Assembly: GCF_963506605.1 (NCBI RefSeq)
Contig: NC_083279.1
Coordinates: 10,788,001 to 10,852,000, forward strand
DNA from: Zootoca vivipara
Taxonomy: Eukaryota
Reading direction: 5' to 3'
Length of the DNA stretch: 64,000 bases
Both the position numbers and the translations under genes were made by a program. Below, piece by piece: positions 1-64,000 of this stretch. The notes below the pieces were generated by a model, which saw only the letters and a program-made list of their open reading frames with translations, had not been told where the DNA came from and did not search any database. The number at the start of each line of letters is the position of its first letter. The first letter of the stretch is position 1.

Positions 1-346
1 TAAGCCTTCATTTAGTACTGTCCTAATTTGAATTTTAGATTATTTTTAATGGATCAACACAGTTACTTCTACTGTTTCAACAAAAATATCCATTTGTGAT
101 TATTTCAGCATGCATCAATACACAAAATGATTGCTTGTCTTGGATCCAAGATTGATTCAAGTGCAAAAGAAAGCCAGGGAATAAACTCTCAATAAGTCCT
201 AATAAGTACGGAAGCAGCAGCATTCATGAGATACTAGAAAGAACCATCAGCAGGAGTCTGAGAAAGCAGGTAAGCTAGATAATAATGAAATAATCAGGGA
301 ACAGAGGCAGCCTCAGTAGACATGAAAACTAAAGAAACAGCATTTA

Positions 347-428
347 TTTAGATTTCCTTCCATGACAACCAGTAATATATTACTGTTTAGATTTCCTTTT
401 ATGACAACCAGTAATATATTATCTACTG
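347..428. repeat. Local tandem duplication, 2 copies of a ~39-bp unit
   Basis: TTTAGATTTCCTTYYATGACAACCAGTAATATATT occurs at 347 and again at 386. Confidence 0.9.
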
Positions 429-1859
429 TTTATAACAAAACTGTGAAGTGGGTTAAGTGGCTCAAGGACTGGCAAAGAACTTCATGCTGGGCTGGAGATT
501 GAACCAGAGTTCTCTACATCAAAACCCAATACTTTCTGTTGTACATTACTGGCCCTCAGAAAGCAATGTTTAAGATAAAGATTGATCCCACATTCTCAGT
601 ATTGTTTCACCAATATTGTTACTGCTTTAGAAATCTACTTAATTTGCAATCCCTACCAAATGTTCATCTCAAATAAATTTGGTCATTTGGGGGGCGGATA
701 CTTAAAAAAAAAATCCAGAACAAAGGAACCTCCTTGCTTGGATAGATTTATATTGTTTCAAGAGAAACATTTGTAACCTTACAATGTTATTATCGTGTTT
801 GCTCAAAAGCCTCCTAAGGGTTTAGATGTACCCTTTTATAGTAGCCCTTTGGCAGTTGTCTAGCAGTTGTTTGATCAAATACCATTTATGCTGTGGCCTT
901 TCTGCCATCTAACCTACTTAGTGCACAGCTATCCATCTGCTGGCCTCAATCTGCCCTTCCATCCTATCCTCAAAGGATCGGATGAAACCTTGTTATACCT
1001 CACTAAGTCATAAACCCTTCATTTATTTCAAGAGCCCTTTGAGACCTGGAGTTACTTCCTATTGTACACTCTTGAAGTGTGAAAAGCTTCAATTGGGAAA
1101 CAACAGACACCTGAAAATGAAAAGGTATTCTTCTCAACATCACCCAAGGCAAGGTTTCATGCTCCAATGCAACACAATGATGAAATAGCTCTTTGTATTC
1201 TCTTTCTCAAACGTTTAAGAACTTCTGACAAACACTAGTGCTCTATTGTTATGGCTGCCTGCATTTCAGTATGAGGATATGCTGGGTGACAATCTAGTTT
1301 GGGCAGCTGGGAATACTTCAATACAGTTTCTACATAGAGCAGTAACAGGATTAAGTAGGAAAGCCACAAAAGCAAACCTCAGTGTAAACCACACATGTAA
1401 ACTACATCCAAGTATCAACATTTTAAAATACTAGATGCTTTAATAATAACAAAGAAGAGCAGGAGGAGATGCTCATGCATGAAGATCAAGACAGAATGGC
1501 TGTTATTAACCTAAAGCTTTTTGAGACAGATTACTTGGATCAAACAAAGACTGAGAGCTACAACTAGTTATTTTGGGGGGGGGGAATACAATGGATAGTG
1601 ATAATTTAATTCAGGGCCCCTGTAAATGGCAATGAAGATTACAAGAAGAGTAAGTATTCAAGCACCCCAAACACTACCCATATGATTTCTCCCCCCCCCA
1701 AAACCCCAACCCTTTCTTGTTTTCTTTCTAGATTATTATTGACATTGTTGTCCATTTGCAAATGGTGCAAATTTGTATGGTGTGACCTTGCACACAAACT
1801 CTTGACATCAGGACTGCTAAAAGGCTCTGGGAGCCCTTTGGAATACTGTTGCTGTTTTG

Positions 1860-4800
1860 TGAGTGTGGAGGAGACCGCTCCCTGCTGAAAGGCCCTTCTC
1901 CTGAGAGGCAGCAGCAAGAAGGATGTTTTTAATGTTTTAAATATTTGGCGTTTCAAATGCTGGTGTGTTTTTTAATGTTGAGGGTGGGACAAATCTTTAG
2001 TTGGGGTGGGAATTAGTTTAATTTTAGGGTTTTTGTTTTTGTTGTTTAGTTTCTATTTTATTGGTGTATTGTTTAGTTTGTATTTTGGTTTTAAGGGGAA
2101 AGGGTCAGGGGTGCCTGGGAGTGGGCCCTAGCCAACAGAATGGCTGGGGCAGGTTCCACCGGGGGGGGGGCGGTGCACACAGGTAGGAGGATGAGTTATG
2201 TTAAGGCCAGACCATGTCATTACATGGGAGGCAGGTTTAGTAGTTGTTTGACGACTATCCCTGCCTCCAGTCTGGTCTTGACTGGAAGGATATTGGAATC
2301 AGCAAGGGAGACCCACATGACATGAAGGTGCTGCTGTGCAATACCAGGTCAATGATGAATAAGACCACTGCCATCCATGACTTATCATGGATGGCGGACT
2401 TGACCTGGCATGTGTGGCAGAGACTTGTTTGGACGAAACAGATGGGCCTGTGCTTGTTGCTGCTTGTCCACTAGGTTTCTCTTACGCACAGGAAACCAGA
2501 TCATATGGGGAGGGGGGGTTGCAGTGATTTTTAGGAAGTCATTGGCTTCCACCAGGCATCTATTGGGAAGACCCAGATTTCTAATTGCATGTTCTGGAAG
2601 CTGGGCAATAGGGGCAGTACTGGATTCCTTTTGGTGTACCGACCTCCCCGCTGCACCAAGGATTCCCTAGCCGAGCTGCTTCAAGTCGTCGCGGATATGC
2701 TCCTGGAGACACCTAGTTTGGTTGTCCTAGGGGATTTTAACATCCATGTTGACACAACCTTACAACGGGCCACTCAGGACTTTGTGGAAAGCATGGCCTC
2801 CATGGGGCTGTCCCTGAATAAGTTTGGCCCAACTCATAGTTGTGGACATGCCTTAGTAGGGGATGTTTCATCCCACGTTGACAGCCTTTCAACTGATTCC
2901 CTGGTGGCCCACTGGAATGCAGAGTTAACCAGGGCTATTGACTGTCTGGCTCCAAAGCACCCTCTCCGATTGCATGGAACCCAAACAGCCCCGTGGTTTC
3001 CCCCAGAGCTGAGGGCAATGAAACAATCCTTGAGATGGCTAGAGTGCTAGTGGTGGAAAACTCATGGTGAAATGGACCGGACACAGGTTAGAGCTCAACA
3101 TCAAGCCTACCAAGTGGCGATAGCAATGGCGAAGAGGACCTTTTTCACTGCCTCTATTGCATCTACAGAAAACAGCAGCAGGAGACTCTTTCAGGTGGTT
3201 CATATTTTAATGGAACCACCTGCGCCATAGGGGCCTGATAAGGCCTCCAAGATCTTCTGCAATGATTTTGCAAAGTTTTTTGCAGATCAAGTTGCTCAGA
3301 TTTGAAAAGAGGTAGACTCCACTGTGGGAGCAGGGCCAGGGGAGGAGAGTACTAGAGTCCTGTCTTGTCAAGTTGCATGGGAACAATTCCAATCTGTTAC
3401 CTCTGAGGATGTGGACAGGCTGCTTGGATGAGTGAAACTGACCACCTGTCTCCTTGATCTTTGCCCATCCTGGCTAATAAAAGCGAGCCAGGAAGGGCTG
3501 GGTGATGGGCTCTGCAGGGTGGTGAATGCTCTGTGAGGGGGTCTTCCCAGCCCCGCTGAAAGAGGCAGTCATTAAACCGCTTCTTTTTTTAAAAAAAATC
3601 TTTGGACCCGGCCGATATGATCAACTATCGCCCAGTCTCAAATCTTCCATTCTTGGGCAATGTGATTGAGCGGGTAGTTGCTGAACAACTCCAGGCACGC
3701 CTGGAGGATGCAGATCATTTGGATCCCTTCCAATTGGGATTCAGGCCTCACCATGGGACTGAAATTGCCTTGGTCGTGCTGGTCGATGATCTCCGGCGGG
3801 CTAGGGACAAAGGTGAAAGCTGTTTCCTAGTTCTGCTGGATCTCTCAGCAGCCTTTGATACCAACAATCATAAAACCCTTCTGGACCTTCTAGAAGAGCA
3901 GGGAGCTGGGGGCACTGTTATACAGTGGTTCCGCTCCTTCCTCCTGGGCCGTGTCCAGAAAGTGGTGTTGGAGGATGAGTGTTCAGACCCTTGGGTTCTC
4001 ACTTGTGGGGTGCCTCAGGGTTCCGTCCTCTCCCCCATGCTTTTTAATATCTATATGAAGCCGCTGGGAGAGATAATCAGGGGTTTGGGCTGGGTGCTCA
4101 TCAATATGCAGATGATACCCAGCTCTACCTCTTTCAAATCAGAACCAGTGAGGGTGGTGAAGTGTGAGTGCCTGGAGGTGGTTGGAGGATGGATTGTAGC
4201 TAACAGATTGAGGTAGAATCCTGACAAGACAGAAGTACTGTTTTTTGGGGGGGAGGGTGTGGGTGTGGGGGACTCCTTGGTCCTGAATGGGGAAAATATG
4301 GCCCTGAAGGAGCAGATGTGCAGCCTGGGAGTCATTTTGGACTCACAGCTGTCCATGGAGCTGCAGGTCAATTCTGTGTCCAGGGCAGTTGTCTACCAGC
4401 TCCATCTGGTATGCAGACTGAGACCCTACCTGCCCGTGGACTATCTCACTGGAGTGATGCATGCCCTGGTTATCTCCTGCTTGGACTACTGCAATGCGTT
4501 CTACATGGGGCTACCTTTGAAGGTGACCCGGAAACTGCAACTAATCCAGAATGCAGCAGCTAGACTGGTGTCTGGGAGTGGCCGCCAAGACCATATAACA
4601 CCGATCCTAAAAGATCATTGGCTCCCAGTACGTTTCTGTGCACAAATCAAAGTGTTAGTGCTGACCTTCAAAGCCCTAAACAGCCTCAGCCCAATATACC
4701 TGGGGTTACAGGGAACCAGGAAGAGGGCCTTCTCAGTAGTGGTGCCCACTATGTGGAACGCCCTCCCATTAGCTGTCAAGGAAATAAACAACTATACGAC

Positions 4801-4950
4801 TTTTAGAAGACATCTGAAGGCAGCCCTGTTTAGGGAAGTTTTTACTGTTTGAAGTTTTATTCTGTTTTTAATGTTCTGTTCAAAGCCACCCAGAGTGGCT
4901 GGGGAAACCCAGTCAGATGGTTGGGGTAGAAATAATAAATTATTATTATA
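1860..4950 (+). mobile_element. Near full-length, decayed L2-clade LINE (APE endonuclease + reverse transcriptase)
   Basis: EN motifs across broken frames: LLCNTRSM, GGGVAVI, VYRPP, VLGDFNIH. RT motifs: NYRPVSNLPFL, QLGFRPHHGTE, LLDLSAAFDT, GVPQGSVLSP, and YADD (tatgcagatgat ~4105, frameshifted). L2-type C-terminus LDYCN..HWLPV..KVLVLTFKAL. The 3' end is a GC stem-loop plus aataataaattattattat tail. The 5' boundary is approximate. Confidence 0.93.
2320..4852 (+). pseudogene. Disrupted L2 ORF2 (EN-RT), split into track ORFs 2244-2474, 2410-2670, 2589-3050, 3602-4216 and 4259-4852
   Basis: Consecutive motif blocks lie in different frames with stops; sequence appears deleted near 2855 and 4700. 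Confidence 0.9.
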
Positions 4951-6604
4951 AAATTATTTTTGTTATTGAATTAGGTGCCATTATCATCCCATTTGCTATA
5001 TAGCAATTAAAGCTCAAAGAAATCGCATTAGGACTTGTCATATATTGGGGGTTTTCTCTGTGGGAACCCCCCCTCACCCCGCTCACAAAATGCTTGCTGT
5101 AGAACCAAACATCAATTTTCTGGAAAAAAATAGCTACTGATTAGATGATTTTTTTTTACTCCTATGAAAGAACAGTTCTCTAAATCTGATTTCACCCTAG
5201 CAAATACTGTACCTGTTTGTGTGGACAAAAACATGACTTTCAGAAGCAGAGAAGGAGGAAGATCAGTAAGTGTCTAAAACCAGACCCAAACTCCATCTGT
5301 TTTATTTCACAAGTCAGCCACACTTTTCTACCTTAGTCTTCAATTCTGCAAGCATATAGAACAGCACAGCACAGCGCATAATGCATTAAGTCCACAGGAG
5401 GTTTTCACCCTGAGGAAAAGAGGAAGCAGTGAAAAAGCTGCACATAGCAGATGTGGGCTTAATGTATACCTGGAAGGCATTCTGATGGCTTTATGACAAT
5501 AAGCACACGCAGCATTTCAAAGTTAAAAGGAGGAAATTCTTTGTGTATGTACATTCCCTTTGCCCTTATCCTGACAATTATGCAAATATTTGATTTTAAC
5601 CAAGGATAGATCAGTTTTATTAACTCCTCAAATTTCTGTCATAAATTTTTCATTCTTCTTTTGCTTTCCATTACCTCCTTTTCATATCAGTTTGCAGATT
5701 CCCCCTTCCCACCAGTAATTTCTTTTGTTATTTGCCCCAAAAGATTTCTCATTCCACAACTTTGTCACTCAGTTGCTTGCCACTAGACTAGACCTTAGGC
5801 TTCATTCTGTTGTGGATGGAAAATATAGATTTTTGTCTTAGGCCAGCCCCTCACCATCTGTGAAAATGACTATGTGCTCCATTTGGTAACTACATAAAGA
5901 AAAATATTTCCATGTAATGTATTTTGATTTGGTGCCCTATCTGCTTCCAAAACCCCTGGAAGTACTGGAGTTAAGTAATGCTCTTGGAAACTTATCTCTG
6001 CCAAATTTTATATGTGTTATAAATTCACCAGACTGATTCATTAAGCACCACCTATCCATTATCTTAAAACACTGCTATCTTATGTTATTACAAATAGGTG
6101 TTGCATAAAGAGATGCCCATGTTCTGATCCAACTATCTTCTTTTGTTTCCTTTCCCAGGTCTGACTCTCAAGTGGCCATAGTCTCTTCTTCCACATTGTG
6201 TGTCCAGTAGCAGAGTGATTCATAATAGAGCTTTAACTGTAATTCCCTAGCAAAACCTGCATTGCTCAAAACCTCTTGGATAACTTATTGTCTTGGGTGG
6301 ATAGTTATACTTTTCATAAATGCTGTAAATGAAATCATTGCTTCCATTCCAGCTTACATCCTAAAATACAATGACATTACTTTGCACTAACTTTATATTC
6401 GTCTTTTTTTAGAACTGCTTTATAGCTGCACTATAGGTATACAGAGATGACCCAAGACATCTTGCTGTCTGAGATGGAGCAGCAAATTTATTTTTTATTT
6501 ATTTCAACAATTTATGTATCACTTAACACTGTAGGTCATATTCACACCCTGCATTTAATGCACTCCTATACTATTTTAATAGTTGTGGCTTCTCTCAATG
6601 AATC

Positions 6605-6745
6605 AGTGGCCAGTGCAGCTGGCTATTAACCAGAAAGCTGGTTCAAGTCTACTCAGGGACGACTGTGGGCAGGATTTCTGCATTGCAGGGGGGTGGACTA
6701 GAGTACCCTGAGGGTCCCTTCCAACTCTATAATTTTGTGATTCTA
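6605..6745 (+). mobile_element. tRNA-head / CR1-tail SINE, degraded
   Basis: B-box-like GGTTCAAGTC, then ctgcattgcagggg..ggactag..ggtcccttccaactct..gattct, the same tail as 48223-48361. Confidence 0.75.
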
Positions 6746-9042
6746 ATCCTGGCAAGTGCAATTTGTTATGGGTGTTGCAACATGTGAGGGGTTTCCTAAT
6801 AACTCTTGCCACCCTTCACAAACAATTCACAGGATATTTATTTTTTTGGGGGGGGCTGGCGTCATGGGTGTTTAAGTGGTACAAGAGTGTTTTAAATGGA
6901 TGGTGTGGGTGTGGCAGTAGTCTCTTGGTTTTTTTGTGTCAATATTTATATATTGTGCCTTGCACCATAAATGATTTCAAAGCAGTTTACAAAACAATCT
7001 ACATTCCCCTCCCCACCCAGGAGTCAATACATCCCCGAATCAAGGTGCATAGTGAAGTCCCAAGGACAATCACATTATTTGGCACCTGAAGCAGAAAATA
7101 CCAACAACACTTCTACTACTCCTTAGCAGTAAAATACATTAACAATAAATTAAATATCAAACCATTTCCTGCACTTTCACAACACTCAAAATGCCTGCCT
7201 GAGGCAGCTGTTTCCCAATGGGACTAAATGTGTGTGGGTATGTTGGCATTAAAAGCTTGCAACCAGAAACACTACATGACCATTAACTGAAGTTCTCTGC
7301 AGTTATATCCATTCCATGTCAACAATCAATGTCTTTTTAGTAGTAAACAGAGTGTGTATACAGAGGTCAGGGTGGGTGCAGTGGAAGTAACCCACTTCTT
7401 CCACCAACATATTCATTAAGTTCAAATATGATATCTAAACAGGGTTGTTTTTCTTCTTCAAATAATAATAAACTTCTGGTCTACTAATGCCTCACATACA
7501 AATCTCATCCTCTAGTGATCAAGGACTAACCCCCCCCCCCAAAAAAACGCTCCAGAATCTGGCATTTAAAATTATTTGTACCAACTGAGTATTCTATGCA
7601 GCTGTAACTAGTAGATGCAAAATTCTCATTTCTTGAACACTTGAAGATTGGGTTTGTGATTGGAAATCTGACCTCCTCGAGACAAAATACCTGGGAGAAC
7701 TAATCTTGCTCATATAGGCAAAATGTGCTTTATTTTCATTTGCTAAATTATGCACACATGAAATAATCTCATGCTGTGTGACCAAAATGGATTTTCCAGA
7801 TGTAAACATCAGGTACAGAGCATATATTTCATCTTGTTTTCAAGTTCTATTGTTTGCAAGTAATGCTATGTTGTTCCTGCAGTGTAAATAAAATGATTGT
7901 ACATTCTTATTCCCCTTGTATCCCTTGCAAAAGTTAGAAACTGTAAGGAAACATTGAGAGGAAATGTTTTTTTCCCTCTAAGAAATGTTAGAGAAATTTT
8001 CTCTAAGAAACGTTCTTTTTCTCTAAAAGCAGGTATATATTTGTGGAATTAAATAATATGACTTTACAATGGGGGAGGGTGGGAGCTTCTAAACTTCAAT
8101 TACAAAATTAGCATTGCATGACCGCACTGGGTGCAATGCAATATAGTCAAACTTCAGTAAAACAGTTGGCAGACTACCTCCCTTGATCTTCAAAAATTAC
8201 TTCACCTCAGGATTCGCTAGGATGCCAGTGCTTTGGATTGCAATATGCCTGGCGAGAGGCACTAGCTAAGAAATCTGGCAGCTGATAATGATGGAAGAGG
8301 AGAGGAGAAATATCTACTTTGGACTGCTGCACTTTTTACTGATAGAAAGAAACAAACTGATAGAAGATATACTTTGAGAAGCAAACGTAGGTTGGATGCT
8401 GGACACTCCAGTGGGTTGAAGAAGCTAGAAAATTGAATGATGCAAATGGAAAACCTAGCTATCTATGAATGTATCTCATCGTGTATTTAGTGGAGAACAA
8501 GACTAGCAAAACCTGATCCTGCACATTTATGCTGTGAGGCCTATGTACTGGCTGTTATGGTGCCTTCCAACACCTCCGTGACAGGAGATTGAAGAGAGTC
8601 AAGTCCCACCAGATTACTGTGCTTCAAAATATGTGTGCACCTTAACAGTTTCCTTTCATAGGCTTAGAAGGGTCCAAAAAGACCATCAAATCCAGGCTCC
8701 TGCTGCAACACAGAGCCATCCAGCCCATACAACTCATAATACAGTATGCTGTTAGTGCATCTGTGAAATGTGTCTTCTGCAGGGAAAGTAAGCTATACAA
8801 TATGCTAAAGGAGAAGAAAAGAAAGTAAACACCAGGAGGAGGGGGGATCCAGTCCAAGATAGCTAGTGCTCTCCACCCCAAGCTGCCCTCCCTTGTTTAA
8901 AAGCTAACAATTGCAGCAGGAGAAGGGTGTTATACCAGGTGCATCCTATTCAGCTACATGTTCATCAACTGTACCATGGCAAAAGTACAGTAAAAGATGT
9001 TTATAGTAGACTGACATGATGCATGGATGCTCAATTAAAATA

Positions 9043-9044
<2 letters not shown>

Positions 9045-9092
<48 letters not shown>
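9045..9092. repeat. (AT)n microsatellite
   Basis: Perfect dinucleotide run. Confidence 0.98.
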
Positions 9093-9096
<4 letters not shown>

Positions 9097-9993
9097 AAGG
9101 AGGAAGGAAAGAAAGGCTAACTGTGTGAATAGTGTAATCTAACCCCTTCTGAAATGTTTTTTGGGGGGAGGGTTATTGGGTTATTACTTTGATTATGTAT
9201 TATATAGTTTTATATTTTGATTTTATTCTGTGAACCACTGAGGTCTCTGGGTATAAAACTGTATATATATTCAATTCATCATTATCATCATCATCATTGG
9301 AACCAGACCCCTGAATTCACAAAGATCACCTAACTTCCCCATACAGTAACACATAGAAATACACACTTATGTTATTTTAATATGAGAACACTAGAAGGAG
9401 CCCAGGATATTGCTGTGGCCAGGAAGAGATGGTCTTTTGTGGTTTTTAAAGTGGCCAGCAACTGGACAGTAATCATCACTGAGGTCCTTAGACTACCAAA
9501 TTATAACAGCAGCAGCTATAATAAAGCTTAGTTTACTTTGCTAACATTCATTTTTAGATTCTTATTATTGGTATCTTTTCCTTCTGCCATTTCTATTTAC
9601 CTCCAGCAAATTAAATCCAATACTGTTTATAAAATGGAGCAAAATCCCATTAGCAGCGGTGGCTGTACATATGTTTTATATTAATAGAATCAATTGCCCC
9701 CAAGGAATTATGCATTTATATTCATGAACTCAGTGAAGAAGAATCCAAAAGAGCTGCCAATGGCAGAAGAGCTGAAGGAACAAGGTGAGTTAATGTGCTG
9801 GCAAAGAAACTATATCATTGTGGCTGGAACACATCTTCTGAAACAGACAGGAAAAGGATGAGGGGAAAGGTGCTAATATTTCAGCCCCCTTTTCTTTGCA
9901 ACAGATACTTTAACTACTAGCAGAAGGCCAGGAATGGGTTTCACTGATTCACAGGAAAATCTGAAGGGGATTTAGCTTGAAATATCATCTGAC

Positions 9994-10054
9994 GTGCTAT
10001 GGTCCATGGGGTCACGAAGAGTCGGACACGACTAAACGACTAAACAACAACAAC
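9994..10054 (+). mobile_element. Extremely 5'-truncated RTE/Bov-B LINE 3' end
   Basis: gtccatggggtcacgaagagtcggacacgactaaacgactaaacaacaacaac is a Bov-B-type terminus. It is flanked by a perfect 9-bp TSD TCATCTGAC (9985-9993, 10055-10063). Confidence 0.9.
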
Positions 10055-11372
10055 TCATCTGACACCGAGGGGGGGGGGGAATCAAAGTTACTTTGACACT
10101 GATTCTTTGTACATGAAACTCACCTGAAGCCGCAGGTTGGTCATTCTCCAGGGGAGAATCAATTTTTTTTCTAAGAGACAGCCTGAGCTGTAATTCAAAC
10201 TTCCCTTCCTGTGTGTGTGTGTGTTTCCCTTTAGAACTCAGTGGGAACTAGCTGGAACCTTAAGTCTTGCCTGTGTAGCAAGCCCTAGCTGCTATGCTGA
10301 GCTGTTGACATATTGCTTACGCATAAATAAAACAGTTGAAGTTAACAGTATCTTGACTCCTGCTGTTTTTTGGTCTTAGGGCTGGCTGACCCATTGCAAG
10401 GTTTCCTCACACAATGAGTATCTTTCAAAAACCCATGGGATACTGTTTGTGCTAACCAAGAGGGCAAAACTGTTGAGTCTGGCTGTAGGTGCAACAATAA
10501 ATATGTATGTAAAGTGAAAAGCAATCATCATAAATATAAAAAGGATTGCCCAGTTTACTTAAAAGGCCCAACCTCTATTTCCCAGGGGCTGCAAAATCTG
10601 TCCATCCTCCTATCCAGTATATCAGTAGCTATTCTGAACATTAGTCTAAGCTGAAATCCCATATTATCAAATAACTTCAGTGGCAATGCCTCATTTTAAA
10701 ACCTAAGCAAGCGATATTCAGTCAACCATTTATCACAAAGAACACTTTTTGTGTGTGTAGTTACAATAAAATAGCACTTTAAGGCTTGCAATCAATCACT
10801 GTACAGGTCTGAAATTAGAACTTTGATGACATTATTTCCACATGGTAAAATCCTTAGAAAAACAATTCTCTTTAGATGCACTCATAAAGTTAAAAAAGCA
10901 GCATTTGGTTTCCATTGCCATGATCATCCACCATAGAACCATTTTGCACCAACAATTTCTGCATAGTTCACTGCCATCAATCTTGTTAGGACTGTTATGA
11001 ATATAATATGGAAAGTGTGTTTATTCAGGGTTTTCTTAAGAAGAAAATTATACTTGACAGTAGCAGCCAATGCAATCTCTTCAATTATTTTGTTCTTTTG
11101 AAAGTATAGCTTCTCTATTTCAAGTAGTTTCCATCTTTCTATACCAAAAACAGATAAGAACAAAAGCTGGTTATAATCTACCATAGATTACTATTGTGTG
11201 ATCCTATGAGCTACTAATCTTAAATTGCAGCATATGTGATCTGAGCAAGGCACCTAGCAATGGTTTAAGGGGACAATATTAAAACACAATCCCAGACCCA
11301 CAACTGCAACAGCCTTGGACATTAAGGTAATATCTGTTTTTTTAGAAAAACTTCCAAACTTCCATACCTACA

Positions 11373-11483
11373 TACCTTCTGTTTCAGTGTATCTGAAGAA
11401 GTGTGCATGCACACGAAAGCTCATACCAATGACAAACTTAGTTGGTCTCTAAGGTGCTACTGGAAGGATTTTTTTTAATTTTG
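11373..11483 (+). mobile_element. Short Penelope-like pLTR insertion carrying a hammerhead ribozyme
   Basis: 13-bp TSD TTCCAYACCTACA (11360-11372, 11484-11496, one mismatch) around a hammerhead motif. Confidence 0.8.
11389..11426 (+). ncRNA. Minimal type I hammerhead ribozyme
   Basis: Stem I GTAT/ATAC; core CTGAAGA (11393-11399); stem II GTGTGCATGCACAC (11401-11414); GAAA (11415-11418); palindromic AGCT stem III followed by C at the cleavage position. Confidence 0.8.
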
Positions 11484-11511
11484 TTCCACACCTACAGTAT
11501 TTAGTTACATT

Positions 11512-11602
11512 GGGTGGTATTCAATTAAGTTTTACTAGGAAAAGACCCACTGAAATTAGTCATGTTCATTAATTTCAGTGGCTCTACTCTGAGTGAAACT
11601 AT
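11512..11602. mobile_element. Old palindromic MITE-like repeat
   Basis: Inverted arms CCACTGAAATTA / TAATTTCAGTGG. Related looser palindromes occur near 24670-24820 and 32575-32700. Confidence 0.55.
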
Positions 11603-12299
11603 GTATGTAGGCCGGGGGGCGGGGGGGATAACAACCATTTTCTTAAAGGAGGTTTGCTATGAGGAAAGGGGTAGGAATGCTTATTTTAAGATGGTTCTTG
11701 CCATCGGCAGTTTTTAAAAGCATTTGTGTTACAGTACTCTGGAAAAAATCAGCCCAATTAACTGGGGTATCATTTTAATCTATTACATGTTTTAAACTGA
11801 GTACCTCATTAAGCAATTAATCATTCCAACTCAACTAATAAGTTCATTAAAAATACCCCTTGCAAGCCACGAACAAAAGATCTCTAAAGAAAGAAAATAA
11901 TTTATCTAGGGCTGTTAAAATCCTTATTTAGTACCAATACTAAAAAAAGGAAAATGTTATATTGGCTTGTTTCTTCCCTTCAAATTAACATTCCCATCTC
12001 TGATTTCCCACTCAGCCTTTGTAAATTGGAAAGAACTTTCATGGATAAATTGCATGTACACTCTCTACTTAGTTCCACCCATGCATAGCTTAAAGTTCCC
12101 AAAAACTACGGTAGTTATCCAATTGCTATTTCTGTGTTTGCAACTCCTACTTGCCCTATCCCATGAAAAGGTAAGAAGCCACCACTTACCTTTAAAACTT
12201 ACAAATTATTCATGTAAATGTTATCCTGACAAAAAAGTCAATCCCACTCCACATCATAAAACCACAGAATTGGGAGATAAGCTTCCTACATGTTGGTAG

Positions 12300-12775
12300 C
12301 AATTATTCTTCAGCATCAACTTCGCTGGACTGGTCATGTTGTGCAGATGCCTGATGATCGTCTTCCAAAGCAACTACTCTATTCTGAACTTAAAAATGGA
12401 AAGTGTAATGCCCTGGTGATCAACAAAAGAGGTTTAAAGACTGTCTCAAGGCAAATCTAAAAAAATGTAGTATGAACATTGACAACTGGGAAACTCTGGC
12501 CTGCGAGCGCTCCAGTTGGAGAACAGCCTTTACCAAAGGTGTCATGGGCTTTGAAGAAACTCAATCTCAGGACGCAAGGGAGAAACGTGCTAAGAGGAAG
12601 GCACACTTGGCAAATCCACACCATGATCAACTCCCGCTTGAAAACCAATGTCCCCACTGTGGAAGAATGTGTGGATCCAGAATTGGCCTCCACAGTCACT
12701 TACGGACCCATTGTTAAAACCGTGTTTATGGAAGACAATCTTACTCGGCTACGAGTGATCGCCAAAGAAAGAGCC
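12300..12775 (+). mobile_element. 5'-truncated RTE-clade LINE (ORF C-terminus + 3' UTR)
   Basis: QLRWTGHVV.MPDDRLPKQLLYSEL, then WETLACERSSWR and a terminal C2H2-like motif CPHCGRMCGSRIGLHSHLRTH, typical of RTE ORF ends. Confidence 0.9.
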
Positions 12776-12914
12776 AATCTCTAACCTACTAAGATGCAGG
12801 ATGGCAGATGATGTTCTAAGCTAAACCAGTAAGCAGCAGCCTCCATACACCACATCTCTCTAATATTGATTATCATAAGGAAGGGTTGTTTGGGAAGTCT
12901 AGCTGGCTGTGACT

Positions 12915-13152
12915 CACTAAGCATTCACTTCTATGCAACAAAGTCATTGCATGAGCAGTTGAGTTTCCACTCACGTAATGGAACTTCCCCTCTCTCCACG
13001 TCTCCCTCTTCCACAACTGCTCTGGGGGGGGGGTCTCCCCAACCATTGGGAGCAGATTCGACAGGGTGTGGGGGACACATGGCAGGGAGGAAAGGGGAAG
13101 TTCCACTGCATATGCAGAAGTCATTCTGCTTGCACAGTGACTTCATTAGATT
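12915..13152. mobile_element. Ancient imperfect palindromic (fold-back) MITE-like element
   Basis: Inverted arms TGGAACTTCCCCT / AGGGGAAGTTCCA and AAGTCATTG / CAGTGACTT. Confidence 0.6.
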
Positions 13153-13751
13153 GAACCTACTATTGGTTTCTCTTGGCTATTTTTATGAACTATGAAAAAC
13201 ATCAAGTCTTTATTATACCCACAAGTATTATATCTACACACACCCCTGTCTTTATCAATCACACATATCTCAAAAAGTTACTCTTCCACATTTCACTTGA
13301 AACGGCCTGAAAATGGGAGGGGAAATATTGCTAAAATGCCAAGTTAGCGAAAAATAGGAATTCTCCAGTATTGTGGGTAATGATACTGCCCGTGCTATGC
13401 ATAAACTGATGACACCAGTCACTGTTGATGAACACACAGGTATGCAGTTCACGGACTCACTCAATTTTTGTAGTGATTTGCCATGTGTTAACTGACCTAC
13501 ATAAAACAATGTTTGTAGAACATTGTAAAAAGTAAAATCTTGTAGAACCAAAGTACTATACACCATAATGAAAGCAATCCTTGGTGCTCCTACAGTACAG
13601 ATTTTAGGACTATGGAATTATTTTAGAATTATTAAAAAGACCCTGAAATGTGATAACTCTCTTTCTGGGTGCTTTCTTTACATATTCAATGCATAAATAA
13701 ATAAAATACACCTGTCTGTTCTTCACAGTGGTATTCTTCAGCAGCCTAGAG

Positions 13752-13887
13752 CAGGCATCCCCAAACTGCAGCCCTCCAGATGTTCTGGCCTACAACTCCC
13801 ATGATCCCTAGCTAACAGGACCAGTGGTCAGGGAAGATGGGAATTGTAGTCCAAAACATCTGGAGGGCCAAAGTTTGGGGGTGCCTG
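13752..13887. mobile_element. 136-bp hAT MITE, family A copy 1
   Basis: TIRs CAGGCATCCCCAAACT / AGTTTGGGGGTGCCTG; perfect 8-bp TSD GCCTAGAG. Confidence 0.95.
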
Positions 13888-14643
13888 GCCTAGAGCAAGG
13901 GGAAGAACAGAGTAGAAGAGGACGAGAGAGAGAAATCAGCTGTAAAATCTGTACAGGGTAGGAACCTGGAACTCTGCATGCTTTGTAAAATTTCAGTGAA
14001 GAGTAAATTACAAATCTCAATCAAATTGATTTACCTTACTTTGTGTGTGTGTGTGTGTGTGTTTTGATTCAACATACAACACACACCTACATTCTGGCTG
14101 GTAGTCCCACCTATTCAAATAAGAAGGAAGCTGTTGCTGGAGAAAAGCTTGAATCAAGAAATATTCCATCCAATCTATAGCATTTTCCCCAAATAGTAGC
14201 ATTTAAGATTGGGAGACGGAGTCTGCTCAAATGCCTCACCAATCTCTAACAAATGGCTGTAAACAGGAATAATTGTTGTTGTTTTGAAGTGAGTATCCTA
14301 CACTATTTGCTACAGAAATGGTTTATGAAGGGAGCCCAACAGTACAGTGTTGCTTCATCCCCCCATCTCCTCTCCTGAACAGGCTGCGAGAAAAACTACC
14401 ATAGTTAGGGATGTAAGAAGGCATTCTTTTCTGTCCCAAGCTCTATTTGCTACAAGTAGCACTGTTTCTCTTCTGCTGCAGTTTGTATTCTGCCAAAAAC
14501 TAAGTCATCAAACTTTATGTACATTATGTTGTCATTATGTTATTCCACCACATTCATTTTTTTCTACTAACTTTATTGAAAATTTTAAAAACAATGACCA
14601 AACACAAAGTGTTGTCTTCCAGTACAAATACATGTACAGATAA

Positions 14644-16342
14644 GGACTTCCAGTCTACCACCATTGCTGACCGGTGGGAGAATCTTGAGCTCCGAGATTC
14701 TCTAGCGCTGTGAGGGGGGGGAAGCCGCAGGAGCGCCACGGACCCCCAAAAGAGCTCCAGATCGAGCGTTCTGGAGACGTGGGGACTCAGCAGCACCTTT
14801 TTCTGTCTCCTCTGCTCCCTGGTAAGCCCTATTAAGGGAGCCGAGAGCGAGCAGAGTGGAGACATGGTACCTTGAGCTAATCTGCTACCCTCGCAACGTG
14901 AAGCTCCAAGCCGGCAGCCTATGGAGCGGTGGATTTTTCCAGATTTGAAAACATTGGACCCCGTGAGTAAAGGAAAAGGCTTTTAAACTTTTTTAATTGA
15001 CAAGATTTGGACACGGGGGGGAGATTAAAAAAGGACGTCAATTTCCCCCATTGAGCGAATTGAGACGCAGTTAACTTGCCCGAAGCCGGGAAGGTGACAG
15101 GAAGTTTTTAATTACCAAAAATCGGACTTAAAACTTTCCCCCTAAGGCAGGGTAAAGGGGAGAAAGGTTGAACTTCGTAAAATCCCTGTAAAGGTTCTTT
15201 AATTTGGTCTGGAGAAAGTCCCCCTGGAAGCTGGAGTCGGGTTCCTGGAGGGATCAGCGAGCCGCCATTATGACATCACAATAGGATGGAATTAGTTTAT
15301 TTCTTTGAGGCTGAAAACTGTCAACATTGAAGAGAGCGTAAAATATAAGGTTGTGAATAAGAAGTTTGACAGCTGCTCTTTTCATAAATGGACATGTGAG
15401 TTTTAAGATATGAAGAAGAATTAAAAATGAGAGTTTGTAACCAGATCGGGCATAATTTCTGTTTCTGAAGTTTGGAAATACGAACTGCGCCATTTCCTGC
15501 TGTAATCTGTGCTGTTCCCACACAATTGGAGACGACCAGGATGTCAGTAGACACAACATCATCTGACTTTTTTGACTTTCAAAAGGAACTTTTGGAATTG
15601 CTTTTGGATTTTAAAAGTGAACTGCATCAGAATGCTATACAGATTGACAAAATAAAACAGAATTGTGCAGAAAGTGAAAAAGGACTAATCCCAACAAAGT
15701 ATGAAAAGAAGCAAGATGAACAATCATCAGCCATGGACAATGTAATTGTATTTAAAGATGATGAAGAAGCTGCATAGAACATTGTTCCCTCAGTGGGGGA
15801 GGGGGTTTAACAGGACTCATGCTTTGATAAAAAGAGCCTTCAAAGAATACCCAGCATGGAATAATGCCCTCCCAGTGAGAGAGGGGGGACAGGACCCACG
15901 CTGGGGCCAGACCTTAAGGGGAACCAAAATTGGGACAGGGCTGAAAAGTGGAAATGTAGTTGGATGGTATTGTGCATCAGCTAGGAAATTGGGGAGGCAG
16001 CAGGGGACGAAGAAGGGAGAGTGGTGGATAGGTGGTGAAAGAGTGGGAGTGGGGTGAGGAGTAATGATGGATGTTATTTGTTTTTTTTGACTGATCAAGA
16101 TGGCCCCAAACTGGAATGACCTATGGAACTGGAACTGGCTGATTCATCTGGGAGACCCTGAGTCTAGGGGTGGGGTGGGGGCTGAATTAGGTTAGGGGAA
16201 TTGAGGGAGTCTACAATGTTGATTAAAATGTTAGAATTGATAAGTTTTTCATTTTTTATGTTTTTATTCTTGTTTTTTCTGAATTTTTGTAATTTGTAAT
16301 GTTTGGAAATCAATAAATATTATATGGAAAACAAACAAACAA
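14644..16342 (+). mobile_element. Complete 1.7-kb non-autonomous L1-like (HAL1-like) retroposon lacking ORF2
   Basis: Perfect 20-bp TSD ACAAATACATGTACAGATAA (14624-14643, 16343-16362). It has a GGACTTCC 5' start, a CpG-rich 5' UTR, one broken ORF, a G-rich then T-rich 3' UTR, AATAAA at 16312 and an A-rich (AAAC)n tail. Confidence 0.85.
15541..16057 (+). pseudogene. Broken single ORF of the L1-like element (coiled-coil-like N-terminus, possibly ORF1-derived)
   Basis: ATG at 15541 gives MSVDTTSSDFFDFQKELLELLLDFKSELHQNAIQIDKIKQ with heptad-like hydrophobic spacing and a stop at 15777. An overlapping frame (15746-16057) continues to ..GERVGVG*. Confidence 0.5.
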
Positions 16343-18614
16343 ACAAATACATGTACAGATAATGTATTACCATAAGTCTTGTATGCAGCCATCCACATTA
16401 ATTTCATTGTTAATGAACACAATGCTTTTGTGTGTGTGCACAATCAGTTATAGATCGTTCATGGACTGAAAGCAACAATCATATACCGATCATATTCACT
16501 GGACTGATTTGAATTCTGGACAGGGAACAATAGGCGAATGCTGGCAATTTATGTTCCTGTTTTTATCCATCAGTGAAATTCTCCAACATCCCTACCTGTA
16601 GCCCCTCATGCTATATTGCTGCTGGTGCTTCCTACTGGTAGACGGGCAAGGCATGCACAAGACTTCACTCATTCCTTCACTCATGCTAACCCCCACACTG
16701 GAAATCATGATCTCAGGGACCACAGCTTTGTAAGAGGTATATATTTATTCCTTTGGCTATTTTGTGCCTACTTATCGGGGTGGGGGAGTAATGTATTCTT
16801 TGTATTGTCAAAACGGCCATGCCTTATCTTGTACTTGATTAATGGGAAACAGCCATATATAACCTAACAGGATCATTCACATTTGCAGTGTGTCCCTGCA
16901 TCTAATACTGCATTGTCATTGAGTGAGAGCCTTTGACCTTTCAGCTCAGAATACTGACGCACAGATAGGCAAACAACAGTTTCTCAACTGCAGCTTCCTT
17001 TAGCTCTACCACCTGGAAAATGATTTTTTGCTCCACGGAGTTGTTGAAGAGGATGAACAAAACAATTTCTTGTTGTTGCTTTTTCCACAAATCAGCAGAG
17101 AACAAGAACAGTGCAGTGATTAAATAGATTGTTTAATGATCACTTTCACTGCTGTGTTTGTATCTGTTCCAATGACAGCACTGTTTAGTTCCTTCAAAAC
17201 ACAAAAATTCAACACTTCCATTTAATGATGCTAGATTTTTTCAAAGAAACCATTTTTAAGGGAGTTGCTATGCTGAAGACAATGAAGGCACTTTAAAAAA
17301 CCACCCAAATATTATGAACTATATTTGTCATCTCTCGTAAGTGTGTAACCCAGCTTCTCAAAAGGGCACTCACAGTATGGCTATCCTTTAGGCTTTCTCT
17401 GGCCTTTTCAGCTCACTGTTGGTCTGTTTATTTATTAAAAAAAAAACACACACAGCAGACAAGCTGTATCATTTGCTTTAAATCAGAACATAACTTAGTC
17501 TATGTGATAACAATTTTATCTTCCACAATGTACAGAAAGATGTAAAGTTGAACACATTAGCTACATTATTTTATGTTTCAATGGGGGAAAGGGCACATGA
17601 AATTAAATACTGGCAATTTGCTAACTTTGTATTTTAAGTTTTGAGACAATGCAAGAAAATAACGTTGTCGCAGAATGCACGCAATAAGAAATTAAACAAC
17701 AAAAATGAACATCTGTTCCAGGATGAGAAATGCATATTCACAGAGGTACTTAAATAGTTCCATATGGAACCTTAATATTGTTTAATTGCATTTTTGGACA
17801 ATGCGGGTAGCATATTAACAATTACTGCTACCAATAGAAAATTATAAATAAGCCTCTAGCTACAAGGAACAGGAGGAATGGAGAATTAGCCTCTCCTTGT
17901 CTTTGTTGTACAAAAACAAACAAACGTAAGAGCATTCCACTTACACTAAAGGCTTTCATCCTAACCAAACTTGTTAATTACACAGTTGTGAAAAATGGGA
18001 GGAAAATGTTTCTTAGACTGCTGATTTACGATTGATTATCAATAACCCCCAGTTTTAAGATGAACATGTGTTACAGCCTTGAAATCTGCTTGTGTAGGAA
18101 CCATCACTCATGTTGCTCAGAATTGAGGGTCTCCACACAACTGCATTGTTTATAGATGTAAAACATGTTCACTTTCAAATTGACCATAGAATTAAGAGTT
18201 GTTGATTCTCCCATTTACTGCACACCCTAGAAGATTTTTTTTAAAAAAATTCTATTTATATGCAGATTTCTATCCTGCCCACCTAGAGTCTCATATTGTT
18301 ATTCATATCACATGCAGATCATGGAAAAATCTGTACTTTTGCCACACGTGGAGAGTGAAAAGCTTAAAAGCTTCTTACTGTGTATATAGCCTGACATGTT
18401 TGAGACTTACAACAACAGATGTCAGGAACATGCAGTACCCACAGGGGGTGGAATGCACCTAGGAGCTCTTAAATGTTAACCTCCTACCGTGCAGTGTCAA
18501 CATAAGTAAGATATTCTGGCAGCTTGCACATGAAGTAACATTTAAACTGGTCCTTGTAAATAAGATTACTGCAATGAGTTGGATTTGAATTTACCAAATC
18601 AAAGCATTCAAAAA

Positions 18615-18757
18615 GTTCCGAGTTCAATGCCTGGCATCTACAGGTAGTGCTGGGAATGTCCTCTGCCTGAAACCCTGGAGGGCCGCTACTGTCAGTCAAC
18701 ATGGAGAATACTGAGTGAGATGGACCAATGGTCTAACCTGGAATAAGGCAACTGTCT
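18615..18757 (+). mobile_element. Old tRNA-derived SINE with CR1-type tail
   Basis: B-box-like GAGTTCAATGCC; body cctgaaaccctggag..gagatggaccaatggtct..ataaggca. A similar degraded copy lies near 45970-46105. Confidence 0.6.
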
Positions 18758-20209
18758 AGGTCCCTGACTTCACATTATAATCAGTATTTGTGGTCTTTAT
18801 GGTTCTTAGGCCCTGAAAATTGTCAGTGAAAGTACAATTACTTCTTTTTAAAAGTATGTAATGAAAACAATTTATTGTGGAGAATGGTGGTGAACAAGAT
18901 TTGATGGAGGATTGAGTTTGACAGTGTGGCAGAGTTTTACCCCTCACCTGGTTAGTTGCATTGCTGGTACTTACCATGAGGTACAGGGGGAGAGGTGTTG
19001 CAAAGATTGGCATGGTGCAAATACACTGGCAGGAGCACAGGACTGGCAGTTGCACTGTGCCAACATCACCGTATCCCCCTCTACCTACCTCCCAGTAAGC
19101 AGCAACAATGTTACTGACAAGCCACACCACCTCCTACTGCTTGATTGTATAGGCTTGCTGCCTATAAATGACGATAGGCATTTGTTTTTAACTTTGTGAG
19201 CTGAAGCTTGATTTTATTTACTGTTATTTTGGTACACAGTTATGTATGATATTGGAGGAGTGTTTTGCCCCTTTTATGACTATGACCTAATGTTTTGTGC
19301 TTCACATATTGCATTTTTATCAAATAGCAAGAAATTGCTATCATGAATCCATACTGAGAAATAATATTGCCCCAAAGTCTGAAGTAATGGATGATAAGCT
19401 ATGCGACAGAAAAATAATGCCCAATAAAATGTTTATAAAAAAAGGAAAACATCCTATAGGCTAGAAGTGAAATATGCCATAGATCTCTAATCTTAAATGC
19501 TGCCAGATGACTTTAGCTGTGCTAGGGCAAGATTCTGCCTGAACTCCCCTCACTCAACTACTGTAGTTTTCTTTAACTTGGCTGTTTGTCAACACTCACA
19601 TATGAATCTTGACATTTCAACAAGTTTATGTCTATTACACACACACACACACAGCCATTCCTTTTGGTGCTTGCAGGAAAATGCGAACAGGATTGGGTGC
19701 TTTTGCCTCATAAGCACCCAGTGCACCACTTGGGAAAGGTATGTAGAGGTGACCTCAGGAGGCACACAGGGCCAGACAGGATTGGGGACATTGTTATATT
19801 CGGGTTTGTTTGTTTTTCAATCAGAACTCACAGGAAGTTCCAGCACCTTTCAGCTGGGTTCCAGCACCCCTCAAGTGGGCACCATTGCCATTCTAAGAGA
19901 ACAAGGGAGGTGTTCGTGGTGAGTTCTGGCACCTCTTTTTCTAGAAAAATATATTTAACAGCTGATCTTGAATGTCACTAAAACCACTGCTAAAATTACA
20001 TGTATATCATTTACGTCTGTAAGCTGAACAAGTACTGTAATACCAAACAATTTCTTTCTTTAAAAAATAGAAATTATGGATGCAGTCCTTGAGAAAGCAT
20101 CATAGGAATAGATTCAAATCGTTACCCATTCATTATGAAAATAGTTAATTTCTACATACAACACTAAATATTTTCACATATTGCATGGTAAAACATAGTT
20201 GTATAGTTA

Positions 20210-20379
20210 CAGGCAACAACTGATTTATGTGCATCCAACTAACGTGCGACTGTGCATGTGTGCATCATGCAACCCGGAAGTGGCCAGCAAATGGGGTGGA
20301 ACAGGATGGGCTTATGCAGGTTCTGCTGTCTCGCACAATGACCCAGAATGCAACCCCCACACAAATTGGGGGTTGCTTG
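20210..20379. mobile_element. Degenerate Tc1/mariner-type (Tigger-like) MITE
   Basis: TA-CAGGCAAC...GTTGCTTG-TA; imperfect ~22-bp TIRs flanked by TA. Confidence 0.55.
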
Positions 20380-20589
20380 TACTTCACTGGAGGTGTTTAT
20401 GTCATGGTTACTTCACTGGAGACGTTTGGGAACTGGAAGAGCTAGTGCTGTACTGTTTTTATTCTTTTAAAACTTCAAACAGATTTTATATATGTATATA
20501 GTTTACTTCTATCAATGTTTAATTGTTTTTAAATGATTGTATCTTCTATATTTTTAGGGATTCTTGTTTTTATATGAAAGCTGCCTTGA

Positions 20590-21311
20590 GTCAGCACCAA
20601 TCGAGCAACTGAAACCACCAAGGCGGCCATTACCAGACAACCCACAGAGTCAGGCCGGGGCGAAGGAATGGAGATACAGGGTGGAGGCCTCGGCTCACAT
20701 TTAAATACTAGCCCAAGCCAAGGCCGACAGACTACGCCTCGCCTCTACTTTAAAGCCTACAAACTAGGCCTCGGCTCTACTTTACAGCCCATAGACTAGG
20801 CCTCAGCTCTAATTTACAGCCTACACACTAGGCCTCGCCTCTACTTTACAGCCCACAGGCTAGGCCTTGGCTCTACTTCACAGACTAGGCCTCGCCTCTA
20901 CTTTACAGCCTACAGACTAGGCCTCGGTTCCACTTTACAGGCTAGGCCTCAGCTCTACAGCCCTTTAAATACTATCCCGAGGGGAGCCCTGGGTGGGGGG
21001 GAGGGGCCCAAATAGGTCATGGGCTGACGTAGGGTGGGGGGAGCCGCAGGGTGGGGGACGGGATACCTCATGGGTCACTACAGGATGGGAGTAATCACAG
21101 GGATGAGAGACAACCACCGGGGGGGGGGAGGAAACAACACAGTCCAGGGGGAAACGGACACATCCTCCCCCTTTCCTGGGAAACAAGGACCCTGAGTCAG
21201 GCACAGCAATGCGTCATGGATCGTCACACGGTGGGGGCAGCCACAGGGATAACCCACAGCAACCCGTGGGAGGGTCAATTAGTAAATAATAAATTATTAT
21301 TATTATTATTA
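20590..21311 (+). mobile_element. Composite retroposon-like element: GC-rich leader, 32-bp VNTR, G-rich tract, terminal hairpin and (TTA)n tail
   Basis: A sharp GC/CpG-rich island in AT-rich flanks ending in AAATAATAAATTATTATTATT, like the L2 tail at ~4930. No TSD found; 5' boundary approximate. Confidence 0.65.
20729..20963 (+). repeat. Minisatellite, 8 units, consensus AGACTAGGCCTCGCCTCTACTTTACAGCCTAC (32 bp; three units are 25 bp)
   Basis: Units start at 20729, 20761, 20793, 20825, 20857, 20882, 20914 and 20939. Confidence 0.95.
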
Positions 21312-23493
21312 CAATGTAATTCCATGATGATCAATCTGTGGCCCTCCATATGTTGCTGGATTACAACTTCCATCATTCTGACCATCGGTTGGAATTCAAC
21401 AACATATGGAGGGCCACAGGTGCTCCATACTTGATTTAGTCAGTCAAAATTGGGGTAGATACATTTGATTTTTTTTATAATAACATTAATGCAATGTATA
21501 GAACTAGTGTGTGTCAACTGCTCCCCTTAAACATAAGTGAGAGTGACCAAAAAGAAGTGCTTTTCCTTTTCCAGGGTCAGTAGCAGAGTCATTGGCCACC
21601 ACTTCTGCAGAGTTATGGGCCCGGGGTTTTGTTAACTAGTGTATTGTACCATATCCCAAGATAACAACAATTAGAGTAACGTGTTGAGATGTAAACTTAT
21701 TACATCTTAGTATTTACACCTTAAGTCTCACTATTTTTCCTGCTCCAAGGTATAAAAGTATCTAAAAACTATTTTCAACCTGAAACTTCACACCTTATAT
21801 GTTAGCAAGTTTCCATGCCAAGGCTTTACTTTCATTTATGTATAATTTAGCTTTATTTCAGGACCTTTTCTGTGAAATGTAACTGATTTACCAATTACCC
21901 ACATGGCTCTCAGTGATTTCTACTGCTGGAAATGTGAAATTAATCATTTCTACATTTCTGGAACTTCCGCTGGGATAAATATGTTGTTAAATTGCATTAA
22001 AAACAACTAATTTCCTCCATCAAATAGAAGCAAACATAGTAATAAGAAAGGGGGGGACAGCATTTCTACTCATATATTTTCCCTCAGGAAGAAGTGCCAC
22101 AAAAACAAACATTTCATAGGATTTGTGAGGGCATGCAGACACAGAAACAGAGACATAATTTGTGTAATTCTTTTTGCACTCACAGCAAGACAAATTGCCT
22201 TGTTTTGAACACCAAGGCTGATGAAAATTGCACAATAGGGTACAAAATTGCCATTGCGACAGGCTGAGTTTGTATATAGTAAATACGATCTTGATGATCT
22301 AAGAGTGATTTTACTGCATTTTGAACAATTACAGGATGTATTTATGTTCTGTCTTCAAAATTACACACATTCATGAACTTTTCATGTACTTTGACTATTT
22401 ACACTGATCATCTTTACATTTCTTATATTTGAGATGGATGAGTACATGCAAACTTTCTATCTAGAGCATTAGCAAGAATCCAGATTTATAACCCATTGCC
22501 ATTTTAGCATGAGAAACTGTGGTATCTAGCATGAATGGCACTGGGAAGATGTGGCCTTTACAAAGAATGAACTAATATTTAAATAACTAAGGAAGAAAGT
22601 TCTGAAAAACAAATCTAGAAATGATCGAAGGTTGACTTATATACATGATACTGAGGAGGAGGTAAGGTCTGAGCATAAACCACTTTATCTTCTCAAGTAA
22701 GGCTGCAGTTATGGCAGAGGCGGAAGATTCTGAGCCGAACTCAACAGTAAGAAAGCACGAGGGTTTGAATGATAAGAGAGGAAGGGGGTAGTTAATGACA
22801 ACACATAACATTTCTAGAGTAGCTATGGGTTTGCCTATAACTCCATCTGTAGCTAACATTTTTATGGGTGCCTTTGAAAAAAACACATATTTTGAATAAT
22901 AATCCTTTTGCTAAGTCGTTGTTGTTTTATTGTAGATTCATTGATGACTTGTTTTTCTTGTTTGAGAATTAGAATGAATTTATTCACTTTACTGACTGGT
23001 TAAATTCTTCCTTATCTTTTTTCTGGACATCATAGCACCGTATCATGTGTGTTTTTGGATGTAGAGGTCTTCAAACATAAAGGATACTTAGTTGTTAGGC
23101 CCCATAAAAAACCTACAGACTTCTCCATTATTCCTCATTTCACCGCAGACGTCTTAAAGACAACTTACCTTACGGTTTATTTTTACGTCTGAAGAGGAAT
23201 TCCTCATGCCATGGGGACTTTTGCAAAAATGCTGAGTCATTAGCTGCCTCACTACATGCGAGCCAGAACCAAGTCTGTTGTGAGGGATCGTTCCACTCTT
23301 TTACATTGGTCCGACTCACCCAATATACTCGGCAGAATCACAGGCTCGCTGGAGTACTCATCTTACACTGACAGAATTATTAGATTGATACGGAAGCACT
23401 GGCACATGCTTTGGAACGTGCAAGGATGCTCGTAATTTCCTTTGCTGGGACTCAAACATACTAATTGCTTTAAGGACCTATTGGTACATACTG

Positions 23494-23973
23494 ATGTTAA
23501 CATCCAACCGTATTTTTTCTGGTCCTGTGGGACATTTTAGATGTGGCAGGTGTCCCTCTTGCCCACTGGCCTTACAAGCTAAGGTGATTTACAATGAAAA
23601 TACAAAATTTAAGTTTGTTATCAACCACTTTAGTACATGCCAAACGAAAGAGGTGGTGTATTTAATTAGGTGCCCGTGCAATTTATTTTATATAGGGTCG
23701 ACCACTCGGTCGGTGGGCACACGTGTAGGTGAACACTGGTCCCGCATTATAAATGCGGTTCTGGGAGCACCCCTTGTTGAACATTTTCTATTTAACAATC
23801 ACTCAGACTCAGATTTGCTCTTTACAGTTCTGTGGATTAATAGGAGAAATGCAAACACTAGATGTGACTACATAAAACGGTTAAGACAAAAAGAATCACA
23901 ATTTATTTTCACATTCAAGACGCTCCATCCTGGAGGGTTGAACTCTGAGTTAGATCTGAATTGTTTCATTTAA
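23494..23973 (+). pseudogene. Penelope GIY-YIG endonuclease domain (open 159-aa frame; upstream RT disrupted)
   Basis: VVY-x9-YIG motif, conserved Arg/Glu, C-terminal GLN and upstream Cys cluster. Confidence 0.88.
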
Positions 23974-24246
23974 TTGTATAATTCAATTGTACTGTTATGC
24001 TTCTTTAATTTTGTCATGTATCAGAGGGTGTATATTCCCTGCTTGAGGTATATTCCCTGCTTGAGGTAGCAGTGGTTACATAAGTATATGACCACAGCTC
24101 CGTAGAAGGTGTATGTACATTGAGGTATGCTATCATTATCATTTCTTTCAATGTTAATTTGAATGTTTTGGACTATTTAGACTCTTGTTCATGGCCTTGA
24201 TATAATTATATTCTTTGTCATTCTATATATCCTTTGTAGTTGTATA

Positions 24247-24292
24247 CTGAAGAAGACTACGTCGAAACAGTGCGATTATCCGGATGACTGTC
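24247..24292 (+). ncRNA. Hammerhead ribozyme core in Penelope pLTR (probably degenerate)
   Basis: CTGAAGA; stem II GAC-TAC-GTC; GAAA; stem III ACAGT/ACTGT; GTC cleavage triplet. No convincing stem I. Confidence 0.55.
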
Positions 24293-25364
24293 TCACCGGA
24301 TGAATTTAGTTACATAGATTGTACAGCTGACTATTGCTCCGCTGCAGTTTATAAAGACATATATTTTGCCCTTTACTCATCAGTCTACGTGTTGCCTCTT
24401 TTGGATCAGGTTTGAAGTCTGCAACACAGGGGTTCATTTATCAGAAAAGATCTGGCAGGGGTACAACAGACTGCTGTTTCCAAAATGGGACTATTTGTTT
24501 TTAATACAGTGTAATATACAATCACAATTGATATTTGTTCTCTTCCTTAAATGTTAATAGTATACAAATTCATCCTGGGGAGAGATGGTGCTGAAAAGCC
24601 AGGTCTTTTATATTATAGCCACATATCAGTGTACAAATCCCCCAATATCCATTAAGTGACAGCCAGCAATTCATAGAGCAAACCCACTGAAATCGGTGAA
24701 CTTCCTTATTTATGAGATGCTTTTTTCATGAACAGTGACCCAAAGCAACTTAAAAGGCATACAAACATTAAAAATGAGATTTTCACTTATTTCAATGGGT
24801 GTACTCTGAATATTACTTAGTTGGCTGTCTTCCATGGTCCTTATCAACAATTTAAAAAATAAAAATATAACTACACCCCATTTATTGGTGTAGCAATTAA
24901 AAGGAAGAAGAACCTAACAGGTAAGGCACAGTGCTGATGATGTATGGCATAGACTCCTATTAAAAGTTTTAAACTGCATATCATTTTTATTTTTAATGTT
25001 TCACTAAATGAGACTCTTTTTCTGAAAAGTAAATTAAGCTGGGACTCCAGCTTGGTGGGAGCTGAATAGGACGGTAAATTGATTTCTAAGCCTACTGTAA
25101 GAAAAGCCACATTGGCAGGAAGAACTAATCACTGAATGTTTAAAATTAAATACAGAATGCTAGCATTCTACAATCAAATTACCAGCTATAATTATAACCC
25201 TCCATACACAATAGTGAATATATCACTGAGTATTCCCTGGTTATCAGCAATTCCAACTCCACAATTTATGCTGAGCTCATAAGTTGGTTCTAAACAATAG
25301 TGCACTCAATCCATCCCCTAAACCAAAGTCCAATCTAAGACCATCACAAAAAGTTAACTTTTGA

Positions 25365-26330
25365 TATAAACTTTTATTTATTACAATCTTGCAGAGAAGC
25401 AAAAATATCATGGTATGTACACTAGCATGATAGTATATAGTGCTCAATACTCACAGGGGAAAGGTTCAGGAGCAATTAAACACAGAGACATTCTTATGAG
25501 ATTAAGGCCACAATTTTATTATCTCCTGGTTACTGCTATAAATTAGGTCGGCATGGCATAAGGCAAGGATTACATGATTAGACAGCCTCCCACTTGGCTT
25601 ATACACCCCAACCTGGGGAACCATTAGGGAGCTGAATGCCATCAGGGGCCAACCCCAGTGCAGGGCATTCAAGTGAGATCCACACTTGCCAACCTGAGAG
25701 GAAGCAAAGGCCTTAAACCAGGGGTCCCCAAACTAAGGCCCGGGGGCCAGATGCGGCCCAATCGCCTTTTCAATCCGGCCCGCGGATGGTCCATGAATCG
25801 GCATGTTTTTACATGAGTAGAATGTGTGCTTTTATTTAAGATGCATCTCTGGGTTATTTGTGGGGCACAGGAATTCGTTCATATTTTTTTTCAAAATATA
25901 GTCCGTCCCCCCACAAGGTCTGAGGGACAGTGGACCGGCCCCCTGCTGAAAAAGTTTGGTGACCCCTGCCTTAAACCTTCAACCACCCAAAACCTCTTAT
26001 AGAGGTCTTCCTTGGCAACCAATAATCCCACTCATAGCCCTTAACCCGCCAACCAATGTTGTAACAAAGCATAACATAATGTGATACTGGATAAAAGCCG
26101 GGGGGGGGATTACTGCTATGAGAAAGATGAAAAACCTCACTACAAAGAAGTCAATTAAGCAGAGAAGAAAATTCTTTCTTAACCCTCTTAACTAGGGTGG
26201 GTGGGTGATGAAGATGCTGCAACCACGGCTGCATGTGGGGCATGGTGGTTTGGATCTAAGGCACCAGCTTGGCCCAAAGAAGTAAAGTTTCCTCTCTAGT
26301 CCACACTAGACACCTTGACAGTGAGCCAAT
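25365..26330 (-). mobile_element. Probable non-coding remnant of a DIRS/Ngaro-type or LTR-like retroelement
   Basis: The minus strand has AATAAAATTGTGGCC and ATTGGTTGGCGGG motifs remembered from tyrosine-recombinase retroelement termini, plus two AATAAA. It is interrupted by a hAT MITE; no coding evidence. Confidence 0.35.
25719..25968. mobile_element. 250-bp hAT (Charlie/OC1-like) MITE, family B copy 1
   Basis: TIRs CAGGGGTCCCCAAACT / AGTTTGGTGACCCCTG; perfect TSD CCTTAAAC. Confidence 0.95.
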
Positions 26331-29300
26331 AGGGAGAGCTTCTCCTTGGACTGGTAGTCCAGATCTGCTCCTACCATACCAGTACAAGATGCACAAGTAT
26401 GCCGAGAGGCAGCAAGCATGGGTCTATAGAACAGAAATGGATAACTTGTGGCCTTCAGATGTTGTTGGACTAAAGCTCCCACCATCCCTAACCACTGGCC
26501 ATGCTGGATGGGAATTATGAGACTTGGGATTCAACAACCTGTGCCTCTGGAGGGCAAAAAAGTTACCCACCCTTGCTATAAAGCTAGAAGTGACCTACAG
26601 CTGAGCTGATGTGGAGGTGCATTCGCAACTGAAGGCATTCTCCATTTGAAGAGCTCTCCATTTCAAATCCAGTGTAAAACTAAAGAACCAGAAGAAAGCA
26701 GAAGAGGAACCTTCAAGTGGCCCATCAACAGTCAGCATCTGAACAAAAGACTGAGCAGGCACACAGGGCACCGGGTCACTGCCTTCCCGATTAGGGTGAG
26801 TTGTACTGTATTTATTAGCAAAAATATAGTATTTCCTTCTAATTTATCCATCTATGGCTATACATTATATAAAATTTGCACAAACTAAACTCTACAAAAG
26901 CAATACTGAGGGGTTGCTGCCTAACACAAAAACTCCCATCCTCCTATGGTTGCCCTCTGAAATTATTGAAGCATCCAAGGAAGGAACCACAGTGCAGTGT
27001 CCTCATGCTGCCAAGGTTATATGCAGGCAAGAATTAATTTGCCTGTACAATCAAGACCTATAAGGTTTGCCACCGTTTGGGTCTTTTTAATGTTAAGATG
27101 TTCATGACCAGAGGAATCCAACAGTGATTTTGGTGAGATATTTTTAATGCTGTCTGTGTTAACATTTTTTTAAAGGTGTATTTCTATAAGATTGTCTTAG
27201 CCTTTGTTCACAGTGCAGGTGGGGGGGGGGAGAGAAATCATGTATTTATAAAAAGAATTTTAAGCTCCTTTTTAGAGCAACACCCTCGCAAATCAACCTA
27301 CAAAAGCAGTGAGAGAGAAAGCACAATGGAAAAATACACAGCAGAGCAGTAGAAAGAAAGAGCTGACAGGCAGTTATAGAGCAACTTGCTTCTGACTGCA
27401 GTGTTGCTCCCAAAAGAGGCACATCTTGCAATTACCGAGAATGGCATTCATTTTTTTATATTCAGCAATATTCAACTAATGATTAAATAAAGCCAAATCT
27501 AATGTCCAATAATACTATATATGAGTGCAATTTTCAATTGCTGCTCAAAATGATGTGGATTTGAGCTTTGATGCTTTAGGAAAATGAGTAATAAAAGACA
27601 TTTCACCATTAAGAATGAAGTCCTATTCCATCCCACTGAGGGGGAGGGTTAGGAAGGTGTGGAGTTACCACTCAACCAGCCTCCATCAACAGAAAGAATT
27701 TCTGCCAGATGGGGGAGTCTACCACAGCAGAAACCTCAGCTATGCCCGGTCAGTAGGCAAAAAATAGCACATATTCATATGGGGCACCACAGGAATTGCA
27801 ATTGTGAATCCCTTAAGGGTCCCAATTTCAATAGTTCTTTTAGTAGCTGTGGGGCTTTACAATTCTTCTAACAATGCTATGAGCAGTTAATAATAATCAA
27901 TATAATTAATAAATGATAAATATTACTACATTGAAAAGGGTTCCAATCTTTGGGCTCCTAGGTCAAACCAATGTACAATCATGGTGGCTCTATTGATCTG
28001 TTCTGCTGCTTTCCATCCAGGATTACGATTACTGGTACTCTGCCTAATGCAGATCTAAACCTAAAAACAGCACAGCAATTCCCTAGACAAGTTGGTAGCT
28101 AGCACTGCTTTGAGAGGTTTTTCAACATCATCCTGTCAAGCTAGGCTTCTTGAAGCATTCAGATTTCTTTTGCACTATTCATTATACTTACAAATATACA
28201 CACTTCAATTTAACAAATTCAAACTAAACTTTAATTGATGACAATTAATTGTTATTCAGGGCCAACATCTGTATGTTCACCAAGCTATTTGGAAATACTT
28301 GATAAAGAATGCCAGCACTGCCATAAGCATTTGTATCAATCTGAGCAAATCCTGTTTGGAGAAATGAAAGACTGATGTGCAGAACCATTATGTAAAATGA
28401 TAAATTGTTTTCTGAGAACAAAATCATCAGTTAGATTGGAAATGAGAGACTATAGAACTCACCCAAATATGGATTATTATTCACCATGTTGCTTGTGAAG
28501 GATAATGCAGGCTGGAATTCTAAACACATGAACCTGGAAGTAAGAATCACTGAATCCTTTGTTCTAAATAGACTGATAAAGGTAGTCCTGGTTGAAGATT
28601 ACTGAGGCCTGGTAAGGACCAACTTGCTAGTGGTAGATGACAAGACCATATCACACTCTGACTAGGTAAAGAACCTAGAGCTATCTTGCACCCATGTTGC
28701 TGTTTGTAAAGCAGATAACAGCAGTGGACAAGGATACGTTTCATCAATTGCACCTATCATGTAGTGTCCACTTCTTCCTTGGTAAAATAATGCTATACTG
28801 ATCTACACTTTATGAAAACAAGTAGGACATGAACGTAACACTCCAGTTAAGGTTCCCCCTGCTCTACCCAGTCAGAACGATTAGGTACAAATAATAAAAT
28901 TATTATTATCATCATTATTACCCACAACTAAGAATAAAACTATTTTCATCATACTCATGCTCTAGATAGATGACAAGTCTGTGCATAAACAAGCTATACT
29001 GTTATAAAGCAGATATTTAAAATTTCAGCCAGAAGACTAATAAATATTTGGTATCCCAACCAAACACTGCTTGGTTACACTAGCACTACTCTCTGTGTTT
29101 CATATCTGAGACGAAGATGAAAATATGTTCAAAGATTGAAACAGGTAATACATTTCCAAGATGTGGAGGGCAAGAATCCTATGGGTGTGGGGGTTGATCC
29201 AGTCATGCCCATCCATTTACAGAAGAGTTTTGGCTCCAGTGGGTGTCTACACCATTCCACCTTCCCTCTGCGCATACTCACACCCCGATAAACTCCCCAA

Positions 29301-29354
29301 AACAGCATGAAAAGCAGTTTGTAGGCAATCTGGCCTTACCTCTTTTTCAAATGG

Positions 29355-30560
29355 AAATCTGGAGCCAGGTCATCCCACTACACGGTAATTTATCCCAGCG
29401 TTTCTCAACCACTGTTCCGCGGCACACTAGTGTGCCGCGAGACGCTGGCTGGTGTGCGGCGACGTGCGGCGACGAGAAGGGCGATTTGCATTGTCACGTG
29501 ACTGGCGGCCGCCAATAGGCAGCGCTGACCCGCCGGAAAGCAATATTTCTCCTCCTCTTTCCCAAAGCTCAGTGCAAACAAGCCTGGCGGCCGCCAATAC
29601 ACAATGCTAGCCCGCCGGAAAGCAATATTTGGCAAGTGTTTCTTACAGTCATAATTATAATATAGGGCGGCACAGAGTTAAATTTTTTAACTTTTTTAAT
29701 GGTGGTGTGCCTTGTGATTTTTTTCACGGAACAAGTGTGCCGTGGCCCAAAAAAGGTTGAGAAACACTGATTTATCCCATTGTAAGATTAGCTTCACAAT
29801 CAAGAAATTTCTCCTAGTGTTAAATTGAAACCTACTCTCATATAACTTAAGCCTATTTAAATTTTGTCTTGCCCTCAGAGAACAAATATTTTCCCTCTTC
29901 TTTGTAATAGCTTTTCAGGTACTGGGAAAGCACTGTCTTCTCTCTCTGTCCCCAATCCCTGCCCAGTCTTCTCTTGTTTGATCTAAACATATCCAGTTCC
30001 TACAAATGTTTGTTATAGGACTTGTTCTCCATACCTTTGACCATTTCTGTTGCCCTCCTCTGAATCCTTTCCAATTTGCCCTTCATATAAAGTGAAGTGT
30101 TCCATGTGAGGGTGGACCAGTGCCAAATAAAGTGGAACTATTATTTATTGAGACTTGAAAACTATAGTTCTATTAATGAAGCCTAAAATCACATCCTGTT
30201 CAGTTTGTGGCAGTATGAAACCTTGAGAATGTTTTCACATGTATGCACTGTGCCTGGACAAATAATCCTCATCTAGGTAACCTGTACATCACATCTATTA
30301 TTTAGAGTGGCAGCCTATATGCAGAACTTTGAATCTGTCTCTGCTGAATTTCATTTTTAGTTTCACCCCTGGTTTCTATTCTGCCAAGGTCATACTGAAT
30401 TTTTTTCCTGAAGTGTGATCTTTTCCTCCTGATTTTATGACATCTGCATTTGCTAAGAAGTCCCTCCACCTCTTCATCTAAGTCTAGACAATGACAAACA
30501 TGTCAAAGAGCACCAAACCCTGGACACGGCTCTGCTGCACAGAGGAGCCAATGGAAAAAG
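29355..30560 (-). mobile_element. Old CR1 LINE 3' fragment, interrupted by a hAT MITE
   Basis: Antisense CR1-like tracts (ttgccctcctctgaatcctttccaattt; ctctgctgaatttcatttt; tccacctcttcatctaagtc; aagagcaccaaaccctggacac). Confidence 0.65.
29396..29769. mobile_element. 374-bp CpG-rich hAT (Charlie-type) non-autonomous element, family C
   Basis: TIRs CAGCGTTTCTCAACC / GGTTGAGAAACACTG; perfect TSD ATTTATCC; internal repeat GGCGGCCGCCAATA..CGCCGGAAAGCAATATTT present twice. Confidence 0.95.
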
Positions 30561-31711
30561 TGGTTCAAAGACAGTTACCATCCATACTCATTGATACCTA
30601 ACTATAGCAGCATCATTCTAAGCTGAACAACATCTAAATGTAAAATATTGTTTTCTGACAGTTATGCTATCTTTAAATACAAAAAGCCAGCTTTCAAAAG
30701 CAGGCTTTCTCAACTAATCTTCTGACTTCATATTAGGGAAAAGGGGTTTCTGGGTGCATTTATTTAGTATAAAAGCTGGTTACACTCCTGTTTGAGCCTG
30801 CAGACCATCTTTGCTATAAAGGGCCTGATCACGTGGCCACAAATATCACATGTTGCTTTCCAAATAACCAAATGATCATGAAAAAATGGCTGGACCTGCC
30901 ATGAATGACATTTTGGAAGACACTACAGGATTCATTAGACACTGCAATTGTATCATTGTATTTTAAAATTACTCAAAATACACACCTCATGGGGGCAGGG
31001 ATTGTCTGTTTCTGGTACTAGAAAAATATATCTGAGAATACTTTGTTATATATGTACCACAATATCCCATTTATCTTTCATGATCTCCAGAAGAAGTGTG
31101 GGTTGGAAGGCTGGGGAGACCTGGAAGGGATTTGTTAATACAATTAAACTATTCTGATTTCTGTAACAACTCAAATAATTCAAAGAAAAAAAGAAAAAAA
31201 CAGGCATTTTAATATAAGTTGACCTCTGCTATCTTTCTTTTTCAATGAGTCATTGTCATTTTCATGGAAGATTAAATTATTTGCTATTTGTCACTGGAGG
31301 AGTTGATTATAGACAAAATTTAAAAAACTGACAAGTTATATGATAGAAATGAATGGAATTTATGTTCTTATGAACCTAATGGCAAGCAATTATCTGTGCA
31401 GTACAAATGTGCTTTTTCATCATGAACACCAGAAAGACATGTTGGAGAAGTTTCTAGAATACATTATTTATACAGCAAAGGAAAAGAGAAGGAAACAATA
31501 AAATACTGTATATGGCCACTTTGTTCAGTGCCTAATACAATTAGACACTAACTTTCTGTAAGGTTTTGCCACAAAGTTGCAAGCTATACACTAAAGTTCA
31601 TGAAACATTTATCCCAACTTAATTTCCTGAATGTTTCATTATGAAATATATTTACTCGTGTCACAGTCATGGATTTTGTTACATTGTTGTTATTATGTTA
31701 ATGTGTTTTGT

Positions 31712-31713
<2 letters not shown>

Positions 31714-31752
<39 letters not shown>
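31714..31752. repeat. (CA)n microsatellite
   Basis: Perfect run. Confidence 0.97.
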
Positions 31753-31754
<2 letters not shown>

Positions 31755-33189
31755 CAAATTCAGAGCACAGACTCCAACTTTAGTGGAATGTAAATTACTA
31801 TGTAATATGTGTACTCTATTCTATAAGTATTGTGCAGAAAATCTGTCCACATTTCCAATTTATGTTGATTACAAGTTAAGGTCTGGATAATTGTTTCATG
31901 ACAAAAAAAATCCATCTGTTTTGAACAGTTAAATCTGAAAACATTAAACAATGTTTAGAAGTTGAGTCAACTAAGATTTTCTGTCTTTTTCTGTCTCATC
32001 CGTTGAATTGTTCAACAAAGGAAGTTAAGGAAGTGGCCTTCTTAAGCAATGGCTAGATCTCATGAAGAGTCATTGAGTATATCTCCACATTGGACCTTAT
32101 TCTGTATATGCCAAGAGAACTTTACATACCGAGTCAAAAGCTTGTAATCATTTGCAGGTCGCCTCTGACTGGACTTAAGCATCCAGGGGTCATTTACCAC
32201 TTACCTTTTTTTACTTAATCATTTGCAATATATGGCAAAGTATGGTTCTTTCTAAACCATAAAGCATTTATTTTTAAAACAGTCAGGAAAAAACATGGTT
32301 CAGTCTTCATGAGACTGTGCCTCATCACAATGCAGATGGAGCATCATATATTTGAAAGCTCGTCTGTGTTAAAAATATCTCTGCACTGGAGCACATTATA
32401 GAATGTTAACCTAAAACATTTCTTTCTGATAAGCTAGATCTCTATGTGCTGAACAAATTTAATGTTGGGAAACCAGTTTCAAGTACTACAGATAGTCACA
32501 TGAAAACTGCCATGTGCTTTTTTAAAAACACATTGTATGTAGAATCCATTCTACAATAACATTCCAAAGGGAATGGGTTGAATCCTGGCTAAATAAGTTC
32601 AATTTATTTCTCACTGCAATCAATGAGACTTAAATTAATTTCTTTCTGCCACTGATTCCAATAGGAACTCAGTTCAACTAATTTGTGATCTAATCCAATT
32701 AATTCCATTATGACACAGATACATGTCTTACTCATGCAGACCTTCATATTGTTTTGCTTTGAAAAGCATGGTTCAATGTTACTAGTGCAAGACTCTGTAT
32801 GGGTCTTGGGTTCACATGCTCTCCCTCTATTCTTTTCCTTTACACATTAAAGGAGTTGATTGTAAGCTTCTACTTTGATTAAGCTGAAGTTTCCCATTGC
32901 ATCTGAACTCAGGAAAGTGTAATTAATTCTACGTAGTTAGCTAACAAATCAAGGCACCAAAACATTATTTTGTTTTGTTTTGTTTTAGCTAACCAGTTAG
33001 ACTATACCACAGTTTCTCAGGTCTGTACATTACAGGAAACCAATTTATTCCAAAATGAAAGTAGCAAGTTTTAATCTCCCTTTGCCCATGCAGAGGGGTG
33101 TAACGTGTGAGCTTGTGGGTCAAAGTAGCCGAGACATCATTGATGCAATTAGCAGTTAAGTGAGCAGTTTTTAAGAAGTACCTTTTGCT

Positions 33190-33262
33190 ACTAGCAGTAA
33201 TGGTATTAGCAATAGCAGTAGCAGTAGCAACAACAACAATAATAAAAGCAGCAGCAATAGCC
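33190..33262. repeat. Degenerate compound triplet repeat (AGC/AGT/AAC/AAT)
   Basis: agcaatagcagtagcagtagcaacaacaacaataataaaagcagcagcaatagc. Confidence 0.8.
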
Positions 33263-34575
33263 AAATGTGGGGGCTTGAGCGAGTTCAGAACCCTCGTAGG
33301 GAGATGGGAAACTTTAAAACTGTCCCCTGCAGTGATCCTAACCCAGTTCAGTCCCTCTGCACTCAATACAAGCAGCAGAAATGCATAGGATGGATCTGGA
33401 TTTATCTGGGTGATCTAAATTGAGACCACAGTGGGGACAAAGCTTCCCTGCCTGCCCCCCCCCTCGTGTCCTATTCTGGATCTGCCCACCCCCACCTTGT
33501 GCCTGCTATTCACTTTGAAAAACTATTCACAAATATCTTAGTTGTGTGAATGGTGTCTTGTCTAATCTGACCAGTGGTCCAGAAGCAACTCCTCCCCATT
33601 CGTCTGCTATCCCACATCTGGGTTTTTTGAGGCACATTTTTCCTGTGAGCACAACCTGTCCTCTTCCCCTCACCTTGGCAACTCCTGTCTGCCCAGGCCC
33701 AAGGATTCCTCTTTGATGTGGGTCATCAACACCCTTTGTCATATTAACTTGACAAAATTTCTATTCTCTACTTGACTAAGGAAAGGAAGCTTAGCCTGTA
33801 TTTTTACACTGGTCTGGAATCTTTCCTTCATTACTCCAAATATTAGCTAGATCCTGACATTCATTAATTTCTTGGGTTTTAAGGGGGTCTTCCACCCCCC
33901 AATCTTATACCAGTACCTTAGTTAATAAATCAAGGAAATTTTATTTCACTAAGTCATAGTTCCACAATATGTTCATATGCAATATTTGTTATTCGTTTTC
34001 TTTCATAATTTATTTGTAGCTGGCTGCGAGTGAGCCAAGCCCTTTGACTTTTTTCTCAATTTTGTTTCATTAAATCACAAACACTCATTTCCCAAAGAAT
34101 CAATGACCTTATTTAGACGACGCTTTCCTCTCAGCTGACCTTGAGGCAAAAATTACAGCAATCGGCAACTTCACCCACATTCAGCACAGTATGAAAAGGG
34201 TAAATGCTCTTCATTTCCCAACTCTAACATTCATCAAAGAGAGGAACATAGAAAAAGGGCAGATTTCAATGACATGCATCCAATAAATTGGAGACTCTTT
34301 ATTACATCAAACATCAATTCAGCAATTCTTAATCACAGTGCGTATCATTCTATAAGTTGTTCATTTTAATAACACTTGGAAAACCGAACAACAGACACCA
34401 ATAATTTCCAATGTAATAAAATAAATGCCATTGGAAATCCATTGTAAGTTGTCAAATATAGCCTAATTAATGCTTTTTTAAAAAAATTCCAGGGCCAGGT
34501 TTTTTTAGCCAGTAGGTACTCTTGGCATGGGGCAAACAATCCTACTCAAGGGTAAGCAAATGCTTATAGAGGACA

Positions 34576-34907
34576 CAGAGCCGTCTTTCCCATAGGGCTT
34601 AGTGGTGCATTGTGCCAGAGTGCTGGCCTCTCAGGGGAGCCTCCCAAGCCTCTGCAGCGATCCCTGCAGAGGCTTAGGATGGAAGCTGCGCCCCGCCAAC
34701 TATATGGCTGGCTGACGCGCAGCTTCCTTCCCAAGCCTCCACAGGAGGAAAGCAATCCCTGCCGAGGCTTAGGATGGAAGCTGCGCCCCGCCAACTATAT
34801 GGCTGGCAGTGCGCAGCTTCGCACACACACCCCCACTATCTGTGGCAATTTGGGGGCGCTGGGCAGATATTTGCACCCCGGTGCCACATCTGCTAAAGAC
34901 GGCCCTG
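34576..34907. mobile_element. 332-bp hAT (Tip100-like termini) non-autonomous element, family D
   Basis: TIRs CAGAGCCGTCTTT / AAAGACGGCCCTG; TSD AGAGGACA/AAAGGACA. Internal ~42-bp direct repeat GGCTTAGGATGGAAGCTGCGCCCCGCCAACTATATGGCTGGC. Confidence 0.85.
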
Positions 34908-37140
34908 AAAGGACAATTTACATGCAATGTAAAAAATGCTGACATGCAGTCTCCCTGGTTATTTTGGAACCCTGCCCTTCCAGATTTCCCAGTTGTGTGG
35001 GAAAAGCTACATACACAAAAGATGTCATGCTGGCATTCAAAGAAAATCTTTACTGTTACAATCACTGACCAGCATTCCACACAGACATTCAGCACAGAAC
35101 CTGCCACCGAAATTATGCTCCTCCCTTCTATACGATGGTGGTCCCCACAGTGCTATGTACATTCACTCAACCTGGATATGCCATAGGAACAGGGCTTAAA
35201 TAATCTTTTTGGAAGATAATTTTTCTGATATTATATTTTATGTACAGATTAGGTTGATCTTATGTATTGAATGTTTCTTTATTTCACAAATTTCCAAAAA
35301 AAGAGACATTGCACTGCCTTTGTAACCTAAGAAAATCATTAAAATAAATAATTATTTAAAAAAGAACAGGTAGACAGATATAGGTATATTCTCTCTAGAA
35401 TGCAATGGATAATATCTTAATAATAAAGTATAGTCAGATTCCCACCACCACTGGATGGAATGAGCTTTACAAGTGCTCTCATTTGCTTTACAAAACAGAG
35501 TTCTCTTCTGCCCAATTCATGTCAACTATCCCCACAGGCTGCTGGACACTTGCCATGTGATTATTTTGTTTCAGTGGTTTGCTCTTCTTGCTTATTAGCC
35601 TTTCCAGTTTTTAAATCTTTAGAAACAACAGAGGATCACTTAGGGTCTTAATTTCAATTAGCCACTATAGAACAGCATTTCTAAATACAAATAATTCCAC
35701 AACTGCCATCACAGTGGACAATGGACACCACAAGTTTAGCACTAAGGAAGATGCAAGTGCACTGGGGTAGAAATGAAATTCAGCCCAGAAGCATAATGAA
35801 AGTGGTCCTGAAATGGCCATAGAGTTCATTCAGAAAAACTAATGATCTTCAAAATTGGTTAATAAAAGACCAGAGATCCGATGGGCTTATATTTCTGCTA
35901 ACATGGTTTTCATTAATTAATTCAATCTACTGAGATCACAACCAGTAATATTAATACTATAATGGACAGCTTTCTAATCAGTTCCATTTGCAGTGAAGCA
36001 TTTTATTCTGCCTGCTTTCCGTTATTATTCATGTCAGGCTTTCCTATTAAGCCACTGGATCTGACATCTGTCACTAAGATAAGTTAGAAGGCTCATCCCC
36101 AAAGACAGGCTAGCCTGAAAGGAATTAATTTACACCACACTTCTACAACTTGGACACTTTTCCTAAACAAATTCTAGTCATGGCTCAATCTATTACGAAT
36201 ATTAAGATGCATGTGCAATTTGAATGCATTCCAACTTTGTAACAAATGAAGCAAAATTGTTGGGAGTTTAGATAATGGAGCACTTGCTTCCAAACTTGTG
36301 TAAAGAGTTTAACTAGGTACTTCTAGGATTAACAACAGCAGCAGCAGCAACAAGGCAGACAGATTAAAAAATTAAGTCAAAAAGTCACAATACTACTTTG
36401 AAACCGAAATAAATTCAGCTAAATACTCTGGCAAATGTGGAAGTGTGAAGATTCCTGGAGAGGGGATTGTAGCTGCAGTACTTCTCTGTCAATCCTCTGC
36501 TGCTGCACTGCTGTAAAATAAGCCATACTTTGGGCTTAATGTGTCATCCAAACCTGGGTTCCTGGTTTGTTTGAAGCAAAACAAAGCATGAGCCCAGGTT
36601 CAGATGACATGCAAGCCAAAGCATGGCCTTGTTCATGGCACCACAGCAGCAGAAGAACTATAACAGGAGTAAAGCAGTCACCATTTCCTCTTTGGGAGTT
36701 GGGACATCAACTGAATAGTAAATAAACCCCAGAAGAGGATCCTGAAACCCAATACAATATAAGATGTCTAGAAAAGGAAATCAAATTAGAAATTCAGGAA
36801 ACATGGTGGTTTAGAACCAGCCCACACTAAAATATGACAGACTTGCCTAGCTAACACCATATGCTCACCATTCTCAGTGCCCCCAGCCGGAGAAAGTTTG
36901 ATTCTGCAGGTGACCATCAAAATGGCAGGCAACAGTAAACAGCAGTGTAGTAAGAGAAGATACAGAGCAAGGAAACAATGAGCTAGAAGCTGTTTTATAC
37001 TCCTTTTCCCCCAGAGGCTCCCCAGAGATAGCATCTGACCAATCCCAGGGTGCAGGAGGCTGGAATCATCTATAACATGATAATGTGATGTTCCTGCGAC
37101 ATTGCGACAAGCCCCAGCTGCAGATTGTAACACTAAAGGG

Positions 37141-37276
37141 CAGGCATCCCCAAACTTTGGCCCTCCAGATGTTTTGGACTACAATTCCCATCTTCCCTGA
37201 CCACTGGTCCTGCTAGCTAGGGATCATTGGAGTTGTAGGCCAAAACATCTGGAGGGCCGCAGTTTGGGGATGCCTG
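37141..37276. mobile_element. 136-bp hAT MITE, family A copy 2
   Basis: Same TIRs; perfect TSD CTAAAGGG. Confidence 0.95.
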
Positions 37277-40200
37277 CTAAAGGGGTTCAAATGTAGGAGA
37301 GGTATCCTTGGGCATCAGGCTCAACAGATAAGAGTTGTAAATTTGCAGGCAGCTAACAATTTACTTATACGAGGACATCACATTGGCTCACTACCTTCTC
37401 TCAATAATCCAAATACCCAATCCCCAAATGCATATAACCATCAATTTGCATAGCACAGGGATTCGCAAATTAATTGCAATACACATAATCACTTCTGGGT
37501 TCATTAGCATGACATAGGATTTTCCCAGATCCGGACAACACAGCCTAGAATCTATGCCTTAAGTTGAAAACAGTTACAGTTATATGCACCAAACAGGGAA
37601 GCTTAAAACTGATTACAGTATATACATTCACTATAAGTTAATAGTTATATGCATCAGAGATTGGAAGATGCTAAGACTGCAATGCTAACTTCTAAAAGCA
37701 CATTATTTAACACTTTTCTGCAGTTTTCTATTGTAATAAGATCAGTTCACATAGTCATCATGTGTGAACATCCCTCATCTGCACAGCTGAGGGGGGCAAT
37801 TAAAAGCCTAATTTATTTCATGCTTACAGCTTCAAATCTAATTATCATATGTAATATGACTGAGTAATCTGGCTTGCAGAAAACTGAAATGACAAAAATT
37901 GTAAAACCCAGAAAAGCAAAAAGAGGTAAACATTAGCCATTATATACCTGAATGCAGATTCAATGCTACTTTCCCCCATCCCATCTTGTATACTACACAA
38001 TTTGTTCACAGATTGCTTGCTTTTTTACTTATTGACAAGTAAAAAGGACCATTACACCTACCTATAGTATATTTTGGATGCAGGTATGGTATATCTGAAA
38101 GAATTCAGTTTTTTACCATATAAACAGGGGAAATTGTGTATATGTTTGTGTGTCAATCTGGATGTGTGAAAGCAGAAACTGGAAATGAAAGTTTTACAGA
38201 ATCTGTCTCAACATTTCTCCTTACATACCATGCATTGGTTCTATGATTCTTCAGGTCTATTTGTGGACTAGCAGAAATAAGAATGTCTGCAATATATCTG
38301 TGTTTTGGTTTCTCTCAGGTCACATCCACACCGTACAGTTTAAGCACTATACATTTCTTTCCCCCATCCCTAAGCAGGAGTTAAAGTGTGTATTAGCATG
38401 GCTGTAGTGGATGTGCATAAGCAAACACCCCTGCTTGAATCCTTTGCACTGCCTTGATCTTGAACACTACTGTCACTCTTCCTCTTCCAAGTCCTAGAAA
38501 ATTATACTGAGCAAGTTGCTTAGCCTCCAGCAGAGTAGCACATCCCACTGTAGAATGGGGCTAAAGGTCTTAGAATCCCTGGCAGGAAGCTTACACTGTG
38601 TGTCATATCCACAGACAAGAAGTTTATCTAGGGTTCTCAGTGGCTTTAGTGAGAGTGACTCATCTACCCATGTACTATCTGAAACCAAAGGAGTACATTG
38701 GTTGCCAGATGTGAAATAAATTGGCATTCTTTTCAGCTCTCCTACCCCACTATGGGGGCAGTTGAAGAAAGGTCTCCGGTGATGATCTTCACAAGTGAGC
38801 CGATTTAATCACAAACTATTTTGGTTTAGCATGATTGAGCAAACAGGGAATGAGTGTTAGGCCCACATGCTCCTGCCTCTCTCTTAATGTCCTCCCATTT
38901 CCCTTTTTGTCATGCTAATCTTGGTTAGTTTATACTACAGTCCCCCATCACTTCTAAAATGGAGAGCTGTGGTTTAAATGTCAGTTTACTAACTGGGATG
39001 AAAACCATGGCTTGAATGTGGTTTCAGATGCTGGTTAGAAAACTCACATAGGCTGCTCTTCCCTTTTTGGACATAACCATGTTTAGAAAGCCAGGAATTT
39101 ACATCCACATCAGGCCACTGAAAATCCCCATCACAAGGTATTCAGCATATGCATATCCCCACGCTTAAGCGTCAAAGGCACTTGAGAGAGAACCATGTGG
39201 AAATATATAATTTCATTTCCCAGGTGACCCAGGTTTCATTTCCTAGGTAAAAGGCAGTTTCAAAATGTTAAATGGTCTTGCATTTTACTATTTACAATTC
39301 CTTTTCTATGAACACGTTCTTATAATGTCTAATATCACACCCTTACTCATTCTATCCCCCCAAAAGGAGATGTAAGGATTCATGTGCCATTTCTGCAGCA
39401 GATGAGACATTAAAATAAAACATATTCCAGCTCTTTGATTTCAACTGATTTTGTGGGTAATACAATAAACAGAATAAGATAGCTGAAACCAATAAAATCT
39501 GATTTATAGCATTAAAGGCAATCTTTATAGCACTTATTTATGGTACATTACATCCAAAATCCAATTTCACAGGCTGCCGTTTGAAACTTTCTGCTCAATC
39601 ATAAATACAGTACATACTGCATACCTCAATGGCATAAAGTTAGATTGCATAAATGGCTGCATTCCCAGAAGGTATGGCAATTCGGATACCATGGTGGTGA
39701 ATATGTTTAACAGTAATTTCCCTAACCAGCTTTCCAACCAAGAAGTTCCAGTCAGTGCTCTATAAGCACAGAAAATATACTCACTACTTTCGCAATGAGA
39801 TAACGTATTTATTAATATGCATAAGATACCCTGTGCCTAAATAGGAAATTGGTATCCCACTGAATACTTGCAAAACATCAAGCTCCAGAAATGTATGAGA
39901 TGCCTAATTCCTTAAAGCAAATAGAGACTTTTTGGTAATAAAAACAAGCTATCTCCCAAGCCTCATGCTAAATACATCAAACAACCCAAGCCCTCTTCAG
40001 GCAATCATAACAGGGTTTCAAATAATACATGAGAAGGGGAGAATAAGACCAAGTATGCTAGCTCTACACCTTGCCCCAGTTGCCCTCTGCAAATTCAAGG
40101 ACAACAGTCTGCAGCAGGGAAACCTCCTCTGCTCTTGGGAGACATTTCTGAGCCTTGATTTGCCAAGATTCTGATACCTGTAGAAGCAGCAGTTGCCCTT

Positions 40201-42314
40201 GATCATGTGGAAGGTGAAGTGGAGAGGATCTAGCATGCTCATCCACACTCCCCCGCCTCATGACCTCATTATGAATGCCTCAATAGGGCTCTAATAGGAT
40301 GTACAGCTAAATCTGGCCCAACTTCAAATGTTATTTCATCACTTCGTATTGAGAATTTATCCCAGCCTTCTAAGCGATAGGGAAAATATATGCAGACAGA
40401 GATCCCATTCACTGTAAAGGATGCTATGATGCTTACACAGACTCTGCTCATTCTGTTTTGCTTCTGGTCCTGCGGCGCATGCTGCCACTGTGATGGAAAG
40501 TGTATTACTTACCACGTAGTAAACAAGGCATCTGTCATCCGTGTGTGTTTAGAAATTAAAGTTCAAAAACCAGAAAGAATAATATTCAATAGCCTGTATG
40601 TCATGTGAATATTTTAAAAATATTTTTCATCTGTTTCAATCGAATGTACAAAGCTGCCTTGGTTTTATATTCTAATATACAGCAATTTAGAATTTTCCTT
40701 CCAATTTACAGCAAAAAGAAGAAAATCATTTCTTGAATCTTGCCCTTTAAGATAATTTTCCTAGAGTGTCTTTACTCATTTACTTCAAAGGCACAGGACA
40801 CATTCAGCTTTAGTTTCTACAATCATTGTCATGAAAAGGGCAAGGAATAGTATCTGACTTTTAGAGCATTGTCATTTGAATCAGGGACAAGTTTATCTTC
40901 ATTTGAAAAGGCTTATTTTAAAAGCGGGGGGGGGGGGGAGGCTTTGCAAACTACATTTGGCAAGTTTTGCACACATTTTAAGTTCAACAAGGTCTTCTGG
41001 CAGTAGTGGAAAGGCGGCTTCTATGTTCAATAGGCCGCTTCTCAGTAATGACAATTGAATTCTTGTCTCGTATTGACCTTCTTATCCATTGCAGGGTTAT
41101 GACTACTTAGAGAACTGCTGTATGTATGGCTTTCTATCACATCAGTTTCAATCATGACTTTTAACCCATTTCTCAAAATAAAATAAAAATAAAATAAAAA
41201 TTTACCCCTGAGGATATGTTCTTACATAAAACTGTGTTATCATTAAAATACTCTCCTTCTCTGCTGTAAAGCCACATTTCAAGCTGCTTTAAAAAAGAAA
41301 TTCCCACAGCTGATAGTTTAAATTGATCAGTTGTCTTTCTTGTCATAAGGTACTCACATCAGTAGCTCACAACCAGAAACCAATGAAAGATCAATAGCAC
41401 AATGAATGTTATAAACACATATCATACAGACTACGGAAAACCAAAAGACAACCACCCCACCCCCCACTTACACAGCAGGGAGTGGGAAAATCCTCAGTAC
41501 CCAAACACTGTTTTTAACAACAACAAAAACAACAAACAACAAACCTGTCATATGTAACTGCTAGAGTTGGGCACAGACATTGGGCCTCTTTGGGGAGAGG
41601 ATTCTAGAGCTGGGGTATCACAAGCAAAGTGACCTTACTCCAAACCACAGCCAGGAGCTGGATCTGCCATTAGGCAAACTGAGGCAGATGCCTCATGTGA
41701 CATAAGCCTCCAAAAATAGATGGCAGTCCTGCGGGTGTACCACCAGCATTGGCTGAAATCACAGCCGACACTGTGGATGTGGCAGAGCGAGTGGAAAAGT
41801 GGCAACAGCAAAAGTGGCAGGAGCGGCAGGTGGAAAGGCAGCACTTCCTGTTTTGCCTCAAGCAGTAAAACAGGATGAGCCACCCCTGACCACAGATGAG
41901 CTATCTCTTAAAGCTATGGCTCTCCAGGTATTGCTGTGTTACATCTCAGTTACTGCTTACCATTGGTCATGCTAGCTGGGGCTGATGGGAGCTGGAGTCC
42001 AGTGATACCCGGAGGGCTGCAGGTTCATCACCTTTGTCTTAAAGCGAGGGGACCTGAGCAAGTTTTTCCCTGGATAACTTGGACAGCAGCAGAATGCTTC
42101 ACACTCTGAACTTCTTAGCATTGTGAGGAAACACTGCTGTTTATAGAAGAAAAAGACTTTGGGTGCAAGGGCAAGCATGCTTCAATATCAGAGGAGTTTC
42201 AGTTACACAGTGGGCATCTTTGAGAAGTTGCTCCCTTTCATTCATTCAGATGAAAAGGAAAGCATGATTTGTAAAAAGGAAATTACAATATAAAATACAT
42301 ATACCCCACATTGG

Positions 42315-42391
42315 GCAAACGATTTCTGCATTGCAGGAAGTTGGACTAAATGACCCTCGTGGTCCCTTCCAACTCTACAATTCTATGATTA
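42315..42391 (+). mobile_element. CR1/SINE 3' tail fragment
   Basis: ttggactaaatgaccctcgtggtcccttccaactctacaattctatgatt. Confidence 0.8.
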
Positions 42392-42584
42392 TACATTTGC
42401 ATGTGTGTGTGTAGCCTTTGCTTTACCTTTTACTCCCAATTGAGAATAGGAATTGTGTTTCCCTTCATTCAGATTACAATGCATTCCAAACCTGCAGGAT
42501 CACTTTAGCCACCACCTGTGAGGAACAGAAAAATGAATGCCTGCACAGTGATAGCGCTAAAAAAACCTGCCCCACCATTTCTCA

Positions 42585-43002
42585 GTGAGGATGAAGGAAA
42601 AATTTGGTTCAGCTCACACTTTAATGCAAATTTACCTAATTTGTAATTCCCCAAACAATATGTGAATCAAAATGCAGCTATGTTTTGAAATTTGCAGTTC
42701 CCTGAATTTTGTGATGCGATTTGCCAACCAAACCAAGCATACAAAAAGGCATATATTAGGGGCAAGTGTGCATAAAAATGAATATATTCATGAATGTAAC
42801 ATACAAAAATGAATTATATTAGGAAAAAATATGTACAAAAAGGTGTATATAAAGAGAAATGTGCACTAAAATGCTGGTTTCTATGAGGTCTTTAAAAATA
42901 ATAATAATCATAAACTCATGAAGAAATGTGGCAAAATGAACTTAAAATTGGAAAAATGACAAATGGAGAGAAATCCAAATTCACAGATTTGTCCACCCCT
43001 AG
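42585..43002. mobile_element. Probable old non-autonomous DNA transposon with A-rich internal subrepeats
   Basis: Degenerate termini (GAGGATGAAGGAAAATT / GATTTGTCCACCCCT) and repeated CAWAAAAATGMATATATT-like units. Confidence 0.45.
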
Positions 43003-43273
43003 TCTTAAAATGTCCTAATTTCTATTTGTCCAAAGTCTTAGGCTGAAGACTTTTGAAGCAAATGTCACAGAGCCTTTTGCCTCAGTTAGTTCATCTTTGT
43101 TTCAGTCTGGAACTGAAGCGCAGAAAACAGATAAGGCATTGTTAGTGAGCAAGCATCACACCTGTACTATTTTGAAGACTGATGCACGCAAGGTAAAATC
43201 TTCACACATCAACTGCAATTCACAACCTATATGCTGTGTGCAGTCCCATTAAAGCCTATGAAACATGCTAAGT

Positions 43274-43409
43274 CAGGCATCCCCAAACTTCGACCCTCCA
43301 GATGTTTTGGACTACAATTCCCAACTTCCCCGACCACTGGTCCTGTTAGCTAGGGATCATGGGAGTTGTAGGCCAAAACATCTGGAGGGCCGCAGTTTGG
43401 GGATGCCTG
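43274..43409. mobile_element. 136-bp hAT MITE, family A copy 3
   Basis: Same TIRs; imperfect TSD TGCTAAGT/ATGTAAGT. Confidence 0.93.
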
Positions 43410-44740
43410 ATGTAAGTGGTTGGAGGAATTATACAATAAAACTAAACATAGCTTTGAACTATGTTTATTTTCAATTATTATTTTTTGAAAATAATCTATT
43501 TTTAGCAAACTCCTTTTTGTGTCATAAAGGAACACACACACCTTACTTAAGAGTTCTCCTAAGCAGAATATTGCACATGATCATAGGTCAATATCTAAAC
43601 CAATTATTATAAGATTAGGGTTGCTTTTTAGGGTTGTTCCACTGTATAGTGTGGCACATATGAAGGCAAAATGATTAGATATACCATTCTAATGCACCAT
43701 ATGGGATTTTACACTTTCCTGCGTATGCCTTGGATTGGCTTTGCCTTTAGTCTGTTGAGCAAGGGGCAGTGGCACAAGGAAGAGGAAGGCAGCAGTGTAG
43801 ACCTGACTTTATGCCATGGTCAGCTCTTCCGGCTCCTATTGAATGTGCCAGGTATCTACTCTGCATGTGCTACCTCTGTTAATCTAAACAGAGAAAATAA
43901 AAGGAAGGACTGAGCACATTACTGTCCTGTTACAAGTAAGGATAGATAAATATATTTCTTCCTGTAAGTGTCCATTTCATACATATTCACAGTCTATGCT
44001 GTCCTATTTTTGCATTTAACCATAATTTTAAAAGATGTGCTTTAAATTTATATTTTAATATGCATTTAAAAATGTATTTTCACTCAAAATATGGGGTTAA
44101 AATAGCACTTGCCTGCTCATTTGTTTAAAGCCAAACTTTTCATTTCATGTATTATGTACACTTTCTCATTGTTCTTTCATTTTTCATTTCCTTAGTACAA
44201 ATAAGAGGATCATTCCCAAGCTTTAGGCCCATCATGCTGTATGCAAGCTGTAGTGATAGTCAGCAAGCAAGCTAGCAGGATTTGTGTGGCACTGCTCCTT
44301 TCCCTAACCTTGTCTTGGGTGGGTGGGTGTTGGTTTCACCAAGTGCCAAAGTTGCAAGCAAAATTATAAATAGCATTCAGATGAAGATGGCAGATTTGTT
44401 ACTGACTTGTGACCTTGTTCTTGTCTCTTACTCTTCAGCAGGAGAACACTGTAATCTTTCTTGGAAAGTGCTTTTGACATCCCAGAGATGAAGCTCTGTT
44501 TCCTTCACTGATAAGCTGTTACTTCCATTTAAGTTCTTATTAGAGTCCCTTTTTACATGACACTTGCAGATCCACACTCACATAACCCCCTCATAATATT
44601 GTTTCTGGTGCATTTGAATGTCAGCCAAACAACTGTGATTTAATCTTGCCAATAGAAAGTTCACTATTTGCAGTGGTCAAGAGTAGCTGCATTTTCCAAC
44701 TTTGGGGTCACCAGGACTCAGGGTAAATGATCTGGATTTA

Positions 44741-44815
44741 CCCATTACATCAGCATCTGAAGCTAAAAAGATGTGTATCTGATCAGGCCCTTGGATGGGA
44801 GACCACTGGAAGCTC
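44741..44815 (+). mobile_element. Degenerate 5S rRNA-derived fragment (5S-headed SINE or 5S pseudogene)
   Basis: GAAGCTAA (box A-like) followed at roughly 5S spacing by CTTGGATGGGAGACC (5S box C). Confidence 0.65.
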
Positions 44816-45580
44816 AATATTAGCAATGAGACATCAATATAATAAACATATTTTTTAGAATGTTGGAGTCACCAAAATGCTTCACTAAAAGGGTATTGTG
44901 TTTGCATAATGGGAAATTAATTAGTTTCTTTTAACACAGTTATTTCTGAAACCATAATGAAAGTCAAGGATTCCTAATTTTATTATGTAGTCCATATTGA
45001 ACTAGTAAGTCCCCTAGATCTAGCAATGCATATTTTTCATTTGCAGCATCATGCATCTGCAACTCCCATGCAGGTATATGTAATGCCCCCTTCATCTTCC
45101 CACTAATCCCACCTCCAACCCACCTTTTCTGTGAAGCCTCATCTCATACTTAGGCTTAAAATATCTGAACTGAATGCATTTTTAAAATGTGTTTTCACTT
45201 GTTACCTTGTGTCAAATTTTAGATCAGGTGGTGCCTTGGTGGTAATGCTGGATAACAACTTCCACTGTTCCATCAGCTGAGGCTGATGTAAATTATAGTC
45301 CACAACATATGCCTAACCCTGTTGGCTACCTCCTTGTTGTCTGTCTCCAGGTACACACTTGGAACACTACCACCAATAAGTGAAGTCTTTCTTGTTCCAA
45401 CAGGCCTTTGGGAACTGACTGCTTTTAATGAAGGGGCTGGTGCCATGATGCCTTTAGGATTGCCATATTTTGAAGAGCAAAAAGAGGACACATTTGCCGA
45501 CTTCTACTTTTAACTATGGATCACTAAGACGACTCTACCCATTAAAAAGAGAATGTGTTCTGAAAAGGAGGACATATGGC

Positions 45581-45742
45581 NNNNNNNNNNNNNNNNNNNN
45601 NNNNNNNNNNNNNNNNNNNNNNNNNNNNNNNNNNNNNNNNNNNNNNNNNNNNNNNNNNNNNNNNNNNNNNNNNNNNNNNNNNNNNNNNNNNNNNNNNNNN
45701 NNNNNNNNNNNNNNNNNNNNNNNNNNNNNNNNNNNNNNNNNN
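45581..45742. other. Assembly gap (162 N)
   Basis: Run of N. Confidence 1.
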
Positions 45743-45817
45743 CTATTAATTCTTAACAACAATTTATAAAATCAGGATAGGTCTATCCTTGTCCCCATTC
45801 CCGTTGGAAAGGACATA

Positions 45818-45967
45818 CAGTGAGGGGGGAAAGTATTTGATCCCCTGCTAAATTTGCCCATTTGCCCTCTGACGAAGAAATAACCAGTCCATAATTTTAA
45901 TGGTAGGTTTATTGTAGCTGTGAGAGGGCAAATTTAGCAGGGGATCAAATACTTTCCCCCCTCACTC
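45818..45967. mobile_element. 150-bp internally deleted Tc1-like transposon
   Basis: About 43-bp near-perfect TIRs (CAGTGAGGGGGGAAAGTATTTGATCCCCTGCTAAATTTGCCC and its complement), flanked by TA on both sides. Confidence 0.93.
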
Positions 45968-46694
45968 TAGCTCTGTAGCATTGAAATGATTTCTATGCCA
46001 AAGATCCTGGGTTCATTCACTGATATATCCAGTTAAAAAGACTCTCATGTAGCACCTCTATAAAAGACCTGTGCCCGGGTCTTTGAGAATCTCTGCCAGT
46101 CTTCAGATTCACATTCTCCCTCAACAACCTCCAGAAAGCCTTGTTTCACACACACGTCAATAGAACACCAGAGGGTTGGGCACACACCTACATTAATGGA
46201 GCTTTCTGTAGGCATATTGGGTACCTCCTCCAACACAAGCAGTATTCTGCAGGTGGGACTTCCTCTTTGCTGGTGGAGTGGCATTCAAACCATTTCCTCC
46301 AGTCCCTGAGTCAGCCAAATGCAAACTGTGGGATTACTGCCTTTGTTATCTACAAAAATGTAGTTTTTCATCATTGCGAATGAATTCCATCTTTATAGCA
46401 AACCATCATTAAGTTTAGGCACCACTGTAACATCTCAGAGCCAGCAGCGTTAAAGACGGCTGCAGGAATGCAATGATGCTTAAAAATAATGATATTTGTG
46501 CTTAATCAAGTGGAACATTTGCAAAACGCTAGAAAGATAATGGCACATATATATACAATAAGGAGCACTGCAATGGGCCTGAATTTCCAAACTAATAGGC
46601 CACGATCCAGCAAATACTTAAGTGTTCTTAATTCCACTTAGGCATTCTTAAGTACAATGGAGTGTATAGGTTGTATGGGAAGGGAAAGTAAATA

Positions 46695-46768
46695 AATAAG
46701 TAAATAATTTATTTATACCCCAGCCACTCTGGGCGGCTTCCAACAGAAGTATTAAAATACAATAATTT
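46695..46768 (-). mobile_element. L2 3'-end fragment
   Basis: Reverse complement reads ggaagccgcccagagtggctggggtataaataaatt, matching the 3' end of the L2 at 4880-4950. Confidence 0.8.
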
Positions 46769-47030
46769 ATGGTGGGGGACACATCATGCTCCTTCTTGAA
46801 ATTCATCCACCACTGGTTCCCCCCCCCCCATGCACTCAGCTCTCATCCATGGCTCCTAGAAGCTGCCAACATGTGACAGTGGCCACACCCCAGGTAGAAA
46901 GCTTCAACGGGTCAGCTAAACCAGGTGGGGGTAGCCAATGTGGCTTAAACCTGTTGGGAGGAGTGCAGAAAGATGCTATGCTATGGTGCATCTGCAGCAA
47001 CACAACTGGACACCTTCATTTGCCCTAGCT
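46769..47030 (+). mobile_element. Probable RTE-type LINE 5'-UTR fragment
   Basis: ggctcctagaagctg..gacagtggccacacccc..gctaaaccaggtg..ggtagcc resembles lizard RTE 5' UTRs (from memory only). Confidence 0.45.
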
Positions 47031-47421
47031 GCAAAAAATTGAGGTCATATATGAACATATATGTGGGGCACCATCTAGATTTGGACTTGAAGGGCCAAGG
47101 AAAACTATAGATACATGGAGGCTAAGTTGTAAGCATGCACAGTTTGTGACATTGCAATTGTAGTATGATTAAGCACATCTTTATTCTTGTGTGCATGTTT
47201 ATGGACCTATTATTTATAAAAGGTTTTTTTAGAAAACCTCATTTAAAAAATAATAATGATATGGAACAATTTAAAACAGCCTCCACATGGTGGGAATTAA
47301 TGGATGCATTAGACTAGGAGTCATTGGGTATGTGTGATATTCAATAAACTTCTTTATGAACAATTATGAGACCTGCGAGCATAGGGCAGTATATTAAATA
47401 AATAAATAAATATGCCAAATA

Positions 47422-47583
47422 ATCATAGAACCATAGAATTGTAGAGCTGGAAGGACCCAAGGGTCATCTAGTCCAGCCCCTGCAATACAGGAATCCTGCC
47501 CACAGTTGTCCCGGAGTGGTCTTGAACCACCAACCTTCTGGTTAACAGTCAAGACACACTGACCCATTGTGCCACTGGGGGCT
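47422..47583 (-). mobile_element. tRNA-head / CR1-tail SINE
   Basis: Minus strand: A-box-like GTGGCACAATGG, B-box GGTTCAAGACC, and a CR1-type tail ending (TTCTATGR)2. Confidence 0.85.
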
Positions 47584-47999
47584 CCTTAATTAGAGTGATT
47601 TGCACTGATGCTACAATGAACAAATGTTAGTTTTACGATTAGAGTTTTGGATTTTGACTCGGAAGATCTTAGACAATAATTATTATAGAAAGCAATATAA
47701 GTGGTTTTATATATCCAGATGTCATGATGTGTTGAAATTCAGTGTTTCTTTCTGTGGTCATTTGTAAAGTACACTAAATCAGGTGCCAAACAGAAGAAGT
47801 CTGAACATAACTGATGGAAACCACTGAAATAAAAACTATTCTCTTCTTAGCAGCTCTGGGGATTCTCAGACAAACCAAGTTCACATCAACAAGACCACCC
47901 AATGCAGTCAAAGTCTTTTAAATTATGGGTTTTCACATTTTTATTATCTGTTTTTCTTGAGTTCATTCAGATGTCAAGATTAGACAACAAAAATAATAT

Positions 48000-48520
48000 C
48001 CATTGACAGGCCTGTCCTCTGTAAATCTGTCTGTCATTTTCAAACATCTAGGCATGCATACTTAATCACATCTTGTGATAGGTGGAATTCATAAACTACA
48101 TCTTATGAAGAACTACTTTCTTTTTCTGAAACTATCGCCTGTCAACTGAATTGTGCAATGTTTTGTATTAGAAGAAAAAACCATCATTGCCATCCAATCT
48201 CTCTGTATCATGCATAGTTTTATAGCTCAGATGGTTAGAGCATGATGCTGATAACACCAAGGTTGCAGGTTCAATCCCCGTATGGGACAGCTGCATATTC
48301 CTGCATTGCAGGGGGCTGGACTAGATGATCCTCAGGGTCCCTTCCAGTTCTATGATTCTATTAACTCTGTTATTCCCCTACTTAGTAATATTCCATTCTA
48401 AACTAAAAGACCCCAAATGCGTCAGCCTTGAAGGTATGCTGCTCTACCACGCTGATAATTTTTATTGTATTCTATTTTTCCCCACCTTGTCTAGTTCCAC
48501 AAAATTGTTTTGAGGTAGAC
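48000..48520 (-). mobile_element. Old CR1 fragment split by a SINE insertion
   Basis: Antisense CR1-like tracts either side of the SINE (cattgacaggcctgtcctct; ttctaaactaaaagaccccaaatg). Confidence 0.55.
48223..48361 (+). mobile_element. Squam3-type tRNA-derived SINE
   Basis: A box TAGCTCAGATGG, B box GGTTCAATCC, CR1-derived tail ggactagatgatcctcagggtcccttcca..ctatgattcta. Confidence 0.9.
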
Positions 48521-49552
48521 AAGGATTGATTCAATCTCTTTAGGGATTTTTTAATGCATATGTGAATAGTATGGTAGCCTACCTCAAAGGATATAATTTC
48601 CCCCCAGGCTGGATACAGTCAATATTCCATTCTACTAAATGTAGATCACACTACTGTACACATGCATGTTATTAATGTGATTTAGTCAATATTGTCAAAA
48701 TGAGTGTTGTGTATAAATTGTGATAAACTGGTAGAGCAAAGTAATTCCACACATTGTCCCTGATAGAACAAGTCCTGAATTACGTGGGTACAACCTATGA
48801 CAGAAAAGGGTTTCAGGGCAACTGCAAATATTAAGAATGGTTCAAACTGCAAAGAGGGTTCTACAAATGGCTTCTTATGATTTCATTGTACATAAGTGGT
48901 TTTATAATGTTTGGGCTATGTCAAAAATGCATTGGTGCAACAGCTGATTGGTTTGCAGAGGAAAAAATTATTAGCACAATTATTTTTAAGTAAAATATCA
49001 AACTTTAAAAAAACGCTCAGTATTGCCATTATTCCTGCTCAGGTCCTTTCTGTGAGTATTTGACACAGAGAAAATTGATAGTTGCCTTTAAACAAGCTTG
49101 ATTAAATCTACTTTCTATGATGCATGTTGTTTTTGTTGTTGTTGTTGTTTGTTGTTGTTACGTTTATGAGTTGCCTATGCATAAAAAGCCTCTAGGTGAC
49201 ATTGTTTAAAACAAACATGTAATATAAGAGAGTAAATCCATAAAGCACCATAATTAAGATACAAGAACCAACACCAAGAGAATCGTTCTATGGGCATACC
49301 GCACATCTATGCACAGAGCCCCCAGTCATATCAGGCAGCCACCAAAACTAGTATCAAAACACTGGCTGAAAAAAGACATTAAGAGTTCAAAAACTGCTCA
49401 GAATTTAAAAGGTATGGGAGAAATGGAAGTACTTTGCCAGTCACCATACAGGCCATATAAGCAACAGTTGACTTAATGAGTTTATTGTTGTGTTGGGCTC
49501 CCCCCCCCTTCATTTTATAGCATTTTTGTATGTAGGGTTTTATGCCAGCCTA

Positions 49553-49623
49553 AGATGAGTGCCGCAACTCCAGAGTCGTTCACGACTGGACTTAACTGTC
49601 AGGGGTCCTTTACCTTTACCTTT
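49553..49623 (+). mobile_element. 5'-truncated Sauria SINE 3' end
   Basis: Matches the 3' end of 51284-51650, including the (ACCTTT)n tail. Confidence 0.88.
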
Positions 49624-49716
49624 TAAGGTATGGAATATTTTGAATGGTCTGTATATATTGAAATTATATGATGTCTGATTGCTAAAAATGCAGTAAAATG
49701 AGTCTGGATCTTAAGA

Positions 49717-49915
49717 TCATAGAATCATAGAGCTGGAAGGGACCCTAAGGGTCGTCTTGTCTAACCCCCTGCAATGAAGGAATCTCAAGTAAATCATACA
49801 TAACAGATGGCTATCCAACCTCTGCTTAAAAATCTCCAAGGAAGGAGAGTCCGCCACCTCCTGTAGGAGTCAGTTCCACCGTTGTCAGATAGAGTGGCCA
49901 AAATGGAACACAGTT
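49717..49915 (-). mobile_element. CR1 LINE 3' end
   Basis: atcatagaatcatagagctggaagggaccc...tccaacctctgcttaaaaatctccaaggaaggagagtcc. Confidence 0.85.
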
Positions 49916-51283
49916 TCAAATATTGCTACACTAGAAGTTTTGACTCTTATATGAAGTGTAGGGCTTATTAAATATGTGCTGATCAGTAGAGGAAGTTGAG
50001 CAGGACTGCTGCAAAATAGTTCAGTACCAATTTTTCAGTCTACTTGGAAAACTGGTGTGATGAGGACATTCTCCTCGGGACTATGAGGTTCACTTACTTT
50101 TCTAATGCTCTCTGAAGTATTTCCTGTTGAACCAAAATGCAAATCCTCAGTCTGGACTGTACCATTTTGGAGAAGTGCAGTAGAATGAAGTCACACATTT
50201 CAACAGATAGCAATGGAAATCCTCAATTGTGTTTTTCCAGTTACTAAAAGAACACTTTGCTGCTAAATTGCCTTATCATTTTCTTCAAAGTGTCTTCATT
50301 GAAGAACATGAATTCTTACCGTACAATTTGGGATCAAGCTGATTACTCTATCAATTTTCTTTATTGGTCTCAAAAGAGTTGTCATTTATACATACGTTTG
50401 GCATAAATAAAGCCACAGATGTTGTCTGATCTGATCAGTGTCTAGTGTTCTATTCCCACAAACTCTGAATCAGCAAACATCTGTTTTCCAAACACATATT
50501 TTGTAGCCTTGCAAGATGATTTCATATTTCATGTTGAGATGGGTTGTAGCTGGGATATAAAGTCAATTGTTATCCATTCCAATAGGTTCAGAACTGAAGT
50601 TCCAGGCAAAATATAGACTAGGAGTAAATATTAGGAAACATTACTAAAATATGCTCTGTGTGCGTTTCCTTCTACTGCCTTTTAAACCACCTAATTAGGT
50701 GCATTATACATGCAGTCCAGGCCTACAAGGTTTCATTTCTCATGAAGGTTGTCAATTGTATCTCGGTTGTACTACTGAAGGTGCTTCCTCAGGAAGTGTC
50801 TCAGCAAAGTAAACTCAAATCTTTCCCACTGATACCTAGTCTTCTATGTGAAAGTAATTGTTTTAGCACGGAGGAGCTTTGAGGCAAATAAGCTCTTATC
50901 TTGGTCTGAAGTGAACAGCACAGACACAGGTTTATTATTTGAATGAGAACTAGTCCCAAGTCTTCACCTACCAGTGTGTTGAGTCATCCTGGACATATGA
51001 GATTGGATTCCAAATAGAGAAGATGGCTTCTACTTAAGAAAGGACAGTTTTACATTCCACACTAGACCGTTGCATGAAAAAGGTGCAACTAAATGGCAAA
51101 ACCATTTTTTAACTTATGGTCCTACAGTAGAAATCTGAAAGCAGCCAGACACAATATACTACACCTGGGACGTCCATCTCCTTTGGTGGTTTGCCAGTGC
51201 CTGGCATTTGCTTTGCTTTGTTTATTTTTTATTTTTCAATTTATATATTTTTAGTCTAGAAGGCTACTACTACTACTACTACT

Positions 51284-51650
51284 GGGGACCCAGGTGGTGC
51301 TGTGGGTTAAACCAGAGTCTAGGGCTTGCTGATCAGAAGGTCGGCGGTTCGAATCCCTGCAACGGGGTGAGCTCCCGTTGCTCGGTCCCAGCTCCTGCCC
51401 ACCTAGCAGTTCGAAAGCACATCAAAGTGCAAGTAGATACGGTAAATAGGGACCGCTCCGGCGGGAAGGTAAACGGCGTTTCCGTGCGCTGCTCTGGTTC
51501 GCCAGAAGCAGCTTTGTCATGCTGGCCACATGACCCGGAAGCTGTCTGCGGACAAAAGCCGGCTCCCTCGGCCTATAGAGTGAGATGAACACCACAACCC
51601 CAGAGTCGGACACAACTGGACCTGATGGTCAGGGGCACCTTTACCTTTAC
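51284..51650 (+). mobile_element. Full-length Sauria SINE (Squam1)
   Basis: tRNA-like head with A box GGTGGTGCTGTGG and B box GGTTCGAATCC, CpG-rich body, Bov-B-related tail (gagtcggacacaactg) and (ACCTTT)n end. Inserted in a (TAC)n tract. Confidence 0.95.
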
Positions 51651-51693
51651 TACTACTACTACTACTAATAATAATAATAATAATAATAATAAT
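51650..51693. repeat. (TAC)n(TAA)n compound microsatellite
   Basis: Directly visible; (TAC)n also occurs at 51264-51283. Confidence 0.95.
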
Positions 51694-51766
51694 ATACTAT
51701 CCTATACCCAGGGTCTCAGGGTGGTTTCACACTGTCCTTGCTTTTAATGTATGAAGAGTTTTGTTG

Positions 51767-51769
<3 letters not shown>

Positions 51770-51811
<42 letters not shown>
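51770..51811. repeat. (CA)n microsatellite
   Basis: Perfect run. Confidence 0.97.
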
Positions 51812-51812
<1 letters not shown>

Positions 51813-53034
51813 TTGTAAACTCCTTCAAGTTTATTTTAAAATGAAAATCAGGGGATAAAATACTAGTACTGTAACTGACCCTTGTTTACATCATTTGACA
51901 TATATTTGCTTTTGAAATATACCGTATTCCTTCATCTTTTAATCTTATTGTAAGGCAGTTCTTCCCCATATCTTTTCACAGTCATCTTTTAGACTTGCAT
52001 GTTTCAATGCGGTTACAGTCACAACTAATTTTACAGGTATTTCCATTCATGCAGCCAAGTGGATTGCTTAGAATGGTTTGCTGATGCAGCCAACGGAAAT
52101 GATATTATTCTTTCTCTCTCCCATTCTAATACCATTCTGTTTTTGTCAAGGCAGTGCCTGCCCTCTAAAGGCGCCCCTTGGCACATTTGCTTTGCTAAGC
52201 AGAGATGAGATGACCAACCAAAGGGCAGAATAAAACATAATATTTTTGCACAGTATCAGGTATCCTATACCTTTCTGATAACATCTGCAAAATCTTTGTC
52301 ATTAACTACTTTTAAAAAAAGAAGAAGCCTGCAACCCTGTACATAATATCTACCTGCTTAGCAATTCAGGCAAGCAGCTCTTGGTAAATTTTAATGCTCT
52401 CTATTCTTCCCTACCCTGATTTCCCAAATTGTAAATACATTTAAATAGAACAAGACTGATCTTTATAATTAACATCAGAAGACCTAGAACAGGAAGTATT
52501 TTTATTTTCCACAAATGCCATTAGGATTAGAGTATAAATTATTCAAAAGATAGACGCTAGTATAATAATAAAATATGGTTTCTCCTTAGGAAAGTTAATG
52601 ATTAATTTTTGGCAAGAGGTCCTACAGATAATGGCGTAAAATGGACCAAGCTGAAGTACAGTGATTAATTCTTAGCCTTTCCTTATTTAAAATATATTAT
52701 CATTGCATTTTTATTCAGCAGCAGCTCGGGCAGGCAAAATTAGTTTTGTTATTCTCATTACATATTCTATTCAGTTCATGTCTTTATGCAATCTCCTTTG
52801 GAAACAGTTAGACCAGGGCAGATTATTTCAACATTTTTTTTGATCCAAGAAGTTTGTATAGTGGGTTCCCTTAGTAAATTAGGTAGCCCACTAGAAATTT
52901 CAGTCCCGCCCCCACCAGCATGGGGACATGGTCAGAGAACATACAGAAATCACTGTAAAGGGGTTTATCATTGTATTTTCTTTTGAGAATTCATGTGATC
53001 CAACTCGAATGGAACAAAACCAATATCTTCCCAA

Positions 53035-53590
53035 AATATAAGTATATGACAGGAGCCCTGCTGATCAGGCCAAAGGCCTGTCCAGTTCAACATTCTGTTC
53101 TCATAGTGACCAACCAGAAACCCACAAACAAGACTTAAATACAACAGTGTTTTCCCCACTTGTGATTCCCAGAAACTCCTGAGCCATATAGAGGCATACT
53201 TCCTACAATACTGAAGGATAGTGCATAGACCATGGGTCCCCAAACTAAGGCCCGGGGGCCAGATGCGGCCCAATCGCCTTCTAAATTCGGCCCGCGGAAG
53301 GTCCGGGAATCAGCATATTTTTACATGAGTAGAATGTGTCCTTTTATTTAAAATGCATCTCTGGGTTATTTGTGGGGCCTGCCTGGTGTTTTTACATGAG
53401 TAGAATGTGTCCTTTTATTTAAAATTCATCTCTGGGTTATTTGTGGGGCATAGGAATTGTTCATTATTATTTTTCAAAATATAGTCCGGCCCGCCACAAG
53501 GTCTGAGGGACAGTGGACCGGCCCCCTGCTGAAAAAGTTTGCTGACCCCTGGCATAGACATTGTGGCTAGTAGCCACTGATAGACAAATT
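53035..53590 (-). mobile_element. CR1 3' end interrupted by a hAT MITE
   Basis: gagccctgctgatcaggccaaaggcctgtccagttcaacattctgttctca...gtggctagtagccactgatagac. Confidence 0.75.
53231..53551. mobile_element. hAT MITE family B copy 2 (321 bp, internal duplication)
   Basis: Family B TIRs; perfect TSD GCATAGAC. The block TTTTTACATGAGTAGAATGTGTCC..TTTGTGGGGC is present twice. Confidence 0.95.
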
Positions 53591-54538
53591 ACGGTAATGG
53601 AGTATAAGGCTAAGCCATACAAGTTAGCGGCCATCACTTACTTTGGTGGAAAGGTGAGGAAAAATGTATGTATGCTTTCTCTATACCGTAGAGAATATGT
53701 ATTGCCAGTAGGTAAGTGCATAATTGGATCTGCATAGCCTGCATAGGGTCTGGTGTTTGTTTCAGTGTGCCCAGTGGCAGGGCTTATGTAGACCAGCTAC
53801 AATCACTAGCTAACCTAAGCTATGGTTGTTGTTTGCTTGCTAGGAAGCAACAATCACCAATTTGAATAAAATGCAAAGCCAAGGCTTCCAGGTTTGTTTA
53901 TCCAACTTGTACCAGGGGATGAGAAAAGCAGAAACCATCTGGCAGTGAGCGCAATGCTGATTCCTGATAAAGGCAGAAAATCTGTCTTATTGTTACATGT
54001 GAATATGGCCTTTGTAATTCAACCTGAAGTGAGTCCACAAGGAAGATTTTTCCAAACAAATATTCCCAATTGATCTATGTCACAGGTAGAAAAGAAAATG
54101 AGCAAGAGTCATCAGTGAATATGCATAAAGGGATCAGCAAATGATGAAGTTCAGCGCTGCCTCTAAGCACAATCAGAAACAACAGCAACATTGCATACAG
54201 TATGTTAAAAACATGTTAACTGTAATTGCTTTTATAACATTCTAACTGTTTTATAATGGCTTTTTTAAAAAATTGTGTATCTGCTTGCCATCATGAGCTC
54301 CTTCAGAAGGAAGAGTGGTATATAAATTCATTACAGACAAAAATCATGCATGTTAATCTTCCATGTATACACTGAATGTTGTCAAGGTACCTACAAAGCA
54401 GATAGCCCCCAATTACTCAAGCAAATTCACAAAACAGTAAGCAGCTATAGCAGTGAGTCAATGCCAACTGATAAAATTAACCAACTGGCCTCAAATAAAA
54501 CATGGTTGAGATAGCAGCATTGTGCTGTTACCCTACAA

Positions 54539-54782
54539 CAGGGGTAGGCAACCTAAGGCCCATGGGCCGGATGCAGCCTAATCGCCTTCTCAATCCAGCC
54601 CACGGACGTGTTTTTACACGAGTAGAATGTGTCCTTTTATTTAAAATGCATCTCTGGGTTATTTGTGGGGCATAGGAATTCGTTCATTTCCCCCCCCCCC
54701 CAAAAAAAAATATAGTCCGGCCCACCACATGGTATGAGGGACGGTGGACCAGCCCACGGCTGAAAAAGGTTGCTGACCCCTG
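54539..54782. mobile_element. hAT MITE family B copy 3
   Basis: TIRs CAGGGGTAGGCAACCT / AGGTTGCTGACCCCTG; perfect TSD CCCTACAA. Confidence 0.95.
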
Positions 54783-56429
54783 CCCTACAAAGGAGGATGG
54801 AATAAAAATGCTGACTCTTTAGCCAAAAGAAGGCAAAATTAAAGACACTTTTATAACATTCTCTTTGATTAGCTTGTGAACTATCCATTTCAGCAATGAT
54901 TGGATAACAGAACGCACGGACAGCTTGTGGACCCCTTTTGTTCACTTCTAATTGGTTTACAATAAGAGAATGTGAAAAGGTTGATTGAAAGCAGCTTTAA
55001 AACATGTAGTGTTACCCTTTTATAAATAAAATAAAATAAATAAGGTATTTATGATAGACCAAGTAAAAATCCCAACAGCACATACAAAAGAGATACCCCG
55101 GGGAGGGTCCTTCAAATTCCCCTTGTAGCAGCTGTCTCTATAGAGACAGCCATCCATGTGCAGTGGCTCGCTCTGCAGCTTGAAGGATTTTCTGAATACT
55201 ACCTCAAATCTGATAAAAATTGGTTTGCAGTAATATGAAAATCAATAAAATGGTTACAAAAAAATTGGTTAGCAGTGGTGTGAAGAAAACCCCCTAAGTT
55301 GTGAGCTTCTTACATGGAAACAGATTTCATGGGAAGGAACTTAAAGTGACTCCACATGGCGGACTCCATTTAAGAAGCAGGACAGAGGATGTCACCTTGC
55401 ATCCAATTCTAAAGTCCCAGAGGATCATCATAACAGAGAATTAGTCATCATTTTAGATCAGCTACATCACATCATTTATCAAAAATCTATAGTTAAATTT
55501 AATTTGTGCGTGAGTGGGAAACAGGAGTGGCAGCAGCACTCCATGCTGCTGATTTGTACCTGTGGGTGCCTTGAAGTGGAAATGATGGATGCCAGAAGCT
55601 CTGGCTGTGATTAAATTTGCTTTGACAAAGCAGCATGAGAATCTGATTTCTAATAAACCCTTGCATTTCCCCTAGTGCTGAGTAAACAAATACACAGCAT
55701 AATGTTACATGGCTGTCATTAGTTAATTAATTATGCAGCTCTCATCATCCTAACCATTCAACTATTACATGCCAATAATAAGACGTTAGAATCAACTTTG
55801 GAAGTCACAATAAAATGCAGAAAAGTCAATCAAAGGAGACTATGTTAGCAGCTTGTTCTGAAGTTGGCCAAAAGTCATTTTAAAAAAGCCCAATAAATTG
55901 TTCTAGTTTGCCTGATCATCTGGTTACAGGCAGCGATCTTTCCTGGTTCCAATTCTTCCCTTACTCCTTGCAGGATGGCTTGAGATAGTGGGAAGGAAGG
56001 GGACAGCTCTGGCAACTCCTTGCAGTTTCTAACATACACACTTTGGCACAAAGTTCCTGAATACTTCTGATTTCAACATCCATCATGTTTCCAAACTAGC
56101 AAATAATCAGCAAGCATTATTCACTGAATGCACTCGGGGGCGTAGGGGGACGTGTCTCAGGATTCAGGAAGCAGCCTAATCACAGCATAATAAGCCATTG
56201 AAAAGTGTGATAGTACCAACATTAAGTGGCATTACACCCTCTGGCCTTTTGACAGACCCCCACAGAGCAGCAATCAGTTATTTTAAGCATAATTAAATGA
56301 TGAACAGAAAACTCATTAATAGCCATTAGCAAGGCTGTGAAGTATGTACATATTGCACATCCCTTCCTCAGCCACCCGCACAACCTTCTATGTACAGTTC
56401 TGCTTGCAGCATTTCAGCAAGGGTATTGT

Positions 56430-57070
56430 AGAGCTGCAAAGCATTCAGATACCAAAATGGCCAAGGGACTGGAGCAGCTCTCCAATGAGGTAAAGGTACA
56501 ACATTTGAGGCTTTTCAGTTTAGATAAAAGTTGAGTCAGAGGGGACATGATAGAGATGTATGAAATTAACCATAGTGTGGAGAAAGCAGACAGAGGTGTT
56601 ATTCTTTCAACATCATGATACTAGAACCCAAGACTATCCAATAAAACAGAATGCTGGAAGATTCAGGACAGACAGATAAACAATTTTTTTCTCACAACAC
56701 ATAAAGTTCAACTGTGGTATTCACTCCCACAAGAGGCAGTGATGGCCACCATCTTGGATGGCTTTAGAAGAGGATGAGACTAATTCATGAAGGATAAAGA
56801 TAAGACTATCAGTGGCTACTTACCCTGATGGCTATGTACTCCCTCCATCACTGTAGACCAGGCACCCCCAAACTTCAGCCCTCCAGATGTTTTGGACTAC
56901 AATTCCCATCATCCCTTACCACTGGTCCTGTTAGCTAGGGATCATGGGAGTTGTAGGCCAAAACATCTGGAGGGCCGCAGTTTGGGGGTGCCTGCTGTAG
57001 GCAATATGCCACTGAATACCAGCTGCTGAGATGTACAAGTGGAGAAGAGTACAGTTTTATGCATCTGGGG
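56430..57070 (+). mobile_element. CR1 LINE 3' fragment interrupted by a hAT MITE
   Basis: TKMAKGLEQLSNE..L..LRLFSL..R..RGDMIEMY is a CR1 ORF2 C-terminus, followed by 3' UTR. Confidence 0.85.
56859..56994. mobile_element. 136-bp hAT MITE, family A copy 4
   Basis: Same TIRs; TSD CTGTAGAC/CTGTAGGC. Confidence 0.95.
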
Positions 57071-57709
57071 CCTTTCCACTATTACTATTTATAGCAGAAT
57101 GGTTGTTGGGGTCAGGGGCATGTCACCATATGACATCACCATCATTCAGCTAGTAGTCTGGAATAATGTAATCAAAACCCTACTTTTTCTTATACCACAA
57201 AAAAGATATGTAATTTTCATTTGTAGGGCATGTGTTTTTTTGTGTGGAAGGGGTGAGGGTTGGTGTGGGTGGATTGGGAGATGTTTGTTTTGTGCTGCTT
57301 CCCTCTGAATGGTTCAAGCTGTTGGTTTGCAAGATCAGTTCAACAGAGAGGCCAATATTTAGTGGCTGGAGGAACACGGAGTTTCAGCGCTTTGTTTACT
57401 CTGGAGCTTTTTGCAATTTGGGCACGATTTGGGACAACACAATGGATTGGGAACTTGTGACCCTCCAGATGTTATTGGACCCACCTAGCCTGACTACAGG
57501 TCACAGTAGATAGGGCTGATGTGAGTCGGAATCCAGTAACAACTAGAGAAGCACTGACATAAAAAGCTGGAAATTATTGAATAAATTCATGACGCAGTCC
57601 AAATATACCCACATTAACTCTGCTTATAGTCTTTGGAGTTGTTACTGATTCACTTACTAGAGTAATCATGATGATTATTTCACACCACTTATTTCAAGCC
57701 CCATGTTGA

Positions 57710-57792
57710 GCAAAAGATCCCTGCATGGCAGGGAGGTGGACTAGATGACGCTTGTTGTCCAACTCTACAGTTCTATAATTCTATGATTCTAA
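57710..57792 (+). mobile_element. CR1/SINE 3' tail fragment
   Basis: ggactagatgacgcttgttgtccaactctacagttctataattctatgattcta. Confidence 0.75.
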
Positions 57793-57843
57793 GAAATGAA
57801 CTCCTCCCCCACCCCACAGCTACGTTTGCTACTTTTTGGAGGG

Positions 57844-58193
57844 TGTCAGGGGGCTCCCATAGTGTCTGCGGGAGGAGGAGGATGCCAGATTGGGTTACAG
57901 GGATCCCCAGCCCCTCCACCTTCACCAGGAGGGTTTAGAAAGCGAGACGTTACTTCCGACGCCCTATTTGTGCAGAGGGACCAAGCGCAAAGAGGGTAGG
58001 CGGGGATGGGGGTGTCCAAGTTCTTCTGTTGGGCTCGTAACAGGAAGGCGCCACTCCCGGATTATGCGAGGGACTGAGATGGACGTGTTTTCGTAGTTCT
58101 GCACTGTATATAGTCTGCACAATAAAACTGTTTAAAATACAGTTTTGGAGGCTGGCGTCATTACTCGTGAGCAACCACCACATGATCCTGACA
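57844..58193 (+). mobile_element. Solo LTR, 350 bp (Gypsy/BEL/ERV class undetermined)
   Basis: TGTCAGG...CCTGACA inverted termini; 5-bp TSD GAGGG (57839-57843, 58194-58198); AATAAA at 58121; CpG-rich. Confidence 0.9.
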
Positions 58194-59124
58194 GAGGGGA
58201 AAACATCAAATTTCAAAAGGAACATGCAATTAACTCTTTGGGTGATGGGATAGGTGATCTTTAAAATGATACAAAAAGTTTAGCTGGACACACAGATATT
58301 GTTGGGGTACTTCTCTGGATAGATACAATTACCTCTCCCATATTAGGGGGGAAACAGTTATATGGCTTAGAACTTTAAATTCTCTTTTACAATTCTGAGT
58401 GTTGTTACATAGCAAAATAATAAAAAAGCTTTCTAATTAAATCTTTCAGGAAACTCCAGTGCATCTACCTTTTAAACTTTGCAAAAAAAAGAAGAAAGAA
58501 ACTGGAGAGATGATCACTACTTATAACCCAAAGAGCTCACTAACAGAATTTTTTTTTATGAAAAGGTAAAATTGCTGAGAGATCAAAACACAACTCTATC
58601 AGTTCTCCAAATCACATAAGTAGAAAGTCAGATCAAAGAACAACAACATCTTCTTCCGAAACTCCCCTTCAGTTACCTTTAAATCTGAATTGTTTCCATT
58701 CTCATATGTAGACATTTAAAAGGAATTCTAGTTCATAAAACTGGAACCAATGTGGAAAACTATCTAGATAATAATTTTCTACACCATTGCTTCAGCATCC
58801 TGTTTAAACTAGTGTTGACTAGCATAACGTTTTAATTTGTTTTTATATAATTTTTATAATGCTTTTTGAATAAAATACAGACCTAGAATATACATTTGCT
58901 TAGTTTCTATTCCATTTTTAGTCTAGAAACTTTTGCAAAAACAATAAAATATAATGATTGTAATGTCTATTCAAAATAGCTTACATAAAACAATCAAATA
59001 CAGTTAAATGAATTCATTTAAAATAACCTTATTAAGACACAATTAAAATCACCAATAAACCACAAAGTTGTTTTAGAAGCACATAGCTATCTGATATCAG
59101 CAATTAAATTGGGGGCACCTCCAA

Positions 59125-59158
59125 CTCCCAGTCAGATGGGTGGGGTATAAGCAATAAA

Positions 59159-59200
<42 letters not shown>
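59125..59200 (+). mobile_element. L2 extreme 3' end with expanded (TTA)n tail
   Basis: cccagtcagatgggtggggtataagcaataaaattattatt.. matches 4908-4948. A similar stub lies at ~28866-28920. Confidence 0.85.
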
Positions 59201-59202
<2 letters not shown>

Positions 59203-62200
59203 ATTGACTCAAAGAAAGCCCTTTTAGGGCATTCACCAAGGTGATCAGAATCATGCGAGAGGGAGAGTAGGGCTGAGGTCAGTGGCCTCACTCATACACA
59301 TATATGCTCACTGGTCGCATGCATGTATTGGGAGTGGTCTGATGCATTAAGTCTGCTTAGATATGCAAGATCCTCCCATGACTTGCACAATCCCTGCCAC
59401 ATTCCTCTCCTCTAGAACACCAACATCAATGGCTAGGAAAATAGTCACAAATCCTCTTAGATGCGATCTGGGAAGAAACATCTCTACCATTTAGTATTAT
59501 ATATTTTGGAAAGTGGTTTGTCTGATCTCCGTTGGTTTAGAAACTTCTTGAGATATCATTACCCAATTTGGCATGGGGGTTTCCGAGGTGGAGGAATTAT
59601 ATTCATCTACGTTTGGGCACTGGGGACCATTTTGAATCAAGATGGCAGACTGAAACGTGACTTTGGTGTGATAGAATCAAACTTCATTGATGTGGACACT
59701 TCTGAAGATCTCATCACCCAAGGGAGTGTGGCAGTTCCTGAGATTGTACCTCCCATCAAGTCACTGATATGCATTACATTATGTTTCTTTAAAGTTACAT
59801 ACCAAACAACGAACAGTTGTAGCTTTCAGATATATTGATTTGTCTACCCTGGAAGTCTTTTTCTCACATGTCTATGGACACAGTGGGAGTTGGAGGGTTC
59901 ACATAAACCGAAAACTGACCCTGGATAAAGTACGTGCTATAAAACTAAAATTGTAATCAAAACATCCTTAAGATATTGGAAGAGTTCAAGATTCAATTCA
60001 TAGTCCACTAAACCTTTCATGTAAGGCCATTCCTCCCCCTTTCAGCCTTAAAATGTAAAATATATCTGGGAACAATGTTCATTTTAAATACTGCTGTAGT
60101 ATTATAATATGCTGCCCTATTTTCTTTCTCTGCAACAAATTTCAAAATGGCTAAGAAATAGATCCAAGGGGGATATTGAGGGAAACGGCTGAGCAAGCAA
60201 ACCATCATAGCAGCACTTAAAACTGAATTGGTTTCCATAGCAACAATGCAAAGCGCTTCTGGCCTTTTGCAAAGTCATCACCTCATGTGTCAGGTGTTAA
60301 CCGTGTCTTTCCATCATGAGCCAAACATTCAGTGTGTCTTGTAGCTGGGACTTCACTGCCCATGGGTGCATACTTACATGGAGTTAAGTTTCAATCAAAA
60401 ATAGTATGTTTTGTAAGCCAAAGGGAAAGAATGCATTTCCTAATATATAGCCACAAGGCACATCAGAGTATATATTTGGCAAGACCCTCTGATGGTCTGC
60501 ACCCATGAAGCACTGACTAGGAGAGAGCAGGGACAATTTTGCTAACCAAAGTCCTCTGTTGCTGCTCCTGTCACCCTCCAGAAATAGATTCCTGGAGAGT
60601 GACAGGGACTGAGATTATTTTGTACTACTTCATTTATACTGTACTATAAAGTTCAATTTAGAGTAGAAATAAACAATATGGGATAAGCAAAGCAAGTCCA
60701 CCAACTGCAGCTTATCATGCACCATCTTATTCATAAAAATAACAAACAAGGCTAGCTCCATAAACTGCATGTAACTTCATTTTGCATTTTATCATATCTT
60801 CATAGTAGAACCTAAAGATGATACAGTATAAACTATAAATCATGGAAACACCCTGACAAACCATATTTTTTCACAATTAAAAATCAAAACAGAATTTGTC
60901 ACCAGCATAAACAACACAAAGACACAATAATTTATCATACCTGTTTATTTGAGGTGATTCCAAGAAACAAACAGGATTTTCAGTATGATTAGCAGAGGAA
61001 GCCGGTTTAGGCAGCATCAGTAAAAAAAAGAAATATAAATTACTACAACTGTCCTCATGATACAAAACACCCATGCCCACACAGAAAGTTTGCTGTTGTT
61101 TTGAATATATTTATTATGTTGTTAAAAATTAAAGTTAGAAGTTAGAACAGCCATATGTGTATCACCCACAATTTAAATATATCTGCAGAATGTTTCATTT
61201 GACTTTCATCTCATATACCATATGTCTTTTCAGAAGTAAGTCTTATCAAGTTCAGCAGGGTTTACTCCAAGTAATGAAATATAGGTTTGTAGTTTTACAT
61301 TTGATCTGGTACTACTTTTCACTATTCACCTTCCAGCTCTCAATATTACTTCAAAGCTCATACACACACAAACACAAACACACACAAACACACACACACA
61401 CACACACAATGTATATTCCTCTTCCTCTGCTCTTCACTGAACTTTTATAAATTAAATGGGAGATCTATGACTGGAACTCCTCACATCACTTCCTTCTTCT
61501 AAAAGCAGCAGGTGGGGATACTCTGTAACCAGAGACGGAAGAAGCCCATCAGCATATGGTCTCTCCTACCAGCTATATATGGTTAAATAGTAAGTTGATG
61601 CTTTTCATCACCAATGCACTTATTTTCTAGTCTCTATTTTACGTTCCTCGATAACATAGGAGCAGTAGTCACTTCTAGAGGGGCTACACAGGCATGCCAT
61701 ATTTTTTGCATCTTTCGTAAGAAGTGAACTCTCCTAAGTCATCGTCCTGAGCCTTCTGGTGTCTGGAGCTAACCATGACTGCTTCTTCAAACTATAACCT
61801 CACATGAATAGCCATGCTAAGTGTTACTAAGGAGGTTTAAGGAGGTTATTTAAAGTGAGACAGTATTTTTTTATTTTATTTGTATTTTCTGGAGACTTAT
61901 TAAGGTAATTTTGAAGAGATGATCTGCTATAAATATTAATTCATGATTATATGCACTCCAGAATGACCTTGCAAACGCACCTGTGTGCCTAATTTGCACA
62001 AATGCATGTTCACTAAGAGATACTGTTAGGTTATCATGTAAGACTCCTCTTTTACTAACTGAACATGTCAATGCTCATAAGGAGTTCAGGTTTGCAACAG
62101 GGAAATGAATAGCAGTTAGTAATGCCTTTCAAAAATTAATTAGCTGTAGCCTAGGAACAAGGTCTCAGTTTGTCACTTTTACTGCTTTTAGTGAACAGCA

Positions 62201-62576
62201 TTGTTAGCATCATTTATTGTTCTCCCTAATCTCTAACTACAGCTTTCTGTGTTAATTTCTACATATGAGTGAAGCTAATCCCCAAACACTTTCTCTGTGG
62301 TTAAAATGCAAGGCAAAACCTCTAAAAGGCATTCAATAGCCAAATAAAAGAATGAACAGGTACAACAAAATAAATTAAGGAGTTGCCATCTTGAAACCAA
62401 ATTATGGTCTTCTGTCTTAAAGCTGAGGCCCCAGGGATGGAAAATGTTGAAGTATACTGTTCTGCTTTAAGCAATGGTCTTAACACTACAGTATTCAGGA
62501 AAAAATTAAATGGTACCATGGACAGCTCCATGATTGGTTTGATCTGAATTGTACAGCATAAGAACAGAGTCTAGAC

Positions 62577-62712
62577 CAGACACCCCCAAACTGCAGCCCT
62601 CCAGATGTTTTGGCCTCCATCTTCCATGATCCCTAGCTAACAGGTCCAGTGGTCAGGGATGATGGAAATTGTAGTCCAAAATATCTGGAGGGCTGAAGTT
62701 TGGGGATGCCTG
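62577..62712. mobile_element. 136-bp hAT MITE, family A copy 5
   Basis: Same TIRs; perfect palindromic TSD GTCTAGAC. Confidence 0.95.
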
Positions 62713-62900
62713 GTCTAGACATTGCATCAGCAGCAGTAAATGTCAGACTGAGTCTTAAATTGGAGTGGAATTTCTACAATTGCTAGCTCCACTTTCATAG
62801 AGAAAGAGGCCCAGCCTACTGCAGCAACTAATGACTCCAATGGAACAGGTGGGGCTGTGGTTCCACTAGGGCTTGAGAGAGGGGTGAGAATTCTTAGAGG

Positions 62901-63012
62901 TTAGAATTCTAGAGTTGGAAGTGATCTTGAGGATCTAGTCTAACCACTTCAATGCAGGAATATGCAGCTATCCCATATGGGGATCAAACTTGCAACTTTG
63001 GTGTTATCACAA
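62901..63012 (-). mobile_element. Squam3-type SINE, degraded
   Basis: Reverse complement of the 48223-48361 body (gcaggaatatgcagctatcccatatggggatcaaacttgcaactttggtgttatca). Confidence 0.85.
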
Positions 63013-64000
63013 CAGAAATAATAAAAATAAAAATATGGGTTGTACAAAAATACATTGTAACTAACTTGCCTAACAAATAATTTAGTCTTAGGCTAATGTG
63101 TTTAGACCTGGGTCTGTATTTAATACAAACTTGAGAAGCAAGGAAGAGACTACACTGCATGCTATGTGCATTTACTATAGATAGCTGCTTAAGTCTTCCA
63201 AATTTAGAACGTCTGCACATGGACAACAATCCACAGCCTGATTCTAAACATTTTTATTGATGTATGTGCTAGCATTCTCTAAATATTTATGAAATGTCAT
63301 CTTAAAATTGTTCTGTGATGTTCCACTGACAAAGCAGTTGTCACACCGTTCTTAGAGACTAGTACACAGGCATAGCAAAATGCCAGTAATCAATCTGAAA
63401 AAAACATATGGATGCTGTTTCATAAGGCAAAATAAAAGAGATGGACTGTACCTCTACAGAGCATATAGCATATAACCTGTTCTCATTTCTTATTCTTAGA
63501 ACCTTGGAAATCATAATAAAGAAGAGAATGTCTATGCAGACTACTGTATCTCCCTCAACTAGTTCCCTCAAATTTGGGGTTAAGGGTACAGGGTTCCAGA
63601 ACAGCACCTCACATTTTGAAAAATACACCCTGCCTGAATTATTGCCAAACTATCAGGAATAAATCAAGAATAAAGCATGATTTGAGCTACAGTTCTCTAC
63701 ACTAATGTTGAAAATGCCCATTAATGACAACTTTGGTTTAAATAAAAAAAACTTTTTATAAAAGCCTCCTCAATATATTATGTCGAATTGTCCCTAAGTG
63801 TACATGTTTTAGAATGTTTCTGAGCAGTTTATGTTGGCTCAAATAGTTTATGCTACATTTACACTAACAGATTTTAGAGTATACTCATTATATGAGTGTT
63901 AATGCATATTAAAAGCTTATCACAACATTTGAGATGCACACAGACTACCCACTAGATAACTATTACTCTGTAGGACCATATGTTTTTGAAATCAAGTGGA

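Follow-up and report, generated by a model that had tools for sequence, protein, structure and literature searches.

A decayed copy of an ORF2-less L1 derivative in the lizard Zootoca vivipara, whose selected short protein may hook its RNA onto a helper ORF1p

The insert at 14624..16362 of the analysed window (the whole stretch of 64,000 nucleotides from contig NC_083279.1 of Zootoca vivipara) is one decayed member of a multi-copy family that lacks ORF2 and has a unit of ~1.96 kb, and the single ORF of this family is maintained by selection. We read it as a dead copy of a lizard L1 derivative that borrowed its reverse transcriptase, and whose short protein would hook its own RNA onto the ORF1p of the helper and then be destroyed via a C-terminal RxxxG motif; we consider the chances of this reading as a whole to be even. 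The question why HAL1-type elements retain any protein is thereby split into docking, translation and turnover, as this family dropped the RNA-binding domains yet preserved its reading frame, its first helix and its final six codons.

The insert starts with GGACTTCC at 14644 and ends in an A-rich (CAAA)n tail. Its features are as follows:

14624..14643, plus strand: 5' target-site duplication (TSD) of 20 bp, an exact repeat
14644..16342, plus strand: whole element, a subfamily A1 copy, 4.6% from the A1 consensus
14645..15285, plus strand: 5'UTR homologous to the parent L1 lineage (nhmmer E 3e-88), beginning with the lizard clade-1 L1 terminus GACTTCCGG (terminus consensus as given in the available text of PMC5381506)
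14678..14702, plus strand: 10-bp hairpin with compensatory changes, common to the parent L1 and a sister family
15264..15279, plus strand: conserved box at the end of the parent-L1 homology (60-nt bin with the top inter-subfamily identity, 0.98), which we take to be CRE/YY1-like
15286..15540, plus strand: distal leader, where homology to the parent L1 is undetectable
15541..16057, plus strand: single ORF of ~170 codons (family length), interrupted here
15556..15669, plus strand: predicted N-terminal helix (residues 6-43), a putative L1 ORF1 coiled-coil start (AlphaFold2 of sister copy L015; profile match to the parent ORF1 start, E 0.012)
16037..16057, plus strand: C-terminal E-R-V-G-V-G-stop, candidate RxxxG C-degron (motif definitions from the literature)
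16122..16161, plus strand: decayed remnant of the L1 ORF2 C-terminus
16193..16194, plus strand: junction of the private 266-bp deletion
16196..16342, plus strand: L1-derived 3' end with T-rich tract, AATAAA at 16312 and A-rich tail
16343..16362, plus strand: 3' TSD, 20 bp

The preliminary description had listed a perfect 20-bp TSD, a defined 5' start, a hairpin, a CpG-rich leader, a G-/T-rich 3' part, AATAAA and an A-rich tail. All of these were found, the TSD as an exact direct repeat at 14624-14643 and 16343-16362. There are 28 CpG in the first 700 nt of the insert vs 0.84 per 100 nt across the window, GC above 55% is confined to its first 300 nt, and in the hairpin both sides have changed in 6/10 pairs (14 sequences, chosen by loop motif). 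The one broken ORF that had been described was likewise recovered at 15541-16057, where a stop (15775-15777) and two small insertions (+2 near 15795, +1 near 15823) interrupt it. As to the claimed lack of ORF2, comparison with an intact L1 ORF2, EN and RT domains included, yielded no significant hit in the insert (best E 0.7), but a small degraded piece of the ORF2 C-terminal end persists at 16122-16161. The claim of a complete 1.7-kb unit stands insofar as the short unit itself moved, whereas its length does not: 266 bp of 3'UTR are missing from this copy alone (1/52 copies covering that site). The junction of this deletion was identical, with zero differences, in contigs of three public runs (two studies; one run possibly from the source sample), and the deletion is therefore not an assembly error.

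Searching the genome with the insert yielded 936 DNA candidates, 40 of which were scored, while the ORF as query gave 1234 protein candidates (150 scored). The 5' end was present in 28/30 loci examined, and 17 of these 28 carry their own, distinct TSDs of 15-21 bp, as expected from the preliminary description; the TSD-bearing loci mostly span 1.8-2.1 kb. Nine further, more divergent copies have TSDs of 15-20 bp. Among 30 3'-end hits, 15 were 5'-truncated, five of those with TSDs of 17-19 bp, and none of the 30 had an L1 ORF2 upstream. The sister copies, 1.9-2.1 kb long and with TSDs of their own, together with the 5'-truncated copies show that the short unit itself was mobile, which bears out the earlier proposal. 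Eight copies stopping midway were extended: two resume past nested LTR elements, and no continuation into ORF1 or ORF2 was found in any of the eight.

A tree of 69 non-redundant copies (FastTree) was read as five subfamilies, for which 59 copies were used. Mean divergence from the consensus amounts to 3.7% for A1, the subfamily of this copy, and to 4.7, 6.3, 6.2 and 9.9% for the others. The five consensuses are mutually 81-98% alike, and the four with an open ORF 81-89%. Within subfamilies the copies diverge star-like, and a single domesticated locus is not indicated.

With 936 candidates and distinct TSDs the insert is not a single copy, and with sisters of 1.9-2.1 kb it is not the one short member among L1s of 5-7 kb. 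The chance that it is a full L1 shortened by one deletion after insertion, or a processed pseudogene, is practically negligible. Single copies of the parent L1 with internal deletions do occur and this copy has one private deletion, but copies of the same length, flanked by distinct TSDs, number in the dozens and fall into five subfamilies, and both ends are L1-derived. A processed pseudogene of a spliced host mRNA was rejected on the grounds that both ends come from a lizard L1 and that no protein homologue was found in the searched sets, whose coverage of lizard proteins is uncertain. A SINE was rejected as well, given that there was no Rfam match at E 0.1, that the head is an L1 5'UTR and that a selected ORF is present.

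The same genome also contains the parent L1 lineage, which is homologous to the family over ~640 nt at the 5' end and ~470 nt at the 3' end, the latter comprising the ORF2 end and 3'UTR. One TSD-flanked member with both ORF1 and ORF2, L323, aligns to the family at nt 1-646 (E 3.5e-91) and over the final ~470 nt (E 1.4e-19); the 3' match starts within the ORF2 C-terminus, ~58 nt past the family stop codon. The autonomous L1 with the same 5' and 3' ends, which the preliminary description had recommended looking for, belongs to a decayed third lineage, and the derivation from a lizard L1 is confirmed at both ends. Of this lineage, about a dozen 5' copies turned up, every one decayed, and none among the best 150 hits was intact. 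Its ORF2 ends lie 2-13% from consensus, overlapping the age of the family (subfamilies A-C, 3-6%). The family 5' terminus GACTTCCGG matches the lizard clade-1 L1 consensus, as far as this is given in PMC5381506. Two other L1 groups were rejected as parent: an AC-rich clade (16 loci) has only the first 10 nt in common, and a second group (20 loci) only the 5' terminus and a GGAAGTC motif. Both hold intact copies, and their overlap with the family consists of terminal motifs only.

The ORF spans 170-190 aa in the family and is open from Met to G-x-G-stop in four of the five consensuses (A2, B, C, D), A1 being frameshifted in a G-run; it is open in 9/69 copies, some joined across nested insertions. 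Indels within the ORF amount to four events, all frame-keeping (12/12 pairwise, vs 2/86 pairwise outside). None of 400 neutral simulations kept the four lines open, and the shifted frames contain 7-16 stops. The comparison of dN/dS between subfamilies, proposed earlier as a check, gave an ML omega of 0.625 (2dlnL 7.2 vs omega = 1; p about 0.007). With omega only modestly below 1, amino-acid constraint is modest, and the frame is much more constrained than the amino acids. The helix is under the strongest constraint (NG 0.34) and the acidic linker under the least (0.77). With ts/tv set to 3, the observed NG value was reached by 6% of the neutral runs.

AlphaFold2 predicted for the sister copy L015 one helix at residues 6-43, with low confidence beyond residue 44. 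The remainder is acidic, Trp-rich and predicted to be disordered; the net charge of -8 to -19 would disfavour RNA binding by the protein itself. RRM and CTD RNA-binding domains were undetectable, and the residues after the helix match no ORF1 among the loci examined. With a profile of the N-terminus, the best match outside the family was the start of the parent ORF1 (E 0.012 in 2.06 million residues, a set enriched for parent copies), three of the top four such matches were parent ORF1, and parent ORF1 ranked above other L1 ORF1s and gag coiled coils in the searched set. Comparing the helix with ORF1 by hhalign gave a probability of 18.6%, and in pairwise comparisons unrelated L1 ORF1s scored equally well for 3/4 consensuses. 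On these comparisons the first ~40 residues bear a weak likeness to the coiled-coil helix of the parent ORF1, from which they may derive. Of the coiled-coil N-terminus announced in the preliminary description, a predicted helix resembling the parent ORF1 remains, whereas a whole ORF1p is absent.

No Pfam family exceeded the cut-off for seven ORFs, a result that is uninformative for ORF1, as real lizard ORF1s also miss Transposase_22; a search of the genome with PF02994 found nothing and missed the real lizard ORF1s too. No protein homologue was found in 5.8 billion proteins (one query), 1.84 billion representatives or the PDB. A single-sequence fold of the ORF1 of a relative had low confidence and no structural match. 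A derivation of the Trp-rich half from ORF2 or from the ORF1 tail was considered and dropped, as no alignment supports it. Some parent ORF1 tails contain a similar R-L-G-L-G stretch.

DNA homology to the parent is undetectable over family nt 650-1445. It breaks off sharply near nt 650, with flanks that are 70-78% alike, and the ORF starts at family nt 906 vs nt 943 for the parent ORF1. The sharp break, like the missing protein homologue in the sets named above, would fit an ORF captured elsewhere together with the distal leader; the element would then be a bipartite L1 carrying a passenger gene, with coiled-coil bias explaining why its helix resembles ORF1. We regard such a capture as quite improbable, since the ORF start lies close to that of the parent ORF1 and since the other L1 ORF1s and the gag coiled coils of the set rank below parent ORF1.

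Further information on the C-terminus came from a sister family, whose loci had originally been retrieved for other purposes: L276 and L316 (TSD-flanked, 2.1-2.2 kb), L308, and parts in L179 and L189. It has the proximal 5'UTR in common with the family (E 1e-25 to 1e-37). Its acidic ORF of 137-146 aa resembles the family ORF detectably at the end only, and its N-terminus has no L1 ORF1 match. Across the four consensuses and three sister copies the C-terminus reads [ED]-R-hydrophobic-G-[VI]-G-stop, with R, G, G and stop invariant despite synonymous changes. Identity of the end motif by codon position 1/2/3 is 0.79/0.96/0.49 (six codons of one origin, pairs not independent). This distant family also keeps the R-x-G-x-G-stop ending at the level of the protein. 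A Trp stands at a fixed distance from the stop in 6/7 lineages. Readthrough into the downstream frame was rejected, as that frame differs between subfamilies.

The motif carries the Arg at -5 and the terminal Gly of an RxxxG C-degron. Such endings occur in 76/8357 frames of the examined DNA, family copies counted in, and in none of the 30 listed frames that precede ORF2 in the two L1 groups rejected as parent. According to the available parts of the respective reports, KLHDC3 recognises RxxxG at the C-terminus and has its highest level in testis (PMC12922316), preferring Arg/Lys/Gln at -2 and accepting Arg at -3 and -5 (PMC11568203), and APPBP2 binds RxxG/RxxxG (PMC7458402); degron motifs are described there as poor predictors of substrates (PMC12922316, PMC11568203). 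The fit to a known C-degron is a lead rather than a result, and it leaves the conserved Gly at -3, the hydrophobic residues at -2 and -4 and the upstream Trp unaccounted for.

How the family may have spread can be outlined in steps of different probability. The element would be transcribed from the kept 5'UTR and its transcript reverse-transcribed by the ORF2p of the helper; TSDs, tails and truncations make Pol II transcription followed by TPRT in trans very probable. None of the sequence-archive runs holding the element is recorded as RNA. A sample of about 6% of each of three RNA runs, of unspecified tissue, yielded 114, 74 and 152 reads; these were patchy, came from either strand and never covered the 5' start. 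In the next step, the helix would leave the ribosome first and, still tied to its own mRNA, bind helper ORF1p, with the disordered spacer of ~130 residues following; the ribosome would thus serve as RNA link in place of the lost RRM and CTD. We give this co-assembly about the same chance of being right as of being wrong. L1 proteins prefer their own RNA (available text of PMC5605252), so that a parasite would gain by proximity. Finally, the released protein may be degraded via its RxxxG end, with the motif acting as a CRL2 (KLHDC3/APPBP2-type) degron that clears an otherwise helper-inhibiting fragment, which is possible but doubtful. A reason for such removal can be inferred from human L1, where a truncated ORF1p that has the N-terminus and the coiled coil inhibits L1 in trans (PMC5605252). 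Taken to its full extent, that an old lineage of reptile L1 parasites remade ORF1 as a disposable tether, with a helix docking co-translationally, a drifting spacer and a host C-degron destroying the fragment before the helper is poisoned, we hold the scheme to be somewhat unlikely; if true, it would be a transposon with a C-end degradation pathway in its life cycle.

It is also rather unlikely, in our estimation, that translation alone matters, the ORF holding ribosomes on the RNA or pausing them at the stop, and W...R-x-G-x-G-stop being a nascent-peptide pausing or termination signal instead of a degron. Arrest peptides that act in the tunnel and have a fixed Trp are known. The far stronger constraint on the frame than on the amino acids, the constant distance of the Trp from the stop and the predicted disorder past residue 44 would suit such a role, but the most constrained segment is the helix, which translation by itself does not need. 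Very improbable is an anti-helper protein, whose helix would bind L1 ORF1p and whose degron would drag the complex to the proteasome, freeing ORF2p for the parasite or restraining L1 for the host. The layout of binder, disordered linker and C-degron would agree with this, as would the inhibition of L1 in trans by truncated ORF1p (PMC5605252, available part) and the decay of every sampled parent-lineage copy. Against it, the family depends on L1, the star-like divergence within subfamilies indicates no domesticated locus, and other L1 lineages of the genome keep intact, near-identical copies.

Under the reading of a helper-dependent tether, the closest known counterparts are the HAL1 elements of mammals, likewise non-autonomous L1 derivatives with a 5'UTR, one selected ORF, an L1 3' end, TSDs and poly(A) (PMC5753468, PMC5786205, as far as available). 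The preliminary description had pointed to them, and L1-derived ends, many TSD-flanked copies, a selected ORF and no EN or RT were indeed found. HAL1 is defined as encoding only ORF1p, for which multimerisation with the protein of the helper is the proposed function (PMC5786205). The lizard family is reptilian and has no complete ORF1p with coiled coil, RRM and CTD, and is therefore a HAL1 variant, not a strict member: only the first helix, ~40 N-terminal residues, may trace to ORF1p, followed by an acidic, Trp-rich tail ending in RxGxG-stop, and a scrap of the ORF2 end is retained. Among the papers listed in literature searches there was no reptile HAL1 and no transposable-element family with a C-degron; Repbase or Dfam may already catalogue the family. 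The half-L1 way of life is extended to lizards, and a single genome offers both the parent lineage and five dated subfamilies.

The family resembles lizard clade-1 L1s in its 5' terminus and long, CpG-bearing 5'UTR, and differs from them in having no EN or RT and 2 kb instead of about 6.4 kb (PMC5381506, in the part available). HeT-A and Ag-Sponge, bipartite LINEs in which ORF1 is present, also depend on a helper and encode one protein, but belong to the Jockey and CR1 clades, and their protein is described as corresponding to ORF1p (PMC5786205, available text). The truncated human ORF1p inhibitors likewise combine N-terminus and coiled coil without RNA-binding domains; in the available account they are accidental stop-codon products of single loci (PMC5605252), whereas the lizard fragment has been kept under selection by a mobile family.

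A second ORF2-less family, distantly related to the main one and referred to here as the sister family, is present in the same genome (loci L276, L316, L179, L189); its units are 2.1-2.2 kb long, carry TSDs and share the 5' hairpin of the main family. The sister-family ORF at these loci is open and acidic and ends C-terminally in W-E-R-x-G-V-G-stop.

Features in the window and sister-family or chimeric loci (genome coordinates, G000)
Window 2535-4849: decayed EN/RT fragments, presumably L2/CR1-type
Window 14644-14651 and 16203-16211: GACTTCC / GGAAGTC pair, main-family copy
Window 16113-16190: small frame of 30 codons overlapping the ORF2 remnant, a decayed scrap of the L1 ORF2 C-terminus
Window 23389-23970: 194-aa open frame, which we take to resemble a Penelope-type GIY-YIG end
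G000:C12:5290700-5298900: L316, sister family
G000:C13:5881500-5891200: L276, sister family
G000:C17:114000-122500: L308, chimera of sister family and parent L1

The 30-codon frame is open in 5/5 main-family consensuses, and a similar peptide can be read in the sister family. In the chimera L308, the sister-family 5' half, including the open ORF, is fused to the middle of the parent L1 ORF1, with the junction directly after the ORF2-end remnant; either a template switch or a nested insertion could have produced it. Several parent-lineage L1 copies show large internal deletions (L368, L356, L371, L352, L323). In L368, the ORF2 end directly abuts the 5'UTR, a plan identical to that of the main family, but with different breakpoints.

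The 5' terminus of the main family, GACTTCC, is the reverse complement of its 3'UTR motif GGAAGTC; end-to-end pairing of the element is a possibility. GGAAGTC also occurs in the 3'UTR of most GT-rich L1s (loci L256-L275). Many main-family copies (e.g. L004, L008, L009, L011, L013, L015) bear a G-run in place of poly(A) immediately 5' of the TSD. Inside the ORF, a G-run acts as a hot spot for frameshifts. Two main-family copies, L121 and L123, are each split by an LTR element, presumably Gypsy-like; these elements are closely alike and contain long open frames.
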